Shown piece by piece: positions 1 through 64,000 of a stretch of DNA of 64,000 nt. The first letter of the stretch is position 1; every line of letters starts with the position of its first letter. A program made the translations under genes and the position numbers. The notes below the pieces were generated by a model. The model saw only the letters and a program-made list of their open reading frames with translations, was not told the origin of the DNA and did not search any database. Location: IMG/VR virus record IMGVR_UViG_3300021376_000010. The stretch is one strand, 5' to 3'. The stretch is from a virus.

Positions 1-463
1 CAAAGTCCTTGAAGTAATCGTGCCCAATATTATTATCGAAAGAAACTGCTAAAGCATCTGAAAGAATGCTTGGGATTGCATCTCTATTTTTCTTTTCATC
101 TTGACCATCAGCAATCTTAATAGATTCCATCAGTGCAAGGTATATAGCACGGTCTCTACACCACTTCTCAGTGGTATCTACTAACCACTTATAATCAACA
201 TCATTATTATCCAATCTGGACACATAATTACAAATGGTTTTATATGTGTCCTCAGTAATATCAGTCCTTTTTTCAGTTTCAATAAGGAGAACTTCTTTGG
301 TTGCAAGTTTTTCGTAAGCAACAATAAACTTACAAATCTCCTCAAAAACTACTTTCTCATGTAGATTTTCAAAGTATTCATTTTTAATAAAAGGAAGAAC
401 TTTTCTACAATAATCATTATTGAAGAGAAGATTCCTGAGAATAGTAGTTTCGACTTTTTCCAT
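1..463 (-). CDS. g41: Replicative DNA helicase gp41, N-terminal part (runs off the window)
   Basis: Manual translation from ATG at 463: [31 protein letters not shown]...EKWCRDRAIYLALMESIKIADG...AIPSILSDALAVSFDNNIGHDY, typical of T4-like gp41. The ATG overlaps the uvsX stop. Not in the ORF track. Confidence 0.93.
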   Translation of the reverse strand, partial: MEKVETTILRNLLFNNDYCRKVLPFIKNEYFENLHEKVVFEEICKFIVAYEKLATKEVLLIETEKRTDITEDTYKTICNYVSRLDNNDVDYKWLVDTTEKWCRDRAIYLALMESIKIADGQDEKKNRDAIPSILSDALAVSFDNNIGHDYFKDF

Positions 464-1470
464 TACCCTCCGTATGAGAATTCTTTTTGTGCTGCTTCAT
501 CCAATGCTTGCATTACATCTCCAGTAAAATACTTTTCTGGATTGTCCATAATAGTCTTTCCATATTGAGAAGTTCCATCAGGGACTTGATACCTTGTACC
601 ACTTTTTTCAAAAATACCATACTTCTCAGCAAGGTCAAGTAAACCATAATACTTATCAAGACCCCGTTCATCATAGTATAAACGAACCTCAACAGTTTTA
701 TTTTCTTTACTTAGACGAGACTTATGAGTTGTTGCTTTGATGATATTACCAACAACTTCTGTTCCATCTTTTTCTTTTTTCTTGGAAAGATAGATGATTG
801 TAGATGCAGCATATTTGAGTCCAGAACCACCACTCATTTCTTTAGTTGGAACATAGGAACCAACTACATCATAGGTATGATTAGTGACAATCATTGGGAT
901 TTTTGCTTGTCCTAATTTCAAGGTTAACATTCGAAATGCACCTTTAACAAGTTGCGATTTAGTCATATCACGAACTTGCTTTTCTGCTAGAGCATCATCA
1001 ATTTCTTTTTCAGTAGAAAGCATACCCAAAGAGTCTAGCACAAACATGCAAGGTTTACGTTCTGCTTCTTTTTTCTTCAGATACAAATCAACTGCTTTGA
1101 GTGCCTTTGAACGAAACTCTTCTATGGTGACAACATTAACCACGACAAGACGGGATGTGTCGATGCCCCTTGACTCCAGAAGTGACTTTGTAATGGCAGC
1201 CTCAGTATCAAAGTAGAGACAATAACCATCGGGATTATTATCAAGAAAATTCTTAACAACAGCGAGACTGAAGAAAGTCTTTCCAGTAGAAGACTCTCCA
1301 GCAATAGCAGTAATCTTATTGCCAGATACACCACCAAGTACACTACCTGAAACCAGTGCATTAAAAATAAACGAACCCGTGTCAACATAAGTCTCAGTCT
1401 CATCAATATCAGAAGCAAGTTGTGTATACTCACCACCAATTTCTTTTACAATATCTTTAAGGAAATCCAT
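463..1470 (-). CDS. uvsX: RecA-like recombinase UvsX
   Basis: Walker [32 protein letters not shown]; lies between g43 and g41. Confidence 0.96.
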
Positions 1471-1634
1471 TATGCTACCATCCCGTAATCTTCACGAAGT
1501 ATTTTTTTGTAAGGAAGTCCCTGTTTTTTCAGTTCCTTCACAAGTTTAAGTTTTTGATACAAAGCAGTGTCTCCTCCAAGAGACATTGCTTTTACAATCG
1601 TATCAAGTTCTTTATCGTTAATAGGTAAATCCAT
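1470..1634 (-). CDS. Small conserved cyanophage hypothetical protein ([17 protein letters not shown]...)
   Basis: ATG at 1634 forms an ATGA overlap with the g43 stop. The 5' extension to 1679 in the ORF track lies inside g43. Confidence 0.7.
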
Positions 1635-4126
1635 CAGGCAAAAAATGATTCTAAGGTAATTGTTTTTTCTACTTTCCATCCGATAGCATCAAGAATAACC
1701 TTCATTGGTTCCAAGAATGCTTTGTTAAATTGTAGTTCATAATCAATGTATTTGTCCAGACCGAGTTCCTTTGGAAATTCTTGAATATAAGAAATCACGT
1801 TTTCTCGAATTGGATTGGGAAGTTTTAAATAGCAAAATTTAATTTTTTCACCATTCTGAATTACTGCATATTTTTTATCCAGTTTTTTCTCCCGAATCAA
1901 ATGATTATAAAGAAGAGCACCACGAACATGAATTGGAGTTCCCTTTCCATAAATTGTTGCGTGTGCTTTATGTTTGACTACATCAGAAACAGTTCTAGGG
2001 AATGAAATTTGCTCCACAGAAAGATTAGTAAACTCTTTACGAGTCTGTTCGATATAATCAATCATATCATCTTCAGTTTTAGTCATAATGATTTTCAGAG
2101 CATCCTTAATCATCTGACGACAAGGAGCAGGAGTAGAAGACTTAACCGCTTCTAGTCCCATAATCTTAAGTTTTGGTTGTTCATATCGAACACCTTCACT
2201 ATCCCAAACGTTAAGAATGTATCTTTTCTTGGCAGTCCAGATTCCACGGTCAGCAATATTTTCCCGTTTCATCTGCATCTTTTGGTCATATGCATTCACG
2301 TATTCCGCCAATTCTTGATAAGAACTTTCAATATAAGGTTCAAATTCCATCTTACACAACTTGTCAAGGAACGAAACAACTTTCTCACGAGTCGTCTCTC
2401 TTCCCTTGTATACACCTTCAACCACAGGACCCATATTAAGATAAATGGAATCAGTATCAGAAGCAATGACATAATCAAAATCTTGTGTTTTTAATATCTT
2501 ATTTAGATACTGATTCATTTTCCTTTCAATCCATCGGATTGAAACTTGACCACTTAATGTAATTGCCTCAGCATTTGCCAGTTTATAATACCTAAAGTAT
2601 TGATTTCCAATGGCACCATAAGCAGAGTTCAGAGAAATCTTCTTTGCCATTTGGATATTATTACAACGAGCAATCTCCTTCTCCAACTCTTTGGTAGGAG
2701 TCTTTTCATATGCTTTCTTTGCCTCAATCATCTTCTTTTTGAAGATAACTCGGTCATTATACATTTTCTCCATTAACTCTGGGAGAAATCCCTTTATATC
2801 TTTCCTGTACTGTGCTCCATTAGCACAAACAGAATATTCACCATCAATTGTTATTTGTTTTGCAAGTAACCGTTCAACTGAAGCTGATGGATGCCTTGTC
2901 TCAACGAGTGTTTCTGGTGAGATGTTGTACTGCATAATAAGATGGGGATACAGGCTATTAAGGTCAAAACTAACCACCCAATCATAAATCCCAGGAATCG
3001 GTTCCTTGACATATGCCCCTGCAAATTTATCATCCTTAGATGATTTATCTTTTGGGGGAATAACGATGTTACGTTTCTTAAGGTAGTTGTAAATAATCGC
3101 ATCCCAAGTTCTTACTTGAAAGAATACATCATTATAATTAACCTTGGCATCATATGCCATCGTTAAGCATAACTCAATGAGTTTCATCTTGTCTTCCAGT
3201 TGGTCAACAAGTTCAACGTCTTTGATGTTATAATCAACAAATTTTTGCCAATTCTTAGTATAGAACTCTCGGAAAGTATCAAACTCAGAGTGGTCTAGTT
3301 TTTTCTGACCAAGTTCAACATTTGCAATATGGTCCAAACGATAAGATTCTTGATTGGTGTACGTGAATTTCTTATATAAATCAAGATAGTCAATCACAGA
3401 AACACCTGCAATTTCATAAGAAACCTGCTCTCTCCCTTGTATTACAAGTTCTTTTCTGCGAATATTACCCCAGGGAGAAAGACGACGTGCTTCTTTTTCA
3501 CCGAGAATACGTTCAATGCGACCTGCGATATAGGGAATATCATACAACTCACAATTCCATCCTGTAATGGCATCTGGAGTATTTTGTTCCCAAAATGCAA
3601 GGAAACGATTAATCAAATCAATTTCATCAAAACACTTAACATAAGCAACATCATTACGAGTATTATTATATTCTCGACTATTTGCAAAACAAACAATTTG
3701 CTTTGTTGAGTAATTTTGAAGGGTAATAGTCAGAATTTCTTCTGCACAATCAAATACATTTGGGAATCCACCTTCGGCAGCAACCTCAATGTCAATTGTT
3801 ACAAGACGGATTTTTGAGATGTCAAACTTAATTTCATCTTCAGGATACTTATCTGAGATGTACTGTGCCTTGTAATTATCATTACCATAGACAACAAACC
3901 CATCAACCTTAGAATACTTGTCAAGAAATTCTCTACAGTCAGAAATCTTTCCAGGTTGAATGAGTTCTACTGCATAACCATCTAGAGTTTTATATTTTGT
4001 TTTTTTCTTTGAAGGAACAAAAAGAGTTGGTTGATACTCTTCTTCTATTTGAAAATACTCACCATTGTCATATCCACGGACCAAAATTTTATTAAATTTT
4101 TCATAGACATTGGTGTAAAATCTCAT
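1634..4126 (-). CDS. g43: Family B DNA polymerase gp43
   Basis: Exonuclease motif DIE; polymerase motifs SFDLNSLYPH, KISLNSAYG, ASDTDS; C-terminal clamp-binding TLESFF. No intein or intron seen. Confidence 0.98.
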   Translation of the reverse strand: MRFYTNVYEKFNKILVRGYDNGEYFQIEEEYQPTLFVPSKKKTKYKTLDGYAVELIQPGKISDCREFLDKYSKVDGFVVYGNDNYKAQYISDKYPEDEIKFDISKIRLVTIDIEVAAEGGFPNVFDCAEEILTITLQNYSTKQIVCFANSREYNNTRNDVAYVKCFDEIDLINRFLAFWEQNTPDAITGWNCELYDIPYIAGRIERILGEKEARRLSPWGNIRRKELVIQGREQVSYEIAGVSVIDYLDLYKKFTYTNQESYRLDHIANVELGQKKLDHSEFDTFREFYTKNWQKFVDYNIKDVELVDQLEDKMKLIELCLTMAYDAKVNYNDVFFQVRTWDAIIYNYLKKRNIVIPPKDKSSKDDKFAGAYVKEPIPGIYDWVVSFDLNSLYPHLIMQYNISPETLVETRHPSASVERLLAKQITIDGEYSVCANGAQYRKDIKGFLPELMEKMYNDRVIFKKKMIEAKKAYEKTPTKELEKEIARCNNIQMAKKISLNSAYGAIGNQYFRYYKLANAEAITLSGQVSIRWIERKMNQYLNKILKTQDFDYVIASDTDSIYLNMGPVVEGVYKGRETTREKVVSFLDKLCKMEFEPYIESSYQELAEYVNAYDQKMQMKRENIADRGIWTAKKRYILNVWDSEGVRYEQPKLKIMGLEAVKSSTPAPCRQMIKDALKIIMTKTEDDMIDYIEQTRKEFTNLSVEQISFPRTVSDVVKHKAHATIYGKGTPIHVRGALLYNHLIREKKLDKKYAVIQNGEKIKFCYLKLPNPIRENVISYIQEFPKELGLDKYIDYELQFNKAFLEPMKVILDAIGWKVEKTITLESFFA

Positions 4127-4386
4127 CGTGTAAGTTCTAGATATTTGTCTATCAAGGTTTTGTTTGGTTCAACAATCGTCAGAATTTTTTCTGAACTAAT
4201 CATCATCTCATTAACATCTGTATATTTTTCTATCCATGAAGATAGTTCATTCTCACCAGAAACTAAAAAGGGATTCGTTAGCTTACAATTTGGTTCACCA
4301 AAATCAACTACAAGTTCTTCTATTTCAGATATCAGGAATGTATTGTTCATTAATAGAATCAACATTATCGTTTTGTTCGTTTCCAT
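4123..4386 (-). CDS. Conserved cyanophage hypothetical protein (Sm-like fold predicted)
   Basis: 87 aa with GEPNCKLTNPF and ILTIVEP motifs; paralogous pattern with the upstream ORF; ATGA-coupled to g43. Confidence 0.7.
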   Translation of the reverse strand: METNKTIMLILLMNNTFLISEIEELVVDFGEPNCKLTNPFLVSGENELSSWIEKYTDVNEMMISSEKILTIVEPNKTLIDKYLELTR

Positions 4387-4678
4387 TCATTCTCTCCTCA
4401 TAAGATTTTTTTACCATCTCCACTGGTTCAACAATAGTCACAATCCAATCTTTTTTTATTGGTATGTTTTTATCAAATGACAAAGGCATCCAGGGATAAA
4501 AAGCAATTTTATATTCATGCTCTTTTTCACTTTCAAGCAGTACTTGAGGTGAAATCAATTTAACAACTACTGGGTTTGAAAAGATTAATGATACTACGTT
4601 TCCGTCATCATCAACCAATTCTTTAATGTCTGCTACAACATCTTCCCCAGATTTAAGTACAGCAAGTTTAACAGTCAT
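4325..4678 (-). CDS. Conserved cyanophage hypothetical protein (Sm-like fold predicted)
   Basis: LKSGEDVVADIKE...PWMPLS...DWIVTIVEP. GAGG RBS and a consensus sigma70 promoter upstream. Confidence 0.75.
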   Translation of the reverse strand: MTVKLAVLKSGEDVVADIKELVDDDGNVVSLIFSNPVVVKLISPQVLLESEKEHEYKIAFYPWMPLSFDKNIPIKKDWIVTIVEPVEMVKKSYEERMNGNEQNDNVDSINEQYIPDI

Positions 4679-4699
4679 GTTTTTTATTTACCTCAAAAA

Positions 4700-4728
4700 A
4701 TTATAGCAACAAAAAAGAGAGGTGTCAA
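4700..4728 (-). promoter_or_regulatory. Consensus sigma70-type (early/middle) promoter for the g43 operon
   Basis: TTGACA (4728-4723), 17-nt spacer, TGcTATAAT (-10 at 4705-4700). Confidence 0.85.
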
Positions 4729-4753
4729 CTGGAAGTTGCCAGTTACCTCTCTT
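4711..4753 (-). terminator. Intrinsic terminator downstream of hsp20
   Basis: AAGAGAGGT-AACTGG-caactt-CCAGTT-gac-ACCTCTCTT followed by a T run. Confidence 0.8.
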
Positions 4754-4778
4754 AAAATGCGCCGACGATATTCCGTTC

Positions 4779-4786
4779 TATTTATA
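4779..4786 (-). promoter_or_regulatory. T4-type late promoter overlapping the hsp20 stop codon
   Basis: Perfect TATAAATA. Confidence 0.65.
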
Positions 4787-5216
4787 GATAATCCTTTCTC
4801 TTATGATACTCTGGAACAATCCTGCCCAAAGTAACAGTGAGAAGTCCATCCTCAAACTCCACTGCTCGCACTTCTGTATCATCCGAGAGTGTCCAGACTC
4901 TTGTAAAACTTCTTTGTGCTAGACCTTTGTGAAGATAGTTTGATTCTGTCTCTTTATCTTCTTTTTGTCCCTCTACAAAGAGTTTGCCATCTTGTGTATA
5001 GACAAAGACCTCTTTCTTTCTAAATCCTGCGAGAGCAATCTCAAGTCGTGATTCTACATTACTGACTTGGACTAAATTATACGGGGGATAGTTGGAAGTC
5101 GTTTCGTGTAGGTGAAAGAGACGGTCAAAGTATTCATCCATTCCGATAGAGTTGCGAGTAATCTTTTCCATCAGTGCAGGAAGATCCGCAGCAGTATACC
5201 TTGTTAGGTTAGTCAT
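4782..5216 (-). CDS. hsp20: Small heat-shock protein Hsp20 (IbpA-like)
   Basis: NYPPYNL, LEIALAGF, YLHKGLAQRSF, FEDGLL. Start moved to ATG 5216, which follows an AAGGAG RBS. Confidence 0.95.
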   Translation of the reverse strand: MTNLTRYTAADLPALMEKITRNSIGMDEYFDRLFHLHETTSNYPPYNLVQVSNVESRLEIALAGFRKKEVFVYTQDGKLFVEGQKEDKETESNYLHKGLAQRSFTRVWTLSDDTEVRAVEFEDGLLTVTLGRIVPEYHKRKDYL

Positions 5217-5224
5217 TATAGTAG

Positions 5225-5269
5225 CTCCTTTAAAAGCGAGTTTGTGTTTTGTGGACCCCGAAGGCATCC
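5225..5269 (-). promoter_or_regulatory. Structured hsp20 5' leader (cUUCGg hairpin plus ROSE-like anti-SD hairpin)
   Basis: GGAUGCC-UUCG-GGGUCC hairpin at 5269-5253. CUCGCUU-UUA-AAGGAG at 5240-5225 can pair over the SD with a bulged G. Confidence 0.5.
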
Positions 5270-5293
5270 TAAAAATATATAGCAGAAATCAAT

Positions 5294-5318
5294 AAAAAAG
5301 AGAGGTTCGGACCTCCCT
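5294..5318 (-). terminator. Intrinsic terminator downstream of regA
   Basis: AGGGAGGT-ccga-ACCTCTCT followed by TTTTT. Confidence 0.8.
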
Positions 5319-5324
5319 AAAAAA

Positions 5325-5768
5325 TCATTCGGTTTCTTCTTCACCTCTTTTTTTCTTAGCACCAATATTGTATTTTGTTTCCAAAATCCAATCACCTTTG
5401 TCTTTGAAAGATAAAACTTTAATTTGATTCAAAGGTGCAATATCAGAAATTTTATTCAAATCTACTACAGTAATCAGACCCCAATCAGCAAGTAGATGAG
5501 TGATTCTATTACGACGTTGTACATCATTAACAGTTAAGTTTGCTGGTTTTCCATCCAAAGCAAACAACTCTTTAAAATGCACAAGATAATACTTACCCTG
5601 CTTATGCAGAATATGGCAAGATTGATAGATTTTCTTTTCCTTTCTTGAAGCAACTCCGATACGGGTCAAAGTCTCACGAACTTTAAGAAAGTCATCTGGT
5701 TCATTCAGAATAACTTCCACCATTTGGTCAGGAGTCCATTTCACTTCAGGTTCTTGAACGACGCTCAT
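5325..5768 (-). CDS. regA: Translational repressor RegA
   Basis: DDFLKVRETLTRIGVAS, QSCHILHKQGKYYLVHFKELFALDG. Confidence 0.96.
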   Translation of the reverse strand: MSVVQEPEVKWTPDQMVEVILNEPDDFLKVRETLTRIGVASRKEKKIYQSCHILHKQGKYYLVHFKELFALDGKPANLTVNDVQRRNRITHLLADWGLITVVDLNKISDIAPLNQIKVLSFKDKGDWILETKYNIGAKKKRGEEETE

Positions 5769-6151
5769 TTTGTTCCTCCAATATCAAGTTTTTGTTTAAT
5801 AAAATTAATTTGTTCTTTACTAAGAATTTTCAAAGCCTGTTCTGCCTTTTCATTACTATATCCATAGTAAGATTTGACGTAATCAATATCTTTGATTTTT
5901 TCTTTTTTGACCCAAGGAGAAAATCTCTTCTTGATTCTGATTATATTTATAAAAAAGTCATACTGAAGTTTTTTATCCAGATGATTATACAAATTCATTT
6001 CATTGGCATACATAATGCAATCAATGTGTCCAGATAGACAACGGTTAATAATATAAGGAGGATATTCTTTTTCAGATAAAGGATTTTCATCCATTATATT
6101 ATCTTTTGTTTGATTAATTGTGTTTAACCAATCCTTCAACTCTGTGCTCAT
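5765..6151 (-). CDS. g62: Clamp loader small subunit gp62
   Basis: YPPYIINRCLS, LQYDFFIN, KSYYGYSNEKA; lies between g44 and regA. Confidence 0.93.
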   Translation of the reverse strand: MSTELKDWLNTINQTKDNIMDENPLSEKEYPPYIINRCLSGHIDCIMYANEMNLYNHLDKKLQYDFFINIIRIKKRFSPWVKKEKIKDIDYVKSYYGYSNEKAEQALKILSKEQINFIKQKLDIGGTK

Positions 6152-7092
6152 TTAAATTTGCACTCCACCATAATTTCAGTCAAAGCAGCAAGAAGATTTA
6201 TTTCTTGATCTGCCACAAATGCTGCCTGATACTGATACTTAGCAACAATGAGAACAGCAGCAGCAATAGAAGGACCATCAAGGGTTTCATAACAAGCATC
6301 GTAAACACGACGCAGAAGTACACCAGAATCATTGTCCAGATTACTGACGACCCACTTACGTACTTCAGGAAAGTTTTTTTCTTTAAGATTTCTAATAAGT
6401 TCATCAGTTTTTACTTCCGAAAAAGTAGAAAGAATACCCGAATCAATTTCTCCACTAACTGAGTATCTTTGACATTCGTTAAGGACTCGTCTCCAGTCTG
6501 GAAAGTACTTATTGATAAGTTCTGCAAGTACTTTTTCTTGGTATTTGATTCCTTCATCATCCAAGACTTGTTGCAATCTTCGAAAGAATTGACCTGCAAT
6601 TTGTGGTTTTTGTTTCCCTTGTATTGAAAACTCGACGACTGCACATCGGGAATGAAGTGGTTCAATAATTTTGTTTTTATAGTTACAGGTGAAGATGAAC
6701 CGACAATTGCCACTAAATTCCTCAGTAAACGCCCGTAGGAGGAGTTGTACATCGTTGGTTGTGTTATCTGCCTCATCAATGATGATGACTTTGTGTTTAG
6801 CAGTTGACGAAAGTGAGACGGTCGAAGCGAAGTTCTTCGCATTGTTTCTGACAGTATCGAGGAATCTACCCTCATCGGATCCATTAATGACATAAAAATC
6901 TACTCCAAGTTCATTACAGAGTGCCTTAGCAACTGTAGTCTTGCCACATCCAGCAGGTCCAGCAAGAAGTAAATTGGGCACTTCACCTTTATTTAGAAAA
7001 TCTCTAAATGTTTTCTTATTATTCTCTGGAAGAATACAATCTTCAATCGTTTTGGGTCGATATTTTTCGACCCACAAAAAATCATTTCTCAT
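6148..7092 (-). CDS. g44: Clamp loader large subunit gp44 (AAA+)
   Basis: LWVEKYRP, GPAGCGKTT, IIIDEAD, SRC. Likely ATG at 7092. Confidence 0.96.
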   Translation of the reverse strand: MRNDFLWVEKYRPKTIEDCILPENNKKTFRDFLNKGEVPNLLLAGPAGCGKTTVAKALCNELGVDFYVINGSDEGRFLDTVRNNAKNFASTVSLSSTAKHKVIIIDEADNTTNDVQLLLRAFTEEFSGNCRFIFTCNYKNKIIEPLHSRCAVVEFSIQGKQKPQIAGQFFRRLQQVLDDEGIKYQEKVLAELINKYFPDWRRVLNECQRYSVSGEIDSGILSTFSEVKTDELIRNLKEKNFPEVRKWVVSNLDNDSGVLLRRVYDACYETLDGPSIAAAVLIVAKYQYQAAFVADQEINLLAALTEIMVECKFK

Positions 7093-7094
7093 AA

Positions 7095-7241
7095 TCAAAT
7101 AGGTTGAGGACCACCAATAATATTTGCAGATGGAATCTGTGCTTGAGCAATTCTTTTTGCTTGAGACTGACTATCTGCGTCAACAATGACTTCCAAATAA
7201 CGATTATCACCTGGAAGTTTATATTTTACTCTATATTTCAT
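7095..7241 (-). CDS. 48-aa hypothetical protein inserted between g45 and g44
   Basis: MKYRVKYKLPGDNRYLEVIVDADSQSQAKRIAQAQIPSANIIGGPQPI*. ATGA overlap with the g45 stop; fills the gap exactly. Below the ORF-track cut-off. Confidence 0.7.
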   Translation of the reverse strand: MKYRVKYKLPGDNRYLEVIVDADSQSQAKRIAQAQIPSANIIGGPQPI

Positions 7242-7903
7242 CCAAAAGAAGAATCTGGTTCCAGTGCAATGTAATAATTCAGATTATATCTTTCATTGCT
7301 AAACTTAGACAATAGTTTCTTAGAAACAACTACATCATAAGTTCCTGGAATGATTTTGATGTTTTCTACTTTAAAGTTAAAAACAAACTCATTAGTAGTT
7401 TCTCCAACGTCAATAGAAAACTCATTTGACGTGTCGTTTTTCTTGTCACGAACAACAAGACGAATTACTCCGTTTTCACCAACAGCAGATAGGTCAGGAA
7501 GTTGATAAACTGCAGATGCTTTAATGAGTTTATCAAGTTGTGAATGCTCCAATTGGAAACAAACATCTTGAGAAGGAAGTTTAAGTTCTTTTTCTGGAGG
7601 TGTGACAATCACCTCAGGGTCAGCAAAGAAGTATTTTACCTTTCTCTTACCTTCACTAATTACAATATAAGATTCATTAGTAAAATTCAAATCTGGGTCT
7701 TGGTGAAGACTGAGACCATTCAGAAATTGATTAAGGTCATAAATGGCAAAGTCTTTGGTGAATTGTTCCTTGACATCTGCCTCTGCTAGAATATTTTTCA
7801 TAACAGAAATAGTTCTAAGTTTAGAACCAGATTTAACCAAAATAGATTGATTAATTGAAGCAAAGTTCTTTAGTACAGTAATCGTTTCAGCAGAAAGTTT
7901 CAT
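7238..7903 (-). CDS. g45: Sliding clamp gp45
   Basis: MKLSAETITVLKNFASINQSI, FAIYDLNQFL, YYIALE. Likely ATG at 7903. Confidence 0.95.
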   Translation of the reverse strand: MKLSAETITVLKNFASINQSILVKSGSKLRTISVMKNILAEADVKEQFTKDFAIYDLNQFLNGLSLHQDPDLNFTNESYIVISEGKRKVKYFFADPEVIVTPPEKELKLPSQDVCFQLEHSQLDKLIKASAVYQLPDLSAVGENGVIRLVVRDKKNDTSNEFSIDVGETTNEFVFNFKVENIKIIPGTYDVVVSKKLLSKFSNERYNLNYYIALEPDSSFG

Positions 7904-7917
7904 ATCAGAATTTAATC

Positions 7918-8469
7918 TCACTTGTTTTCAATAAGGTTCAGATGATTAATCAAAAGAATAGTATAGTGCAGAACTTTAAACAAGTCTTGCCTTGGGGTTC
8001 CTTTAGTATCATAACGGTCAATATATTTTGTTACATTGCCAGCACAAAATCCTTCACGTCGATTGTGCTTGATTTTATCTAGTGTTTGCTCCGTTCCATT
8101 TCCAGTCCTATCAACATAGTGTTGTCCATATGTTCCTTTAATGTATTCTTCCAACTGCTTCAGAATTTTATCTTCATTGTATTTCCAAAAACCATTATTA
8201 TTTTCTTTATTCATATTTTGATTAGTTGTAAAAGAAATTGTATCAGGGGAATAAGCACCTGGATTTCCAGTAAGACTAAATCCATCTTCATACCAGAATG
8301 CTTGACTAGGATGATCTGCTGGATAGATTGTATCACCACCACTTGCACCAACTACCGTATCACCACTAAAGGTAAATACATCATTAGCACCTGGTGGTGT
8401 ATTTACCTCGTTTTGGGCAGGAAGATTGTCGGTTTTGATTGTAAATGTAGTAAAATTACTGCTGTCCAT
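7918..8469 (-). CDS. DUF3310-like protein with N-terminal extension
   Basis: C-terminal HY...GFCAGNVTKYIDRY..K...DLFKVLHY pattern; usual position upstream of g45. Confidence 0.65.
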   Translation of the reverse strand: MDSSNFTTFTIKTDNLPAQNEVNTPPGANDVFTFSGDTVVGASGGDTIYPADHPSQAFWYEDGFSLTGNPGAYSPDTISFTTNQNMNKENNNGFWKYNEDKILKQLEEYIKGTYGQHYVDRTGNGTEQTLDKIKHNRREGFCAGNVTKYIDRYDTKGTPRQDLFKVLHYTILLINHLNLIENK

Positions 8470-8492
8470 AATAAAAATTTTGTCTCCATATC

Positions 8493-8520
8493 AGTATACC
8501 AGATTGAAAAAATTAGTCAA
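8493..8520 (-). promoter_or_regulatory. sigma70-type promoter for the DUF3310-g45-g44-g62-regA operon
   Basis: TTGACT, 16-nt spacer, TGgTATACT. Confidence 0.6.
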
Positions 8521-10235
8521 GAAACTATTTTGCTGAATCCCTTGATTTTTTCTACCTTTATGACTCTATCAAACAAATCAATCATCTCATCAGTTTTATG
8601 GGAGATAACCAAAATATTTGAGTCAGTAATAATATATCTTATAATTTTTGTAAAATATTCAATTCCAGTTCCATCAAGAGAACTATCAAATACCTCATCA
8701 AGGATTAATAGATTTGTTCTAATCGAATTTTTCATTCTTGCAATATCTCTCCAAGTGAAAAGAAGTGCAAGATTTATTCTCATTTTTTCTCCTTCACTAA
8801 AAGATTCATAACTAAAATCTTCGTGAATTGGGGATTTTACATTTTCATTAAACTCCTCATCAAGTGTAAAGTTAATGTAGAAGTCCATCATCTGCAAATA
8901 TTTGTTTATTTGCTGATTCATTATTGGGAGATATTTTTGAATTATCTTTGCCTTAACTCCACCATCTTTCAATAATGTTTGAGAGAAGTCATAATAAACA
9001 TTAAGTTCTTTATATTTTGCTCTATCTTCCTCAAGTTTAGATAAAGTTTTTTCTAATTGTTTTAACTTGCTTCTTTCAGAATTTTTATCTTCATCTTTTG
9101 ATTTAAGTTCTTGAATTTCTTGTTGTAGTTCTCTGGTTTGTCTATTAAATTGAGAAATCTTAACGTTGTTGTTAGATACTTCATTGTTTAAAGTTAGAAT
9201 TTGTCTAGAAACTTGATTGAATTTTTTTTCTCTATCCTCTTCTTCAAGGATTGATTTTTTTAATTCAATACAACCTTTCTCTAATTCATTTAATTTTTCC
9301 TCACATTCTCCAACCTTATTTAATCTAAAACTTTCTTCTATTTTTTGCGTACAGGTTGGGCATTCCGAACTATGTCCAAAGAAGTCTTTCTGCTCGTTAA
9401 TTGTATTAAGTTTTTCCTGAATTTTTATCTTCAGTGAGGATAACTGTTTAAGTTTTTTTGTGCATGAAGATAATTCATCAGACTCTAATTGTAAGTCTAA
9501 TTTTATTTTATCTTGCTTTTCTTTATTGTCTTGCTCTATCTCTTTTATTTTAGATTCAATTTCATTTATTTTATTCTCTTTATTTTCTACTTGTTTCTTT
9601 ATATCATTTTCTATGCTTTCAATGAATTGCTTTTGCATTTCAATTTTTTCTCCAGTCATCTGATGTGTGACTGTTACTTCTTTTATCTTGTCACTTGTGT
9701 TTTTTATTTTTTCTTTGACTATAGAATTCATTGAAGAGAATATTCTAATATCAAGTAAATCCTCGACAATTTCTCGTCTATTTGCTGTTGATAATTGCAT
9801 GAATGGGACAAAAGATGCACTTCCCAATATAACAATCTGAGTAAAAGATTTAAAATTTAACTTTAATACTTGTTTTTCCAACCAATCTTGTTGGTCGTTG
9901 TTTGATGCCAACTGATTGATAAGTTGGCCATCTCTATGAATCTCAAATATAGATGGTTTTATTCCTCTTCTAATCATCCATTTAGAAGATGCTGTATTGA
10001 ATTCTACCTCAACTACACAGTCCTTTTCATTTGTAGAATTAATTAACTGGTTTTTGGTAATCTTTCTAAATGCTTTATTGAACAAAACAAAGCACAAAGC
10101 ATCAAGAAGAGTAGATTTACCACTTCCATTTCCACCAATAATTAATGTGGTATTAGATTGCTTTAAATTTATTTCGGTAAAGTTATTTCCTGTTGATAAA
10201 AAATTACGAAATCTTATTTTGTCGAAAATAATCAT
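8517..10235 (-). CDS. g46: Recombination endonuclease subunit gp46 (Rad50/SbcC-like)
   Basis: GGNGSGKST, coiled coil with CPTC hook, FSEGEK signature, LILDEVFD. Confidence 0.96.
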   Translation of the reverse strand: MIIFDKIRFRNFLSTGNNFTEINLKQSNTTLIIGGNGSGKSTLLDALCFVLFNKAFRKITKNQLINSTNEKDCVVEVEFNTASSKWMIRRGIKPSIFEIHRDGQLINQLASNNDQQDWLEKQVLKLNFKSFTQIVILGSASFVPFMQLSTANRREIVEDLLDIRIFSSMNSIVKEKIKNTSDKIKEVTVTHQMTGEKIEMQKQFIESIENDIKKQVENKENKINEIESKIKEIEQDNKEKQDKIKLDLQLESDELSSCTKKLKQLSSLKIKIQEKLNTINEQKDFFGHSSECPTCTQKIEESFRLNKVGECEEKLNELEKGCIELKKSILEEEDREKKFNQVSRQILTLNNEVSNNNVKISQFNRQTRELQQEIQELKSKDEDKNSERSKLKQLEKTLSKLEEDRAKYKELNVYYDFSQTLLKDGGVKAKIIQKYLPIMNQQINKYLQMMDFYINFTLDEEFNENVKSPIHEDFSYESFSEGEKMRINLALLFTWRDIARMKNSIRTNLLILDEVFDSSLDGTGIEYFTKIIRYIITDSNILVISHKTDEMIDLFDRVIKVEKIKGFSKIVS

Positions 10236-10491
10236 TTGTTCTTGGAGGAATTACAAAGTCATTATTAGTGATTATAACATAACTATAGTCATGTACTTCA
10301 CATGTTTTAACTGCTAAATCACCATCAACCTCTATAACAGACATTGGTGGATAATCTTCTGCTTCTAATAAACCAGCATATCTTTCTGCGTCATCTTCTT
10401 CTTCAAAAAAATATACATACTGCTCTCCATCTTCATTTAGGACAGCATAAGCACCTTCATCTTCTTGCCCTTTGATTGTTAATATGTACAT
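10204..10491 (-). CDS. Conserved cyanophage hypothetical protein (DUF3110-like)
   Basis: FEEEDDAERYAGLLEA; typical position between g47 and g46. Confidence 0.7.
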   Translation of the reverse strand: MYILTIKGQEDEGAYAVLNEDGEQYVYFFEEEDDAERYAGLLEAEDYPPMSVIEVDGDLAVKTCEVHDYSYVIITNNDFVIPPRTNDYFRQNKIS

Positions 10492-10522
10492 CAGATGGGT
10501 AAGTAATATTATTTTTATTTAT

Positions 10523-11566
10523 TTACTCAATCTCTAATGCTTCATCGTAAATATCTTTTATGATTTTTTTTACGATTTCTTTGTTCAATTGAAATTCAGA
10601 CTCTTCGACATACCCATTCAAAATACTTAGGGTATCTTCTATTTCTGTTTCACTATATTGATAATTTGAATCATCAATATCTAATATTTCAGAAACCTTT
10701 AGTTCCAAAAAAGGAATTTTTGTTAGGTTATCCAAAAAAAAATCATATTGCTTTTGATTAGATTTTTTCTTAACAATCAATTTTACTATCTTATCTTTGA
10801 GATTATCTACATCAATATCATCAAATTTACTGTCTTCATAGTAAATTTTTTCAAATATTGTATAAGGATTTTCAATAAGTTTAGTTTTTAAAGTTTTTGT
10901 GTCAAAAATACTAAATCCTCTGGTGTCATTATAATCATTCCAGAACATTTGATATGGATTTCCAATATAAAAGATTTTCCCATCATCACTTCGAGTATGA
11001 TAATGTCCAGAAAAAACTTTTTTAAACTTACTGAATATCTGTTTATCTAAACCATGTGGTTGAGTTTGTCCAGGAAATACAAAAAACCCCTGCAATTCCA
11101 AATGCCCAAACACAACTTCTGATTCTGTAGATTCCAATAGAGAAAATATTTCTTCTTGGTTTTCTGAACAAATCCAAGGCAGAAGTAAAATATTTAATCC
11201 ATCAATTGTAACTTCTTTTGGTGAAGATATTTTTACGATATTTTTGTATTCATCCAATAAAATATCAATTGAATTTACTTCATTTGTATTTTTATAGTAG
11301 GTATCGTGATTACCAACTATGCTATAAACTTTGATATTTAACTTTTTGAATACATCATAAACATTTCTCTTTGCCCAATCTAATGCCCAATAATCAACCC
11401 CCTTTCGATTATCAAAAGCATCCCCAAGATGAATAACTGTTTTTATATTATTTTTTTCTAAGTAAGGAAAAAATATATCTCTATAAAATTTTGCAAAATA
11501 ATCATGGAAATTCTTATTTGCTTTTTTAAAATTATAATGAGTGTCAGTTATTAAAGCAACTTTCAT
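10523..11566 (-). CDS. g47: Recombination endonuclease subunit gp47 (Mre11/SbcD-like)
   Basis: Metallophosphoesterase motifs DTH, LGD, GNHD, GH, SGHYH. Confidence 0.96.
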   Translation of the reverse strand: MKVALITDTHYNFKKANKNFHDYFAKFYRDIFFPYLEKNNIKTVIHLGDAFDNRKGVDYWALDWAKRNVYDVFKKLNIKVYSIVGNHDTYYKNTNEVNSIDILLDEYKNIVKISSPKEVTIDGLNILLLPWICSENQEEIFSLLESTESEVVFGHLELQGFFVFPGQTQPHGLDKQIFSKFKKVFSGHYHTRSDDGKIFYIGNPYQMFWNDYNDTRGFSIFDTKTLKTKLIENPYTIFEKIYYEDSKFDDIDVDNLKDKIVKLIVKKKSNQKQYDFFLDNLTKIPFLELKVSEILDIDDSNYQYSETEIEDTLSILNGYVEESEFQLNKEIVKKIIKDIYDEALEIE

Positions 11567-12033
11567 TGATACAGTTTAATTTGAATATTATCCTTAATGC
11601 TATTGTACTCGGAACTATTCATTCTGTCACCGTCAACAGAAAATACTTGGTCATAACCACTTCTTTCGATAATCTTTTCTTTTATTTCCATCTGCTTCTT
11701 CTCTTTGTGAATTCTTCTCAAGAATGCATAATACACAATTTGAGTAAAGTATGCAAATGGATTCGTTCTTTCTGTATCAAAATTATTGATGTAATGAACA
11801 CAGTTTTCAACTCCATCAGAAATCATGTCTTCCCTAAACATGTAGTTAACAAAGTTAGGACGATAGGAAAGGTGATTAGCAATTTTCAAGAAACAATCAC
11901 CAAGATAATTTGAAATCCTCGGGGGTGGTAGTCCTTTCTTTTTTGCTACGTCAACTTTCTTCTTATGTTCAATAAGTGCCAAATGAAATTCTTTGTTATT
12001 AACGTAATGGGGGTTTTTTCTTTCTTTGGTCAT
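11563..12033 (-). CDS. g55: Late-transcription sigma factor gp55
   Basis: HYVNNKEF, EDMISDGVENC, NPFAYFTQI, AFLRRI. Confidence 0.96.
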   Translation of the reverse strand: MTKERKNPHYVNNKEFHLALIEHKKKVDVAKKKGLPPPRISNYLGDCFLKIANHLSYRPNFVNYMFREDMISDGVENCVHYINNFDTERTNPFAYFTQIVYYAFLRRIHKEKKQMEIKEKIIERSGYDQVFSVDGDRMNSSEYNSIKDNIQIKLYQ

Positions 12034-12066
12034 TATTGGGTTGGTTAAGTTACATTTAATGTTTGT

Positions 12067-12096
12067 ATTATAACACTATTTTTCGAAAGTTGACAA
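12067..12096 (-). promoter_or_regulatory. sigma70-type promoter for g55-g47-g46
   Basis: TTGTCA (12096-12091), 18-nt spacer, TGtTATAAT (-10 at 12072-12067). Confidence 0.65.
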
Positions 12097-12119
12097 GGGT
12101 TCCGTTTATTGTGTAAAAT
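12090..12119 (+). promoter_or_regulatory. Divergent sigma70-like promoter pointing antisense into the uvsW operon
   Basis: TTGACA (12090-12095), 18-nt spacer, TAAAAT (12114-12119). No plus-strand gene downstream. Confidence 0.45.
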
Positions 12120-12151
12120 AACTCTGTGGAGTTTGATAGTTATACTATACC

Positions 12152-12541
12152 TTAATTTTGCTTATATAACTTCTCTAGATAAATTCTAGCATCGGCAATA
12201 GATGATAAGTATCCCATATCTGATGTTGGTTTAGATGTGTTAGATTCTTTGGTTCTTTTTTTAACATACTTGTTATACATTTTAAGAATATCCTCATCTG
12301 TTACTTCAGACATTGTTAATACTTTGTCCATGTTAATAATAAACATTGAATCATCAGTAAATTTAATCCAAGGATTGACTTTGACTCCAGTGAGACCAAA
12401 TTGTTTAAGATTAACAGATTCTATTGTAACAGGATTATCAAGTATCAACAATGTACGTTCGTCTTCTTCACAAGGACAGACCTTTGAAAATATTTCTTCT
12501 CCTGAAATTAATTTAATGACAGCATAAAACTCTTCTTCCAT
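12152..12541 (-). CDS. Conserved T4-like hypothetical protein (Sm-like) between uvsW and g55
   Basis: IKLISGEEIFSKV, PWIKF, DMGYLSSI. Confidence 0.75.
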   Translation of the reverse strand: MEEEFYAVIKLISGEEIFSKVCPCEEDERTLLILDNPVTIESVNLKQFGLTGVKVNPWIKFTDDSMFIINMDKVLTMSEVTDEDILKMYNKYVKKRTKESNTSKPTSDMGYLSSIADARIYLEKLYKQN

Positions 12542-12549
12542 GTTTATAA

Positions 12550-14013
12550 TTACTCTTTAAAGTTGATTTGTAGTACTTCATAATTAAAATTCTCTTCGTT
12601 ATAAATTTTAATCCTTTCAATTAAATGATTTAAAGTATAATTTTTTTTAGACTTGTATGTAATATCATCTGCAATATCATAAAGAATTGCTTTTGACTTA
12701 TTATCTCCTTTCCTTAAAACTCTTCCAATAGATTGGAGATTCCTAATTCTTGATTTTGAAGGTGAAGCAAATATTACATTATGTAAGTTTTTAATATTTA
12801 CTCCTGTCGAGAAAGTTCCATAAGATGCAACAATAATTGCATCAGACTCTTTTTCTGTAATTTCTCTTACTTTTTCTCTCTCTTCGGCATCAACACCACC
12901 ATAAACAAAAAATATTTTTCTATTTTTTGAAGCAGAATTATTTATGAGATTGAAAATTGGCAATCCATGAGTCTCTACTCGATTAAAAAGGACTAAAGTG
13001 TTTCCTTTTAAATCTAAAGCAAGGTTTTTAATAAACTTATTTCTTTTTTCATGCCCAATCAAATACTGAATTTCTTCTTCATATTCATTGAACTGATGCT
13101 CACTATGCTTTAATAGAAGAACTTTTATTTGTAGTTTTGATAGATGCCCCTTTTCAATAAGTTCTTTAGTCTGTGTCACTTTATAAGATGGACCAAACAA
13201 ACCTTCTAAGACCCACTTATGTGTCTGTGAACCATCTAAAGTTCCAGTAAATCCAAATCTATACTTTGTATTATCCATTTTTGTCATAATACCAACTAAT
13301 GATTTGGATTTGAATTGGTGAGCCTCATCTCCAATAACTACATCAAAAGAATCATAGAATGTTCTAGGGAGTTTGTAGATTGACTGCCAAGTGGTAATAA
13401 TGACAGGATACTCATTCGTCTTCTCACGACCACTGTAGATGCGGTGGCAGTAGTCTTCTGCGTTCCATCCGTAGTCTTGGAAGTCTTTGAACATCTGTTC
13501 AACCAGGGACGTTGTGGGGACCACTAGGAGTATCTTTTGCTCTCTTTCTGCAAAGTATCTGACAATTGAGTAAATCATTAATGACTTACCAGAAGCAGTA
13601 GGTGAAATTAAAAGTTTACGATTATATTTAAGTGCATCATAGACTGCATCAATTTGATAATCCCTTGGTTTATGGCTGGAGATACGAGTTATATAATCTT
13701 TGACTCCTTCGTAAGAAACACTATCGTTTTCTTCAAAAGGAGTTCCGTAAAACTTATTATTTTCAAACTCGATTGTATAGTTTGATTTTTTTGCCCAAGA
13801 AATAATTTTATCTAAAAGACCAACATATATTTCACCAGTTGCTGTTGAGAACAAACGTATTTTTCCATCCCAGTACTTACTTCTATATTGAGGCATAAAT
13901 TTTGCACCAGGAACATCAAATGTGAAATAGTCACTTAGTTCCTGGTGAATATGAGGATCAGCAGTTATCGTTAGATATATCTCGTTCTTTTTTTTAATTT
14001 TAATGTCAGTCAT
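12550..14013 (-). CDS. uvsW: SF2 helicase UvsW
   Basis: SPTASGKS, DEAH, TGT, QSIGRVLR. Confidence 0.96.
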   Translation of the reverse strand: MTDIKIKKKNEIYLTITADPHIHQELSDYFTFDVPGAKFMPQYRSKYWDGKIRLFSTATGEIYVGLLDKIISWAKKSNYTIEFENNKFYGTPFEENDSVSYEGVKDYITRISSHKPRDYQIDAVYDALKYNRKLLISPTASGKSLMIYSIVRYFAEREQKILLVVPTTSLVEQMFKDFQDYGWNAEDYCHRIYSGREKTNEYPVIITTWQSIYKLPRTFYDSFDVVIGDEAHQFKSKSLVGIMTKMDNTKYRFGFTGTLDGSQTHKWVLEGLFGPSYKVTQTKELIEKGHLSKLQIKVLLLKHSEHQFNEYEEEIQYLIGHEKRNKFIKNLALDLKGNTLVLFNRVETHGLPIFNLINNSASKNRKIFFVYGGVDAEEREKVREITEKESDAIIVASYGTFSTGVNIKNLHNVIFASPSKSRIRNLQSIGRVLRKGDNKSKAILYDIADDITYKSKKNYTLNHLIERIKIYNEENFNYEVLQINFKE

Positions 14014-14434
14014 ATCCAGCAGTAAATCTCATGAATTCAATTGCATTCTTTATTTGGTAAGTTCTATTTAATATTGTCTTTAAAATACTATCCAAATAAT
14101 TTAACATTGTCTGAAAATATTCAATTTTAGATACAGATTTAATAATCTCTTCATCTGCATCCATATACTTATCTATATCTGGTTTTAAAACCTTATGATC
14201 GAATGGATTTTCTTTATATACTTCTGGATCTGCTTTGCCAGTGTAATACAACCATTTTTCTTTTTTTAATATTTTGAATTTATTCTCTTCCATCTTTTTT
14301 AATAAGAGAATATTATTATAAATTTTATAATATTTTGAATGTAAAGAAGGTATCTTTATAGATTCAGTATGAAGGTTATCTGGGTCTAATTTTGAATCTT
14401 CTTCCCATAATGTTTGAATTTCATCAATATTCAT
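14006..14434 (-). CDS. uvsY: Recombination mediator UvsY
   Basis: IPSLHSKY, YYTGKA, RTYQIKNAIEF; lies between g3 and uvsW. Confidence 0.9.
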   Translation of the reverse strand: MNIDEIQTLWEEDSKLDPDNLHTESIKIPSLHSKYYKIYNNILLLKKMEENKFKILKKEKWLYYTGKADPEVYKENPFDHKVLKPDIDKYMDADEEIIKSVSKIEYFQTMLNYLDSILKTILNRTYQIKNAIEFMRFTAGYD

Positions 14435-14985
14435 AAGTCAAGTTTTTTAATATCGTAAATTGTATATTTAAATGTTGCTGATGCTGTAATATAATTAGCA
14501 TTGGAATCTTTTGCATCAAAGCCAATTGTTGAAAGAGAAACTGGAAATAATCCCTTGAATGAAACATTTACAATTGGTTGGAAGTTGCTATTGTAAATAA
14601 TCAGAGTTCCATCTGATTGACCACTCATAGCATTTTGCTTTCCTGGATTTAAAGTATCGTTATCTAATAGTTGTTTATATTCTTCAACTGAAAATGGATA
14701 ACCAAATCCCCTTAACCAGTTATGTACTAATAAGTAATTTTCAAAATTTTCATCTACGAGAAAGTCCAAAGAAAAATCGTCATAACTCAATTTATCACCT
14801 GGAATTGGGATATCTTTCAAGTAAGATGGTTGAGCAGCAACTCCTAAACTTATAGATGGAATTAGTGCAGTATTAGAAAAAAAATCAACTTTTGGATATT
14901 TTGCTAAAGTAAATTTAAATCCAGTAGTTGTTAAAAAATTTCTATTACTTATTTGCCTTTCTAGTGGTAATAAAGTTTCTGACAC
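14431..14985 (-). CDS. g3: Tail tube terminator gp3
   Basis: NFL..TGFKF, PGDKLSY, FLVDENFENY, FPVSLS; downstream of g23. Confidence 0.9.
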   Translation of the reverse strand: MSETLLPLERQISNRNFLTTTGFKFTLAKYPKVDFFSNTALIPSISLGVAAQPSYLKDIPIPGDKLSYDDFSLDFLVDENFENYLLVHNWLRGFGYPFSVEEYKQLLDNDTLNPGKQNAMSGQSDGTLIIYNSNFQPIVNVSFKGLFPVSLSTIGFDAKDSNANYITASATFKYTIYDIKKLDL

Positions 14986-15024
14986 CTGTTAATCCCAAAA
15001 TTATTTTTAACTATTTATTCGCAT

Positions 15025-15052
15025 AAAAAAAGAGGGTCCGTAGACCCTCTTA
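15025..15052 (-). terminator. Intrinsic terminator downstream of g23
   Basis: AGAGGGTC-tacg-GACCCTCT plus T run, immediately followed by an ATAAATA late-promoter core (15019-15013) for g3. Confidence 0.85.
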
Positions 15053-15069
15053 ATTTCCTTAGTGATAAA

Positions 15070-16461
15070 TCACATTAGGTTGTCAACACGTACTCTTCTG
15101 TAGTAACGGTTGGTGTTTGCCTCAAGACGACCTAGACCTGCGCTGGTTCCTTCTGCAAATGGGTTTGCAACGATACCATAACGGGTCTTAAATCCGATTT
15201 TTGGCTGGAAGCTATTCTCACCAACTGCACGTACCATCTGGAGAGGTACATATGGGCAGTAGAAGAGACCAGCATCATAAGGTGAAGAACCCTTGTAACC
15301 AACAACATAGTACTGGTTAGCACTGTTGTTTGCTGCATATGGGTCAATGTATACCTTGTAACGACCGTTGAGAACACCTGCGAAGGTGTTGCCAGTGTCA
15401 TCAACATTGAGGTTTGCATTAAGTGCAGGGGTGTAGTCAAGAAGTCCTGCGTGGGTGAGTGCTGAAGCAACGTCTGCTGAACAGAGAATCATGTTGCCCT
15501 TTCCTCTACGAGTTCTTTGTGCAATCTGGTTTGCATCACGCTCGATTTGGAAGATAAGACCCTTGAACTTCTCAACTGACCAACGACCGTTGGAGTCAAC
15601 GTCGAGGTCGAAGATACCTGAAGTTGCTGTGTTTAGAGTTGCACCCTGTTCAGCAATCTTGTAGATGGTTCTGATGACTTCACGGTTGATTTCAGCAAGA
15701 ATCTCTGTTGAGAGAATGTTTGCCAACTCAGCCTCAGCATTTAGACCATGGATTGCCTTAAGGTCTTGTGCAAGCTCTAGTGAGTACTCAGCCTTGAGTG
15801 CTCTGGACTTTGCAGTAACGGTGACTTTCTCGATTGAGAATGCCATCTCGTTGAATGCACCAGCACCAGTACCATCAAGTGCTTCTGACTCAGCAGTGCT
15901 CATACCTTGTCCTACGTTGTAGGAACCAGCAGGAGATGCAGTTGGGTTAAGAAGACCTGGGTTTGCACCAGACTGTGCAGTAGTACCGAAACCAGCAGCA
16001 ACACCAGTGAAACCAGCAGTCTTACCATAACCAGCATTCTGACCAGAGAATGCAGTATTTGCTTCGTCGAATAGTGCTTCTGTTCCGTTCTGGTTGGTAT
16101 ACTTCGAACGCATTGCGAAGATAAGACCAGTTGGAGCATTCATTGGTTGAACACCTGCTAGGTCATATGCGACCAAGTTAGGCATTGAACGACGAATGAG
16201 TGAAATTAGAACTGGGTCAAAACCAGCAACAGGTGCTGATGCGGAACCACTGAAACCTGCAGCACCAGTTGCTGATGGGTCAGTATTTACAGTTGGGGTT
16301 TCGTAGAGGAACTCACGCTCTTCACGTAGTGCTCTCTCTTGGTTTTCTAGCAGGATAGCAGTAACTGCTCTACGGTGGGAATCTCTGATTTCACCTAGAC
16401 CATTATAGTCTAGGAGTGGTGCCCACTTCTCCTGCAGATGTTCTGCGTTGAACATTTGCAT
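15070..16461 (-). CDS. g23: Major capsid protein gp23
   Basis: KWAPLL, GVQPM..PTGLIFAMR, KSRALKAEYSLELAQDLKAIHG, FQPKIGFKTRYG. Confidence 0.99.
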   Translation of the reverse strand: MQMFNAEHLQEKWAPLLDYNGLGEIRDSHRRAVTAILLENQERALREEREFLYETPTVNTDPSATGAAGFSGSASAPVAGFDPVLISLIRRSMPNLVAYDLAGVQPMNAPTGLIFAMRSKYTNQNGTEALFDEANTAFSGQNAGYGKTAGFTGVAAGFGTTAQSGANPGLLNPTASPAGSYNVGQGMSTAESEALDGTGAGAFNEMAFSIEKVTVTAKSRALKAEYSLELAQDLKAIHGLNAEAELANILSTEILAEINREVIRTIYKIAEQGATLNTATSGIFDLDVDSNGRWSVEKFKGLIFQIERDANQIAQRTRRGKGNMILCSADVASALTHAGLLDYTPALNANLNVDDTGNTFAGVLNGRYKVYIDPYAANNSANQYYVVGYKGSSPYDAGLFYCPYVPLQMVRAVGENSFQPKIGFKTRYGIVANPFAEGTSAGLGRLEANTNRYYRRVRVDNLM

Positions 16462-16514
16462 TGTTTTTGCCTCTGTATGGAAATTGTTAGTTTGATATTT
16501 TTATTATATAAAAA

Positions 16515-17708
16515 TCACTTTTTAGAAACTCTTTCAAGTGCTTGGAGATAAGCACCCATTGTTCCAGTAACTGGTTGTGAGTAGTCAGTCTCCTCTGCAA
16601 TATAGTCTTGATTGTCTCTTTGAGTAACTACATTTGATGGGAAATATGATTCCCTCAATGTTACTAGTTTCTCACGATAGTCTTCTTCACTACCAAACTC
16701 AACATTTTCTGCAAGAGAAGCAAGCTTGTCTTTCTGCGAAAGTGCAAGTCCTTCAGAAACTTCCGCAAAAATTACGTCAGTCACTGATTCTGCTAGTCTC
16801 TTATTTAGAGCAACATTTCTTTCGATTTGCTCGTTGAGTTTTGACTCCATTTCATCAAGTTTTTCTACCATGCTCTCAAGCACATCATATTTATCTTCAG
16901 GGATTGATACATAATGCTCTTCAAAAAGTCCTTTCAGACCCATAAGGAATGATTCAGTTGCCTGAGCTTGGATTCCTCTTTCGATTGCAATTGCATTCTC
17001 CTGAATCCACTCATCAGCAACATACTCAAGATAAGCATCAAGTCTTTCTTCTAGTGCTTCCTCAAGTTCTGCAACTTCTTCTGCTAGTTTCTCTTCATAA
17101 TGTGTAAGAATTGCTTCTTCAATTTGTTGAGTTCTAGCATTTAGTGCTGCTTCAAAGATTGTTCTTGCCTTATCTCTAAACTCTTCTGATAATTCTTCAC
17201 CAGAAAGTAGAGCATCAACATCTTCTTGAATTTCATTTTCAATGGCAATAAATGCCTCTTTCATTTTTTTCTTCTTACCATCTTCTTCTTCTTCCTCATC
17301 CTCATCTTCACCTTCTTCTTCCTCATCCTCATCTTCGCATGATGCTGCTTCTTCTAGTTCTTCTTCACTTTCTTCGAGTTCAACTTCGTCCTCTAGGAGT
17401 TCTTCGTCCTCGTCTTCAGATTCCTCTTTCATTTCTTTCATTGATTCTGCAGACTTAGCACCCTTATTTACAACATCCTTAACTTGTGCCAAAGTTGCAC
17501 CAGGAGTCTTCAGCTTTGCTGAATCATCTGTAGACTTGTAATTTTCTGGGGTTGGACCACCAAGGTCTTCCCAACTTCCTGTTTGACCAGCAACTGCTCC
17601 AGGAGCAAGTTTATGCATTGGTTCTGCTGCAGCAGCGTTTGCATTTACAGCAGTTTTAGATTGTTTAGTGCCTGTTTCCATTTCTTGTAAGTTTTTACCA
17701 CGGGACAT
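16515..17708 (-). CDS. g22: Prohead core scaffold gp22
   Basis: DLGGPTPENY, long acidic tract, ELSEEF..KA.TIFEAA, YLEYVADEW; lies between g21 and g23. Confidence 0.93.
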   Translation of the reverse strand: MSRGKNLQEMETGTKQSKTAVNANAAAAEPMHKLAPGAVAGQTGSWEDLGGPTPENYKSTDDSAKLKTPGATLAQVKDVVNKGAKSAESMKEMKEESEDEDEELLEDEVELEESEEELEEAASCEDEDEEEEGEDEDEEEEEDGKKKKMKEAFIAIENEIQEDVDALLSGEELSEEFRDKARTIFEAALNARTQQIEEAILTHYEEKLAEEVAELEEALEERLDAYLEYVADEWIQENAIAIERGIQAQATESFLMGLKGLFEEHYVSIPEDKYDVLESMVEKLDEMESKLNEQIERNVALNKRLAESVTDVIFAEVSEGLALSQKDKLASLAENVEFGSEEDYREKLVTLRESYFPSNVVTQRDNQDYIAEETDYSQPVTGTMGAYLQALERVSKK

Positions 17709-17748
17709 TTGAACTCTCCGATTTTACTATATATCTAAAATCTATATT

Positions 17749-17756
17749 TATTTATA
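17749..17756 (-). promoter_or_regulatory. Late promoter for g22-g23
   Basis: TATAAATA. Confidence 0.8.
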
Positions 17757-17758
17757 AA

Positions 17759-18409
17759 TCAAAGATTTGATAAAAATTCTTGGAACAGATTTAACTTCTG
17801 CTCGTCAAGTACTTTTTGATCTACTAATGTATTTATTCTCTTGTAAGTCTTTTGTGCTAGTTGTTCTCTTAGAACACCACCATCCCAAACCCATTCCTTC
17901 CCTTCCATAATTCCCTGAACAAATGCATCAGGAGCAGATGGGTCGGCAACAATATCTGCAGCAGTTGCTAACATAAAGTCTTCACCAACAACTGAGTATC
18001 CTTCATTCGTTGGCATCAATGAACCAACACCACGAGAAGAGACACCCAAACAAACTCCTTCACCAAGAAGAGAAGATGCAATCTTTCCCATTGGTGTTTC
18101 AAGAATTTTTGCTTTTCCAATAAAATTACTGCCATTTCTTTCTAGCATTGTAATTTTATGTGACACTCTATCAAGATTTACGGTAGGACCATCAGGGTGT
18201 CCAAGTTCACCAAGAGCACGACCTTTCTGAATAAAATTTTCATTATATCTCTTAACCTCTCTTTCAAGAGTTCTCATTTCATAGAGTCTTTTGTTTCTGT
18301 TTGGTTTATCTGCTTGGAGGAAGATACCTTCAATAAAAAGAGATTTTTTACCGTTCTTTTCTTCGGTAATAACCTTAACCTTTTCGATTTCTTCTGTGAT
18401 TAGTTTCAT
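17759..18409 (-). CDS. g21: Prohead protease gp21
   Basis: ALGELGHP, GVSSRGVGS, ADPSAPDAFV. Confidence 0.97.
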   Translation of the reverse strand: MKLITEEIEKVKVITEEKNGKKSLFIEGIFLQADKPNRNKRLYEMRTLEREVKRYNENFIQKGRALGELGHPDGPTVNLDRVSHKITMLERNGSNFIGKAKILETPMGKIASSLLGEGVCLGVSSRGVGSLMPTNEGYSVVGEDFMLATAADIVADPSAPDAFVQGIMEGKEWVWDGGVLREQLAQKTYKRINTLVDQKVLDEQKLNLFQEFLSNL

Positions 18410-18414
18410 TGTTC

Positions 18415-18684
18415 TTAGTTGGTAAATCCTACTTTTGCGACTTTGACAGTATTTGCAGATGCAAAAATCACATCCGTTGGAAGTTTTTGTAAGAATTCCA
18501 CAGTTCCATTTGGCATTGTGAATGTTAAAGTTGATGCAGCACCAACAGCAGTAGAAATACTTACAGTTGCAGCACCACCAGAACCGTTATACAGTCTTAC
18601 GCAAGTAGCTTCACTAATACTTGATGCAGTGCCAGCAGTAGTTGGCATTGCAATCTCAGTTGTAATTATTTTTGTTCTTTGCAT
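18415..18684 (-). CDS. Small conserved head-region protein
   Basis: 89 aa, beta-rich; ATAAATA at 18715-18709 upstream. Confidence 0.7.
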   Translation of the reverse strand: MQRTKIITTEIAMPTTAGTASSISEATCVRLYNGSGGAATVSISTAVGAASTLTFTMPNGTVEFLQKLPTDVIFASANTVKVAKVGFTN

Positions 18685-18721
18685 TGTTATAATAAAGACC
18701 TTATAAGTTATTTATGATTTC

Positions 18722-18931
18722 TTATAATTCGTTCTTAATTAACAACATATCAAAAGCAGCAGTGTATCTACCATTATTACTTCTTGTAGTAAGTCTTATA
18801 TCTATATCAGAGTGTTGAGGTCGGCAACAAAAGATTCACCAACTGGTTCTAGAATCGTTGATGTATAGATTTCCATTGAAATCACCAGCAATATTAATTG
18901 ATTCCGAAATAAACTGTCTGTATGATTTCAT
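18722..18931 (-). pseudogene. Degraded or chimeric gene remnant in the head module
   Basis: Frame reads MKSYRQFISESINIAGDFNGNLYINDSRTSW*IFCCRPQHSDIDIRLTTRSNNGRYTAAFDMLLIKNEL*, with an internal TGA. A +1 frame gives EPVGESFVAD across the break. Confidence 0.55.
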
Positions 18932-18940
18932 TTTTATATC

Positions 18941-19105
18941 TCACTCTTCTTCTGAGGAATCTTCTAAGTCAAACATGTCAGAAACAACATGAGGTCTAAC
19001 AGTTTCAATTCTCTCCAATGCTTTTTGCATTAGCATCTGTTTAATTTCATCACTAACTTCCATAGGAGATTCGCCTGTTGCAATTTTACTAATTAAGTCA
19101 CTCAT
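18941..19105 (-). CDS. Small prohead core protein (gp67-like position)
   Basis: MSDLISKIATGESPMEVSDEIKQMLMQKALERIETVRPHVVSDMFDLEDSSEEE* (54 aa), right after g20; TATAAATA at 19137-19130. Missed by the ORF track. Confidence 0.8.
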   Translation of the reverse strand: MSDLISKIATGESPMEVSDEIKQMLMQKALERIETVRPHVVSDMFDLEDSSEEE

Positions 19106-19132
19106 AGTCTTTAAATGTTAATTTAAAATTAT

Positions 19133-20797
19133 TTATATTTGTCCTGCTTCTGGTTCCATTACTGGAGCTCCCATTGAAGCATTAGATTGTGGTGCTGTTT
19201 CTTGTGGAATCTGTTGTCCATCTGGAGGCATTGCCTCTGGTGGAACTGCATTTGGATCTGGTAAGATGCCTTTTTGTATTTCTTTTTTAATTTGTTTATC
19301 AATATCAATAATATCTCCATCAGTTTGTTTTAGAATTTTTGTTCTTACATACTGAACTGAAAAATATCTTCCTAGATATGGTTCCATTGCTGCAACAACA
19401 GCAAGTTTATCATTCATCAACTCTGATTCTTTTAGTTCAGCAAAATGATTATCATAAAGAAAATCATACTGAATATGATCAGAAAGAATATTCCAGTCTT
19501 CTGGAGTTACGATATTCTTAAGAATAAGTTGAGTTTTTAAGATATCATTAAACAAATTAGAAAATCTTTTTCTTAGTCTTCCTACAAATTTGGTAAATCT
19601 TACTTCATCTCTTAAAATTTCAGAAGAACGACCAAGACTAAAACCACCACTTGAGTTTGTTCTAGTTTCTGGAACATTTAGTGAACGGAATAATTTCTTT
19701 TGGAAATATTCAATATCAGAAAGTTCACCTAAGTTTTGTCCACCAGGAAGAGTAGTAATTTCTGTTCCTCTTCCCCCTTCTCTACGTGGCAACCAGAAAT
19801 CCTCAAGCATTGCCATGTATTTTCTATCATCACGAATTTCTCCAGTATCTGCGTTATAGACCAATTTGTTTCTATAACGATTCATTACATCACGAAGATA
19901 TTGCTCTGCTTTAATCTTTGGGAGATTGCCAACATCAATATAGAAAATACGACGTTCTGGAGCACGAGATAGTCTATAAATCACAAGACTATCTTCAATC
20001 ATGCGAAGTTGATTGAGCGCTTTAATTGCTTTATGTAAATATGATAATACTGTTTGTCTATTTCTATCTACTAATCCAGAAGTAATATAAGTAACGGAAT
20101 CTTTAGACAATCTAACCATTTTAGCATCATTCTTATAACTGTTTGATGTCTGACTACCACCAGTTTGTAATGTTGCATTTGGATTATAAATGTAATACTC
20201 TTCCATCTCTGGATTAGTAAAATCAATTGTATTATCCTTATTGATAATGGTATTGAGAGTTCCAGTTAAAGTCTGCTTATCATTTTTTAATTTTCTGATA
20301 TAACGAATCTTCAATGGGTCAATATATCTTACTTCTTTAATGCCATCTGCTGGTTTAGTTACATCAATGACTTTATGGTAATATAATCTTCCATCAATAT
20401 ACCAATTCCTAAAAATTTCATGGGCTTTCTTATCAAAGTCCATGATTTCTTTGATATATTTAAACTCGTTTCTAATTGCTTCTTTTAATTTGTCCGAAGC
20501 AGGAAGATTTGAAAGTTCTATCTCTACTGGAGAATCATTCAAATCCGAAACAATTGCTTCGTCTACAATATCTTCAATGGCACTATCACACTCAGGGTGA
20601 AGTGCCATTTCTCTGTATCTTCTTACTAAATCTTGTTCATTTTTATATACACCTTCAATATCTACATACTGGCCATAAAAACCACTAGAGATATAATAAT
20701 CTGACTTATCTTCGTCATTTTGAGGAACAGGGGAAAGAATTTTTTTTGAATTTTCTCTCCCCTTATCTTCAAACTTGTAACCAAATAATTTAGGCAT
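19133..20797 (-). CDS. g20: Portal protein gp20
   Basis: RAPERRIFYIDVGNLPK, EDFWLPRREGGRGTEITTLPGGQNLG. Confidence 0.98.
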   Translation of the reverse strand: MPKLFGYKFEDKGRENSKKILSPVPQNDEDKSDYYISSGFYGQYVDIEGVYKNEQDLVRRYREMALHPECDSAIEDIVDEAIVSDLNDSPVEIELSNLPASDKLKEAIRNEFKYIKEIMDFDKKAHEIFRNWYIDGRLYYHKVIDVTKPADGIKEVRYIDPLKIRYIRKLKNDKQTLTGTLNTIINKDNTIDFTNPEMEEYYIYNPNATLQTGGSQTSNSYKNDAKMVRLSKDSVTYITSGLVDRNRQTVLSYLHKAIKALNQLRMIEDSLVIYRLSRAPERRIFYIDVGNLPKIKAEQYLRDVMNRYRNKLVYNADTGEIRDDRKYMAMLEDFWLPRREGGRGTEITTLPGGQNLGELSDIEYFQKKLFRSLNVPETRTNSSGGFSLGRSSEILRDEVRFTKFVGRLRKRFSNLFNDILKTQLILKNIVTPEDWNILSDHIQYDFLYDNHFAELKESELMNDKLAVVAAMEPYLGRYFSVQYVRTKILKQTDGDIIDIDKQIKKEIQKGILPDPNAVPPEAMPPDGQQIPQETAPQSNASMGAPVMEPEAGQI

Positions 20798-20820
20798 ATT
20801 TCAAAAATAGACGTTTCTAG

Positions 20821-20828
20821 TATTTATA
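20821..20828 (-). promoter_or_regulatory. Late promoter for g20 (overlaps the g19 stop)
   Basis: TATAAATA. Confidence 0.75.
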
Positions 20829-21462
20829 CTTCTTCTTTTGTGCCTAAAATACTCTTCTGATCACTTCCTAGGGAATCATACCATTGAACTTGCAAATCAA
20901 CACTAAATTCTTCAATAGCATCTGCACTATCATAGGATAATTCAATTGCACTAACTGATGTTGGAAAAGTTCCGTAGAATTTGTATGATTTCAAAACAGG
21001 AATTTGAGACTCTGTACCTGGAAGTGCTCCCGAATTTGCATCAGCAGCAACACTTCCTCTTCCCAGTTGATGAACTAACATTTCAGTTTGATATGCATTT
21101 GGTGTAATAACACCAGCATTATCATCATGTCTATTCATGAAGTTCATCCACTTCTCAAATGCGTCTCTAATCTTGAAGTTTGTATCGTTGATTACTGTGA
21201 TTGACCATGGATCGAATGTTCTATCACCAGCAATTTTTAAGTTTCTTCCTCTAAATGGAATATCAATTACATTGATATTTGATGCAGGAAGACTTGCTGC
21301 TTTAATCATGAATCTATAATCATCATCTTCAACAATTCCTAGACCGCCTGGAAATTTAATTTGACATTCAAATAGATTTGGCCTTGCTCCCCCTCCAACT
21401 AGTTTTCCTTTAAAATCGGATAAAGTTCTATCTGTGTATTTTGGTAAATTGGAATTTGCCAT
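20824..21462 (-). CDS. g19: Tail tube protein gp19
   Basis: GGGARPNLF, PFRGRNLKIAGDRTF, FPTSVSAIELSYD. Confidence 0.95.
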   Translation of the reverse strand: MANSNLPKYTDRTLSDFKGKLVGGGARPNLFECQIKFPGGLGIVEDDDYRFMIKAASLPASNINVIDIPFRGRNLKIAGDRTFDPWSITVINDTNFKIRDAFEKWMNFMNRHDDNAGVITPNAYQTEMLVHQLGRGSVAADANSGALPGTESQIPVLKSYKFYGTFPTSVSAIELSYDSADAIEEFSVDLQVQWYDSLGSDQKSILGTKEEV

Positions 21463-21482
21463 TTTTAGTTACCTCTATGAAA

Positions 21483-23867
21483 TTAAACAGTTCCGACTAC
21501 TTCGGAGAAGCTGACGCCAGTGCGGGTGGCAACAAATGTCAGACCAATAAAATTAATTGATCTTGCAGGCTTTACAAAGATGTCTGCTTTGAATTGATTT
21601 GAATCAATTACGTCTGGAGTATTATTTGATTCATCACAAACAACAATAAATTCAGAAACTCCTCTCTTTGCTCTTACATCACGAAGATATGGTTCAACGA
21701 TGTTTATAAAGTTTGATCTTGTAATAATATCGTTAAATTCAAATAGTTGCGCTCTTGCTGCTCTTTCAATTGATTTTTCTAGAGTTAGGAATAAACGACG
21801 AACATTAATTCTATCGAATGCTGATGGATAACCAAGGGCAGTTTTATCACCAAATAAGATAATTCCAGCACCAGGAGAAGCAATCACTGGATTAATTCTC
21901 TTAGAATAAAGAAGATCTCTTTGTGTTTGTGAAGGATTATATGCAAGTTTAATTGCATTGTTAATTGCTCCTCTTGCAGAACCTGCTGGGGAGAACCAAG
22001 AATAATGTTCATTTGATGTTCTTGCCATCAATCCAGCAATATCTGCATTTGTTGGTAGGTATAAGAACTTATTATTGAATCTATCTAATGTATATTTAAA
22101 TCCAGTATCAAAAACAGCGTATGAACTAGATGCCAAAGGTTCAAAGAATTCAATAATTTTATTTGTCTGTGTAGTTGCATTTGGTTGATTGACTACATCA
22201 TCTTTATGAGGAGAAATACATGCAATACAATCTTTTCTTTCCTCGGCAATTGCAATCAACGCACTTGCTTTTGCTTGGGATTCATAAATTGTTGCTCCAC
22301 CAGAAGGACCTTGAATTAGGAAATCCAAAGTATATTCTGCAGGATTTTCAAACTTTTTGTATGCAGAAACAATATTCGAAAGAGTTGCTGTCATTCCACC
22401 AGAATTGGAATAATCGGAACCAGCACTTAGTGTGTATGATTTATTTCCCTGAACACTAAATTTAATTGATTGTGCGGCAGAACCCCAAGAACCAGTTTCG
22501 AGAGTATATGCTTTAACATTAGATGGATTTGGAATTAAACTACTTGAAACAGTAACTCTTGCTACACCTGCATATAGATTGGATGAGTTTCTTGAAATAT
22601 AATCTTTATAATAAATTGCCTGAGATGGGCTAATTTTTGCATCATATGCTTTTGATAAGAATATATACTTTTCAATAATATTTGCTGCACTACCAGTAAC
22701 TTTTCCACTATCATCTACAACTACAATATGAACTTGGTCATTCTTTGAACTTCTTTCCAATGCATATTGTGATGATGATGGTTTTGGTGCAATATTTTTC
22801 CAGTAGACAGTAGCATTAGAAAGTCCAAGAGTTTGTTGGTCATACCAATCCTTTGTTGCTAATCCACCAAGGAATGACGATGTAGTAATTCCAGCACTAG
22901 TTACAACATTAATAGTTTCAAGTCCACTGAATGAATATGTATTTGTTCCATCTCCTGGATTTTTGTAATCAATTGCTTCGGAAGAACCTGCAAGATTTAC
23001 TCTATCAATAATTTTAACACCGATTTGTTCTCTTCCTACTTCAGTAATAATACCTCTGATGAAACCTTCAAAGCTAGTAACAACTCCACCACTAGCGTAT
23101 TGGGCAGAAACTCTTTGAGTTACCGCAAGTCCTACTGCTACTGTTGTTGGTACAACTACAGTACTTTCCTGAGTAAATGTAAATGATGCTCCAGTCTGAA
23201 CACTACCATTTGTTGAGTTTGTGTTCAAAGTAATAGCACTGGTTCCAATTGAAAGAATATCAGTACCCGTTTGGAAGAAATTACTTACAATAGTATCACC
23301 AACAGTTAATGATGATGTGTTGATTCCAGTAACTGAATTGGTAGTGATTCCCAAATTACCAGTTTTTGTACCAATTGTTGTAACTACTGTAGTGCTAGTA
23401 GCAGTAGTTCCAATTCCAGTAATGATTTGGTCTGCTAAATTGTCGATAGTGCAAACTTTTAATCCATTTGCCCAAGTCCCTGGTGTTTTTGCTGCGTATT
23501 CCCAGGTAGAATCATTTATATGATTATTTGAGTAATCTTCAGATGATTCTATTTTTAGGGTTGGTAGTGAATCTGAGTTTGCATTGTACAGAGTTGGTCC
23601 ATCTGCTCTAACAACTCTCAGTACTCCACCATAAGATAAAAAGGAGGATGCAGAAAGCCAATACTCATTCTGAGCATCTTTTTCTAATGGTTTTCCGAAC
23701 TCTGCCAAAAAATCTGCTTCTGTTTCTATTAAAACAGGAACTCCAATAGGTCCTTTTTCGAATGGACCTGCAAAAGCACCAACTTGATCAGTTACTGCAT
23801 CAATTCTACCAATAGTTAGGTCAACTTCTCTTATTTTTACCCCAGGTGATACTAAATTTAACGCCAT
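21483..23867 (-). CDS. g18: Tail sheath protein gp18
   Basis: SPGVKIREVDLT, WFSPAG..RG, FDRINVRRLF, KPARSINFI. Confidence 0.97.
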   Translation of the reverse strand: MALNLVSPGVKIREVDLTIGRIDAVTDQVGAFAGPFEKGPIGVPVLIETEADFLAEFGKPLEKDAQNEYWLSASSFLSYGGVLRVVRADGPTLYNANSDSLPTLKIESSEDYSNNHINDSTWEYAAKTPGTWANGLKVCTIDNLADQIITGIGTTATSTTVVTTIGTKTGNLGITTNSVTGINTSSLTVGDTIVSNFFQTGTDILSIGTSAITLNTNSTNGSVQTGASFTFTQESTVVVPTTVAVGLAVTQRVSAQYASGGVVTSFEGFIRGIITEVGREQIGVKIIDRVNLAGSSEAIDYKNPGDGTNTYSFSGLETINVVTSAGITTSSFLGGLATKDWYDQQTLGLSNATVYWKNIAPKPSSSQYALERSSKNDQVHIVVVDDSGKVTGSAANIIEKYIFLSKAYDAKISPSQAIYYKDYISRNSSNLYAGVARVTVSSSLIPNPSNVKAYTLETGSWGSAAQSIKFSVQGNKSYTLSAGSDYSNSGGMTATLSNIVSAYKKFENPAEYTLDFLIQGPSGGATIYESQAKASALIAIAEERKDCIACISPHKDDVVNQPNATTQTNKIIEFFEPLASSSYAVFDTGFKYTLDRFNNKFLYLPTNADIAGLMARTSNEHYSWFSPAGSARGAINNAIKLAYNPSQTQRDLLYSKRINPVIASPGAGIILFGDKTALGYPSAFDRINVRRLFLTLEKSIERAARAQLFEFNDIITRSNFINIVEPYLRDVRAKRGVSEFIVVCDESNNTPDVIDSNQFKADIFVKPARSINFIGLTFVATRTGVSFSEVVGTV

Positions 23868-23905
23868 TTGTTTCCCCTCTTGAAGAAGTTCATTTAGTCT
23901 AAAAG

Positions 23906-23913
23906 TATTTATA
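23906..23913 (-). promoter_or_regulatory. Late promoter for g18-g19
   Basis: TATAAATA. Confidence 0.8.
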
Positions 23914-23952
23914 ATTTAGACCCTTTATAATGGGGAAATCAATAGTGAACAA

Positions 23953-24186
23953 TTACCAGTCAGGATACTCCCAATTACTTGCCTTTTTGGGATTTATTTT
24001 CCTACTTTCTTTAATTCTTTTTATCGTACATGACTTACATTCATATGAATATGCAGAATGGATATTCCCTCTTCCTTTTCTAGTTAAATAAAACCCATCT
24101 ACTAAATCTTTTATTTCCCCACACACTCTACATTTTCTTTCAGTGAGGAATACACAGTCTAATTCAAACTGTTCTTCTAAATTCAT
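23953..24186 (-). CDS. Small Zn-ribbon protein between g17 and g18
   Basis: CRVC...CKSC and C-terminal WEYPDW. Confidence 0.75.
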   Translation of the reverse strand: MNLEEQFELDCVFLTERKCRVCGEIKDLVDGFYLTRKGRGNIHSAYSYECKSCTIKRIKESRKINPKKASNWEYPDW

Positions 24187-25838
24187 TATCTATAGTCCCA
24201 CATATAAGACCTATCACCATATTCATCTGTATACCATCTATCACCATTGTTATCTACAAAGGTCGTTTCCATTTCTGACAACCCATCAGAAATAAAACCA
24301 AAAGGTGACATGTCTTGCTCTATCTGATTTTTTTGTTCATCATAAATTCTTTTGCGGATATCATTATCCGTCATTTCCTTAAAGTATGGTTGAACAATCA
24401 ACCAAGATAATATAACCAGACACATCGCAAGGTCATCATTACAACCATCTTCTGCTTCAAATGACTGACTTTTTTGAATGAAAGTGGTTAACTCACTGAT
24501 TACATCATAGTCTTTGATAATTAATTTATCATCTTCTATGATTGTTTTTAGGTTTGAGCATCCAACCTTTTTAACATTTTTGGACATCTTTACACCAAGT
24601 TGAGATTTCTTTCCTGAGAAACCTTGTCCAACTAATTGTCCTGCACGACCTCTCATCGCACACATCAAAAGATTACTATACTCTAAATCAAAATGAAGCA
24701 TATTTGATACTTGCTCACCAATATCATTTACTTCCACAAGAATATATGAGTAATTATATGCTCTTCCAACTTTATCAATAATTGATGGAAAGAGTATTGG
24801 TTTTATATCATTATCTCTATATTTTGCTACTAACTTATATGGAAAAGTTGTTATGTCAACAACAACAAATGCAGAATAATCTTTACCAGTTCCTCTAGCA
24901 ACATCAACTGTCATCATATAGTTGTGGTCTTTTATTGGCTCCTCATAAACATCAAGACCTTTATTTGATGTCAGTGGGTCTTCATAAACCATTGAACGAA
25001 GTTTTGATGGTGCAATCAGAGTATCAACTGAACCTAAAAATTCACATTCAAACTCCTGGGTAAACTGTCGTTCAGAAGTATTTCGTATCGTCTCTTCTTT
25101 CCACGCAGCATCTCTTCCTGGAACTGCACTCCAATGAACTTCAAGTGGAATATATCCATTTCTACCCCTCTCGGCATCATGCCAGAGTTTATAGAACATA
25201 TTCATCCCATTTGGAGTTGAGATGATAATAACTTTTGTTGTCTTACCAGAAGAAATAGTTGGATACACAGAACTAAAGAATTGTTCTGCAATGTGATTTG
25301 GGATGAACGCAAATTCATCCAGGAAGATGATATTAAAGGAGTTTCCTCGGACTGCAGATGATGATGTAGATGCTGCTACAATTTTACTACCGTTCTCAAG
25401 TTCAAGAGAACCTTTGTTCCAAGAACCAACACCTTGCTGCAACCATTTGGGTAAGTTTTCATAAGAAAGTTGCAATCTCTGAAGAAGGTCTCTAGCAGTC
25501 TCTGCTTTGTTTGCTAGGATTGCAATTCTTATGTTATCATTAAACAAAGCATAATGAAGAAGATACGAAACTACAGTAGTAGATTTTCCTGTCTGTCTTG
25601 GTAGTTTCGCAATATTAAATCGGTTATTATGAAAGTTTGAAATTAATTCTTTTTGGAAATCATACATTTCAAAGGGAATCAAACCTTCATCAAGTGAAAC
25701 AATCTTGACGTAGTTCATTGCAAAGTAAACTGGGTCGTCTTTGCACCTTAAGTATTCTTGAATTTGGTCTGTTGTAAATTCAATTTGGACATTCTCTGCC
25801 TTAAGATTTGGATTGCCCTTATAATGTTTATCCGTCAT
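24186..25838 (-). CDS. g17: Terminase large subunit gp17
   Basis: PRQTGKST, FLDEFAF, STPNG, DVARG..KDYS, NDDLAM. Confidence 0.98.
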   Translation of the reverse strand: MTDKHYKGNPNLKAENVQIEFTTDQIQEYLRCKDDPVYFAMNYVKIVSLDEGLIPFEMYDFQKELISNFHNNRFNIAKLPRQTGKSTTVVSYLLHYALFNDNIRIAILANKAETARDLLQRLQLSYENLPKWLQQGVGSWNKGSLELENGSKIVAASTSSSAVRGNSFNIIFLDEFAFIPNHIAEQFFSSVYPTISSGKTTKVIIISTPNGMNMFYKLWHDAERGRNGYIPLEVHWSAVPGRDAAWKEETIRNTSERQFTQEFECEFLGSVDTLIAPSKLRSMVYEDPLTSNKGLDVYEEPIKDHNYMMTVDVARGTGKDYSAFVVVDITTFPYKLVAKYRDNDIKPILFPSIIDKVGRAYNYSYILVEVNDIGEQVSNMLHFDLEYSNLLMCAMRGRAGQLVGQGFSGKKSQLGVKMSKNVKKVGCSNLKTIIEDDKLIIKDYDVISELTTFIQKSQSFEAEDGCNDDLAMCLVILSWLIVQPYFKEMTDNDIRKRIYDEQKNQIEQDMSPFGFISDGLSEMETTFVDNNGDRWYTDEYGDRSYMWDYR

Positions 25839-26014
25839 AAACTATTAAAATTTAAACCTGCTAATGTTTCTTGGTATTTTAGGTGAAGTTTTACGTATGA
25901 TTTTGCAATATTTTTAACTTGGTCAATATTCTCACAAGAATCAATTTCTCTTGCAATTCTTTCATATTCAAAGTTTTTGGTTAAATTCTCAAGAACTATT
26001 TCACTTGGGTCCAT
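25835..26014 (-). CDS. NblA-like small helical protein (putative phycobilisome degradation adaptor)
   Basis: MDPSEIVLENLTKNFEYERIAREIDSCENIDQVKNIAKSYVKLHLKYQETLAGLNFNSL* (59 aa); ATGA-coupled to g17. Size and two-helix pattern resemble NblA. Missed by the ORF track. Confidence 0.55.
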   Translation of the reverse strand: MDPSEIVLENLTKNFEYERIAREIDSCENIDQVKNIAKSYVKLHLKYQETLAGLNFNSL

Positions 26015-26870
26015 TTAAATCTCCAGTAAATAAGAGTGGTTTTGTTGGGTCTTTTGTAGACGGATTGAAGGATAATACAATAGCACTTGGGTATATTTTA
26101 CTTACTTCATATGATACTTGCTCTTTTGATGGTCTTGTAAATTGTGGGAAGAACATTTGAACTCCCATATACTTACCTCTCCAGTTTAGCATTATACTGT
26201 AAGTCGTGCCACGAGATTGTATCCTCGTATAGTTTTCTTTTACTGTATTTGATTTGATGGGCTCTGGTTTAATCAAATCAATAAACTCATATTCAGTTGC
26301 TTTGAATTCTTCTCTCCAGTTAGAATAATCATAACTTTCTTTCTTAGTCTTATTTCCCCAATTCTTTGCACCAACTTTACGGCATTTAACTAAAGCACCA
26401 GATGCATAAGCACTAGGCCACACACTATAACGAGATTTTACTTTATAATAGCAGGCATCCTTCTTCTCAACAATAGTCTCTTCTGTCGCAACATTAGTTG
26501 GTTTTGCTGCACCAGACTTTTCTGGTTGATTGGGGTCTTTTCTATTTTTTCTTCTAAATGCTTTATCCTCTTCTTCATCTGATAAATTTGCTGCCATCTT
26601 TGAACTTCCACATTTTGGAGTAGAAGTTTGCCCTGGTTGACGAGCACAAGGAGCACCTGCGTATTTGCCTCCAAGTTGTCTCCAACCTGGAACTTTTCTT
26701 CCTGTTTTAGGGTGAGTTGCACTTGATTTTCTAAACCAATCCCCAAGAGATTCATCTCCAGATGCTGTCTCTTCTTTTATCTTTTCTGCAATTTCCTCTG
26801 GTGACACATACTTTTTAATATGTCCCTTTGGGTCGTTTGCTTCTAAAAGAAATTGTGAAAAAGTTTTCAT
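26001..26870 (-). CDS. Putative internal head (ejected) protein with capsid-targeting-like N-terminus
   Basis: Starts MKTFSQFLLE (compare T4 internal-protein CTS MKTYQEFIAE); basic modules such as KKDACYYKVKSRYSVWPSAYASGALVKCRK. Confidence 0.55.
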   Translation of the reverse strand: MKTFSQFLLEANDPKGHIKKYVSPEEIAEKIKEETASGDESLGDWFRKSSATHPKTGRKVPGWRQLGGKYAGAPCARQPGQTSTPKCGSSKMAANLSDEEEDKAFRRKNRKDPNQPEKSGAAKPTNVATEETIVEKKDACYYKVKSRYSVWPSAYASGALVKCRKVGAKNWGNKTKKESYDYSNWREEFKATEYEFIDLIKPEPIKSNTVKENYTRIQSRGTTYSIMLNWRGKYMGVQMFFPQFTRPSKEQVSYEVSKIYPSAIVLSFNPSTKDPTKPLLFTGDLNGPK

Positions 26871-26891
26871 CGGAAGAAATAAGTTCTCTAA

Positions 26892-27332
26892 TTATTTAGA
26901 ATCTTCTGCTGGTGCAAGATTTTGCTTAAGAAGTTTTTGAAGTTCTGCAGTAGATCCAACAAATAAAGTATTGTTGTTCGTTACATTTCTTGGTGCTGAT
27001 GGGTCCTCTTCTTTTAATTTTTTCATTTTCTGTTGAAGGTCCAATAATTTATCTGTAGTGTCTGCAACATTTTTAATCAATTGACCAGCAACTTCAAATG
27101 CTCTCGGAGAATCGGATTGCTGTGCTATTTCTAATATACCATCAATTGCTTCTTGTCCTTTTTCAATTAAACTATAAAGTTGCCCTCTAGTATAATCATA
27201 ATCATACTCACTTTCATCATCTCCCTTTTTTGGTGACTTAACTATTCTTGAAGAGTCAGAAACTATTTCTTTAGATACTGATGAAACTTCTATATCCAAT
27301 GACTCATTTATTGCATCAAAATCATTTTTCAT
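26892..27332 (-). CDS. g16: Terminase small subunit gp16
   Basis: DYDYTRGQLYSLIEKG, SPRAFEV, NNTLFVGSTAELQK. Confidence 0.93.
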   Translation of the reverse strand: MKNDFDAINESLDIEVSSVSKEIVSDSSRIVKSPKKGDDESEYDYDYTRGQLYSLIEKGQEAIDGILEIAQQSDSPRAFEVAGQLIKNVADTTDKLLDLQQKMKKLKEEDPSAPRNVTNNNTLFVGSTAELQKLLKQNLAPAEDSK

Positions 27333-28375
27333 ACGTCAGTACCTTTTCTTGAACTATAAATTCTTCCATCTCCAAAATCAAAACGATTTTCGTCAAATCC
27401 AAATTCATCACCATAAGATATAAGTTCTTTGTCTGCAGCATTTATTACATTAATTGCATCACCTTCCTCATGAATGCCAGGTATACTTTTGTCTCTTCCT
27501 CTGAGAACATCTATAGTGTTTCCTGTGATTTTTTCAATGAACATTTCTTCTTCATTTATCATAATATAAGTATCAACAACTAATGAGGTTGAATTTGAAA
27601 CAAGAATTTGACTATCATCTCTATCTACATTTCTAGTCAATACTGTAGTTGCATCTTTATTATAATCTTTGATTGGTCTTGGTTCTGCTGTATATCTTAA
27701 TTGTCTTGTTGCATTAACTCTATCTGTATCTGAATAATAATCGACTTGTACTTTTTTGATTAGTGGTGATTTTGTATCCGCAATTGCACCAAATATTGCA
27801 GTCTTTGCGGTAAAATTTAAAGTATATACTAAACTTCTTCTTGTTGAATAGTCACCTTCATAATCATCTGACATTGCTATACTTTCTAAAATTATTGGAA
27901 TGTCTCTTTTCTCCCCAATTGAATTTACTAAATCAACAGTAACATTCAGTTGTGGTTGAAAATATGGTAGAATTTGTTCAATAATTTGAAGCATATCATC
28001 TTGATACTTAGTTATAATGCTAAGTTGTATGCCTATATTGTAAGGTGCTGGCATATATACCTGAATAGGACCAGTTCCAGTTTTGTTTGCTTGAAATGTT
28101 TGTATTGTTGATACTTTTCTTGATGGGTCATATTGAATGCCAGTCATTTCAAATGACATTCTTGGTAAAGTTATAGCAACTCTATTTCTTGGATCTGGTT
28201 TTTCATCAAGTCTTGATAGAAATTTTTGAATTGGTCCATACGCAATAGGAACTTTGATAAGACTGATAGCATTGTCTGCTCCATCCTGATGCCTTATTTG
28301 GATATTATTGAATAATGTCCCAAATGCAATAATTGTTCTCTTTATTATTTCGTGATATGCGTATTTTCCAAACAT
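27329..28375 (-). CDS. g15: Tail terminator / sheath stabiliser gp15
   Basis: FGTLFNNI, VPIAYGP, LPRMSFE, QIIEQILPYFQP. Confidence 0.94.
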   Translation of the reverse strand: MFGKYAYHEIIKRTIIAFGTLFNNIQIRHQDGADNAISLIKVPIAYGPIQKFLSRLDEKPDPRNRVAITLPRMSFEMTGIQYDPSRKVSTIQTFQANKTGTGPIQVYMPAPYNIGIQLSIITKYQDDMLQIIEQILPYFQPQLNVTVDLVNSIGEKRDIPIILESIAMSDDYEGDYSTRRSLVYTLNFTAKTAIFGAIADTKSPLIKKVQVDYYSDTDRVNATRQLRYTAEPRPIKDYNKDATTVLTRNVDRDDSQILVSNSTSLVVDTYIMINEEEMFIEKITGNTIDVLRGRDKSIPGIHEEGDAINVINAADKELISYGDEFGFDENRFDFGDGRIYSSRKGTDV

Positions 28376-28399
28376 TTCATTAGTACAGATATAATATAT

Positions 28400-29824
28400 T
28401 TAGAATTCCCCAAATGGATTTTTCTCAGAGAAATCAATGATATTATCTGCTTTTTCCTCAATGGTATGATTTTCGGCAAAAGCATCATATATGTTATCTG
28501 TCGTTATTGATAAAATTTTATAACTTGCTCCTGCACCAACAACAGTTTCTCCCAATGCAAAGTTTCCATTTACAATAGAAACTTTAAGAATTCTTGTGTC
28601 ATAATTCCAACTCTTGACATATGCACTAGTTCCAGTTGAAACTCCTCTGATAACTTCATTGAATTCATAATCTCCTGTTGAAATTCCGACTGGGGAATCT
28701 ATTTGTATCGTTGGTGGATTTGCTTGAGATAAGTGATAGTTTGAACCAGCATTTGTAAATCTTACTGCGGTGACTATTCCAGTTGATGTCAATACTACTT
28801 CTGCTGTTGCAGAGTTTATACCAGATAATGGGAATGGTGAATTTGGATCGACTGGTCCAGAGAATCTGACTCTAGGAACAGTTGAATAACCAACACCACC
28901 AGAATTAATTACAATAGGAGCAAGAACTCCATTTGATATAATTGCTGTAGCAATACCACCACTTCCAAAAGAACTATTGCTTTTTATTGTTACTATTGGT
29001 GGAATCGTATAACCAATACCAGGGTTTGTAATAAGAATTTTACTTATAGATCCTCTATCTAAAATAGATATACCTTCTGCTCTTACTCCAAACCCACCAG
29101 GTTTTGAGAAGGTGATGGTGGGTGGTGACTTGTAACCATGACCACCATCAAAAATATCAATTCTTGCAACTGATTTCCCAGCAACTCCAGGATATCGTGC
29201 TGTGGCAAGACCTACTAATAGTGAAGCAGCAGAAGCAGCAGCACCAACCATTTGCAACGTAGCAATATAACCAAAATCTTTTACGTTCTTATCTACATCA
29301 TCTAAACCAGTATCAATAATTTCATCTTCGTATTCAAAGAGTTCACAACGTAACTCATAAACATAAAGATTATTTAATTGATAAAATGGGGTTTTTGCTT
29401 CAACATACTTTATCTCAAATAAAGCATTGTCTAAAGGTAAGTAAATCAAATCTCCTTCTTGTGGTCTCTTAGCAGTCTTGATTATTTCCTTACTAAACAA
29501 ACTCAGTTTTGGTGTAATAAAATCTTCGTATCTTTCTTTTGATATTATAAAAGTTATTTGGTCGGTGCTTCTTACTCCAAACTTACTTAAAATATCTGCA
29601 TTTCCCCCAAAACCATCAAAGGTTGATATATATGCTTCTAGTCTAAAACTGTCATCAAACTTTGATACAATTACTTCTTTAATTATTTTTTTCTCATTAA
29701 TAATTTTTCTGGGCATGTAAACAACATCCTGCCCATAAATTGACAACTGTTCATTAATTAAATCTTGAACTAATCTTTGTTCACTTGGTGAACCTTGTAA
29801 AAAATAGGGATTTAATGGGGTCAT
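28400..29824 (-). CDS. g14: Neck protein gp14 with internal repeat insertion
   Basis: GQDVVYMPR, RPQEGDLIY, PFYQL, CELFEY, DFSEKNPFG; inserted GxGY..P repeats. Confidence 0.92.
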   Translation of the reverse strand: MTPLNPYFLQGSPSEQRLVQDLINEQLSIYGQDVVYMPRKIINEKKIIKEVIVSKFDDSFRLEAYISTFDGFGGNADILSKFGVRSTDQITFIISKERYEDFITPKLSLFSKEIIKTAKRPQEGDLIYLPLDNALFEIKYVEAKTPFYQLNNLYVYELRCELFEYEDEIIDTGLDDVDKNVKDFGYIATLQMVGAAASAASLLVGLATARYPGVAGKSVARIDIFDGGHGYKSPPTITFSKPGGFGVRAEGISILDRGSISKILITNPGIGYTIPPIVTIKSNSSFGSGGIATAIISNGVLAPIVINSGGVGYSTVPRVRFSGPVDPNSPFPLSGINSATAEVVLTSTGIVTAVRFTNAGSNYHLSQANPPTIQIDSPVGISTGDYEFNEVIRGVSTGTSAYVKSWNYDTRILKVSIVNGNFALGETVVGAGASYKILSITTDNIYDAFAENHTIEEKADNIIDFSEKNPFGEF

Positions 29825-30636
29825 TATCCAATCATATCCATTGGTGGAAGTTCATATTCTGTCTTAAGTGCTCTTTCTATTTCTTCAATTTCTCTAAGGG
29901 CATCTTCATATAGTTGTCTTCCGTTTAACGAAATTCCACCTGGAAGTTGTACTCCATTAAACTTAATCATGTTTTGCCCCCATTGTCTTTTAATGAGTGC
30001 AGTTAAATACCTTTTTAACCAAAAATCATTATATATTTTTGGAAAATTATTTGGATTTACAATTCTATAGCAATCCAAGACTATATATTGATCTGAAACT
30101 TGCTGCCAATCAATATCCAAATACAACCTATGTTGTTTTTTGTTGAATCTTAATTGAACATCTGGAGTTAGAATTCTGCTAATATCTTCTAGATGTGTTT
30201 TTACCATAGCATAATTTAACAAATCCAAAGCACCATAGTAATACAAATCATTCAAAAATATTTGATATTTGATATTAAATAATCCACTAGATATTGTACT
30301 TGAATCAACTTTGAATACATTATTCACTCCAATTATTGTATCTGGAAGTGCAAGAAAATTAGTAGTTTCTTCAAAGTTTACTACTGTTACTCCAATCCCT
30401 GCGGTCCCTGTAGTAGTTTGTATTCCAGATCTAATGACATTTCTTTCTGATGATGAAAGTTTATGTTTTAGATAAACTCTTTCTATTCCATCAAAATGCC
30501 TTTCATGAAAATATTGCAAGGCATCATCGACCAAATCACCGATTTGGTCATCATCAACATTTATCTCTAAAACTGGTTTCCCAAGTTTTCTGAGACAATA
30601 TTCTATTAAACCTTGACGAGAATTTGGTGATGCCAT
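29824..30636 (-). CDS. g13: Neck protein gp13
   Basis: YCLRKLGKPVLEINV, KRQWGQNMIKFNGVQLPGG. Confidence 0.95.
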   Translation of the reverse strand: MASPNSRQGLIEYCLRKLGKPVLEINVDDDQIGDLVDDALQYFHERHFDGIERVYLKHKLSSSERNVIRSGIQTTTGTAGIGVTVVNFEETTNFLALPDTIIGVNNVFKVDSSTISSGLFNIKYQIFLNDLYYYGALDLLNYAMVKTHLEDISRILTPDVQLRFNKKQHRLYLDIDWQQVSDQYIVLDCYRIVNPNNFPKIYNDFWLKRYLTALIKRQWGQNMIKFNGVQLPGGISLNGRQLYEDALREIEEIERALKTEYELPPMDMIG

Positions 30637-30664
30637 TGCAATATATACACCCTATAGAAGGTAT

Positions 30665-33600
30665 TTATGCCTGTGCCTCAGACCAACGTAGGACTAGGTT
30701 TCCAGTAATATTTGAACCATTCGTTAAGTAAACGTTAATTGCAAGAACATCTGGACCATTCGGGAATGTGCCTCTTCCTCCAATTGGTGTGTTATTGAGC
30801 TCTTTGAGTTCATCCAATTCAATTGTTGATTTTTCTATAGCAGGACCAATAAATGAGAACACAGTTTCACCAGGAGCAGCAGATACTGTGTTTGCAGTAA
30901 ATGTATATGTTGTTCCACTTAAACCAGAGTTTACTGAGTTGGAGAACTGTACATAATTTCTTGTAGCATCATATTGGAAAATGTTAATAACACGAGTACC
31001 ACCAGGAACTCCAGTACCAGAAACGAAGAAACCAATTCTTACGTTAGCAACATCAGTTTTAGTAAATATTTGATACTGAGTGAAATAATTCTGTGTAAAT
31101 GCTGTTGCGGCCTGAATTGTTTGAGCTCCACCTTCCCATGTAACAGATGCTGCGTTTGCAATCTGTGCAAAAGATGGTTGTCCTCCAGCACCCTGTGATG
31201 TTAGAGAGAACCACTGTACTGCTGCTGGGTTTGATGGATAGTTTGATGGATTCAAAATACCTTCAATTACGACTGCCTGAGATGCGGAACCACCAGTTGG
31301 GGTAAATTCAAGAGATTTTAAAAGTAACTGTGCTCGGTTAATTAACTCTCTCTGTCCTAAATCACCAGTGATAGCATTTGATACACTTGGTGCAAGACGA
31401 ATCATGAACGTAGTTATTTTTGTTGTTGATATTGTACCACCAATGAATGGATAGTTGAAGATGTAACCTCTATCAGAATCAAATAGTCCATCTGTTAAAA
31501 ACGCAGAACCCCAGTGACTGATTATTGGTGTTGCTGTATTACTTAGTAGAATAGCACCAGCACCTTCTGTGTGGGGTTCTGCTGCACCTGCACTATAAGT
31601 TCTAAATGAACCAGAAGAATAATTTCCAAATGATGCTGCTCTTGTAATACCAGTTAAAGTATTTCCAGATTTTCCAGTATAATTTATTAATTCATTGTCA
31701 ACATAAACGGTTCCTGAGGATGGATATAGAGAAGCATCCACTAGGGGAACGGTTGTTTGTGATTGAGATATAGTTGAAGCAAGTTTTGATTTGGGACCTT
31801 CATTGATAACTTCATATCTAACTGGTAAGTTACCAGATCTCATATATGCTTCTGTATTTGAGTTGTTATTCTTCAGTCTATGGACAAATAAGTAATTTCC
31901 ATCTGGTCCACGTAACATCCAATCAATAAATCCAGCACCGTACCAAGTATATTGGAAACCAATCATTTGCATTTTGTTGATTTCGATCTCATAACCACTA
32001 GCTCCAGTTCCATCAGCTTTGTCAATATTCCATTGAGTTTGTGGTATAATGGTATCTTGAACAAGTGTTGCTTTTGCACCAGAAATTGAACTTACTCCTC
32101 TAAAGTCTGGGGCTACTGTAATTGCATTATTTCCAATAATTGTGGTGACTACATGAGTCATACCTCTAATAACAATTCTATCACCAACAACCAACTGGTC
32201 GGTAAACCTTGTATTGGAACCAGTTACCAAATTAGAGTCTGGTGTGGCAGAAATTGTTCCAGCAAGTTGGAATGTAGCAGATCTCAGACCAACTGCTAAA
32301 TTAATTCCATCATATTGCCAGAAAATTCCATTTTGGTCATCAAAAGCACCAGCACGTACTGTTGCTCCTTTCCATTTATATAGAGATACTGTAGGTGGTC
32401 TTCCCAATACTGGACTGGTTGATTGAAGAACATTGACTGCCAAAACAGTAAAAGTATTTTCATTAATTACACTGTTTACAGTATAATGACCATTATAACC
32501 AGTAGTTTGAATATTACTTATTGCTACTTCTGCTCCTACTTGAAGTCCATGTTCTGTATCATCGGTAGTTATTGATATAACACTTCCAATAGAAGTTGAT
32601 GCAGCAGAAACACTCCTAATGTCATAGCTTGGTGCAAATAGAGCACCTGTTGTATACATTACACCTTTACCTGATTGGTATCTAATGTATTTTTTGGATT
32701 GACGAACAGCATGTGCTCCATGTGCAGGACCACCAACACCTAATTGGACACCACCATCAAATGGTCTATGGACATAGAAACAGTCAGGTCTTGGGAAAAT
32801 TGTTCCTGCAAGACCAACAGAAGCAACAGATCCTGTTGTTCTTGCATTGAAAACTATTGAATTGTTTGTTGGGGTACTGTCAATAACAAAAGGACCAGAT
32901 GCTAGTGAGTGACCTGTTCCTAAAGAGGTCATTGTTGAAGTGATTGTATCTCCTGGAACTAAACCATGAGCATTAGCAAATGTTACTCGGAATCTTGCCA
33001 AAGATGAATGCGAAATGGAAGCACCATCTGCAATTGGAGAAGTTGTCAATTCCGATATTGATACAGATGGGAAGAAATTAAGAACTGCACCAGTATTTGG
33101 TGTGCCAGTAGCAACTACTGTTGAGATTCTTCCTCTGCTTGAACTATCTGGAACTGTAGTAGAAACCGTGATGAACAAGTCATTTGTTGGAGTTGTTCCT
33201 CCCAACAATGTTCCTGGAACTCTTAATTGATATCCTGGGAAATAACCAGTACCTTGAACATTTGGTGTTACTATATAACCCCCAACAGATTTCGAAATAT
33301 TAAATGTTGCACCAGATCCACTAAGAGTTCCAGAAACATTAGTATATGTATTATTTCCTGAGAATGCTGTTCCAGATACATTAAATGCTGTTATTGAACC
33401 AGATCCATCTACTGAACTTACTGTAATTGTTAAATCGTTTGTTCCTGAAGAACCACCCAATATAGAACCGTTTACTATAATAGTATCATTAACAGTATAA
33501 TCAATACCTGTTGAAGTTTGACCAGTTTTAAAGTTTACTACATATGTAGCACTTCCAGATCTATAAACCTCAAATACTGCACCTGCTCCTCCACCATTCG

Positions 33601-35710
33601 TTACACCAGTTACATCTGCATAAGTTCTATAACTAGGGACAGCAACACCATAGGAATCATCTGCTATAACAGTTTGATTTGTAACACCATTATAATTTAA
33701 TAATAGTTTTGTATAGGTGTCTGGATAGAATGGTGAACCAATCCCAAATACTTCTTCTCCAGGAACAGTAAATGATGAACCACTATATCTTGAATTTCCA
33801 ATAGAAAATCTAGTTGCATCCAAATAACCATAAAATCCTAAAGCACCACTAAAAGCATTACCTATTTTTACTTGTGATTGTATATATGAATTAGTGTCAT
33901 CATAAGTCGAACCCTCTTGAATTCCATCTACATATAGTCGTGTTGTTGTTCCTGTCTTTGTTACCGCAATATGTGTCCAAACACTTGCTGCTATTGTTGT
34001 TACTCCTACAATTCTTTCCGATCCATCTACATAATACGATAATACATCACCACTCGTAATTCTTAGCAGTGGAGCAACAGATGGTTCTGAAGTTCTCATA
34101 TCAAATAGAACTTCTTGAGTTGAAATTCTATTTCTATAGACCCAAGTTTCAAAAGCAAAATCGGAAGTTCCAATTTCAAAATCAATATTTGAATCTACGA
34201 CTATTGAATCTGCAGTTGACCCAGAAATTGGATTCAACAGTAAGGAACTAACACCCCATTTTTTCTGAGATTGTGATAGTACTGCTTCTCCAAGAGTAGT
34301 TACATTTTTTGAAGTAGTAAATGTTGTGATTCCTTGAGTTCCAGGATCTATTTCTCTAACATGAACAACTAAATCGTTATCTGAATTTCCACCCAAACTT
34401 GAACCAGGGATGACCAATCTTTGATTATCTTTATATAATGCACCTGCTGTATTTAAATTTATTAAATATCTTCCTTGAGTCCTGTCTACATCGAAAGTTG
34501 CATTTTCACCTGTGTCAAAGTTTTGTGGAGTTGCTGATAAAGTACCAACAGTGTTTGAACCACCAAATGCATTAGATAGGTACGGTGTAGAAAGAGTTAA
34601 TGTATTCCCATCTATATTAGTAACAAATGTGGCATTTCCACTTCCATCACTTAGTGCAGATCCAACTTGAATATTAGTTACATTTGTTACAACTAATGTA
34701 TTTGATGGTGCAACTACATCTTCTAATAAACTTGTTGTTGCAGTAGTAGTTATTATTCCAGTAACTTGTGCTCCAGATGGGATTCCACTTGCAGTTAATG
34801 GTGAACCTAAAATTGCATTATTTGCTCCAGTATATGCAATTCTATTTGAATTGGAACGAGTAATAAATCTGGAAGTAAATGAACCAGTAACACCATTTGA
34901 TACTAGTGAATATGTTGGAGAACCAATCGATGCTCCAGTATAGAAACCACCTTTCCTTAATTGTGAGTATGGAGCATATATACTTTCATTTGGATTACTT
35001 GTTCCTACTTTTCCTTTTGCAAAGTATGTAAATGTAGTTGAATTAGAAACCCTTTCTACTAGAAATGAACCTTCTGCTCTAGAAGAACCAGAAACAGTCT
35101 CCAAAAGACCAAAAATTCTAAATGGTTGACCAGAAGAAAAACCATGTGGTTCCACCGTCTGTACAGTTATTATAGATGCACCAACACCACCTGTGTTTTG
35201 ACTTGCATCAGTCTGTATTTCAAAAATAGAAATATCTGAACCTGGAACTTCATAAGTACTTGGATATCCCCTCAAATGGTCAATTGTTTGCCACTTTGTT
35301 GGTTGAATACCATATTCAAAGTCAGCGTCAATCATGGACTGAGGTGTTGCCACTCTCATCCTTTCTACCGCATCAGTTCCAAAATTATATGGTCTAAATT
35401 TTACTTCTTCATCTTCAATAAAAATTGTTATAGAATCAGTCGATTGCTGATCCGTCGTATCAAATCCAAAATGTATAGTTGTTACACCATTTGAAATTGA
35501 TGATGCGTATGGAAACTCTGCACTATTACCAGGAGTAAATTCTACAATAATTGGATTTACTGGATCCGCAAAATTATAAAGTATTTTATTGTTTGTTACA
35601 TTGACAAGCATCAGAATTTGATTTTTTCTGACCTTATCTAAAATTTTTAAATTTCCAGACCCAGCAACTCCAGGTGAAAAAACATAATCTCTAATCTGTT
35701 TCTTAGCCAT
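30665..35710 (-). CDS. Large virion structural protein (1681 aa) with an internal LamG/ConA-like domain
   Basis: SMIDADFEYGIQPTKW N-terminal module; LamG-like DFAFETWVY...WTHIAV...LYVDG...GYLD; many Gly/Ser/Thr-rich beta modules. Confidence 0.75.
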   Translation of the reverse strand: MAKKQIRDYVFSPGVAGSGNLKILDKVRKNQILMLVNVTNNKILYNFADPVNPIIVEFTPGNSAEFPYASSISNGVTTIHFGFDTTDQQSTDSITIFIEDEEVKFRPYNFGTDAVERMRVATPQSMIDADFEYGIQPTKWQTIDHLRGYPSTYEVPGSDISIFEIQTDASQNTGGVGASIITVQTVEPHGFSSGQPFRIFGLLETVSGSSRAEGSFLVERVSNSTTFTYFAKGKVGTSNPNESIYAPYSQLRKGGFYTGASIGSPTYSLVSNGVTGSFTSRFITRSNSNRIAYTGANNAILGSPLTASGIPSGAQVTGIITTTATTSLLEDVVAPSNTLVVTNVTNIQVGSALSDGSGNATFVTNIDGNTLTLSTPYLSNAFGGSNTVGTLSATPQNFDTGENATFDVDRTQGRYLINLNTAGALYKDNQRLVIPGSSLGGNSDNDLVVHVREIDPGTQGITTFTTSKNVTTLGEAVLSQSQKKWGVSSLLLNPISGSTADSIVVDSNIDFEIGTSDFAFETWVYRNRISTQEVLFDMRTSEPSVAPLLRITSGDVLSYYVDGSERIVGVTTIAASVWTHIAVTKTGTTTRLYVDGIQEGSTYDDTNSYIQSQVKIGNAFSGALGFYGYLDATRFSIGNSRYSGSSFTVPGEEVFGIGSPFYPDTYTKLLLNYNGVTNQTVIADDSYGVAVPSYRTYADVTGVTNGGGAGAVFEVYRSGSATYVVNFKTGQTSTGIDYTVNDTIIVNGSILGGSSGTNDLTITVSSVDGSGSITAFNVSGTAFSGNNTYTNVSGTLSGSGATFNISKSVGGYIVTPNVQGTGYFPGYQLRVPGTLLGGTTPTNDLFITVSTTVPDSSSRGRISTVVATGTPNTGAVLNFFPSVSISELTTSPIADGASISHSSLARFRVTFANAHGLVPGDTITSTMTSLGTGHSLASGPFVIDSTPTNNSIVFNARTTGSVASVGLAGTIFPRPDCFYVHRPFDGGVQLGVGGPAHGAHAVRQSKKYIRYQSGKGVMYTTGALFAPSYDIRSVSAASTSIGSVISITTDDTEHGLQVGAEVAISNIQTTGYNGHYTVNSVINENTFTVLAVNVLQSTSPVLGRPPTVSLYKWKGATVRAGAFDDQNGIFWQYDGINLAVGLRSATFQLAGTISATPDSNLVTGSNTRFTDQLVVGDRIVIRGMTHVVTTIIGNNAITVAPDFRGVSSISGAKATLVQDTIIPQTQWNIDKADGTGASGYEIEINKMQMIGFQYTWYGAGFIDWMLRGPDGNYLFVHRLKNNNSNTEAYMRSGNLPVRYEVINEGPKSKLASTISQSQTTVPLVDASLYPSSGTVYVDNELINYTGKSGNTLTGITRAASFGNYSSGSFRTYSAGAAEPHTEGAGAILLSNTATPIISHWGSAFLTDGLFDSDRGYIFNYPFIGGTISTTKITTFMIRLAPSVSNAITGDLGQRELINRAQLLLKSLEFTPTGGSASQAVVIEGILNPSNYPSNPAAVQWFSLTSQGAGGQPSFAQIANAASVTWEGGAQTIQAATAFTQNYFTQYQIFTKTDVANVRIGFFVSGTGVPGGTRVINIFQYDATRNYVQFSNSVNSGLSGTTYTFTANTVSAAPGETVFSFIGPAIEKSTIELDELKELNNTPIGGRGTFPNGPDVLAINVYLTNGSNITGNLVLRWSEAQA

Positions 35711-35736
35711 TTAAGAATATCTCCTTGTAGTGCAAA

Positions 35737-36813
35737 TTAAGAAAGTGCGATTGCCATTACAATTGCTCTTGTATCAACATACTTTTTATTGGCAGCATCC
35801 AAATCAGAAGTTGCAGTTCCAACATTTATAACTTTATTATTTAGTGCATTGATTGTTGAACCAACACTTAAAGAGCCTCCTATTACAGCACCATCATTAA
35901 TTGAGATGCTTTCTGATAAAGATAAATTTGCAATATCATTTGATATTGTTAAATTTAAATTTTTATTTGCTGATAATGTTCTAGCAACTCCAACTGGACT
36001 TTGATTACTTCTAAATCTTATAGTAGAAGAAACGTTTGTCGGAGTATTTCCAGTTAGATTAGTAGCATCTAATGAAGCATTTATAGAAGTTGCGGTAATT
36101 ATTCCAACAACATTTAAATTTTGACCTATAGATGCTGAACCATTAACAGTTAAATTTGAAAAGGTATTTGGTGGGAGTCCTTCCTCTACTGATTTTCCAA
36201 ATACAGTAAAAGATACTCTAGAGTTATCAGATGAAGAATAAACTAATGTTTGTCCATTTGATAATTTTAAATTAGTTCTTACGTAGGATTCATTTGGTGA
36301 AACTAGTTCATCATATTCTACGTACTGCGAACTATTAAAATCTAATGCAGATGAAGTTGCAATTCCCAATCTTACTTTAGAATTTAAAGATCCAAGATTG
36401 CAAGCAACTACTGTTACTTCAACTGACCTTCCAGAAGGTGCTGTATATAAAGCAAGTCTTTTATTTTTTGTAGATATTTCAGAGTTTAAAATTATAGAAT
36501 CTGTTGTATCTGTATATTCTTCACCATACAAAAGAAAGTTTGTATTTAATGAAGATGATTGTATAATTAAACTCTGTCCATTTCCAAAATAAATATTTTC
36601 AGATTCATATGTTTCTCCTCTCTCTAATACTGTAGAGGCAATATAGTTCAAATCAATAGAATTTGTAGAAATACCTACTTTAATTCTTACTGGTTCAAAA
36701 TTTTTATGTGAGATGGAAATTTTTCCATCTACTAAAATACCAGACGAAGAGGTATATAATATAGTATTTTTATTTGGAACTGGTATTGAAGACGATAAAA
36801 GGCCAAAAGCCAT
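35737..36813 (-). CDS. Fibre/adaptor-like virion protein
   Basis: Two tandem ~100-aa domains similar to ORF 48488-48808; C-terminal DAANKKYVD...MAIALS fibre motif. Confidence 0.65.
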   Translation of the reverse strand: MAFGLLSSSIPVPNKNTILYTSSSGILVDGKISISHKNFEPVRIKVGISTNSIDLNYIASTVLERGETYESENIYFGNGQSLIIQSSSLNTNFLLYGEEYTDTTDSIILNSEISTKNKRLALYTAPSGRSVEVTVVACNLGSLNSKVRLGIATSSALDFNSSQYVEYDELVSPNESYVRTNLKLSNGQTLVYSSSDNSRVSFTVFGKSVEEGLPPNTFSNLTVNGSASIGQNLNVVGIITATSINASLDATNLTGNTPTNVSSTIRFRSNQSPVGVARTLSANKNLNLTISNDIANLSLSESISINDGAVIGGSLSVGSTINALNNKVINVGTATSDLDAANKKYVDTRAIVMAIALS

Positions 36814-36835
36814 AATCTACAACTTAACTTTTAAT

Positions 36836-36843
36836 TATTTATA
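36836..36843 (-). promoter_or_regulatory. Late promoter for 36813 and downstream structural genes
   Basis: TATAAATA; overlaps a plus-strand TATAAT (36840-36845). Confidence 0.75.
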
Positions 36844-36854
36844 ATTCACTTATT

Positions 36855-37640
36855 ATGATTATTCTTACAGGGCATTCTGGATTTATTGGGAAGAAATTTC
36901 TTGAAAAAATAAATCAACCAATTATTAAGGTTGAAAAGGATGATTCGTTTAAATTCCTATCCTCCTTTACTGATTGGGATAAGGTAAAATTAATCTTGCA
37001 TCAAGGAGCAATTTCATCGACGACCGAACGCAATATTTCTACTTTACACCACCATAATGTTGCATTTACTCTGATGTTGTTTGATTATGCCATTCAACAC
37101 AAAATTCCAGTAAAGTTTGCATCATCTGCATCAGTCTATGGAAATACTTTGGGTACTATTAATCCATTGAATCATTATGCAATTACTAAATTGCAAATTG
37201 ATTATTTTATCCAAGACAATATTGATAAATTTTCTTCTATTCAATCTTTTAGGTATTTTAATGTATATGGTCAAGGAGAAGACCATAAAGGAGACCAAGC
37301 ATCACCAATATCAAAGTTCACTAAACAGATTAAAGAAACTGGTAAACTTAAACTATTTGAAGGTTCTGATAAATTTTTGAGGGATTTTATATGTGTTGAT
37401 GATGTGGTTGATATTGTTATGAATAGTAATATTCCTTCTGGAATTTATGATTTAGGAACTGGCAACCCAATTTCATTTCAAGAAGTTGCAGAATTAGTCA
37501 TAAAAAAAGAAGGAGGTGAGATTGAACTCATCCCCTTCCCAGAACATCTTAATGGCAAATATCAAGATTACACTAAAGCAAATATGCAATGGATTGACAA
37601 ATATAAATTTACTACTGTTGAAGAGTATCTCCTTCGATAA
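36855..37640 (+). CDS. hldD: ADP-L-glycero-D-manno-heptose 6-epimerase-like SDR (HldD/RfaD-like)
   Basis: GHSGFIG, HQGAISSTTE, ASSASVYG, YAITK (YxxxK), FRYFNVYG, RDFI.VDD. The only credible plus-strand gene in the window. Confidence 0.85.
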   Translation: MIILTGHSGFIGKKFLEKINQPIIKVEKDDSFKFLSSFTDWDKVKLILHQGAISSTTERNISTLHHHNVAFTLMLFDYAIQHKIPVKFASSASVYGNTLGTINPLNHYAITKLQIDYFIQDNIDKFSSIQSFRYFNVYGQGEDHKGDQASPISKFTKQIKETGKLKLFEGSDKFLRDFICVDDVVDIVMNSNIPSGIYDLGTGNPISFQEVAELVIKKEGGEIELIPFPEHLNGKYQDYTKANMQWIDKYKFTTVEEYLLR

Positions 37641-37977
37641 CTCTAATACTATCTTCATCAAAATGCTCTGTAGAGAATTCAAACAATTCAGTATCTTCTA
37701 GAGCATACATCCTATGTCTAAGTCCTACAGGAACATGGAATTTATCCCCTTTCTTTAGGACTCTTTTTTGTGCTAATTCAATATCATCAGTCTCTCCATA
37801 AAATAATATTAATTTTCCAGACTGAATATAAAATGTTTCATCTTTTACTTTATGGTAATGCCAAGAACATTTTCCTCCTTTTGCAAAATAAAGAAGTTTT
37901 CCGCAGTACTTATCGCAGTTTACAATCCACTTTTCAAATCCCCATCCTTTGGGAACAAATTTAATTGAAGAAGTCAT
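37612..37977 (-). CDS. Cupin-fold sugar isomerase-like protein
   Basis: KGWG.E, SWHYHKVKDETFY, HRMYA cupin metal motifs. Start approximate (37977 or 37983). Confidence 0.75.
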   Translation of the reverse strand: MTSSIKFVPKGWGFEKWIVNCDKYCGKLLYFAKGGKCSWHYHKVKDETFYIQSGKLILFYGETDDIELAQKRVLKKGDKFHVPVGLRHRMYALEDTELFEFSTEHFDEDSIRVIEGDTLQQ

Positions 37978-38293
37978 TAGCATTCATTCCTTTGTCATCT
38001 ATGTATATATCTCCACTTGGTTTCCCAAGTATTAGTTCATGGTATCTACAACCCCATATCTCTAGTTGCATCTTAGTTAAATTATAAAATTTTTGAATAG
38101 CTTTATCACTATTATCTTCATATCTTCCCATACCACGAGCAGAAAAATATTTAATTCTATGCCCCTCATCAAATAACGAATTAATTTTTTTTATTCTTTC
38201 TGGGATGGGAGTACTTCCTTCATACTTACAAGAAGAACAATCTCCATTAGTACAAATAGTACCATCAATGTCTATTACATATGTTGTTAACAT
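37961..38293 (-). CDS. Cap-less HAD phosphatase (possible GmhB analogue)
   Basis: DIDGT, SARG, GKP...YIDDK. Confidence 0.8.
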   Translation of the reverse strand: MLTTYVIDIDGTICTNGDCSSCKYEGSTPIPERIKKINSLFDEGHRIKYFSARGMGRYEDNSDKAIQKFYNLTKMQLEIWGCRYHELILGKPSGDIYIDDKGMNANDFFN

Positions 38294-39029
38294 CTTTTTG
38301 ATTTAATACGTAAGTTCCTTGGTTTTGAATTGCTATAGATGCTGCTCTGTTTGCTAATGCTATTGACCTGTTTATGTTATTAGTTTTTAAATATCCATAT
38401 GTCAATGCAGCAAGAAAAGTATCCCCAGCACCAACAACATCATATACATTAACCTTTTCTGCTGGGTAATGAGTGTCTTTATAATAGCATCCCTCAGAAC
38501 CCTTCGTAACAATTAGATTAGAATATTCGTAATTATTTTCTAATTTTTCATATTCAATGTGATTGATTTTAATAAAGCAATTTTCTTTGTTGGGCAAAAC
38601 AGTTTTTTTACTATCTATGAATACTGGAATGCTAGATGATTCTGCAATTTCGAATAATTTCTTAGTAGTTATGTATCCTTTGTTGTAATCTGATATTACA
38701 ATTGCATCAAAATTGGACATACTTATTGGGAGAAGCAAAGGTTTTATTGGTTCCTCGTTATCAACTCTAAGTAATTGTTGATTTGATTTTTCATCTATAA
38801 ATCTAGTTTTAACTATTTTTTCAGAATTAGTTAAAAAAGTGACATCTATATCAAATGATTGGAGATTAAAGCAAACATTTGCTGCCATGCCTGCTTTAGT
38901 TTCTATTTTTGAATAGTTCATTACTGGAACTGGTGCTTCGGGATTTAGCCTTTCGCATTTTCCATAAACATATTCATCTTCACAACTATCCCCTATCAAT
39001 AATACTTTGAATGATTTTTGTTGTGGCAT
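38265..39029 (-). CDS. PfkB-family heptose-7-phosphate kinase (HldA / RfaE kinase domain)
   Basis: RLNPEAPVPV, GMAANV, KTRF, QLLRVD, SDYNKG, DVVGAGDT. Likely ATG at 39029. Confidence 0.88.
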   Translation of the reverse strand: MPQQKSFKVLLIGDSCEDEYVYGKCERLNPEAPVPVMNYSKIETKAGMAANVCFNLQSFDIDVTFLTNSEKIVKTRFIDEKSNQQLLRVDNEEPIKPLLLPISMSNFDAIVISDYNKGYITTKKLFEIAESSSIPVFIDSKKTVLPNKENCFIKINHIEYEKLENNYEYSNLIVTKGSEGCYYKDTHYPAEKVNVYDVVGAGDTFLAALTYGYLKTNNINRSIALANRAASIAIQNQGTYVLNQKDVNNICNRH

Positions 39030-39387
39030 AATCTCCAATCCTATCAAAGAATATTAGTTTGGCAGCATAATAAGAACCTATAACGGATTTGCCTTTCCAA
39101 TCAGAACCTACAACCATTATATCTGGTTTAAAAGATTTTATCAATCCTTCCAGTTCTTCATCGCAGGAAAAAAATCTTACCTCATCTACTGCTTTTAAAT
39201 TTTCTAAGAAAAATTTTCTTTCTTCTTGACTATGTATAGGTCTTGTTGGACCCTTCTTTTCCTTTACTCTTTCATCAGTGTCAATACCTACACACAAATA
39301 GTCACCAAGACTTTTTGCATAGTTCAAAAGTTCAAGGTGACCTCTATGTAGAATATCAAATGTTCCGTTTACAAAAACTGTTTTCAT
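38986..39387 (-). CDS. Heptose-1-phosphate nucleotidyltransferase (HldC / RfaE domain II-like)
   Basis: NGTFDILHRGH (HxGH), D..V...KG..RP, C-terminal YATTKII. Confidence 0.85.
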   Translation of the reverse strand: MKTVFVNGTFDILHRGHLELLNYAKSLGDYLCVGIDTDERVKEKKGPTRPIHSQEERKFFLENLKAVDEVRFFSCDEELEGLIKSFKPDIMVVGSDWKGKSVIGSYYAAKLIFFDRIGDYATTKIIQSIIDRG

Positions 39388-41096
39388 TTATTTGGAAAAT
39401 ATATAATTTTTTTTATTTCTGGTAGATACAAATATTCAATTTCACTGTTTCTCATAGTTTTAAATGCATCATCTATATTTTCTACCATTGTATCACCAGC
39501 AAGATTGAATGAAGTATTAAAAAGTATAGGAACTTTAGTTAATTCATAAAACTCTGATATAAGATTATAGTAATTTTTATTTTGTTCTTTTTTGAGAGTT
39601 TGAATTCTACATGTTCCATCAACATGAGTAATTGCTGGAATTTTATCTTGCTTTTCTTTCAATACATCAACAGCATACATCATATAGGGACTCTCATCAA
39701 GTCTATCCATATCAAACCAATCTGATGCATGTTCTAATAAGACAGTTCCAGCAAAAGGTCTAAAATACTCTCTTCTTTTTACTTTATTTACAATATCTTT
39801 TCCATTAGAAACTCTAGGGTCAAATAATATTGAACGATTCCCTAATGCTCTAGGACCTGATTCAGACTTTCCTTGTGCAATTGCAACAATGTTTCCTTGG
39901 ACCAAAAGGTTTGCCACATCTTTAGGTGTTACTTTGTATTCAAATTCATTATTTGAAAGATTATATTGATATGTTAAACTTTGTCCCAAGTAGATATTAT
40001 CATATTTTAAATTTGAATTTGGATTTACTTTTTGTATTAATTCAAAAGCAGCACCTAAAGAAATACCAGAATCTGAAGATACTGGTTCTACAAAAAGATT
40101 AACATCTTTTGGTAAAGATTTTAATAGTTTATAATTTGCTACACAGTTTAAAGCACATCCTCCTGTTAAAATTAAATTTCTAGAATTTGAAAGTGATAAT
40201 GCTTTTTTGCATAGATTTATTAGATAATCTTCATATTCATTTTGTATTTTATATGCAAGGTTTTGTCTTCTTCTTTCTAGTTCTTTATTACCATAATTAG
40301 CAGTCCCAGATAAAATCTTAATATCATCAGAGCACCAATGTGAATCGGATGCTTCAATATAATCATATCCTTTTAAAATTATTCCAATATTTTCTACATT
40401 ATGATAATTAATTATTCCACATCTTTCAAATAATCCACCATCTTTTGTTAATATTGATTTTATATTTGAGTCTTCTTGTCCATATGGGGCAAGACCCATA
40501 GTTTTTCCACATTCTAAACTACCCCATCCCAACCATTCCGTAACTGCCGAATAAACCATTCCAGCACCAATAACTTTTTGTTTTTTTACATAGTTTGGTA
40601 CTAATGTTTTTCTTTTATTTGTGACTTCCTCATTCGGCATTCCAAAAATTGATTGTTGCAAAATTTTTAAGGCACAATCTTTTTTTGCTTCAAAAATAGT
40701 TTCATTTTCTTTTCCATAATCATAATCTGCTCCTGCCCCATCAATGACAACAATTGTAGCATCATCAAAATTTGAATGCTTATAAGCACAATGTGCATGT
40801 AGATGGTGATGAGGAGATGGAGTAGAATAGTTTAAAACGACTATTCCACAAACATACTGAAGATATTTTACATATACTGTTGGGTCTGTATTAAAATCCC
40901 AAAGGTAAGTAAAGCAACAATAATCAATAACTTTAGTATATTCTTTTACTAAAGATAATCCATGAAGAGGAAATTTATCATTCTTTATATGAGTTAATCT
41001 CTCTTCTTCAAGATGAAGAACAATTTCATCATCTTTAAATAAAGTTATTGATGCATCATGATGAATATTGAATGATAAAATCCACATAGTCATCAT
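39384..41096 (-). CDS. CmcH/NodU/TobZ-family O-carbamoyltransferase (copy 2)
   Basis: HHDAS, EEER, HHHLHA, DGAG, GKTMGLAPYG, GGCALNC, ESGPRALGNRS, RPFA, HVDGTCRIQT, NTSFN. Confidence 0.92.
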   Translation of the reverse strand: MMTMWILSFNIHHDASITLFKDDEIVLHLEEERLTHIKNDKFPLHGLSLVKEYTKVIDYCCFTYLWDFNTDPTVYVKYLQYVCGIVVLNYSTPSPHHHLHAHCAYKHSNFDDATIVVIDGAGADYDYGKENETIFEAKKDCALKILQQSIFGMPNEEVTNKRKTLVPNYVKKQKVIGAGMVYSAVTEWLGWGSLECGKTMGLAPYGQEDSNIKSILTKDGGLFERCGIINYHNVENIGIILKGYDYIEASDSHWCSDDIKILSGTANYGNKELERRRQNLAYKIQNEYEDYLINLCKKALSLSNSRNLILTGGCALNCVANYKLLKSLPKDVNLFVEPVSSDSGISLGAAFELIQKVNPNSNLKYDNIYLGQSLTYQYNLSNNEFEYKVTPKDVANLLVQGNIVAIAQGKSESGPRALGNRSILFDPRVSNGKDIVNKVKRREYFRPFAGTVLLEHASDWFDMDRLDESPYMMYAVDVLKEKQDKIPAITHVDGTCRIQTLKKEQNKNYYNLISEFYELTKVPILFNTSFNLAGDTMVENIDDAFKTMRNSEIEYLYLPEIKKIIYFPNK

Positions 41097-41098
41097 GT

Positions 41099-42781
41099 TT
41101 AATTGGGAATATAAACAAGTTTTTGAATTTCTGGTAGGTACATATATTCAATATCACTCTGTTTTAAAGTATTAACACCATCTTCAACAGTTTCAACTAG
41201 AGGATCACCACCAAGATTGAAACTAGTATTGAACAGAATTGGAACTTCACTTAACTTCTCAAAAGCATCAATGAGATTATAATAATGTTGATTTTGTTCA
41301 GGAGTTACAGTCTGAATGCGGCAAGTTCCATCAACGTGAATGACCGAAGGAATTTTATCTTCAACACCATCTTGACACTTTACTGCATACATCATGTGTG
41401 GAGTTTCATCACGACCAGTTAGGTCAAACCAATCATGTACACATTCTTTCTTGATAGTACATGCAAATGGACGGAACCATTCACGACGTTTTACTGTATT
41501 TACGATATCTTTACCGTCTTTAATAGTTGGATCAAACAAGATAGAACGGTTGCCCAAAGCACGAGGACCACCCTCAGAACGACCTTGGTACATAGTAACA
41601 ATATTTCCTTCACGGATTAGTTTCGCAACTTCATCATATGAAGTATCAGTTACTTCAAGACCATCTAGAGCATCTTCATAGGTATCAGGGTTGTATTGAG
41701 GACCATAATAAACAGAAGCTTGTTTTAGAGGAGTTTTGTTTGATGTTACTTTATGCCAAACATATTTTGCACCTCCAATTGATGTTCCACCATCATGGGA
41801 AATTGGTTCACAATAGATATTCAAATCTGGGAACTCTTTCCAATACTTGTAATTGGCAACACAGTTTAGGCCATATCCACCACAGATAACAATATTTTTC
41901 TCTCCAGTTTCTTCATGTGCTTTACGAATCAGTTCGACCATTCTATCCGAAGTTGCTTCTTGAATAGCATATGCCATGTCCTTTTGAATTTCTGTATACT
42001 CATTTCTTTTATGATTTTCTACATCATTCATCAAAACTTCATATCTTCCAACATTTATTTTTGCAGCATTTGGATATGTGGGGATAATTACTTCTCTGTT
42101 TCCCCATCCATTAGTGAAGAATTTAGGAAGTGTGTCATTAGGTTTTCCGTAAGGGGCAAGACCCATTAGTTTACCTGCTTCAATAGCAGGGAATCCACAA
42201 TATTCAGTGACTGCTTCATACATTTTTGTATGACCAGGATACTCAGTAATAAAAACTCCATCACTTACTTGATTGCATCCAATTGGTGCTTTTGTTCCTA
42301 AGTGTTTATAAACTACTTCAAAATTGTTTGGATATGATGCTTGGAAAATAGTTTCAAATTCAAATACAACATCATCCACACCCTCAAATTTGAGAAAACT
42401 TCCAGCACCATCAGCAATTACACAAGCAGCAGTTTCAAATCCTGAGTTATAAAAACCACAAGCAGCGTGCATTTCGTGATGGACTGTATCAATGAAATGA
42501 ACTTCAAAGTCAAATTTTTTCTTTGCAAGTTTTCTTACCCATCCATGATACAGGTCTTCTCCAGTCCAATCCAATTGTGGACCATGCCTGTGGGTATGGC
42601 AAACAACCAAATGGTCAATATGGTCTACGTAATCAAATACCTTTTCAAGCCCCAATAGTGGAGAACCATCATATTTAAATTTGGACAATCTTTCTTCTTC
42701 TAGATAGAAAATAACTTCACCATCTTTTAAAAGAGTTGTGCTTCCATTATGTCCACGAGCACATGCTGCAATAATAGTCAT
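41099..42781 (-). CDS. CmcH/NodU/TobZ-family O-carbamoyltransferase (copy 1)
   Basis: GHNGS, EEERLS, HHEMHA, DGAG, GKLMGLAPYG, EGGPRALGNRS, RPFA, HVDGTCRIQT, NTSFN. Confidence 0.93.
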   Translation of the reverse strand: MTIIAACARGHNGSTTLLKDGEVIFYLEEERLSKFKYDGSPLLGLEKVFDYVDHIDHLVVCHTHRHGPQLDWTGEDLYHGWVRKLAKKKFDFEVHFIDTVHHEMHAACGFYNSGFETAACVIADGAGSFLKFEGVDDVVFEFETIFQASYPNNFEVVYKHLGTKAPIGCNQVSDGVFITEYPGHTKMYEAVTEYCGFPAIEAGKLMGLAPYGKPNDTLPKFFTNGWGNREVIIPTYPNAAKINVGRYEVLMNDVENHKRNEYTEIQKDMAYAIQEATSDRMVELIRKAHEETGEKNIVICGGYGLNCVANYKYWKEFPDLNIYCEPISHDGGTSIGGAKYVWHKVTSNKTPLKQASVYYGPQYNPDTYEDALDGLEVTDTSYDEVAKLIREGNIVTMYQGRSEGGPRALGNRSILFDPTIKDGKDIVNTVKRREWFRPFACTIKKECVHDWFDLTGRDETPHMMYAVKCQDGVEDKIPSVIHVDGTCRIQTVTPEQNQHYYNLIDAFEKLSEVPILFNTSFNLGGDPLVETVEDGVNTLKQSDIEYMYLPEIQKLVYIPN

Positions 42782-42791
42782 AGTTTACTCC

Positions 42792-43952
42792 TCAAACTGT
42801 TTTCATTGTGTCCATAAATCCTAATGATTTTTTATTTCCATTAGATTTGATGCCATTCTCTTCTAGGACTGCATCTATTGAATTAAGTGCTTTTTTTGTT
42901 TGCTCCGATGATGCTCCAGTAAGTTGAGGTGCTTGTTCCAACTTTGCGGGAGGCATACCACAAGATGCTTGTTGCTGTTCCATTGTTGGAAGAACAACAG
43001 AATCAGTCTTCTTTACATAATATCTATTCATCAATTTATCGACCGACTGAAGAATGACCGACTCAACTTTGTCATTCATTGCCATAATACCATCATTTGT
43101 TCTGCCACTTACTTCATCCATTGTAATACGAATTGGATCGTAGATTCTTAGACCTTCACCCATATCAAGAACTTCAAATTTATCACAATTTGGATAACTG
43201 ATATTTTCTTTACAGGTTGCCCCAACTATAACTACAGCAGGAATATCCAAAGAATATGCCATATGCTGACCAACAGAATCGCACCCAATGAAAAGATCTG
43301 ACTCTGCAATAATACCTGCCCATTGTCGTAAGTCAATACCTCTTGGGCAAGCAACTGGGTCTTTACAACCTTCTTTCTGGAAGTCTAGTTCAACTTCCCC
43401 CATATAAATTACGGAATATTTCTTTTGTAGTTTTTTTATGATTGATACAACGTTAGTAAATTCAAAACTTCTACCACTAGAATCAGTAATGAAATTGCCC
43501 ATCACCTGAGTTCCACGTCCAAATGGTTGGAAGACTACAACTTTTTCTTTCTTTGTTTTTTGCTTAACTTCCTCTACTACAAATTTACCATTAATCATTT
43601 CTTGTCTAGAAAGTTTAATGGTCGGTTTTTGAAGTTCTCGAACGCCTTTATCATTGATTTGAATATCAAAAGCCTGAGATAGGTTACACTTTTGATTATA
43701 GTATTCCCAGATACGATATGGTTCTGTTGTAACGATGTCCATATCCTTCAGTTTATCTCTGAAGAGATTTTTGTGCCAATGGTCGTAAACTTTTTGGAAA
43801 AGAGTTGGGTGTCCTTTGAAGAAATCTGTGCCTCCTTCGCAGACAATCAAAAAGTCTTTATCTGGGTTTTCTTCTTGGTATTTTTCAAATGCTGGTATCG
43901 AGCAAATCACTCTGCCTGCCCCACCATTTACAAAAAATGCTTTTGATCTCAT
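42792..43952 (-). CDS. GT9-like (heptosyltransferase-like) glycosyltransferase
   Basis: N-terminal GGAGRVICSIPA, VVVFQPFG, and GT9-type FIGCDSVGQHMAYSLDIPAVVIVG motif. Confidence 0.75.
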   Translation of the reverse strand: MRSKAFFVNGGAGRVICSIPAFEKYQEENPDKDFLIVCEGGTDFFKGHPTLFQKVYDHWHKNLFRDKLKDMDIVTTEPYRIWEYYNQKCNLSQAFDIQINDKGVRELQKPTIKLSRQEMINGKFVVEEVKQKTKKEKVVVFQPFGRGTQVMGNFITDSSGRSFEFTNVVSIIKKLQKKYSVIYMGEVELDFQKEGCKDPVACPRGIDLRQWAGIIAESDLFIGCDSVGQHMAYSLDIPAVVIVGATCKENISYPNCDKFEVLDMGEGLRIYDPIRITMDEVSGRTNDGIMAMNDKVESVILQSVDKLMNRYYVKKTDSVVLPTMEQQQASCGMPPAKLEQAPQLTGASSEQTKKALNSIDAVLEENGIKSNGNKKSLGFMDTMKTV

Positions 43953-43995
43953 TTTATCGCCTCAAACAAATGATGATGTTTTAATTATACAATTT

Positions 43996-44002
43996 TATTT
44001 AT
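43996..44002 (-). promoter_or_regulatory. Late-promoter core upstream of the sugar-modification operon
   Basis: ATAAATA directly downstream of the terminator; TATAAT hexamers are also present nearby. Confidence 0.55.
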
Positions 44003-44007
44003 TATAC

Positions 44008-44036
44008 AAAAAAGGGAGGGGTTTCCTCCCTCCTTT
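44008..44036 (-). terminator. Intrinsic terminator after the tail-assembly chaperone
   Basis: GGAGGG-aggaaac-CCCTCC followed by a T run. Confidence 0.7.
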
Positions 44037-44066
44037 ATTCTAACAGTTTAAAATTAAAACAGTCAA

Positions 44067-44945
44067 TTATTCGTTTTCTGATTCTTCTGTATTTTCTTCT
44101 TCTGCTGAATCACTAATTTGTTGTGGTTCTATAGTTGAGATATCAATTTCTTTTCCATCTCTATATGGTTTACCATCAACATACTCAACTGGACCTTCTG
44201 GTTTTGGAGGTGCTTCTGTTCCTGTTTTGTTATCAATACCAAATGCATTTCCATTTGATGCACTCCAATTATCCAATCCCATTGGATTCGATGGGAATGG
44301 AACCATCCAAGGAGTATCTAAATAATCTGCATATTTAACTGTAACATTATCAAGAGCAGTTAAATATGCTGCCCATTTTGTCTTTTGTGTGGAAGTAAAT
44401 CCAGTTGTTTCTGCTTTTTTTTCTAGTTTTTTGATTGACTCTAATGCATACAAAAGTTCTTCTTTTGTAATATGTGGTTTTTTCCATGGGAATGGTTTTT
44501 TCCATTCTTTAGTTTCGAAATCAAATTCAACCTCTCCCACTTCAATTGTTTTATTTGGATATGGTGGATTTGGTCTAGTATAAAATGGTTCTGTCTCTCC
44601 ATCCAAAGTATACGTCTTATGTGGTATTTCGTCTATAGATGGACCTATTGAATTACCAACAACTGCTGCTAAAAGTAAGGGTTCTTCTTCTACGTCAATC
44701 AAGGCATAATCATATCCTAAACCAGAGAAAGTATCTGCAGCTGCGTCATTTTCTTCTCTAGTTCTATCATCCTCATATAACATCCAACCCAACATACTAT
44801 TAATTTTTTTGGTATCTTTAAGTATCATAACATAAACTTTATCTGGACCTTCATAAGTCCATTCAGCAGTCAGACCAAGTTTATTTGTTTGTAGCAAATA
44901 ATCGTCTGGTATATTATATGTGAATTTTTTAGTCGTTTTTGCCAT
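44067..44945 (-). CDS. Tail-fibre assembly chaperone-like protein
   Basis: W..Y...L.......PWMVPFPSNP pattern of tail-assembly chaperones; directly downstream of the Gly/Cys-rich genes. Confidence 0.55.
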   Translation of the reverse strand: MAKTTKKFTYNIPDDYLLQTNKLGLTAEWTYEGPDKVYVMILKDTKKINSMLGWMLYEDDRTREENDAAADTFSGLGYDYALIDVEEEPLLLAAVVGNSIGPSIDEIPHKTYTLDGETEPFYTRPNPPYPNKTIEVGEVEFDFETKEWKKPFPWKKPHITKEELLYALESIKKLEKKAETTGFTSTQKTKWAAYLTALDNVTVKYADYLDTPWMVPFPSNPMGLDNWSASNGNAFGIDNKTGTEAPPKPEGPVEYVDGKPYRDGKEIDISTIEPQQISDSAEEENTEESENE

Positions 44946-44987
44946 AATACTTAACCTTTCTCCTGTTTTTTATTTATTTAAATCTAA

Positions 44988-45947
44988 TTAAACATATCTT
45001 ACGGTTACACGTACTGCACCTGCCCAACCAGGATTTCCACAGCAACAACCACCCCCACATACAGTTGCAGAAGCACCACCCAAACCAGGAACATAATTGT
45101 GGTCAATATAACCACCAAAACCCAAATTACCTGCTGCCCATGATTGATTCCAATTTCCGCAAGTAGAATTTTCACATTGGTGTGATGAGACCCAACCACC
45201 TTTTTGGTTTACTAATCCTCCTGGATAAGCAATGTGGTACATGTTCCAGCAACGGTTTTGGTGACAGAATAAACCATAAGCACCAGGAACACCAAATGCC
45301 CCGCCATCTGCACCAAAATAACGAGCACAGCAACCAACACATGAAGTATTGAGACCCACAACGTTACCAGTTCCACCAAATCCCTCAGAAGCTCCTATTG
45401 CGGTCTTCCAATAGCACTTATTACCACAGAACTGAGTAATACAGAAAGAGCAACCTCCCCATCCACCTTCAGCATAAAAACCAGTAAGTCCAGTTCCAGT
45501 TACTGTAGTGCATTCACCTCTTAAACCAGTATCATTAGGAACTTTACATGTTGGTGAACCAATTCTAAAGACATATGGTGTTCCAGATGCTACACCAACA
45601 ACGGTTTTGAATGCATAAGCACCCGATCCTCCAGGAATTCCGTAAGCACAGCAGCAAGCACCTGCTCCACCGCCACCAGCACCCCAAATTTCAAAGGTAA
45701 TTGCAGTTGTACCTGCTCCAGGATATGAAGGAACTTTCCAGCAACAATATACAAAATTGTTAAAACCCATCGTAAAGTCACCTGCTGGTGCTTGACAACA
45801 AGTGGTTTCGTAACTACCGTCGGTATTACCGCACATGTGTGCCATGAAATAAGTTACTTGACCCTCTCGAAGTCTTCCAATTCCACCTGAATGTATTCCT
45901 GTAAAATTTGGTTCTGCTGAACCCAACAGAGTTCTAAGATTTGCCAT
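44988..45947 (-). CDS. Cys/Gly-rich fibre-tip (adhesin-like) protein, paralog C
   Basis: About 25 Cys in 319 aa (manual count); FEIWGAGGGGAGACCC, PGGSGAYA, AEGG, GADGG, VRVT. Confidence 0.7.
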   Translation of the reverse strand: MANLRTLLGSAEPNFTGIHSGGIGRLREGQVTYFMAHMCGNTDGSYETTCCQAPAGDFTMGFNNFVYCCWKVPSYPGAGTTAITFEIWGAGGGGAGACCCAYGIPGGSGAYAFKTVVGVASGTPYVFRIGSPTCKVPNDTGLRGECTTVTGTGLTGFYAEGGWGGCSFCITQFCGNKCYWKTAIGASEGFGGTGNVVGLNTSCVGCCARYFGADGGAFGVPGAYGLFCHQNRCWNMYHIAYPGGLVNQKGGWVSSHQCENSTCGNWNQSWAAGNLGFGGYIDHNYVPGLGGASATVCGGGCCCGNPGWAGAVRVTVRYV

Positions 45948-45972
45948 TTTTAATATTTCCTCTTAAAGGTAT

Positions 45973-46935
45973 TTATCTATAGGTGATTCTAATTAGACCA
46001 GCTGTTCCAGGTGCAGAAATACAGCAACCACCCGCACATGTAGTTACAGAAGGATGCCCTGAACCTCTCATTCCCATACTACAGTTACTATTTCCAGGCC
46101 ATTCACCTAACCAACATTGTGCTCTTTCATTGCAGCAAGCATTTCCTGGATTTCTGTGAATAATATATCTTACTTCTTTATCACGGACTCCACCTGGTTG
46201 AGGAATACCAAGTCTTACGAAACAGTTATTTCCACAAATACAATCTACACGGAACCATCCCATTCTTCCAGGAACACCAAAATCTGCTCCATAATAGCAA
46301 GCACAATCACAAGCTCTACAACTACCAGGAACTGGATCTAATGAATAGCAACCCAATGAACCTCTTGGTGTTGTTCCAGTTGTTCCTCCAGGACCATATG
46401 TTCCAGTTAAATTAGCACCATGCTCATTATAGAAAATAAAGCAACATGTTCTACCTGGCATTCCGCCTTCAGCACAGAAGTTAGTGAGACCACATCCAGT
46501 TATCCATGTTTTGCATCCAGTAGCACCTAAGCAGGATGATGAGCAAGTTGTTGTTGGACCAAGGCACCATAGATAACAAAGACCACCTAAGGTTTCTAGT
46601 CCCATGTCTCTTGCACAAAGTGTTTTCATTGCATATGCACCTGAACCACTTGGAGTTCCTTGCATACAGCAACATGATCCTGCACCACCTCCTCCACCAC
46701 CCCAAATGTGGAATTGGACGGTAGTTACTCCAGGATAGACACAAAATCCACCACACCACTGCCTGTAACTGGTATCACAGGAATTAAGCCAACAGCCTCC
46801 ACCAAAAAATGTATCAAAACCATCTACAAGAGTATTGCCCCATCCATTTCCCCATTGGGTGGAACGGAATCCGCACACTCTTTGTTGGAGTTCAACTTGA
46901 TTTTCTGTATTTAATAATTCTCTTAATCTAGCCAT
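45973..46935 (-). CDS. Cys/Gly-rich fibre-tip (adhesin-like) protein, paralog B
   Basis: True start MARLRELL at ATG 46935 after AGGAG; about 33 Cys in 320 aa; IWGGGGGGAGSCCC, GSGAYA, FCAEGG, IRITY. Confidence 0.7.
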   Translation of the reverse strand: MARLRELLNTENQVELQQRVCGFRSTQWGNGWGNTLVDGFDTFFGGGCWLNSCDTSYRQWCGGFCVYPGVTTVQFHIWGGGGGGAGSCCCMQGTPSGSGAYAMKTLCARDMGLETLGGLCYLWCLGPTTTCSSSCLGATGCKTWITGCGLTNFCAEGGMPGRTCCFIFYNEHGANLTGTYGPGGTTGTTPRGSLGCYSLDPVPGSCRACDCACYYGADFGVPGRMGWFRVDCICGNNCFVRLGIPQPGGVRDKEVRYIIHRNPGNACCNERAQCWLGEWPGNSNCSMGMRGSGHPSVTTCAGGCCISAPGTAGLIRITYR

Positions 46936-46948
46936 TTGAAATCTCCTA

Positions 46949-48088
46949 TTAACCGTAAGTGATACGAACCATTCCAGAATGTCCTGGACCACCACAATAG
47001 CAGTTTCCACCTTCTGAAGAAGCTGATCTTCCACCCAACCCAACAATACCTTCTTCTGCACGTAGAGAACTATGTCCAAAGTAATCTGAGAATCTATACT
47101 GGGAAGAATCTGCACCAGAAAGATTCATAGATTGATATCTATATGGAAGATAACCACCTCTAGTATTAATTAGTCCACCAGGGAATGGATGATACTGAAC
47201 AATCATGCACCAGTCCATTGCTTGATTGCATGGTGAACCTAACAGTCCAGGAAGACCTCTTGCTCCACCATCAGCACCAAAGAAGGGAGCACAGTAAGCA
47301 CATTGATTAGTACAAATACCACCAAAGCAAGGATTGAGAGCATGACCATAAGAAACTCTACGTCCATTTGACCCAAAGGTAGTTCCAGCACCAATTAAAT
47401 CATATTGGAGTCTTGTTACGTCTTGATATTCAAGTGGATAATGTCCAATACCACCACCAGGAGTAAAGCAAGAAAATCCACAATTTCCCCAATGACCACC
47501 ACAAGCTTCACACATGTGTCCACCAAAAGGCATTGCTTGGCTTTCATTACATGAGTGACAATAATCACATATGCAATACATTTCAAAAGTGCTTTCTCTG
47601 TTCATACAGTTTGAACAGAATGATGCACCACCAAAACCACCTTCCGCACAGAAGTTATTCAATCCATATCCAACTACAAATGACTTACATCCACGAGAAC
47701 CCCACTGGGCTGGGTTGCAACAAGAAGCAGATGCGGCACATATTTCGTATGATTGTCCACCTAAATCAAATCCAGTGCAAATGCACTTATATGCATAAGC
47801 ACCCGATCCTCCAGGAGTTCCCCACATGCAACAGCAAGTGCCAGGTCCTCCACCACCTCCTCCCCAAATTTCAAACTTGATAAAGGTAGTTCCCGCTGGT
47901 GGTCTCCAAACATAGCATTCAAAATATCTATGTCTATTTACAGCACAATGGGTTCTGAATTGTACTTGATGATACTCAGAACCAGGAAAACTAATAGGTG
48001 TTGTTGGGACCGTACTGATTCCTGTTGTTTGGAATGACGCAATTTGTTGTTGGTCAGTATAACTAATTAAATCTCTTAAATTTGCCAT
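46949..48088 (-). CDS. Cys/Gly-rich fibre-tip (adhesin-like) protein, paralog A
   Basis: About 30 Cys in 379 aa; FEIWGGGGGGPGTCCC, PGGSGAYA, FCAEGG, GADGG, VRITY. Confidence 0.7.
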   Translation of the reverse strand: MANLRDLISYTDQQQIASFQTTGISTVPTTPISFPGSEYHQVQFRTHCAVNRHRYFECYVWRPPAGTTFIKFEIWGGGGGGPGTCCCMWGTPGGSGAYAYKCICTGFDLGGQSYEICAASASCCNPAQWGSRGCKSFVVGYGLNNFCAEGGFGGASFCSNCMNRESTFEMYCICDYCHSCNESQAMPFGGHMCEACGGHWGNCGFSCFTPGGGIGHYPLEYQDVTRLQYDLIGAGTTFGSNGRRVSYGHALNPCFGGICTNQCAYCAPFFGADGGARGLPGLLGSPCNQAMDWCMIVQYHPFPGGLINTRGGYLPYRYQSMNLSGADSSQYRFSDYFGHSSLRAEEGIVGLGGRSASSEGGNCYCGGPGHSGMVRITYG

Positions 48089-48118
48089 TTTATATCTCCC
48101 CTAATTTTTTGGCAATTA

Positions 48119-48457
48119 TCATGCGTTCAGAAGAACCCATCCATATTGTGATCCAGAATAAAGAAGATCTACAGCATTGTTGGGAATATTTAATATTAGA
48201 GACTCATTCAAGTTAGCAATTTTTGTAGTTGTTGTATTGACTCCTACAGTGCAGAAATTTGTTTTCCAGTTCCCTGTTGGGTCAACGATAGAAACTCTAT
48301 CTCCGATGTTTGCTGTATCAGCACTTGGGATATTGATTGTAATGGCATTACTTGTCGTATCAACAAGATATGTTCTACCACTAGTTGCGGTATACGGTGT
48401 AGTACTTACAGTTACAACTTCTGTCGTAAATGTTGGTGCAGAAATGAAACGTCCCAT
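48119..48457 (-). CDS. Small fibre connector protein (gp9/gp10-like beta domain)
   Basis: YLVDT...ITINIP...GDRVSIVD..GNW...LLYSG..GW; same pattern as the C-terminal half of 52812-53261. Confidence 0.6.
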   Translation of the reverse strand: MGRFISAPTFTTEVVTVSTTPYTATSGRTYLVDTTSNAITINIPSADTANIGDRVSIVDPTGNWKTNFCTVGVNTTTTKIANLNESLILNIPNNAVDLLYSGSQYGWVLLNA

Positions 48458-48487
48458 TGTTCTAAATTACTCCTTTATGGTTGTTAA

Positions 48488-48808
48488 TTAAAGTGTGGAT
48501 TGCTCAACACCGTAAACGTTAACGCTTACATTACTGGAATTAGAATATGCAATAAGTCTCTTACCAGCATCCAAAACTAATCCAGTTCTCTCCAGAACAC
48601 CATTGGGTGCAATAAAAGAATTAAATTCGATGAATTCAGCATTTGTTGGTGTTGCGGTTGCTGCAAGTGCTACACGAACAGCAATATCTGTAGCATTTCT
48701 ATTTGATACGTTAACATTAACGTATGCAAGTGTGCTAGTAGGAACAGTGTAAACTGTTGTATAAGTTGTAGAAGCAAGTGCTACTTGTCCTAGTACTCCA
48801 GATGCCAT
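48488..48808 (-). CDS. Small beta-sandwich virion adaptor protein
   Basis: VYTVP...VNVSNR...VRVAL...LERTGLVL..G; TATAAATA at 48857-48850. Confidence 0.65.
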   Translation of the reverse strand: MASGVLGQVALASTTYTTVYTVPTSTLAYVNVNVSNRNATDIAVRVALAATATPTNAEFIEFNSFIAPNGVLERTGLVLDAGKRLIAYSNSSNVSVNVYGVEQSTL

Positions 48809-48868
48809 TTAAATCTCCCAATTTTTTTTGATTCAATCTTATATGCAAATATTTATAATGTACAATAA

Positions 48869-51800
48869 TCAAGAAGTAGCAACCCAATAGGTAAATGGTC
48901 TGCTCTTAATCAATGTGCCATCAACGTATGCTTTTACTGCTGCTTGTGTAGGAACTTTTTCGTTGCTATTTTGGGAAAGTGTAACATCAGTAGAGAATTC
49001 ATTAATTTGAGCTCCCAACTGAGCACCAATAGAACCAAGTCTCAAGGATGTTAGACCAGAAAGGTCGAATGCAGATGCGTTCAATGTTGCTGCACCTGTT
49101 GCCTGGTTAACACGGAAGTACTTACCTACACGGAAGTTACCATTTTGGTCAGTAGAAACATAGTAAACACGACCAGGATAATCTTCTGTTACTTCTTTAG
49201 ATGGAATTGGATCTACGGTTGGTACACCAGGCCAATTGGTTGTTGATGTTCCACCAGTACCAATCTGCAAGAAGTCGTGACCAGTCAATCTAACTTGTGA
49301 ATACAAGTATCTAATTCTGAATGATTGCTCATCAAAAGTTTTATTTGCTTTTTCTTCTGCAAGAATCAATGTAGTTCTTCCTGTAGTATCAATTCCAATG
49401 GAAGTAACTTTCATGAATTCGTTATCAATCTTAATGAAGTTATCAGTTGAGAATCCACTTACGCTATTTACTCTTACAAATGTTTGTACAGGAGTTTGGT
49501 CTTTGATTACCTGAGTTGATGCAATAGTATTTGCAACTCCAATTGCTCGGAATACTGTTCCATTTGAATAACCAGTTGCGATTCCAGCACCTTCTTGTGC
49601 TCTTAAAACTGTCATTGCAATTGAAGAATCCAAGTTCACAATCTTCATTAACTCATTTGCTGGTGTAAGAACAAATCCATTCTGGAAGAATCCAGCAGTT
49701 GAACTTACAACGATTTGTGTATCAGATGTACCGATTGGGGAAGCAACCGTTGCTGTAACATTAGTAAAAGGATAATTTCTAATATTATTATTTGTTCCAA
49801 AATGTTTTGCGGCAGTTGTGTTCAACTGTGCTCTATTTACGTTAACATTTCCTCTTCCATCAGGAGCAAGGAAACTTACATTCTGAATAACATAAGTAAA
49901 TGGATCTGCACCAGTAATAGTTGTTGCAGCAGTTCCAATTGAACCACCATTTCCACTACCTGTTACAAATTCAATACTTCCTCCAGTCTGTAAATTATTT
50001 TGAAGTCCTCTTACAACAATGGTAAATCCGCTTTGTCCTCTATTTGCATCAGTATTATTTGTCAAATATGCTTGAGTTCCAGATGTTTGTCCTGTGATGA
50101 GTTCATTTTGTCTGAAACCTGAACCACTTGGTCCAGAAGTAACAACACTATAATAAAGTGCAGCAATTGATGTTTGAACAGAAGTTAGTTCTCCAACTGC
50201 ACCAGAAGTTGCTCCAATCACTCTCTCTCCCTGAATAAATCCAGGTGCAGTAATTGTCTCAATATTATACTTTAACTGAAGACCTTCTACTGTTCCACTC
50301 AAGAATGCTTCATCGGTGTTATATCCAGAACTTACAATACCATAGTTACCCCATGAACTATTTCCTGCAAGAGAACGAATTCTTCCTCCACGAGTTGAAC
50401 AGTAACTAACATGTGCATAATAAGTAAAGCAGGAAACCATTTCTGCTGCAGCATTATTGGTAACCCAGAAACCAACACCGTTATCATGAATATTTGTCCA
50501 AGAGTCAAAAACGATTGATTTATTAGATCTTTGTGGAGTATTATCGTATTGTTTGTGTACTTTTCCATCGACTACTGCTCCAACACCACCACTTGAAAAC
50601 GCAGAACAGTTAGAAATGTATGGTGATTTTGTAATTGGTGAATTTGGATTCAGTTTTACAAATACACCACGAACTGTTGCATTATTTAAATCTCTATCAC
50701 TAGCAGTAAATGTTACTGGAGTAGATGAAACTGTTTGTGCAGTATCTACTTCTACTTGTGTTGCGCTTATGTAAGTTACAACTTTAGTTCCAACTGTAAT
50801 TCCAGTTCCACTAATGACGGTTCCAACCAAATCTGGTTCCATTTCTGCGGTTGAATTGGTTAAAATTGTCCCAGAAATTGAAGCAGTTGCAGTTTTGAGA
50901 GTACCAGCAGGAACAAATCCCGTCAAACCTTCCATAACAATGTCTTTAAGCATAGTTCTATCACTAAGCATAAACATTGTTGATTGGGAATTTGACAAAG
51001 TTACTGCATTATCTACAGTAATATCAGAGGCACCATTTTCCCAAGTATCAACACCTGATATCCATAAACCACCAGTAAGTGGTTCGATTTCTACTTTTTT
51101 CTGAGAGAAGTTGAAATCTAAAATTCTAGCAGTTTTAGTTCCAGCACCATTAGCAATAGTTGCACCATACTGCATAGCAGTTGATGGGGCAGAGTTTAGA
51201 GTCAATACTTGGTGATTTGCATTACCTGCTGCTGGTACAATTTTTGTAGTTCTTAGGTTATCTCCTACAATGGTTACGTTTGCTGGAACAGTAATTGGAA
51301 GTTGTTCTTCATATGTTCCTGCTTTTACATAAATTGTTGCTGGACCAGTTACAATACCACAAGCATGTTTAATTGTAGCAAAAGCACGGTTAATATTCTT
51401 ACCATCGTTACCGTCACTACCTTCTTCTGCTACATAGAAAACAGGATAAGTTACATTATTTGTTTCCCAAACTGGTACTCCTGCTGGAGAAACAGTCAAT
51501 ACTTTTCCATTAGTTCCAATTGGAAGAGCTGCTGGACCTGCACCAGATTGGTAAATAATATCACCAGTTGCAGAAAGAACGTTAGTTGCAGAACCTTGAG
51601 TTAATGGATTCCAATATGTACCAAGAGCATCTGTGGCAGGGTCATTATTAAAGTTAGTTGATGCTACACTAACATAACTATTGGAATTTCTATAAATTGT
51701 ATCACCTTGTTCATATGTGGTGACAGATGACCAAGCACCTTTCCACTCAAATCCTTTAATAATCAAGTCCCACTTATTAGGTACTTGAACTGGATTGCTG

Positions 51801-52402
51801 GTCATTCCCGCACCAACTTCTTCCTTGGCAACGTAAGAATAACCACCAAAACGAATTACCTCACCTGGTAAGTAAGAGGTAGTAGTGGAATATGCACCAA
51901 TAAAGTCAAATCCAGTGGAAAGAGTATCCCAATCAGAAGTATATGCACTTGGTGCTTTATTAGTATTTAATGTTTTAGAAACATAATTGTTTCCACCATA
52001 TAGAACAACATCTCCTACTTGATATGCTGTTCCTGAGTTCCAAGTTCCTTCGTAATTGAAACCTCCAAAATATGGAGTTAGATAAGAAGAATTGAAATTA
52101 GAGGTTGAAGCAAAAGAGGTAACTACTCTGTATTGAGTGTTACCAAATTTTACTAAATCATTGACCTTGTAAAAAGTTGCTGGTGTCCAGTCACCTCTAT
52201 TTGCAATACCTTCAACGTGCAAAGACCACTTTGCTAGATCCGTTGAATACCAGTTTGTTTCTGATGCTACAGAAGTGTGATTCTGGGTACAGACATAAGT
52301 ATTCGCACCGAACTTAACGATATCATCAATAACATAGTCTGTACTTGTTGTCCAAGCACCTCTCCAGTTAAATTTTAGTCTTCCTAATCTAAAATCAGCC
52401 AT
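48869..52402 (-). CDS. Tail fibre/spike with CBM5/12-like repeats and a beta-helix-like domain
   Basis: Five G.W....Y..xD.V..G...Y repeats; FYVA..G.D...G....AFATI...YVKAGTY; C-terminal VPTQAAVKAYVD. Confidence 0.75.
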   Translation of the reverse strand: MADFRLGRLKFNWRGAWTTSTDYVIDDIVKFGANTYVCTQNHTSVASETNWYSTDLAKWSLHVEGIANRGDWTPATFYKVNDLVKFGNTQYRVVTSFASTSNFNSSYLTPYFGGFNYEGTWNSGTAYQVGDVVLYGGNNYVSKTLNTNKAPSAYTSDWDTLSTGFDFIGAYSTTTSYLPGEVIRFGGYSYVAKEEVGAGMTSNPVQVPNKWDLIIKGFEWKGAWSSVTTYEQGDTIYRNSNSYVSVASTNFNNDPATDALGTYWNPLTQGSATNVLSATGDIIYQSGAGPAALPIGTNGKVLTVSPAGVPVWETNNVTYPVFYVAEEGSDGNDGKNINRAFATIKHACGIVTGPATIYVKAGTYEEQLPITVPANVTIVGDNLRTTKIVPAAGNANHQVLTLNSAPSTAMQYGATIANGAGTKTARILDFNFSQKKVEIEPLTGGLWISGVDTWENGASDITVDNAVTLSNSQSTMFMLSDRTMLKDIVMEGLTGFVPAGTLKTATASISGTILTNSTAEMEPDLVGTVISGTGITVGTKVVTYISATQVEVDTAQTVSSTPVTFTASDRDLNNATVRGVFVKLNPNSPITKSPYISNCSAFSSGGVGAVVDGKVHKQYDNTPQRSNKSIVFDSWTNIHDNGVGFWVTNNAAAEMVSCFTYYAHVSYCSTRGGRIRSLAGNSSWGNYGIVSSGYNTDEAFLSGTVEGLQLKYNIETITAPGFIQGERVIGATSGAVGELTSVQTSIAALYYSVVTSGPSGSGFRQNELITGQTSGTQAYLTNNTDANRGQSGFTIVVRGLQNNLQTGGSIEFVTGSGNGGSIGTAATTITGADPFTYVIQNVSFLAPDGRGNVNVNRAQLNTTAAKHFGTNNNIRNYPFTNVTATVASPIGTSDTQIVVSSTAGFFQNGFVLTPANELMKIVNLDSSIAMTVLRAQEGAGIATGYSNGTVFRAIGVANTIASTQVIKDQTPVQTFVRVNSVSGFSTDNFIKIDNEFMKVTSIGIDTTGRTTLILAEEKANKTFDEQSFRIRYLYSQVRLTGHDFLQIGTGGTSTTNWPGVPTVDPIPSKEVTEDYPGRVYYVSTDQNGNFRVGKYFRVNQATGAATLNASAFDLSGLTSLRLGSIGAQLGAQINEFSTDVTLSQNSNEKVPTQAAVKAYVDGTLIKSRPFTYWVATS

Positions 52403-52416
52403 TTTTGTTTAATTCC

Positions 52417-52815
52417 TTACTTAGGTCCTGCGGTATTGTAATCGTATGTGCCACCAACTCTGGCAACAAAGTATCCATCATCATCGATGAAATAAGAAAT
52501 TCTTCGAAAATCAAACCTGAACTGTTGATATTTATCAGCAGGGTGGTTGGTATATGATTTTTCTTCTGTAGTTTCTTCAACGTAATCAATTCCTTCCAAA
52601 AAGTCGGGATATTGACTACCATCTTTTCTGTAAAAATCACCAACTACATTAGAATCAGTTGATCTTACTTGTGTGTAATAAAGCATTCCACTAGAATCTC
52701 TGCGAACAGCATGAATATACCAATCATTTTCTTTTTTTAGAGTAGAAGTATCGTTAAACGAACTGCCTGCACTAGAAGAAGATGATGCCATACTTCCGCT
52801 TAAGAACATTGTCAT
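52417..52815 (-). CDS. Conserved hypothetical virion-region protein
   Basis: HAVRRD..GMLYYT, KYQQFRFD...YFIDDDGYFVAR. Confidence 0.7.
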   Translation of the reverse strand: MTMFLSGSMASSSSSAGSSFNDTSTLKKENDWYIHAVRRDSSGMLYYTQVRSTDSNVVGDFYRKDGSQYPDFLEGIDYVEETTEEKSYTNHPADKYQQFRFDFRRISYFIDDDGYFVARVGGTYDYNTAGPK

Positions 52816-53261
52816 ACAGAGACCCTCCAGTAAGTACCTTCCCAGATCAATTCGACACTAGCACCAGAAACATCACATACAAGTGGGGCATCAATTAACC
52901 CCGAAGCATTTTTAAATTTCTGATTATTTTGAGTGACTACTATAAGATTATTTATGCTCCATAAAGATTTTGAATCAAACAGGCTGATATAGTCACCCGT
53001 GTTTATTAGGGTTGGCAAAGTAACAGAGTATTCAGAGTTAGAAGTATCTACATGATATTTTGTGTTTGCTTTTAGTGAGGTTGCTGATGAAATTAGTGTG
53101 TATCTTGCTTTTGATACTTCAAATCCCCCTGTAGTTAAACCATCATGTACTCTTATTACACTCTTATCTGTATCAACGGTAACTTCAGCCAAAGCACCAG
53201 TAAACGAAGCATGTTCTTGCTCAGTACCTTTTCTGAGTTGAACTCGTTTTGTATTTGCCAT
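52812..53261 (-). CDS. Fibre-attachment protein (Mtd N-terminal-like plus gp9-like domain)
   Basis: VQLRKGT...FTGALAEVTVDTDK...VHDG.T.GG followed by YHVDT...VTLP...GD...W. Confidence 0.65.
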   Translation of the reverse strand: MANTKRVQLRKGTEQEHASFTGALAEVTVDTDKSVIRVHDGLTTGGFEVSKARYTLISSATSLKANTKYHVDTSNSEYSVTLPTLINTGDYISLFDSKSLWSINNLIVVTQNNQKFKNASGLIDAPLVCDVSGASVELIWEGTYWRVSV

Positions 53262-53289
53262 TTATATAAAGATTGTATATCTTTATTTA

Positions 53290-56200
53290 TCAAATTATGT
53301 AAATTCTGATTGGTTTTGGTGAATCAAATTCAATATATCTATTGGTTGATATACCATTAAATTGTGCTTGTGTAATTCCAACATAACCTGCACGACCAAA
53401 CATCTCTTTAGATGCACCAGATAGTCTAAAGAGTATTTGTGTTCTGTCGTAAGGAACAACTCTTGCGATACCTGCAGATTGGAATCCAAATATTCTTCCT
53501 GTTCCAAGATATGCCTCGGTATTCTTCTCGACAGCATTTCCTGTAAACTTGAATAGGTTTGTTGTTGGTGGAGAGAATGTAACAGATTCTGTCTTGCTGA
53601 CGAATGCAAAGAGAGATCCAGTACCAACATAAGTTGCTGGAATTACAGATTCTTTTGCAGAACCCGTAATTCTGAATAGTCCACCAGTTGTGCTGACAAC
53701 TGCAGAAGATTCTGCAGCACCAATAAATCCAAATAGAGAACCAGATCCAGCATAACTCTTGCTCTTTCTTTCTTGAGCAGTTCCAACAAAGTCAAATAGT
53801 GTTGTGGAAATTGCTGGAGTGAAGGATACTCTTTCTGCACCACCACCAAAACCAAATAGTGTTCCAGTAGTAGTCCAGTTTGTATTTCTCTCTGTTTTTG
53901 CTGCTCCACCAAACTTGAATAGTGTAGTTGAAGTTGGAGGTACAACAGTAGAAGATTCCTGAGCACTGACAAAAATGACTTTGCCGTTGATATCGAGAAT
54001 TGAATCTTTGGTACGGAATCGAACAAGACCAGAACCAGTATAAGATTCTGTATTACTTTCTGCCGCAGATCCAGCAAACTTGAATAGTGTTGTTTTTGTT
54101 TCTGCTGAACTAGTTGTTTCTGTCTTGCTGACAAACGTGAAGAGTGAACCAGTACCAACGTGAGTATAAAGATTGCGTACTGTGCCAGAACCAGTAATTC
54201 TGAATAAAGTCTTGAATTCTGGTAGTTTTCTACCAACAGATTCTGCTCCACCAGTGAATCCAAAGATACGTCCAGATCCAATATAAGATTCTGTATTCTT
54301 CTCGATTGCAGAACCAAATATAGTTGTTTTTCCAGATCCAATATGCTTCAGTCTTGCAATTATATTTGCATTTCCAGAGAGTTTTGCCTCTGTTAAACCA
54401 GTATAAGATTCTGTATTTCTCTCTGATGCAGCACCAGTAATTCTGAATAGTGTTCCACTTACTGGTGGTCTGCTTGCTGAAACAGTTACTGAAGAAATTA
54501 AACCAAAGAGTGAACCAGTTCCAATATATGGTCTTGTTCTTGGTGTTTCTGCACTACCATTAATTGAAAGTAGACCTTCTCCAAGATGAACTGGTTTTGT
54601 CTGTGTTCTTGCATTTCCAGCAAGAGTAATAGTACCAGAACCAACTTCTCCGTAAATAAAGAATAGTGTAACAACACCAGTTGCCCTGAATAGAGCACCA
54701 TCTGTTGGTGGAACAATGGTTTTTCTTTCAATTCCAGAGATATAACGTTGCTTACTACGTGCATCAAGTCCAGAAACTCTTTGTCTGAGATTTAATACAC
54801 CGCTTCCAATTTCAGATAGTGAAGATACGACTATAGAAGAACCATTGAGTTTAAATAGTACTCCATCTGAACGCAATCTTCCTACAACAACAGATGTTGC
54901 ACTATCAAATGTAAATATGCGTCCAGAACCAAAGTATGATTCTGTATTCTTCTCGATTGCATTTCCTGCAAACTTGAAGAGTCCTGTTGAAACCTTAGTT
55001 GCTGCAGAAGACTCGGTGGAACTGATAAAGGTAAAGAGTGAACCAGAACCAAAGTATGATTCTGTATTCTTCTCGATTGCATTTCCTGCAAACTTGAAGA
55101 GACCTGTTGCTGATGGAGCATTGGATTTGACTTCTGTTTTGGTTCCAAATGCAAAGAGTGAACCAGAACCAACATAAGATTCTGCATTCTTCTCGATTGC
55201 ATTTCCTGCAAACTTGAAGAGTACTGTTGCAACAAGAGAACTTGTAGTAGATTCTGCCGATCCAGTGAAGGCAAAAATACGTCCAGAACCAATATGTGGT
55301 GCGGGAGTAATTGCTTGTGGAGAAGAACCAAAGAACTTGAAGAGACCTGTTGCTGATGGAGCATTGGATTTGACTTCTGTTTTGGTTCCAAATGCAAAGA
55401 GTGAACCAGAACCAACATAAGATTCTGCATTCTTCTCGACTGCCGCACCAGAAATAGTAAGTTTTCCAGAACCAATTTGTGGTTTTGGAGTAACAGATTC
55501 TCGACCATCAACAATTGCAAAGAGAGAACCAGAACCAACGTGAACTAGACTAAAACCAATAGTTGCAGAACTAATTCTGGTTATTTGTAGGTTTCCACTA
55601 CCATTATATCCAAATAATCTATGTACAGATACTGGTGTTGAGAATACTTTTGCTCGACCAGAACCAACATAAGATTCTGCATTCTTCTCGACTGCCGCAC
55701 CAGAAATAGTAAGTTTTCCAGAACCAATTTGTGGTTTTGGAGTAACAGATTCTTGACCACCAACAATTGCAAAGAGAGAACCAGAACCAACGTGAGATAG
55801 TAAAGCTCTTAATTGTGAAGAACCAAGGAACTTGAATAGTCCTGTTGCTGATGGAATATTTGCTCTTGCTTCTCCAGCACCAGTAAATGCAAATATACGT
55901 CCAGAACCAATATGAGATAGTGATGCTTTAATTGCTGCCTTGTCATCACTAAATCTAAATCTTCCATATGGGAATCTATTTTCAACATCAGTAATGTAAC
56001 CATAATTACGTTTTTGTTGTCCGTAATTTGTTGGTTGTGTAATAAATCCATAATCATCTGGATTATCAACACCAAATTGAGATACAATTTGGTTTCCATA
56101 AGTACTAATTTGGTCATTAGCATAATCAAATATTACATTACTATTGCTGATATTAATTGGAGTTTCTGTTAAGAAACCATAATCAAGGGACTCTAGATTT

Positions 56201-58422
56201 ACTACAGAAGACTCATTATAATCATATGCAACTCTTTCTGCATGACCGACAAATCCAAAGAGTGAACCAGAACCAACATAAGATTCTGCATTCTTCTCTG
56301 TCGCAGCACCAATAAACTTGAATAGTCCTGTTGCTGATGGAATATTTGCTCTTGCTTCTCCAGCACCAGTAAATGCAAATATACGTCCAGAACCAATATG
56401 TGGTGCTGGAGCAAATGCTTGATTTGCAGAACCATTAATTTTGAATAGTTCTGTTGATTCTGGTGGATTTGCTCCAAGTGATTCTGCAGATCCAGTAAAT
56501 GCGAAGATACGTCCAGAACCAACATGGGATAGAGATGCTTTTAGTTCCGCACTTCCACCAAGAACAAATTGACCAGTTCCAACGTGTATTGGTAATACAA
56601 ATATTCTTGAGAAACCAGAAATTGATATTTGTACAGAACCAGAAATAAGTGGTGATTGGGAAACTTGAGTAGATGATTCTAATTTTAGTTTTCCGAATGG
56701 GAAAATATTATCTGTTTCTGTTATAAATCCATAATCAACTTTGTTCCATGGTTTTTGTGGACTTGGAATTTCAGTTATCGTTCCATAGTCATCTTCTAGA
56801 TTTTCAATTCCAAACTGCGATACAATTTGGTTTCCATAAGTACTAATTTGGTCATTAGCATAATCAAATATTACATTACTATTACTAATATTAACTGGAG
56901 AATCAGATATGAATCCATAATCTAACGAATCAATAGTTACTATTGAAGACTCGTTGTAATCATAAGTAACTCTTTCTGCATGACCAACAAATCCAAATAG
57001 TGAACCAGATGCAGAATAAGATTCTACATTCTTCTCGACTGCAGAACCACTGAAAGCAAATAGATTTGTTTCTGGTTTTGTGATGATAACTCTTGAGTAT
57101 CCCGAACCAGTAAATGCAGAAAACTGTCCAGAACCAATATGTGGTGCTGGTGTAACTGTCTCTTTGGCAGAACCATTAATTTTGAATAGTTCTGTTGATT
57201 CTGGTGGATTTGCTCCAAGTGATTCTGCAGATCCAGTAAATGCGAAGATACGCCCAGAACCAACATGGGATAGAGATGCTTTTAGCTCAGAATCACCACT
57301 AATGTTAAATACACCAGAACCAATATGTATTGGTAATACGAATATACGTACAACACCAGATATAGATATTTCCGCAGAACCGAAAATAGATGGTGATTGA
57401 GAAACTGCAGTTAATGATGATAGTTTTAACTGACCAAATGGAAGTCTAGTATCATTATCAGTAATAAATCCATAATTAACTTTGTTCCATGGTTTTTGTG
57501 GACTTGGAATTTCAGTTATCGTTCCATAGTCATCTTCTAAATTAGATACACCAAATTGAGATACAATTTGGTTTCCATAAGTACTAATTTGGTCATTAGC
57601 ATAATCAAATATTACATTACTATTGCTGATATTGATTGGAGAATCAGATATAAATCCATAATCTAATCCTTCTGGTCTTATTACCGAAGACTCATTATAA
57701 TCGTATGTAACTTTCTCTGCATGACCAACAAATCCAAATAGTGAACCAGAACCAACATAAGATTCTGCATTCTTCTCGACTGCAGAACCTATAAACTTGA
57801 ATATATTTGTTTCTGCTTTTGTAATGATAACTCTTGATAATCCTGCACCAGTAAATGTAGAGAAAAGACCAGTTGCAGAATAGTTCCCTCTTGAGAACGC
57901 ATGAAAAGCACCACCAGAAAAGACGATAATACGATTTTTGCTTTCTGATGGTGCGTTAGTTGTTGTATATGTTGAACTACTAAATCCGAATAGTTTTCCA
58001 ATACCATTTTGATTAGCAATTCTGGATTGTTCTGCAGAACCATCTGCTCGAATTCTTCCAGACCCAACGTGTATTGGTAATACAAATATTTTTGCTTTTC
58101 CACTTACGAGGAAAGACAATCCACCAACACTTCTTCTTACTAAAGAAACGTCAGCAAACTCAGTAGATATACTTAGTTTTCCAAATGGTATATTTTGACG
58201 AAGTATTGTTATACTTCCATAATTGAATATTTGCTTCTCACTGGTGATACTATCTGTAATTAAACCAAAATCGTCATAATAACTAACAAATTCTCCAATT
58301 AATCCATAATCTTCACTTTCAAAAAATATAATGGAGCTAGTGTTATACGAAAAAACACCTCTCTCTTCTAACTCGCCAGAAGAAAGAGAAGTGTTTTTTC
58401 CAGTATAACTAAATACTGCCAT
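53290..58422 (-). CDS. 1710-aa repetitive virion protein (probable beta-solenoid fibre)
   Basis: Dozens of ~20-aa GSGx(L/I)FxFxGxAxE repeats and DYG motifs; AGGAG RBS. Confidence 0.75.
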   Translation of the reverse strand: MAVFSYTGKNTSLSSGELEERGVFSYNTSSIIFFESEDYGLIGEFVSYYDDFGLITDSITSEKQIFNYGSITILRQNIPFGKLSISTEFADVSLVRRSVGGLSFLVSGKAKIFVLPIHVGSGRIRADGSAEQSRIANQNGIGKLFGFSSSTYTTTNAPSESKNRIIVFSGGAFHAFSRGNYSATGLFSTFTGAGLSRVIITKAETNIFKFIGSAVEKNAESYVGSGSLFGFVGHAEKVTYDYNESSVIRPEGLDYGFISDSPINISNSNVIFDYANDQISTYGNQIVSQFGVSNLEDDYGTITEIPSPQKPWNKVNYGFITDNDTRLPFGQLKLSSLTAVSQSPSIFGSAEISISGVVRIFVLPIHIGSGVFNISGDSELKASLSHVGSGRIFAFTGSAESLGANPPESTELFKINGSAKETVTPAPHIGSGQFSAFTGSGYSRVIITKPETNLFAFSGSAVEKNVESYSASGSLFGFVGHAERVTYDYNESSIVTIDSLDYGFISDSPVNISNSNVIFDYANDQISTYGNQIVSQFGIENLEDDYGTITEIPSPQKPWNKVDYGFITETDNIFPFGKLKLESSTQVSQSPLISGSVQISISGFSRIFVLPIHVGTGQFVLGGSAELKASLSHVGSGRIFAFTGSAESLGANPPESTELFKINGSANQAFAPAPHIGSGRIFAFTGAGEARANIPSATGLFKFIGAATEKNAESYVGSGSLFGFVGHAERVAYDYNESSVVNLESLDYGFLTETPINISNSNVIFDYANDQISTYGNQIVSQFGVDNPDDYGFITQPTNYGQQKRNYGYITDVENRFPYGRFRFSDDKAAIKASLSHIGSGRIFAFTGAGEARANIPSATGLFKFLGSSQLRALLSHVGSGSLFAIVGGQESVTPKPQIGSGKLTISGAAVEKNAESYVGSGRAKVFSTPVSVHRLFGYNGSGNLQITRISSATIGFSLVHVGSGSLFAIVDGRESVTPKPQIGSGKLTISGAAVEKNAESYVGSGSLFAFGTKTEVKSNAPSATGLFKFFGSSPQAITPAPHIGSGRIFAFTGSAESTTSSLVATVLFKFAGNAIEKNAESYVGSGSLFAFGTKTEVKSNAPSATGLFKFAGNAIEKNTESYFGSGSLFTFISSTESSAATKVSTGLFKFAGNAIEKNTESYFGSGRIFTFDSATSVVVGRLRSDGVLFKLNGSSIVVSSLSEIGSGVLNLRQRVSGLDARSKQRYISGIERKTIVPPTDGALFRATGVVTLFFIYGEVGSGTITLAGNARTQTKPVHLGEGLLSINGSAETPRTRPYIGTGSLFGLISSVTVSASRPPVSGTLFRITGAASERNTESYTGLTEAKLSGNANIIARLKHIGSGKTTIFGSAIEKNTESYIGSGRIFGFTGGAESVGRKLPEFKTLFRITGSGTVRNLYTHVGTGSLFTFVSKTETTSSAETKTTLFKFAGSAAESNTESYTGSGLVRFRTKDSILDINGKVIFVSAQESSTVVPPTSTTLFKFGGAAKTERNTNWTTTGTLFGFGGGAERVSFTPAISTTLFDFVGTAQERKSKSYAGSGSLFGFIGAAESSAVVSTTGGLFRITGSAKESVIPATYVGTGSLFAFVSKTESVTFSPPTTNLFKFTGNAVEKNTEAYLGTGRIFGFQSAGIARVVPYDRTQILFRLSGASKEMFGRAGYVGITQAQFNGISTNRYIEFDSPKPIRIYII
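54920..55460. repeat. 120-nt (40-aa) near-identical coding tandem repeats
   Basis: tctcgattgcatttcctgcaaacttgaaga at 54951, 55071 and 55191. Boundaries approximate. Confidence 0.85.
55840..57860. repeat. ~740-nt (246-247 aa) coding tandem triplication
   Basis: gtactaatttggtcattagc at 56102, 56840 and 57581; NISNSNVIFDYANDQISTYGNQIVSQFG three times. Boundaries approximate. Confidence 0.85.
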
Positions 58423-58434
58423 TATGACTCCTTT

Positions 58435-58797
58435 TTAGGTCACTTGAACAGTGCTTAACGTTCCAGTAGTACTAACACTTAATCTCCACCTTGTACCGTT
58501 TGATGCAGTTAGTATTACTCCCTGTGATGTATTTATACCAACTTGTACATCACCCAATACATCCAAAGTTGCTCTTGGTACTGTACTTCCAACTCCAACA
58601 GCAAATCCAGGAGAAACAATTAAATCACTTGCAACTTGTCCATTTATATCTAAGTTTTTACTTAATTGGACAGTATCTGCATTTAAATTAATAAAAGCAG
58701 GAGAATTAATGTCTATTGTTCCATCTGAAGTAACAGATGAGTATCCATTGGTGCTTATTAATTTTAGATTTTTTGTCGTAAAATCGGTATCTGCCAT
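58435..58797 (-). CDS. Short fibre-like virion protein
   Basis: VGVGSTVPRATLDV.G fibre repeat; GVILTASNGTRWRLSV C-terminus. Confidence 0.65.
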   Translation of the reverse strand: MADTDFTTKNLKLISTNGYSSVTSDGTIDINSPAFINLNADTVQLSKNLDINGQVASDLIVSPGFAVGVGSTVPRATLDVLGDVQVGINTSQGVILTASNGTRWRLSVSTTGTLSTVQVT

Positions 58798-58809
58798 TTT
58801 TTTAAATAT

Positions 58810-61389
58810 TTAGGAGTTTGTTCTTGGGTTATATATTACTCTAGATTTCCCACCTTCAAGACTATTTAAATCTTCCCAATTTGGATCATTTGCTGTTCTT
58901 GACTCATTTCCTTGATAAAATCTTCCAGTAGATGTTTGTGTAATAATTGAACTCTTCAAATATTTTCTGACATCTCTCCAAGTCCAATTCCTATTATCTT
59001 GCATAAGAGTTGATATAAAACCAGCAGCAACTGGACATGCAGCACTTGTTCCACCAAAACTAGCATCAGATGCTTGAGATATTTTTCCATTAGCACCAAT
59101 TTGCAAATCTATTTGTGCTGGGGTGTTTTCATAAAAAATCATTTCCCATACAACTGTTGGAGATCCAAGAACACCCCCATAATAGGTTGTATGTCCTTCA
59201 TACCTCACTCTAAAAGTTCTATTTGGAGATAAACCAGAGGTTAGATAATATATTCTTTGACAAGAAGCATCTGATGCCGTTATATAAATTTTTGGATATG
59301 CGACTCCAGTTGCATTGTAATCATAACTAATTTCCTGATCATAATTTGGTACAGAAGACCTTGCTCCAAAAGTTACATAAGAATTTGAATTAACATAAAT
59401 TTCATTTGTTGTCACACTTCCGAAATTAATATTCCATGGAATTGTAATATCCCAAAAACCATCATCATTTCCACCGTATTGAGGATGACCAATTGATGCA
59501 GTTACTGTGCTAACTCCTGAAGGACCTACTATTGTATTTGCGATAGAGACGATAGTAGCAGAATTATTGACTGTTGTTGTTATTCTACGTCCAGTATTGC
59601 TACCAAATGTTAAAGTATCTCCACTCATATATGCAGCAGTTACGGCAATTCCAATTGCCCCATTAATAACTAAGGATAAACCAGGATATGTATCTGCTCT
59701 CACACCAACAGCAGGATATCCACCACGATTTGCTGCCAATGTTCCATCTGCTGCAGCATAAATGTCAATTTCATTTCCCATATCACTATAGTCTACTTTT
59801 CTTTCCTTTCCATCGGGTTGATAATCATCGTCCAATGCACCTACATTTATGACTGGGTATTCTCCTGAAGCAGTTTTTCCCAATTGTTGTGGAAATCCTC
59901 TTCTATTTGTTGTGTTGTATGCGGTGTAACCAAACTCAGTATGAGTTGCAGAAATTAGTGAAACTCCAATTCCTTGGGCAGTTGTTGCCCAATAATTATT
60001 ATAATCTGGATGTGATGGACTTACTTGTTTTTGATTGCTATTTCCTGCAGCTCCAATAAAAATAACTCCAGAATTAACACATTCATTGCCTGCAGTTACA
60101 ATAGAACTTGGAGCATGTTCTCCTTTCATTCTTCCACTATCACCAGTAGTACCGACATATTTAAAATAACCTGGTGCTGTTCCAGATGTATATGTTACTC
60201 CTATTCCACCACTAGTACCTTGTCTATAAAAATAAAATCCATTTGTTAGATGTCCTATTGCACGATACCCCCAACTATTACTACTTACTGTTGGATTTCT
60301 ATTTCCATACTTTGGATTGACTGGTTTATTTTGATGAAAAATTTTTAATATATCAAAATATATTTCAATTGCTGGAGAAAAACCACCAATTGAATCAATT
60401 AAGAATTTATTTGAATTATACGCCCAACCCATAGTTCTTCCATAGGTTAAGGCACAGCAAGGAGTTCCATGATCTCCTTCTGCGGAAACTGTACTATTTG
60501 AACCGTTGCAATTTGCTCTAGTATAATTAGCAGGAATATTAACAGTACCAATTGAAGAAAATTTTGCTGATCTTTGATTAGAAGTTGACCACCAAGATTT
60601 TGCAACAGATTCGACTGGTACTGTCGTTCCGTCCCAACGGGTTATTAATCTACTTCCAGGAGAACCCTCAAACCATTCTGGGTCAATATAGTATGGTGCA
60701 TCTAGAATTAAATCTAGTAAATCACATGTTCCAGTTGTAGCAGATACTGCTGCTGGATGCCAACCTGCCTTTAATACATTTCCCCCGATATAATCCACTG
60801 GAGAATTTGAAGTTCCAGCATTACTTTGAAATTCTGGATGCCCAAACCAACAACCATCATCAGAAACTATTACATCGACATCAAATCCACTTGCATGTCC
60901 AGGAACTCTACTCGTTAAAACCTGTCTTGCTCCAGTAGATAAACCAGTTTGCCAACTATCATTTTTTTGAGAATGTCTTAATAGAGAATATCCACATCTA
61001 CTAATGTCGGTAGAGTCTGGTGATGCTGGCAATAAATTTCCACCATTAAAAAAATCTCTATATTGTTTTGTATTATTGTTGTATCTAAATTCTGGTATTA
61101 CCCCAATTGGGAGATTATATAATTCTCTTGGTCGTGGTTTTGGATATGCCTCTGTATGTACTTGAGGATCCAAATGAATGTAATGAATTGAGGGGTGATT
61201 CTTCAATTCTACTGCTTCTTCATCAGTTAGAAGATAAGATGCTCTTGTTTCACTAAATTCCTTTAAATCAGCACATTCAACACATCTTGATGGAATGCAT
61301 GAGTCTATACAACCATCATTTATTAGTTCCTGATGTAATTGTTGCCATTCTTCTGCCGTACTGCAACCAAGTGTGTATTGATTTTCCAT
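58810..61389 (-). CDS. Subtilisin-like (S8) serine protease with an inserted domain
   Basis: Catalytic D (VIVSDDG), H (HGTPC), oxyanion N (AAGN), S (GGTSAACP). Likely ATG at 61389. Confidence 0.88.
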   Translation of the reverse strand: MENQYTLGCSTAEEWQQLHQELINDGCIDSCIPSRCVECADLKEFSETRASYLLTDEEAVELKNHPSIHYIHLDPQVHTEAYPKPRPRELYNLPIGVIPEFRYNNNTKQYRDFFNGGNLLPASPDSTDISRCGYSLLRHSQKNDSWQTGLSTGARQVLTSRVPGHASGFDVDVIVSDDGCWFGHPEFQSNAGTSNSPVDYIGGNVLKAGWHPAAVSATTGTCDLLDLILDAPYYIDPEWFEGSPGSRLITRWDGTTVPVESVAKSWWSTSNQRSAKFSSIGTVNIPANYTRANCNGSNSTVSAEGDHGTPCCALTYGRTMGWAYNSNKFLIDSIGGFSPAIEIYFDILKIFHQNKPVNPKYGNRNPTVSSNSWGYRAIGHLTNGFYFYRQGTSGGIGVTYTSGTAPGYFKYVGTTGDSGRMKGEHAPSSIVTAGNECVNSGVIFIGAAGNSNQKQVSPSHPDYNNYWATTAQGIGVSLISATHTEFGYTAYNTTNRRGFPQQLGKTASGEYPVINVGALDDDYQPDGKERKVDYSDMGNEIDIYAAADGTLAANRGGYPAVGVRADTYPGLSLVINGAIGIAVTAAYMSGDTLTFGSNTGRRITTTVNNSATIVSIANTIVGPSGVSTVTASIGHPQYGGNDDGFWDITIPWNINFGSVTTNEIYVNSNSYVTFGARSSVPNYDQEISYDYNATGVAYPKIYITASDASCQRIYYLTSGLSPNRTFRVRYEGHTTYYGGVLGSPTVVWEMIFYENTPAQIDLQIGANGKISQASDASFGGTSAACPVAAGFISTLMQDNRNWTWRDVRKYLKSSIITQTSTGRFYQGNESRTANDPNWEDLNSLEGGKSRVIYNPRTNS

Positions 61390-61390
61390 A

Positions 61391-62752
61391 TTAGAGCAAT
61401 CCTCCTCTTGCAAATCTGTATGTGGTTAAACCAGAAATAGTGGATGCTGGAGTAATTCTGAGTTGGCAAACTCCAGATGATATCGTTGCTCCGAATGAAA
61501 CAACAGGAGTATTATTAAAGATAATTGAATATTCTTGTGAATATGCTGTAGTCCCTCCGACCATTACCACACATTTCTGTGTTTGAATATTGAGACCATT
61601 TTCAACATGGATTAAATATTCTAATGATTTAAATGACTTTGTTGAAACTGGGAATGAATCAAAGGTAAATGCTACTCCAACAGTAGCACTAAATGTTCCT
61701 ACACCTGTAGATACTGCATATCTCTCGATTTGTAATTTTTCTAATGGATTTGTGGTTCCTATGCCAACATTAGAGAGAGTGTGGATTCCTATTCCTGTAG
61801 ATGTCCAATATGATTCTCCCCCTCCTCCTCCTCCTCCTCCAGTGGCACTAATAGTTACTTGTCCTGTAGAACCACTAAGAATTATATTTGAACCCGCAAC
61901 TAGTGAAGTTACCACTCCTGATAAATTTACTCCAGAACCACTAAAAGTCGTTGCAGTTAAAATACCGACAATTTTGGTATCACCTATTACTGTAAGTTTT
62001 GATGTTGGATTTATTGTCCCTATACCTACCTTAGAAATTCCATTTATGTAAATGTCACTAGTGTATCTTGCCTTTCCTGTTTGATCTACACTAACTATTT
62101 GTCCAGGAAGACCAGTAGTTGTTCCTAATCCAACAGATCCCTCTGCATAAAGTGCAGTTCTTGATTTTAAATGCCAGGCATCAACCCATCCAGGATTGAG
62201 AGATGTATTATCATTAATTCCACCAATAGTAACTGTAGGATAACCACCAGAAGTATCACCAATTCTTAACCAACCTCTTTCATTATTTGATGAATCTTGA
62301 ATCTTTACAGTTCCACTAACTTGAAATTTTGCTGAAGGATTTGTAATTCCAATACCAACACTTGAAGTAGTATTAATTCCAGAACCAGTTATTGCCCATG
62401 GGTTGATAAGACCAGGGATATTATAAAGACCAGATGCATCTCCAATAAATTTAAAAGCAGTTATTATTCCTGTAGTGTTTATGTTTGCAGTTGATGTTAA
62501 TGCTGAAGAAATTCCAGAACTTGCAGAATATATTGCGTATGCAGATAAACCAGAATTATTGGAATATGATGAGATACCAGAAAGAGCAGCATATGAAGAA
62601 ATACCAGCAGAAGAAGCATAAGTTGCCACTCCTGCTGTTGTTGCATATCCCGAAGCATTCAAATTTTGAAGTTGTTCTACGTCAACAGCAATAGAATTAA
62701 TTACTAATCTCTGTTGTTCAAAAGTTGAATTAATACCTACATTTCTAGCCAT
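61391..62752 (-). CDS. Tail-fibre-like structural protein
   Basis: TFEQQRLVIN N-terminus, VGIGTTNP repeats, Gly8 linker, conserved C-terminal beta domain. Confidence 0.75.
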   Translation of the reverse strand: MARNVGINSTFEQQRLVINSIAVDVEQLQNLNASGYATTAGVATYASSAGISSYAALSGISSYSNNSGLSAYAIYSASSGISSALTSTANINTTGIITAFKFIGDASGLYNIPGLINPWAITGSGINTTSSVGIGITNPSAKFQVSGTVKIQDSSNNERGWLRIGDTSGGYPTVTIGGINDNTSLNPGWVDAWHLKSRTALYAEGSVGLGTTTGLPGQIVSVDQTGKARYTSDIYINGISKVGIGTINPTSKLTVIGDTKIVGILTATTFSGSGVNLSGVVTSLVAGSNIILSGSTGQVTISATGGGGGGGGESYWTSTGIGIHTLSNVGIGTTNPLEKLQIERYAVSTGVGTFSATVGVAFTFDSFPVSTKSFKSLEYLIHVENGLNIQTQKCVVMVGGTTAYSQEYSIIFNNTPVVSFGATISSGVCQLRITPASTISGLTTYRFARGGLL

Positions 62753-62787
62753 AATTCCTTTTAGTCTATTGATAAAAAATTATAAAG

Positions 62788-62818
62788 AAAAAATAAGGGG
62801 ATTACATTTGCAATCCCC
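62788..62818 (-). terminator. Intrinsic terminator
   Basis: GGGGATTGC-aaat-GTAATCCCC followed by TTATTTTT. Confidence 0.8.
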
Positions 62819-62848
62819 ACATGATAAATATATTCTTTTTTTGAAAAA

Positions 62849-64000
62849 TCAGTCGAGGCTGATGTTTAGAGTAACCTTAATTTGGTCTCCGTTGTTCTGA
62901 ATGTTGTATGGACCGTTTGTAAATCTTTCAGCAAACATGATGCTACTGTAAAGAGTTGCACTTCCAACTCCAGCAAGTGCGGGAGATGTTCTGAAAACGT
63001 TTGTTCCTACAGTCTCAAAAATTGTATATGTTGAAGATGAAGTTGTAGTGTTTGCTGTTCCTGCTGCAATGTAAATTACATCTCCACGGACTAATCCGTG
63101 GTTTAAAGCGGTTACTTCACTGAAATTGAAATAGACAGTAGCACCAGTAGCAGCCTGAATGTTGTTTACTAGGTTATTGCTTAAGTAAACAATTCTCTGA
63201 CTTTCATCAAAACCAGTTACTAAAGTATTTGATGGGATTGCATTAACTTCCCCAACAACGTTTCCGTGAGTAACTGCCATACCCACAGTAATGTTTTCTC
63301 CAACATTTTCTGTAAAGGTAACAATTCCAGTAACTGTGGTTGTGTTTCCTTTATCTAGTACAATAGTATTAGTACCAGCAACACCTACAACTCTTGCGTT
63401 TGCTGCAACTCCAGTTCCAACAACTCTCTGATTTGTTGTGATGCCAGTTGGATTGTCAACTGTTACTATGAACTGTCCAGTTGAACCAACTCCAGTTGGA
63501 CTATATTTTTTATCAAACAGGGTTACGTAGTTTCTACCAATAGTTCCTGTTGTCTGAGTTTTCGCAACTGCTACTGCGGTTGAAACTGATGCAGCATCTT
63601 GAACACCATGAATTTCAACAGGCATATTATTTGCTCTTACCAAATAATAACCATACTGATTATTAGCAGCAGAACTAAATGTAAATGTTTGCTCTGGATA
63701 TGATGCAGTGGTTGTTCCTCTACCAAATTCTAATGATTGGTTTAAGAATGTACCAGTGTTTGGAACGGTTAGGACGATTGTGTTTCCATCAATAGCAGCA
63801 ACTGTAGCACGGTTGCCAACACCACCACCAGAAACGTAATGACCAACTGCGATGTTTGTGGTTGATGATACGGTGATTGTATACTGGTTTACAGTTCCAG
63901 AACCATTTGTAGTAACAATTGGAGTAGTAATTGTTCTAACATTCCATGAGTTTCCATTGAGCAAAATACCAAATTGCTCTGAATAATCTTGGTCAAATCT
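62849..64000 (-). CDS. Virion structural protein, 5' end outside the window
   Basis: Frame is open to 64000; YPEQTFTF...YGYY...FAERF...GDQIKVT, with Thr/Val-rich inserted repeats. Confidence 0.7.
   Translation of the reverse strand, partial: RFDQDYSEQFGILLNGNSWNVRTITTPIVTTNGSGTVNQYTITVSSTTNIAVGHYVSGGGVGNRATVAAIDGNTIVLTVPNTGTFLNQSLEFGRGTTTASYPEQTFTFSSAANNQYGYYLVRANNMPVEIHGVQDAASVSTAVAVAKTQTTGTIGRNYVTLFDKKYSPTGVGSTGQFIVTVDNPTGITTNQRVVGTGVAANARVVGVAGTNTIVLDKGNTTTVTGIVTFTENVGENITVGMAVTHGNVVGEVNAIPSNTLVTGFDESQRIVYLSNNLVNNIQAATGATVYFNFSEVTALNHGLVRGDVIYIAAGTANTTTSSSTYTIFETVGTNVFRTSPALAGVGSATLYSSIMFAERFTNGPYNIQNNGDQIKVTLNISLD

Follow-up and report, generated by a model that had tools for sequence, protein, structure and literature searches.

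Introduction

TibC and Aah are GT9-related cytoplasmic enzymes that add heptose to adhesins. They are soluble, O-heptosylate TibA and AIDA-I, and are encoded beside the gene of a repetitive, glycine-rich adhesin; to our knowledge neither system comprises a carbamoyltransferase. A precedent in kind among phages is given by mycobacteriophages, which reportedly, in work by Freeman in 2023 (cited in PMC12801897), glycosylate virion proteins with transferases of their own. There, too, phage glycosyltransferase genes lie beside structural genes, but the targets are capsid and tail tube, the enzymes belong to other families and the sugars are others than those considered here, and that system was shown experimentally whereas ours is known from sequence alone. 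Glycine-rich receptor-binding tips are represented by Pam3 gp24 and S16 gp38, with one adhesin in each phage, and in Pam3 the chaperone gp25 comes directly after the adhesin gp24 (PMC9608196).

The sugar genes treated below have been described before (Sullivan 2005, PMC1079782; Sullivan 2010, PMC3037559; Iyer 2021, PMC7824862). The 'LPS gene' clusters T4-GC 302-308 of P-SSM2 and S-SSM7 and the 'secondary metabolite' cluster of S-SSM6a contain the same orthologs in the same order as the present locus, and the proposed roles were in LPS, in capsule decoration ('decoration of capsular polysaccharides', PMC7824862) or in the synthesis of a secondary metabolite. A first-pass annotation knew of no described function for this linked arrangement, which needs to be qualified by the LPS, capsule and metabolite roles proposed in these papers, although none of them made the link to the fibre adhesins. 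New in comparison to them are the tie of the sugar genes to adjoining Cys-rich adhesins and a chaperone, and the distinction between a constant pair, GT9-like gene and carbamoyltransferase, and a heptose cassette that is movable. The locus (block 36855-48088) is part of a viral DNA stretch of 64,000 nt (record IMGVR_UViG_3300021376_000010), here called the window, and is best explained as a module for the tail-fibre tip, with a glycosylation unit of its own, in a T4-like cyanophage (Kyanoviridae-type).

Results and discussion

Gene order and fibre-tip proteins

The minus-strand order is a long fibre gene, two small fibre-like genes (SM1, SM2), three paralogous genes for Cys/Gly-rich proteins and the gene of a Tfa-like chaperone. 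After a terminator and AATAAATA come the genes for a GT9-fold transferase, two carbamoyltransferases, HldC, HldA, a HAD protein and a cupin, to which the HldD gene is convergent (Table 1). Fibre genes flank the block on both sides. All genes named in the first-pass annotation were recovered in place. Its interpretation stood as regards fibre-tip identity, GT9 fold, carbamoyltransferase type and linkage, and did not stand as regards a complete pathway and full linkage of the heptose genes.

Table 1. Features of the fibre module and its sugar unit in the window.
Feature	Length	Position	Strand	Basis
Long tail-fibre protein	1177 aa	48869..52402	-	phrog_9851 'tail fiber protein', 1470 bits; CBM_5_12 repeats
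SM1, small fibre-like protein	106 aa	48488..48808	-	fibre PHROGs
SM2, small fibre-like protein	112 aa	48119..48457	-	tail PHROGs
Cys/Gly-rich paralog 1 (30 Cys)	379 aa	46949..48088	-	phrog_4205 3e-58; Gly_rich_2 24.1 bits
Cys/Gly-rich paralog 2	320 aa	45973..46935	-	phrog_4205 8e-56
Cys/Gly-rich paralog 3	319 aa	44988..45947	-	AF2 model pLDDT 79; Foldseek matches
Tail-fibre assembly chaperone-like protein (0 Cys)	292 aa	44067..44945	-	phrog_9740
Intrinsic terminator 3' of chaperone gene		44015..44033	-	GC-rich hairpin then T-run
AATAAATA, late-promoter-like motif		43996..44003	-	44 nt before GT9-like start codon
GT9-fold glycosyltransferase	386 aa	42792..43952	-	Foldseek of AF2 model vs GT9 structures
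O-carbamoyltransferase 1	560 aa	41099..42781	-	Carbam_trans_N + Carbam_trans_C, far above threshold
O-carbamoyltransferase 2	570 aa	39384..41096	-	both Pfam domains far above threshold; 41% identical to carbamoyltransferase 1
HldC-like heptose-1-phosphate adenylyltransferase	133 aa	38986..39387	-	TIGR02199 rfaE_dom_II 3.6e-33, 114 bits (under curated cut-off of 181)
HldA-like heptose-7-phosphate kinase	254 aa from ATG	38265..39029	-	TIGR02198 rfaE_dom_I 5.3e-48, 164 bits (under cut-off of 345)
Small cap-less HAD phosphatase	110 aa	37961..38293	-	TIGR01689 capsule biosynthesis phosphatase 1.4e-7
Metal-binding cupin	123 aa	37612..37983	-	invariant H42, H44, E49, H90
HldD-like ADP-heptose 6-epimerase	261 aa	36855..37640	+	TIGR02197 heptose_epim 1e-59
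Second fibre protein, closes block	358 aa	35737..36813	-	phrog_11338 'tail fiber protein' 1e-48

The long fibre is the first gene of a conserved module, which is headed by orthologs of this fibre in every related locus. SM1 is similar to a segment in the interior of the 358-aa fibre. SM2 matches residues 1386-1472 of the S-SSM7 fibre in BLASTP, and in both S-SSM7 and Sf-FS3 the long fibre has the equivalent segment as its C-terminus. The three paralogs (25-33 Cys, 8-10%; 17-21% Gly) have the N-terminus MA(N/R)LR.L(L/I) in common; for paralog 2 a GTG start at 47115 was rejected, and the ATG at 46935 gives MARLRELL as in the other two. The predicted structure of paralog 3 matched the Pam3 fibre gp24 (7ypx, Foldseek E 8.8e-6), a tail-tip protein of Bxb1 (5e-5) and the TNF-like plus Gly-rich domains of ALK/LTK. 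Pfam Gly_rich_2 was found in 45/93 members of the Cys-rich family, and Phage_tail_APC in 12 of 34 members of the chaperone family (best 1.4e-9), the window's own copy not being matched.

The predicted TNF-like plus glycine-rich fold is thus that of Pam3 gp24, a GGGGxGG-type motif is shared with the Pam3 and S16 tips, the short conserved N-terminus could serve docking, and the Tfa-like chaperone has the position of Pam3 gp25. These model-based matches and the adjoining Tfa-type chaperone gene support the earlier idea that the Cys-rich proteins are fibre-tip, adhesin-type virion proteins. It is well supported that the long fibre, both small fibre-like proteins, the three paralogs and the chaperone represent the receptor-binding end of the fibre. 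In contrast to the single adhesin of Pam3 and S16, the conserved paralogs are three in number, have a high Cys content and a near-invariant CCC motif, and invariably come with a GT9-like gene and carbamoyltransferase, enzymes that go unmentioned in the available part of the Pam3 report (PMC9608196).

The GT9-like transferase

The first protein of the sugar unit had no sequence-level match among PDB chains, and its Pfam GT9 score of 16.5 bits is under the threshold of 22. Its AF2 model, however, matched 3tov, WaaC, WaaF and TibC (Foldseek E 2e-10 to 5e-8; TibC, among the top matches, 4e-8) and so bears out the GT9-like assignment of the first reading. The GT-B fold is that of TibC and Aah as well as of WaaC and WaaF (CAZy GT9), the C-terminal donor motif, GCDSVGQH, lines up with D261/H266 of WaaC, and the donor is, as for TibC and Aah, likely to be ADP-heptose. 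The chain ends in a disordered tail with an invariant GF. Unlike in WaaC and WaaF, an invariant arginine (Arg14) stands at the position of the WaaC catalytic residue Asp13 in an alignment with a probability of only 8%, the Pfam score is sub-threshold and the genomic context is that of tail fibres; moreover, the Kdo acceptor is reported missing from the host LPS type (PMC4515613). Unlike in TibC and Aah, the four-cysteine iron-finger pattern is absent among the invariant residues of the family, which is paired with carbamoyltransferases and apparently forms a phage-only clade, its nearest Atlas clusters all being viral.

Because of Arg14, the activity and the acceptor chemistry of this protein are uncertain. 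It could have lost its catalytic activity or taken on another task, such as that of a fibre assembly factor that binds sugar nucleotides, with the heptose genes serving something unrelated, and the low Pfam score and the separability of the heptose genes from its gene (see below) point in the same direction. In TibC-type enzymes, though, the catalytic base is located elsewhere in the N-domain, so that an enzyme lacking this Asp may still be active. The D-S-x-G-x-H donor-binding motif and many other positions are invariant in 26 sequences of 59-94% identity, and an active-looking carbamoyltransferase is always found alongside. A dead or repurposed transferase appears quite improbable to us.

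Carbamoyltransferases

Both carbamoyltransferases, of which relatives have one or two copies, matched 7xb6, TobZ, NovN and GdmN (1e-45 to 1e-51). This supports the earlier assignment as sugar carbamoyltransferases, and both belong to the sugar/small-molecule O-carbamoylating kind (TobZ/NodU-type). The closest solved enzymes TobZ, NovN and GdmN all tailor antibiotics, in line with the proposal of Iyer et al. 2021 that the S-SSM6a version, with its halogenase, 2OG oxygenases and HemK-like methylase, makes a secondary metabolite (PMC7824862). The product would be a soluble, sugar-derived compound, such as a carbamoylated heptoside or a substance resembling aminoglycosides, and its role in infection that of an antibiotic or a signal. 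S-SSM7 carries the same gene set. However, halogenase and methylase are lineage-specific extras, and all that is invariant across lineages is a core of two, GT9-like gene and carbamoyltransferase, which always adjoins adhesin genes. Aglycone-forming enzymes and an exporter are absent from the window, and a metabolite would leave the fibre-module position and the late-type motif unexplained; we consider this role of the cluster very unlikely.

Heptose supply

All NCBIfam scores of the Hld-like proteins are under the curated cut-offs. The HldA-like protein has the PfkB C-terminal motif, and the HldD-like protein retains the GxxGxxG, SSAS and YxxxK motifs of E. coli HldD with a 25-aa deletion. 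Neither an SIS-type GmhA nor a canonical GmhB is present, so that the donor pathway, previously taken as complete, is not a canonical one. The small HAD phosphatase (1.7e-8 to PDB 9iqw, 'capsule biosynthesis protein') is a candidate GmhB substitute. The cupin is a candidate for the ketose-aldose isomerase that would replace GmhA; its family profile matched D-lyxose/D-mannose isomerases (~4e-6) and mannose-6-phosphate isomerase (1e-3), and Pfam Lyx_isomer was found in 8/13 family members. Among 81 sampled host-family genomes an HldA-like kinase was present in only 16 and a GmhA-like protein in 20. The cassette would be useful to the phage since most sampled picocyanobacteria lack the pathway.

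Linkage across related phages

Relatives of the GT9-like protein are encoded on 584 IMG/VR stretches. Cys-rich genes were found near its gene in all 43 loci with enough flank, and a search from the Cys-rich side found a GT9-like gene in 62/63 loci; the two locus sets overlap in contigs, hence the counts are not fully independent. A carbamoyltransferase accompanied the GT9-like gene in 63/63 loci, and an inverted arrangement (L063, L065, L067, L076, L077, L080, L088) keeps the pair beside adhesin and chaperone genes. In one locus of a distant lineage (L145) Cys-rich genes and chaperone had no GT9-like gene within 6 kb downstream. Among eight complete isolate genomes the Cys-rich and GT9-like families were present together in five (P-SSM2, S-SSM7, S-CAM1, S-CAM3, Sf-FS3) and absent together from three (S-SM2, P-TIM68, S-T4). 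The heptose cassette was near the GT9-like gene in 37/63 loci, with none in the flank examined in the other 26, and S-SM2, P-TIM68 and S-T4 have it without either family, in clusters with several glycosyltransferases close to hli genes. The adhesin genes have two fixed partners, the GT9-like gene and the carbamoyltransferase, and the heptose-supply cassette is a separable add-on. The co-occurrence and synteny predicted from the window was strongly borne out for these two enzymes and the Cys-rich family; the heptose genes proved partly independent.

This linkage in nearly every scorable contig suggests that the tips are probably sugar-coated by the phage. Adhesin linkage would be expected just as much if the enzyme acted on the receptor of the adhesin, because a masking enzyme must match that receptor. 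The main alternative, and the published reading (Sullivan 2005, PMC1079782; Sullivan 2010, PMC3037559; Clokie 2010, PMC2984593; Iyer 2021, PMC7824862), is accordingly that late in infection the enzymes attach carbamoyl-heptose to a glycan of the host envelope, be it LPS, capsule or a glycoprotein receptor, which would block superinfection or the loss of progeny on infected cells and debris. LPS cores are the main acceptors of characterised GT9 enzymes, the GT9-like protein has a basic N-terminal domain (pI 8.9), and the heptose cassette of S-SM2, P-TIM68 and S-T4 is located in clusters of polysaccharide type. Other phages are known to have receptor-blocking genes beside those of their receptor-binding proteins, as T5 has in llp. 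However, cyanobacterial LPS is reported without heptose and Kdo, the usual inner-core acceptor context of GT9 enzymes (PMC4515613). None of the 14 block proteins has a predicted membrane helix (top Kyte-Doolittle 19-residue average 1.25), and flippase, polymerase and ligase genes are absent from the block. The GT9-like and carbamoyltransferase genes accompany Cys-rich genes and not the hli-proximal sugar clusters, and the nearest GT9-like clusters are all viral. Modification of the host surface seems rather unlikely to us, though it is a serious contender.

Late carbamoyl-heptosylation of the fibre-tip proteins in the cytoplasm is, from sequence comparison, our best reading, which we hold tentatively. 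The enzymes fit this chemistry in GT9 fold, conserved donor motif, best matches to the heptose pathway and O-carbamoyltransferase type, and we infer that the acceptor would be a virion protein. Soluble enzymes from a separate late-motif unit would act in the cytoplasm during virion assembly. Sedoheptulose-7-phosphate would be converted to ADP-heptose by cupin isomerase, HldA kinase, HAD phosphatase, HldC adenylyltransferase and HldD epimerase. The GT9-fold enzyme would then move the heptose onto a protein of the fibre, in the simplest case the adhesins encoded beside it, and the sugar would be O-carbamoylated by one or two TobZ/NodU-type enzymes.

Several features count against tip glycosylation: the heptose cassettes elsewhere without Cys-rich or GT9-like genes, the L145 locus, the sub-cut-off GT9 and Hld scores, the missing GmhA and the Arg14 at the position of WaaC Asp13.

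Transcription signals

The first-pass annotation had let the whole block start after a terminator with a late-promoter core. The motif is real and the same as at neighbouring fibre genes, but terminator and AATAAATA precede the GT9-like gene and thus head the sugar sub-block only, not 36855-48088. The late-promoter consensus of cyanomyoviruses is NATAAATA (PMC2984593). TATAAATA is located before SM1 (48850-48857) and before the second fibre gene (36836-36843), and GATAAATA precedes Cys/Gly-rich paralog 3. Of nine matches to NATAAATA or CTAAATA on the minus strand between 35.5 and 53.5 kb, six are intergenic, 23-44 nt before start codons, and these include four fibre-module genes. A late motif common to sugar unit and fibre genes is in favour of tip glycosylation and speaks against modification of the host surface.

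The HldD gene has a sigma-70-like promoter match upstream instead of a late motif; this, like the terminator between sugar unit and adhesin genes, counts against tip glycosylation. Contigs from RNA libraries of two studies cover the genes for fibre, Cys-rich proteins, chaperone, GT9-like protein and carbamoyltransferase 1, a weak indication in favour of tip glycosylation as DNA carry-over is possible. A strict terminator was found at the same place in 30/112 distinct relatives (0.6% of shuffled sequences) and a TAAATA core upstream of the GT9-like gene in 53% of relatives (17% of shuffled sequences), and the order of terminator and core is retained in the relatives.

Gene order and phage context

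The window covers a structural region of a T4-like cyanophage, whose capsid and tail genes show 72-78% DNA identity to those of Synechococcus and Prochlorococcus myoviruses; a 103.6-kb IMG/VR contig (IMGVR_UViG_3300008267_000040) is identical to it. Near-complete window DNA is present in many lake-water and freshwater metagenomes, which makes it probable that this is a freshwater phage, although its closest cultured relatives are marine cyanophages. Gene order between 35.7 and 52.4 kb is listed in the table; only HldD, the last gene but one, is encoded on the plus strand. All genes that the first-pass annotation had named for this block are present, with two details to be corrected: Cys-rich paralog 2 starts with the ATG at 46935, giving MARLRELL as in its sibling paralogs, and HldA probably starts with the ATG at 39029. 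None of the block's proteins has a membrane helix.

Genes and signals of the fibre and sugar block, in gene order
Gene	Feature	Length	Position	Strand
1	Fibre protein	1177 aa	48869-52402	-
2-3	Two fibre-like proteins	~110 aa each		-
4	Cys/Gly-rich paralog 1		46949-48088	-
5	Cys/Gly-rich paralog 2		45973-46935	-
6	Cys/Gly-rich paralog 3		44988-45947	-
7	Acidic, chaperone-like protein without cysteine	292 aa	44067-44945	-
	Terminator		44015-44033
	Late-type motif		43996-44003
8	GT9-like transferase	386 aa	42792-43952	-
9	Carbamoyltransferase 1	560 aa	41099-42781	-
10	Carbamoyltransferase 2	570 aa	39384-41096	-
11	HldC		38986-39387	-
12	HldA		38265-39029	-
13	HAD protein	110 aa	37961-38293	-
14	Cupin	123 aa	37612-37983	-
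15	HldD (convergent)		36855-37640	+
	Gap between genes 15 and 16	41 nt	36814-36854
16	Fibre protein	358 aa	35737-36813	-

Linkage of adhesin and transferase genes

The succession of fibre, small proteins, Cys-rich, chaperone, GT9-like, carbamoyltransferase, HldC, HldA, HAD, cupin and reversed HldD genes is also found in the isolates S-CAM3, S-CAM1, S-SSM7, P-SSM2 and Sf-FS3, four of which represent four separate genera (the Sf-FS3 record carries no genus). The transferase is abundant in nature, as at least 584 IMG/VR stretches encode relatives of it. When loci were scored with HMMs built from the window and the isolates, Cys-rich genes were present in all 43 GT9-like loci with enough flank, and an independent scan from the Cys-rich side found the GT9-like gene in 62 of 63 loci (some contigs occur in both scans, so that the counts overlap); these 63 extend to distant clades with Cys-rich HMM scores of only 30-60 bits. 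A carbamoyltransferase was present in 63/63 loci whose sequence reaches 9 kb or more from the GT9-like start and, according to the gene maps, adjoins the GT9-like gene or lies one ORF away. Seven loci have both transferase genes inverted relative to the adhesin genes and still abutting them. Among complete genomes, P-SSM2 and S-SSM7 carry both the Cys-rich and the GT9-like family, S-SM2, P-TIM68 and S-T4 neither. An exception is locus L145, where three Cys-rich genes and the chaperone gene are present but no GT9-like gene follows in the next 6 kb.

The heptosyltransferases TibC and Aah are encoded beside their adhesin substrate, and the adhesin-like neighbours of the GT9-like gene are likewise candidate substrates. 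An enzyme that masks a receptor should, however, likewise be linked to the gene of the adhesin recognising that receptor. Action of the enzymes on the host receptor or envelope is the strongest rival to modification of the fibre, though we consider it less probable.

The heptose cassette is more variable in position. It directly follows the carbamoyltransferase in the window's clade, and the fetched flank contains it in only 37 of 63 loci; in three contigs of another clade it is located ~15 kb away, and it was not found in one 80-kb contig. S-SM2, P-TIM68 and S-T4 have the cassette among other glycosyltransferases near hli genes. The association of sugar genes with the Cys-rich family, as suggested by the first-pass annotation, thus holds across phages for the GT9-like gene and the carbamoyltransferase and only in part for the Hld genes, which also occur where Cys-rich genes are missing. 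Since the former two are constant beside the adhesins and the cassette is not, the fixed partnership is that of adhesins and chaperone with the GT9-like gene and carbamoyltransferase, and the sugar-supply genes are a movable accessory. A movable supply would fit hosts of differing ability to provide the sugar; among 81 sampled host-family genomes an HldA-like kinase is encoded in 16 and a GmhA-like protein in 20, the two genes often lying within a few kb of each other where coordinates are listed.

Some further features of these loci were observed. The HldD of Prochlorococcus sp. MIT 0603 is 63% identical to the phage protein and stands isolated on the host chromosome (L175, 291378-304151), the rest of the cassette not being nearby, which suggests gene exchange between phage and host; HldA-like and GmhA-like genes of this genome are ~60 kb away from HldD. 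A sister clade has an extra ORF of 276-306 aa without Pfam match between the GT9-like gene and the carbamoyltransferase (L067:10995-11915 and L078:10987-11817), and many distant loci have a second GT9-like gene after the carbamoyltransferase.

Predicted fibre-tip proteins and their chaperone

The Cys-rich paralogs contain 25-33 cysteines and 17-21% glycine. The consensus of the 93 family members includes W-GGGGGG-x-G-x-CCC and a C-terminal G-x-V-x-I-T-Y, and 45 of them match Pfam Gly_rich_2. An AF2 model of paralog 3 (mean pLDDT 79) has the cyanophage Pam3 fibre (7ypx, E 8.8e-6) and a tail-tip protein from mycobacteriophage Bxb1 as its nearest matches; ALK and LTK, with their TNF-like plus glycine-rich domains, rank next. 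Pam3 gp24 is a receptor-binding fibre that combines a docking helix with a TNF-like and a glycine-rich domain, and is folded by a Tfa-like chaperone, gp25, encoded beside it (PMC9608196). The Cys-rich proteins have the predicted TNF-like and glycine-rich fold and the downstream Tfa-type chaperone in common with glycine-rich tip adhesins of the Pam3 gp24 and S16 gp38 type. In the family of the downstream 292-aa protein, 12 of 34 sequences match Pfam Phage_tail_APC, the window's own copy not being among them. Predicted fold and gene context therefore lend good support to the earlier designation of these genes as encoding fibre-tip proteins and a chaperone. As TNF-like folds are trimeric, the three paralogs may assemble into one heterotrimeric tip and not serve as alternative adhesins.

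The Cys-rich genes (44988-48088 in the window; L001, L002 and L009-L174) form a conserved trio in most lineages, of which positions 2 and 3 are orthologous among the window, S-CAM1 and S-CAM3; an N-terminal tag, MxxLRxLL, is common to all three paralogs. An apparent confinement of the family to S-CAM1 and S-CAM3 in a tblastn search with one paralog was an artefact of sensitivity or of the low-complexity filter: BLASTP without filter and HMM searches also find it in S-SSM7, P-SSM2 and Sf-FS3. A virion proteome of a phage with these genes was not found in the literature; in the study of Sullivan et al. (2010) the experimental analysis was of S-SM1, and orthologues known from the proteomes of S-PM2 and Syn9 were marked (PMC3037559).

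The GT9-like transferase and the carbamoyltransferases

The AF2 model of the GT9-like protein (pLDDT 75) has a GT-B fold with two Rossmann domains, and its top Foldseek matches are 3tov, WaaC (2gt1), WaaF (1psw) and TibC (4rb4), with E values of 2e-10 to 5e-8. Sequence models place it below their cut-offs (Pfam PF01075, 16.5 bits against 22; NCBIfam TIGR02201, 25.5 against 170), with the family-model match restricted to residues 206-266 (206-250 for Pfam), and the family profile had no match among PDB sequences, so that the link to GT9 comes from the fold search and hhalign only. The GT9 donor-binding motif, taken as a C-terminal D-[ST]-G-x-x-H, has its counterpart in GCDSVGQH (D225, H230), which is invariant across 26 sequences and aligns with D261/H266 of E. 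coli WaaC at low confidence in hhalign. Where WaaC has its catalytic Asp13, hhalign tentatively puts an invariant Arg14 (alignment probability only 8%). If so, catalysis may be arranged differently, or the acceptor may be unusual; such an acceptor could be an invariant cysteine, resulting in S-glycosylation. TibC and Aah feature a Cys4 iron-finger and a dodecameric ring. The GT9-like protein has invariant or near-invariant cysteines (C17, C38, C89, C224) without CxxC pairs. The nearest Atlas clusters of the family are all viral. Its last ~55 residues are predicted to be disordered and are poorly conserved, and yet all 26 sequences keep a Gly-Phe pair (G378, F379) nine residues before the C-terminus (42792-42830); the pair resembles a short docking motif for some partner.

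Both carbamoyltransferases exceed the Pfam thresholds for Carbam_trans_C (194 and 201 bits) and Carbam_trans_N (78 and 83 bits) and combine a Kae1-like N domain with a YrdC-like C domain, as in NodU, CmcH and TobZ. They are 41% identical to each other, match TobZ (5e-48) and resemble TobZ, NovN and GdmN, enzymes of sugar and polyketide O-carbamoylation.

The heptose cassette

HldA, HldC and HldD have rfaE_dom_I (5e-48), rfaE_dom_II (3.6e-33) and heptose_epim (1e-59), respectively, as best NCBIfam matches; all are below the equivalog cut-offs and shorter than their E. coli counterparts. The HAD protein belongs to the EcbF/BcbF capsule-biosynthesis phosphatase family (1.4e-7; PDB 9iqw 1.7e-8) and not to the canonical GmhB family. 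A SIS-fold GmhA is absent from the block's genes, and no SIS_2 match was obtained in five complete cyanophage genomes carrying the cassette. The donor pathway, which had been described as complete, is represented by HldA, HldC and HldD, with the HAD protein as a possible stand-in for GmhB and a cupin co-occurring in place of GmhA. This cupin always accompanies the cassette, has an invariant metal site (H-x-H...E...H), and its family profile matches D-lyxose/D-mannose isomerases (~4e-6) and a mannose-6-phosphate isomerase (1e-3). Turning sedoheptulose-7-phosphate into a manno-configured heptose-7-phosphate would parallel, with one carbon more, what mannose-6-phosphate isomerase does. In view of the isomerase-like matches and of this analogy the cupin is likely a substitute for GmhA, and it is a candidate for non-orthologous replacement.

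Expression signals

The chaperone gene is followed by a GC-rich hairpin with a T-run, and AATAAATA is located 44 nt upstream of the GT9-like start codon; the reported cyanomyovirus late promoter is NATAAATA (PMC2984593). Six of the nine minus-strand late-type motifs in the 18 kb examined are intergenic, 23-44 nt before start codons, and four of these six precede genes of the fibre module. Among 112 distinct GT9-like upstream regions the TAAATA core occurs in 53% (17% of shuffled sequences) and a strict terminator in 27% (0.6%). Judged by these signals and their retention in relatives, the sugar unit is probably a separate late transcription unit. Time-course expression data for P-SSM2 were not found in the literature. 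RNA libraries of two studies yielded contigs over the fibre, Cys-rich, chaperone, GT9-like and carbamoyltransferase 1 genes, which hints weakly at transcription. Among the contigs listed, carbamoyltransferase 2 and the Hld genes are covered in part only and 44018-44062 is unbridged; such contigs can neither rank expression nor prove a transcript end. The gap between HldD and the 358-aa fibre gene contains TATAAATA on the minus strand for the fibre gene and a sigma-70-like match (TCTACA, 18 nt spacer, TATAAT) on the plus strand. As the latter, and not a late motif, faces HldD, this gene may be expressed at another time than the other cassette genes.

Proposed function

In the reading we prefer, soluble phage enzymes would produce ADP-heptose in the cytoplasm during assembly, the heptose would there be transferred to a fibre protein as the presumed acceptor, and the transferred sugar would be carbamoylated; we put this forward tentatively, at slightly less than an even chance. 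Of the first-pass interpretation, fibre-tip identity, GT9 fold and linkage are retained, and the canonical completeness of the pathway is not. A more far-reaching proposal, which we regard as rather doubtful, is that T4-like cyanophages of a widespread group attach heptose and carbamoyl groups post-translationally to their receptor-binding fibre tips, using a phage-specific GT9 enzyme with the catalytic Asp swapped for Arg and a sugar from an ADP-heptose pathway in which a cupin isomerase, not GmhA, takes the first step. Known systems of which such a module would be a variant are GT9-type enzymes that glycosylate adhesins and phage-encoded transferases that glycosylate virions. To our knowledge, heptosylation of a phage virion protein is undescribed, and the present one, if true, would be the first case.

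DNA modification was set aside as a target, since the sugar genes belong to the fibre module, follow a late-type motif and are not accompanied by nucleotide-metabolism genes. The idea of 'stuffer DNA' (Sullivan et al. 2010) is rejected because hundreds of contigs retain the gene order and many invariant residues.

For twenty years these genes have figured as cyanophage 'LPS genes' without a known use. They were read as altering LPS (PMC1079782, PMC3037559) or as serving capsule decoration or a secondary metabolite (PMC7824862), and a link to adhesins is noted in none of these three papers; a report of cyanophage fibre glycosylation was not found in the literature. If the tips are decorated, host range, stability or the evasion of grazing or immunity in a major aquatic phage group would depend on a virus-made glycan. 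The module is directly testable in the cultured phages P-SSM2, S-SSM7, S-CAM1 and S-CAM3, which carry it, and E. coli makes ADP-heptose.

The block of S-SSM7 (L003, 9314-20036) and that of Sf-FS3 (L005, 9308-18589) are interleaved with prolyl-4-hydroxylase-type and other 2OG-Fe(II) oxygenases, in S-SSM7 additionally with a tryptophan halogenase and with a protein whose annotation is Pfam PF05175 (methyltransferase domain). These enzymes could modify proteins, too.
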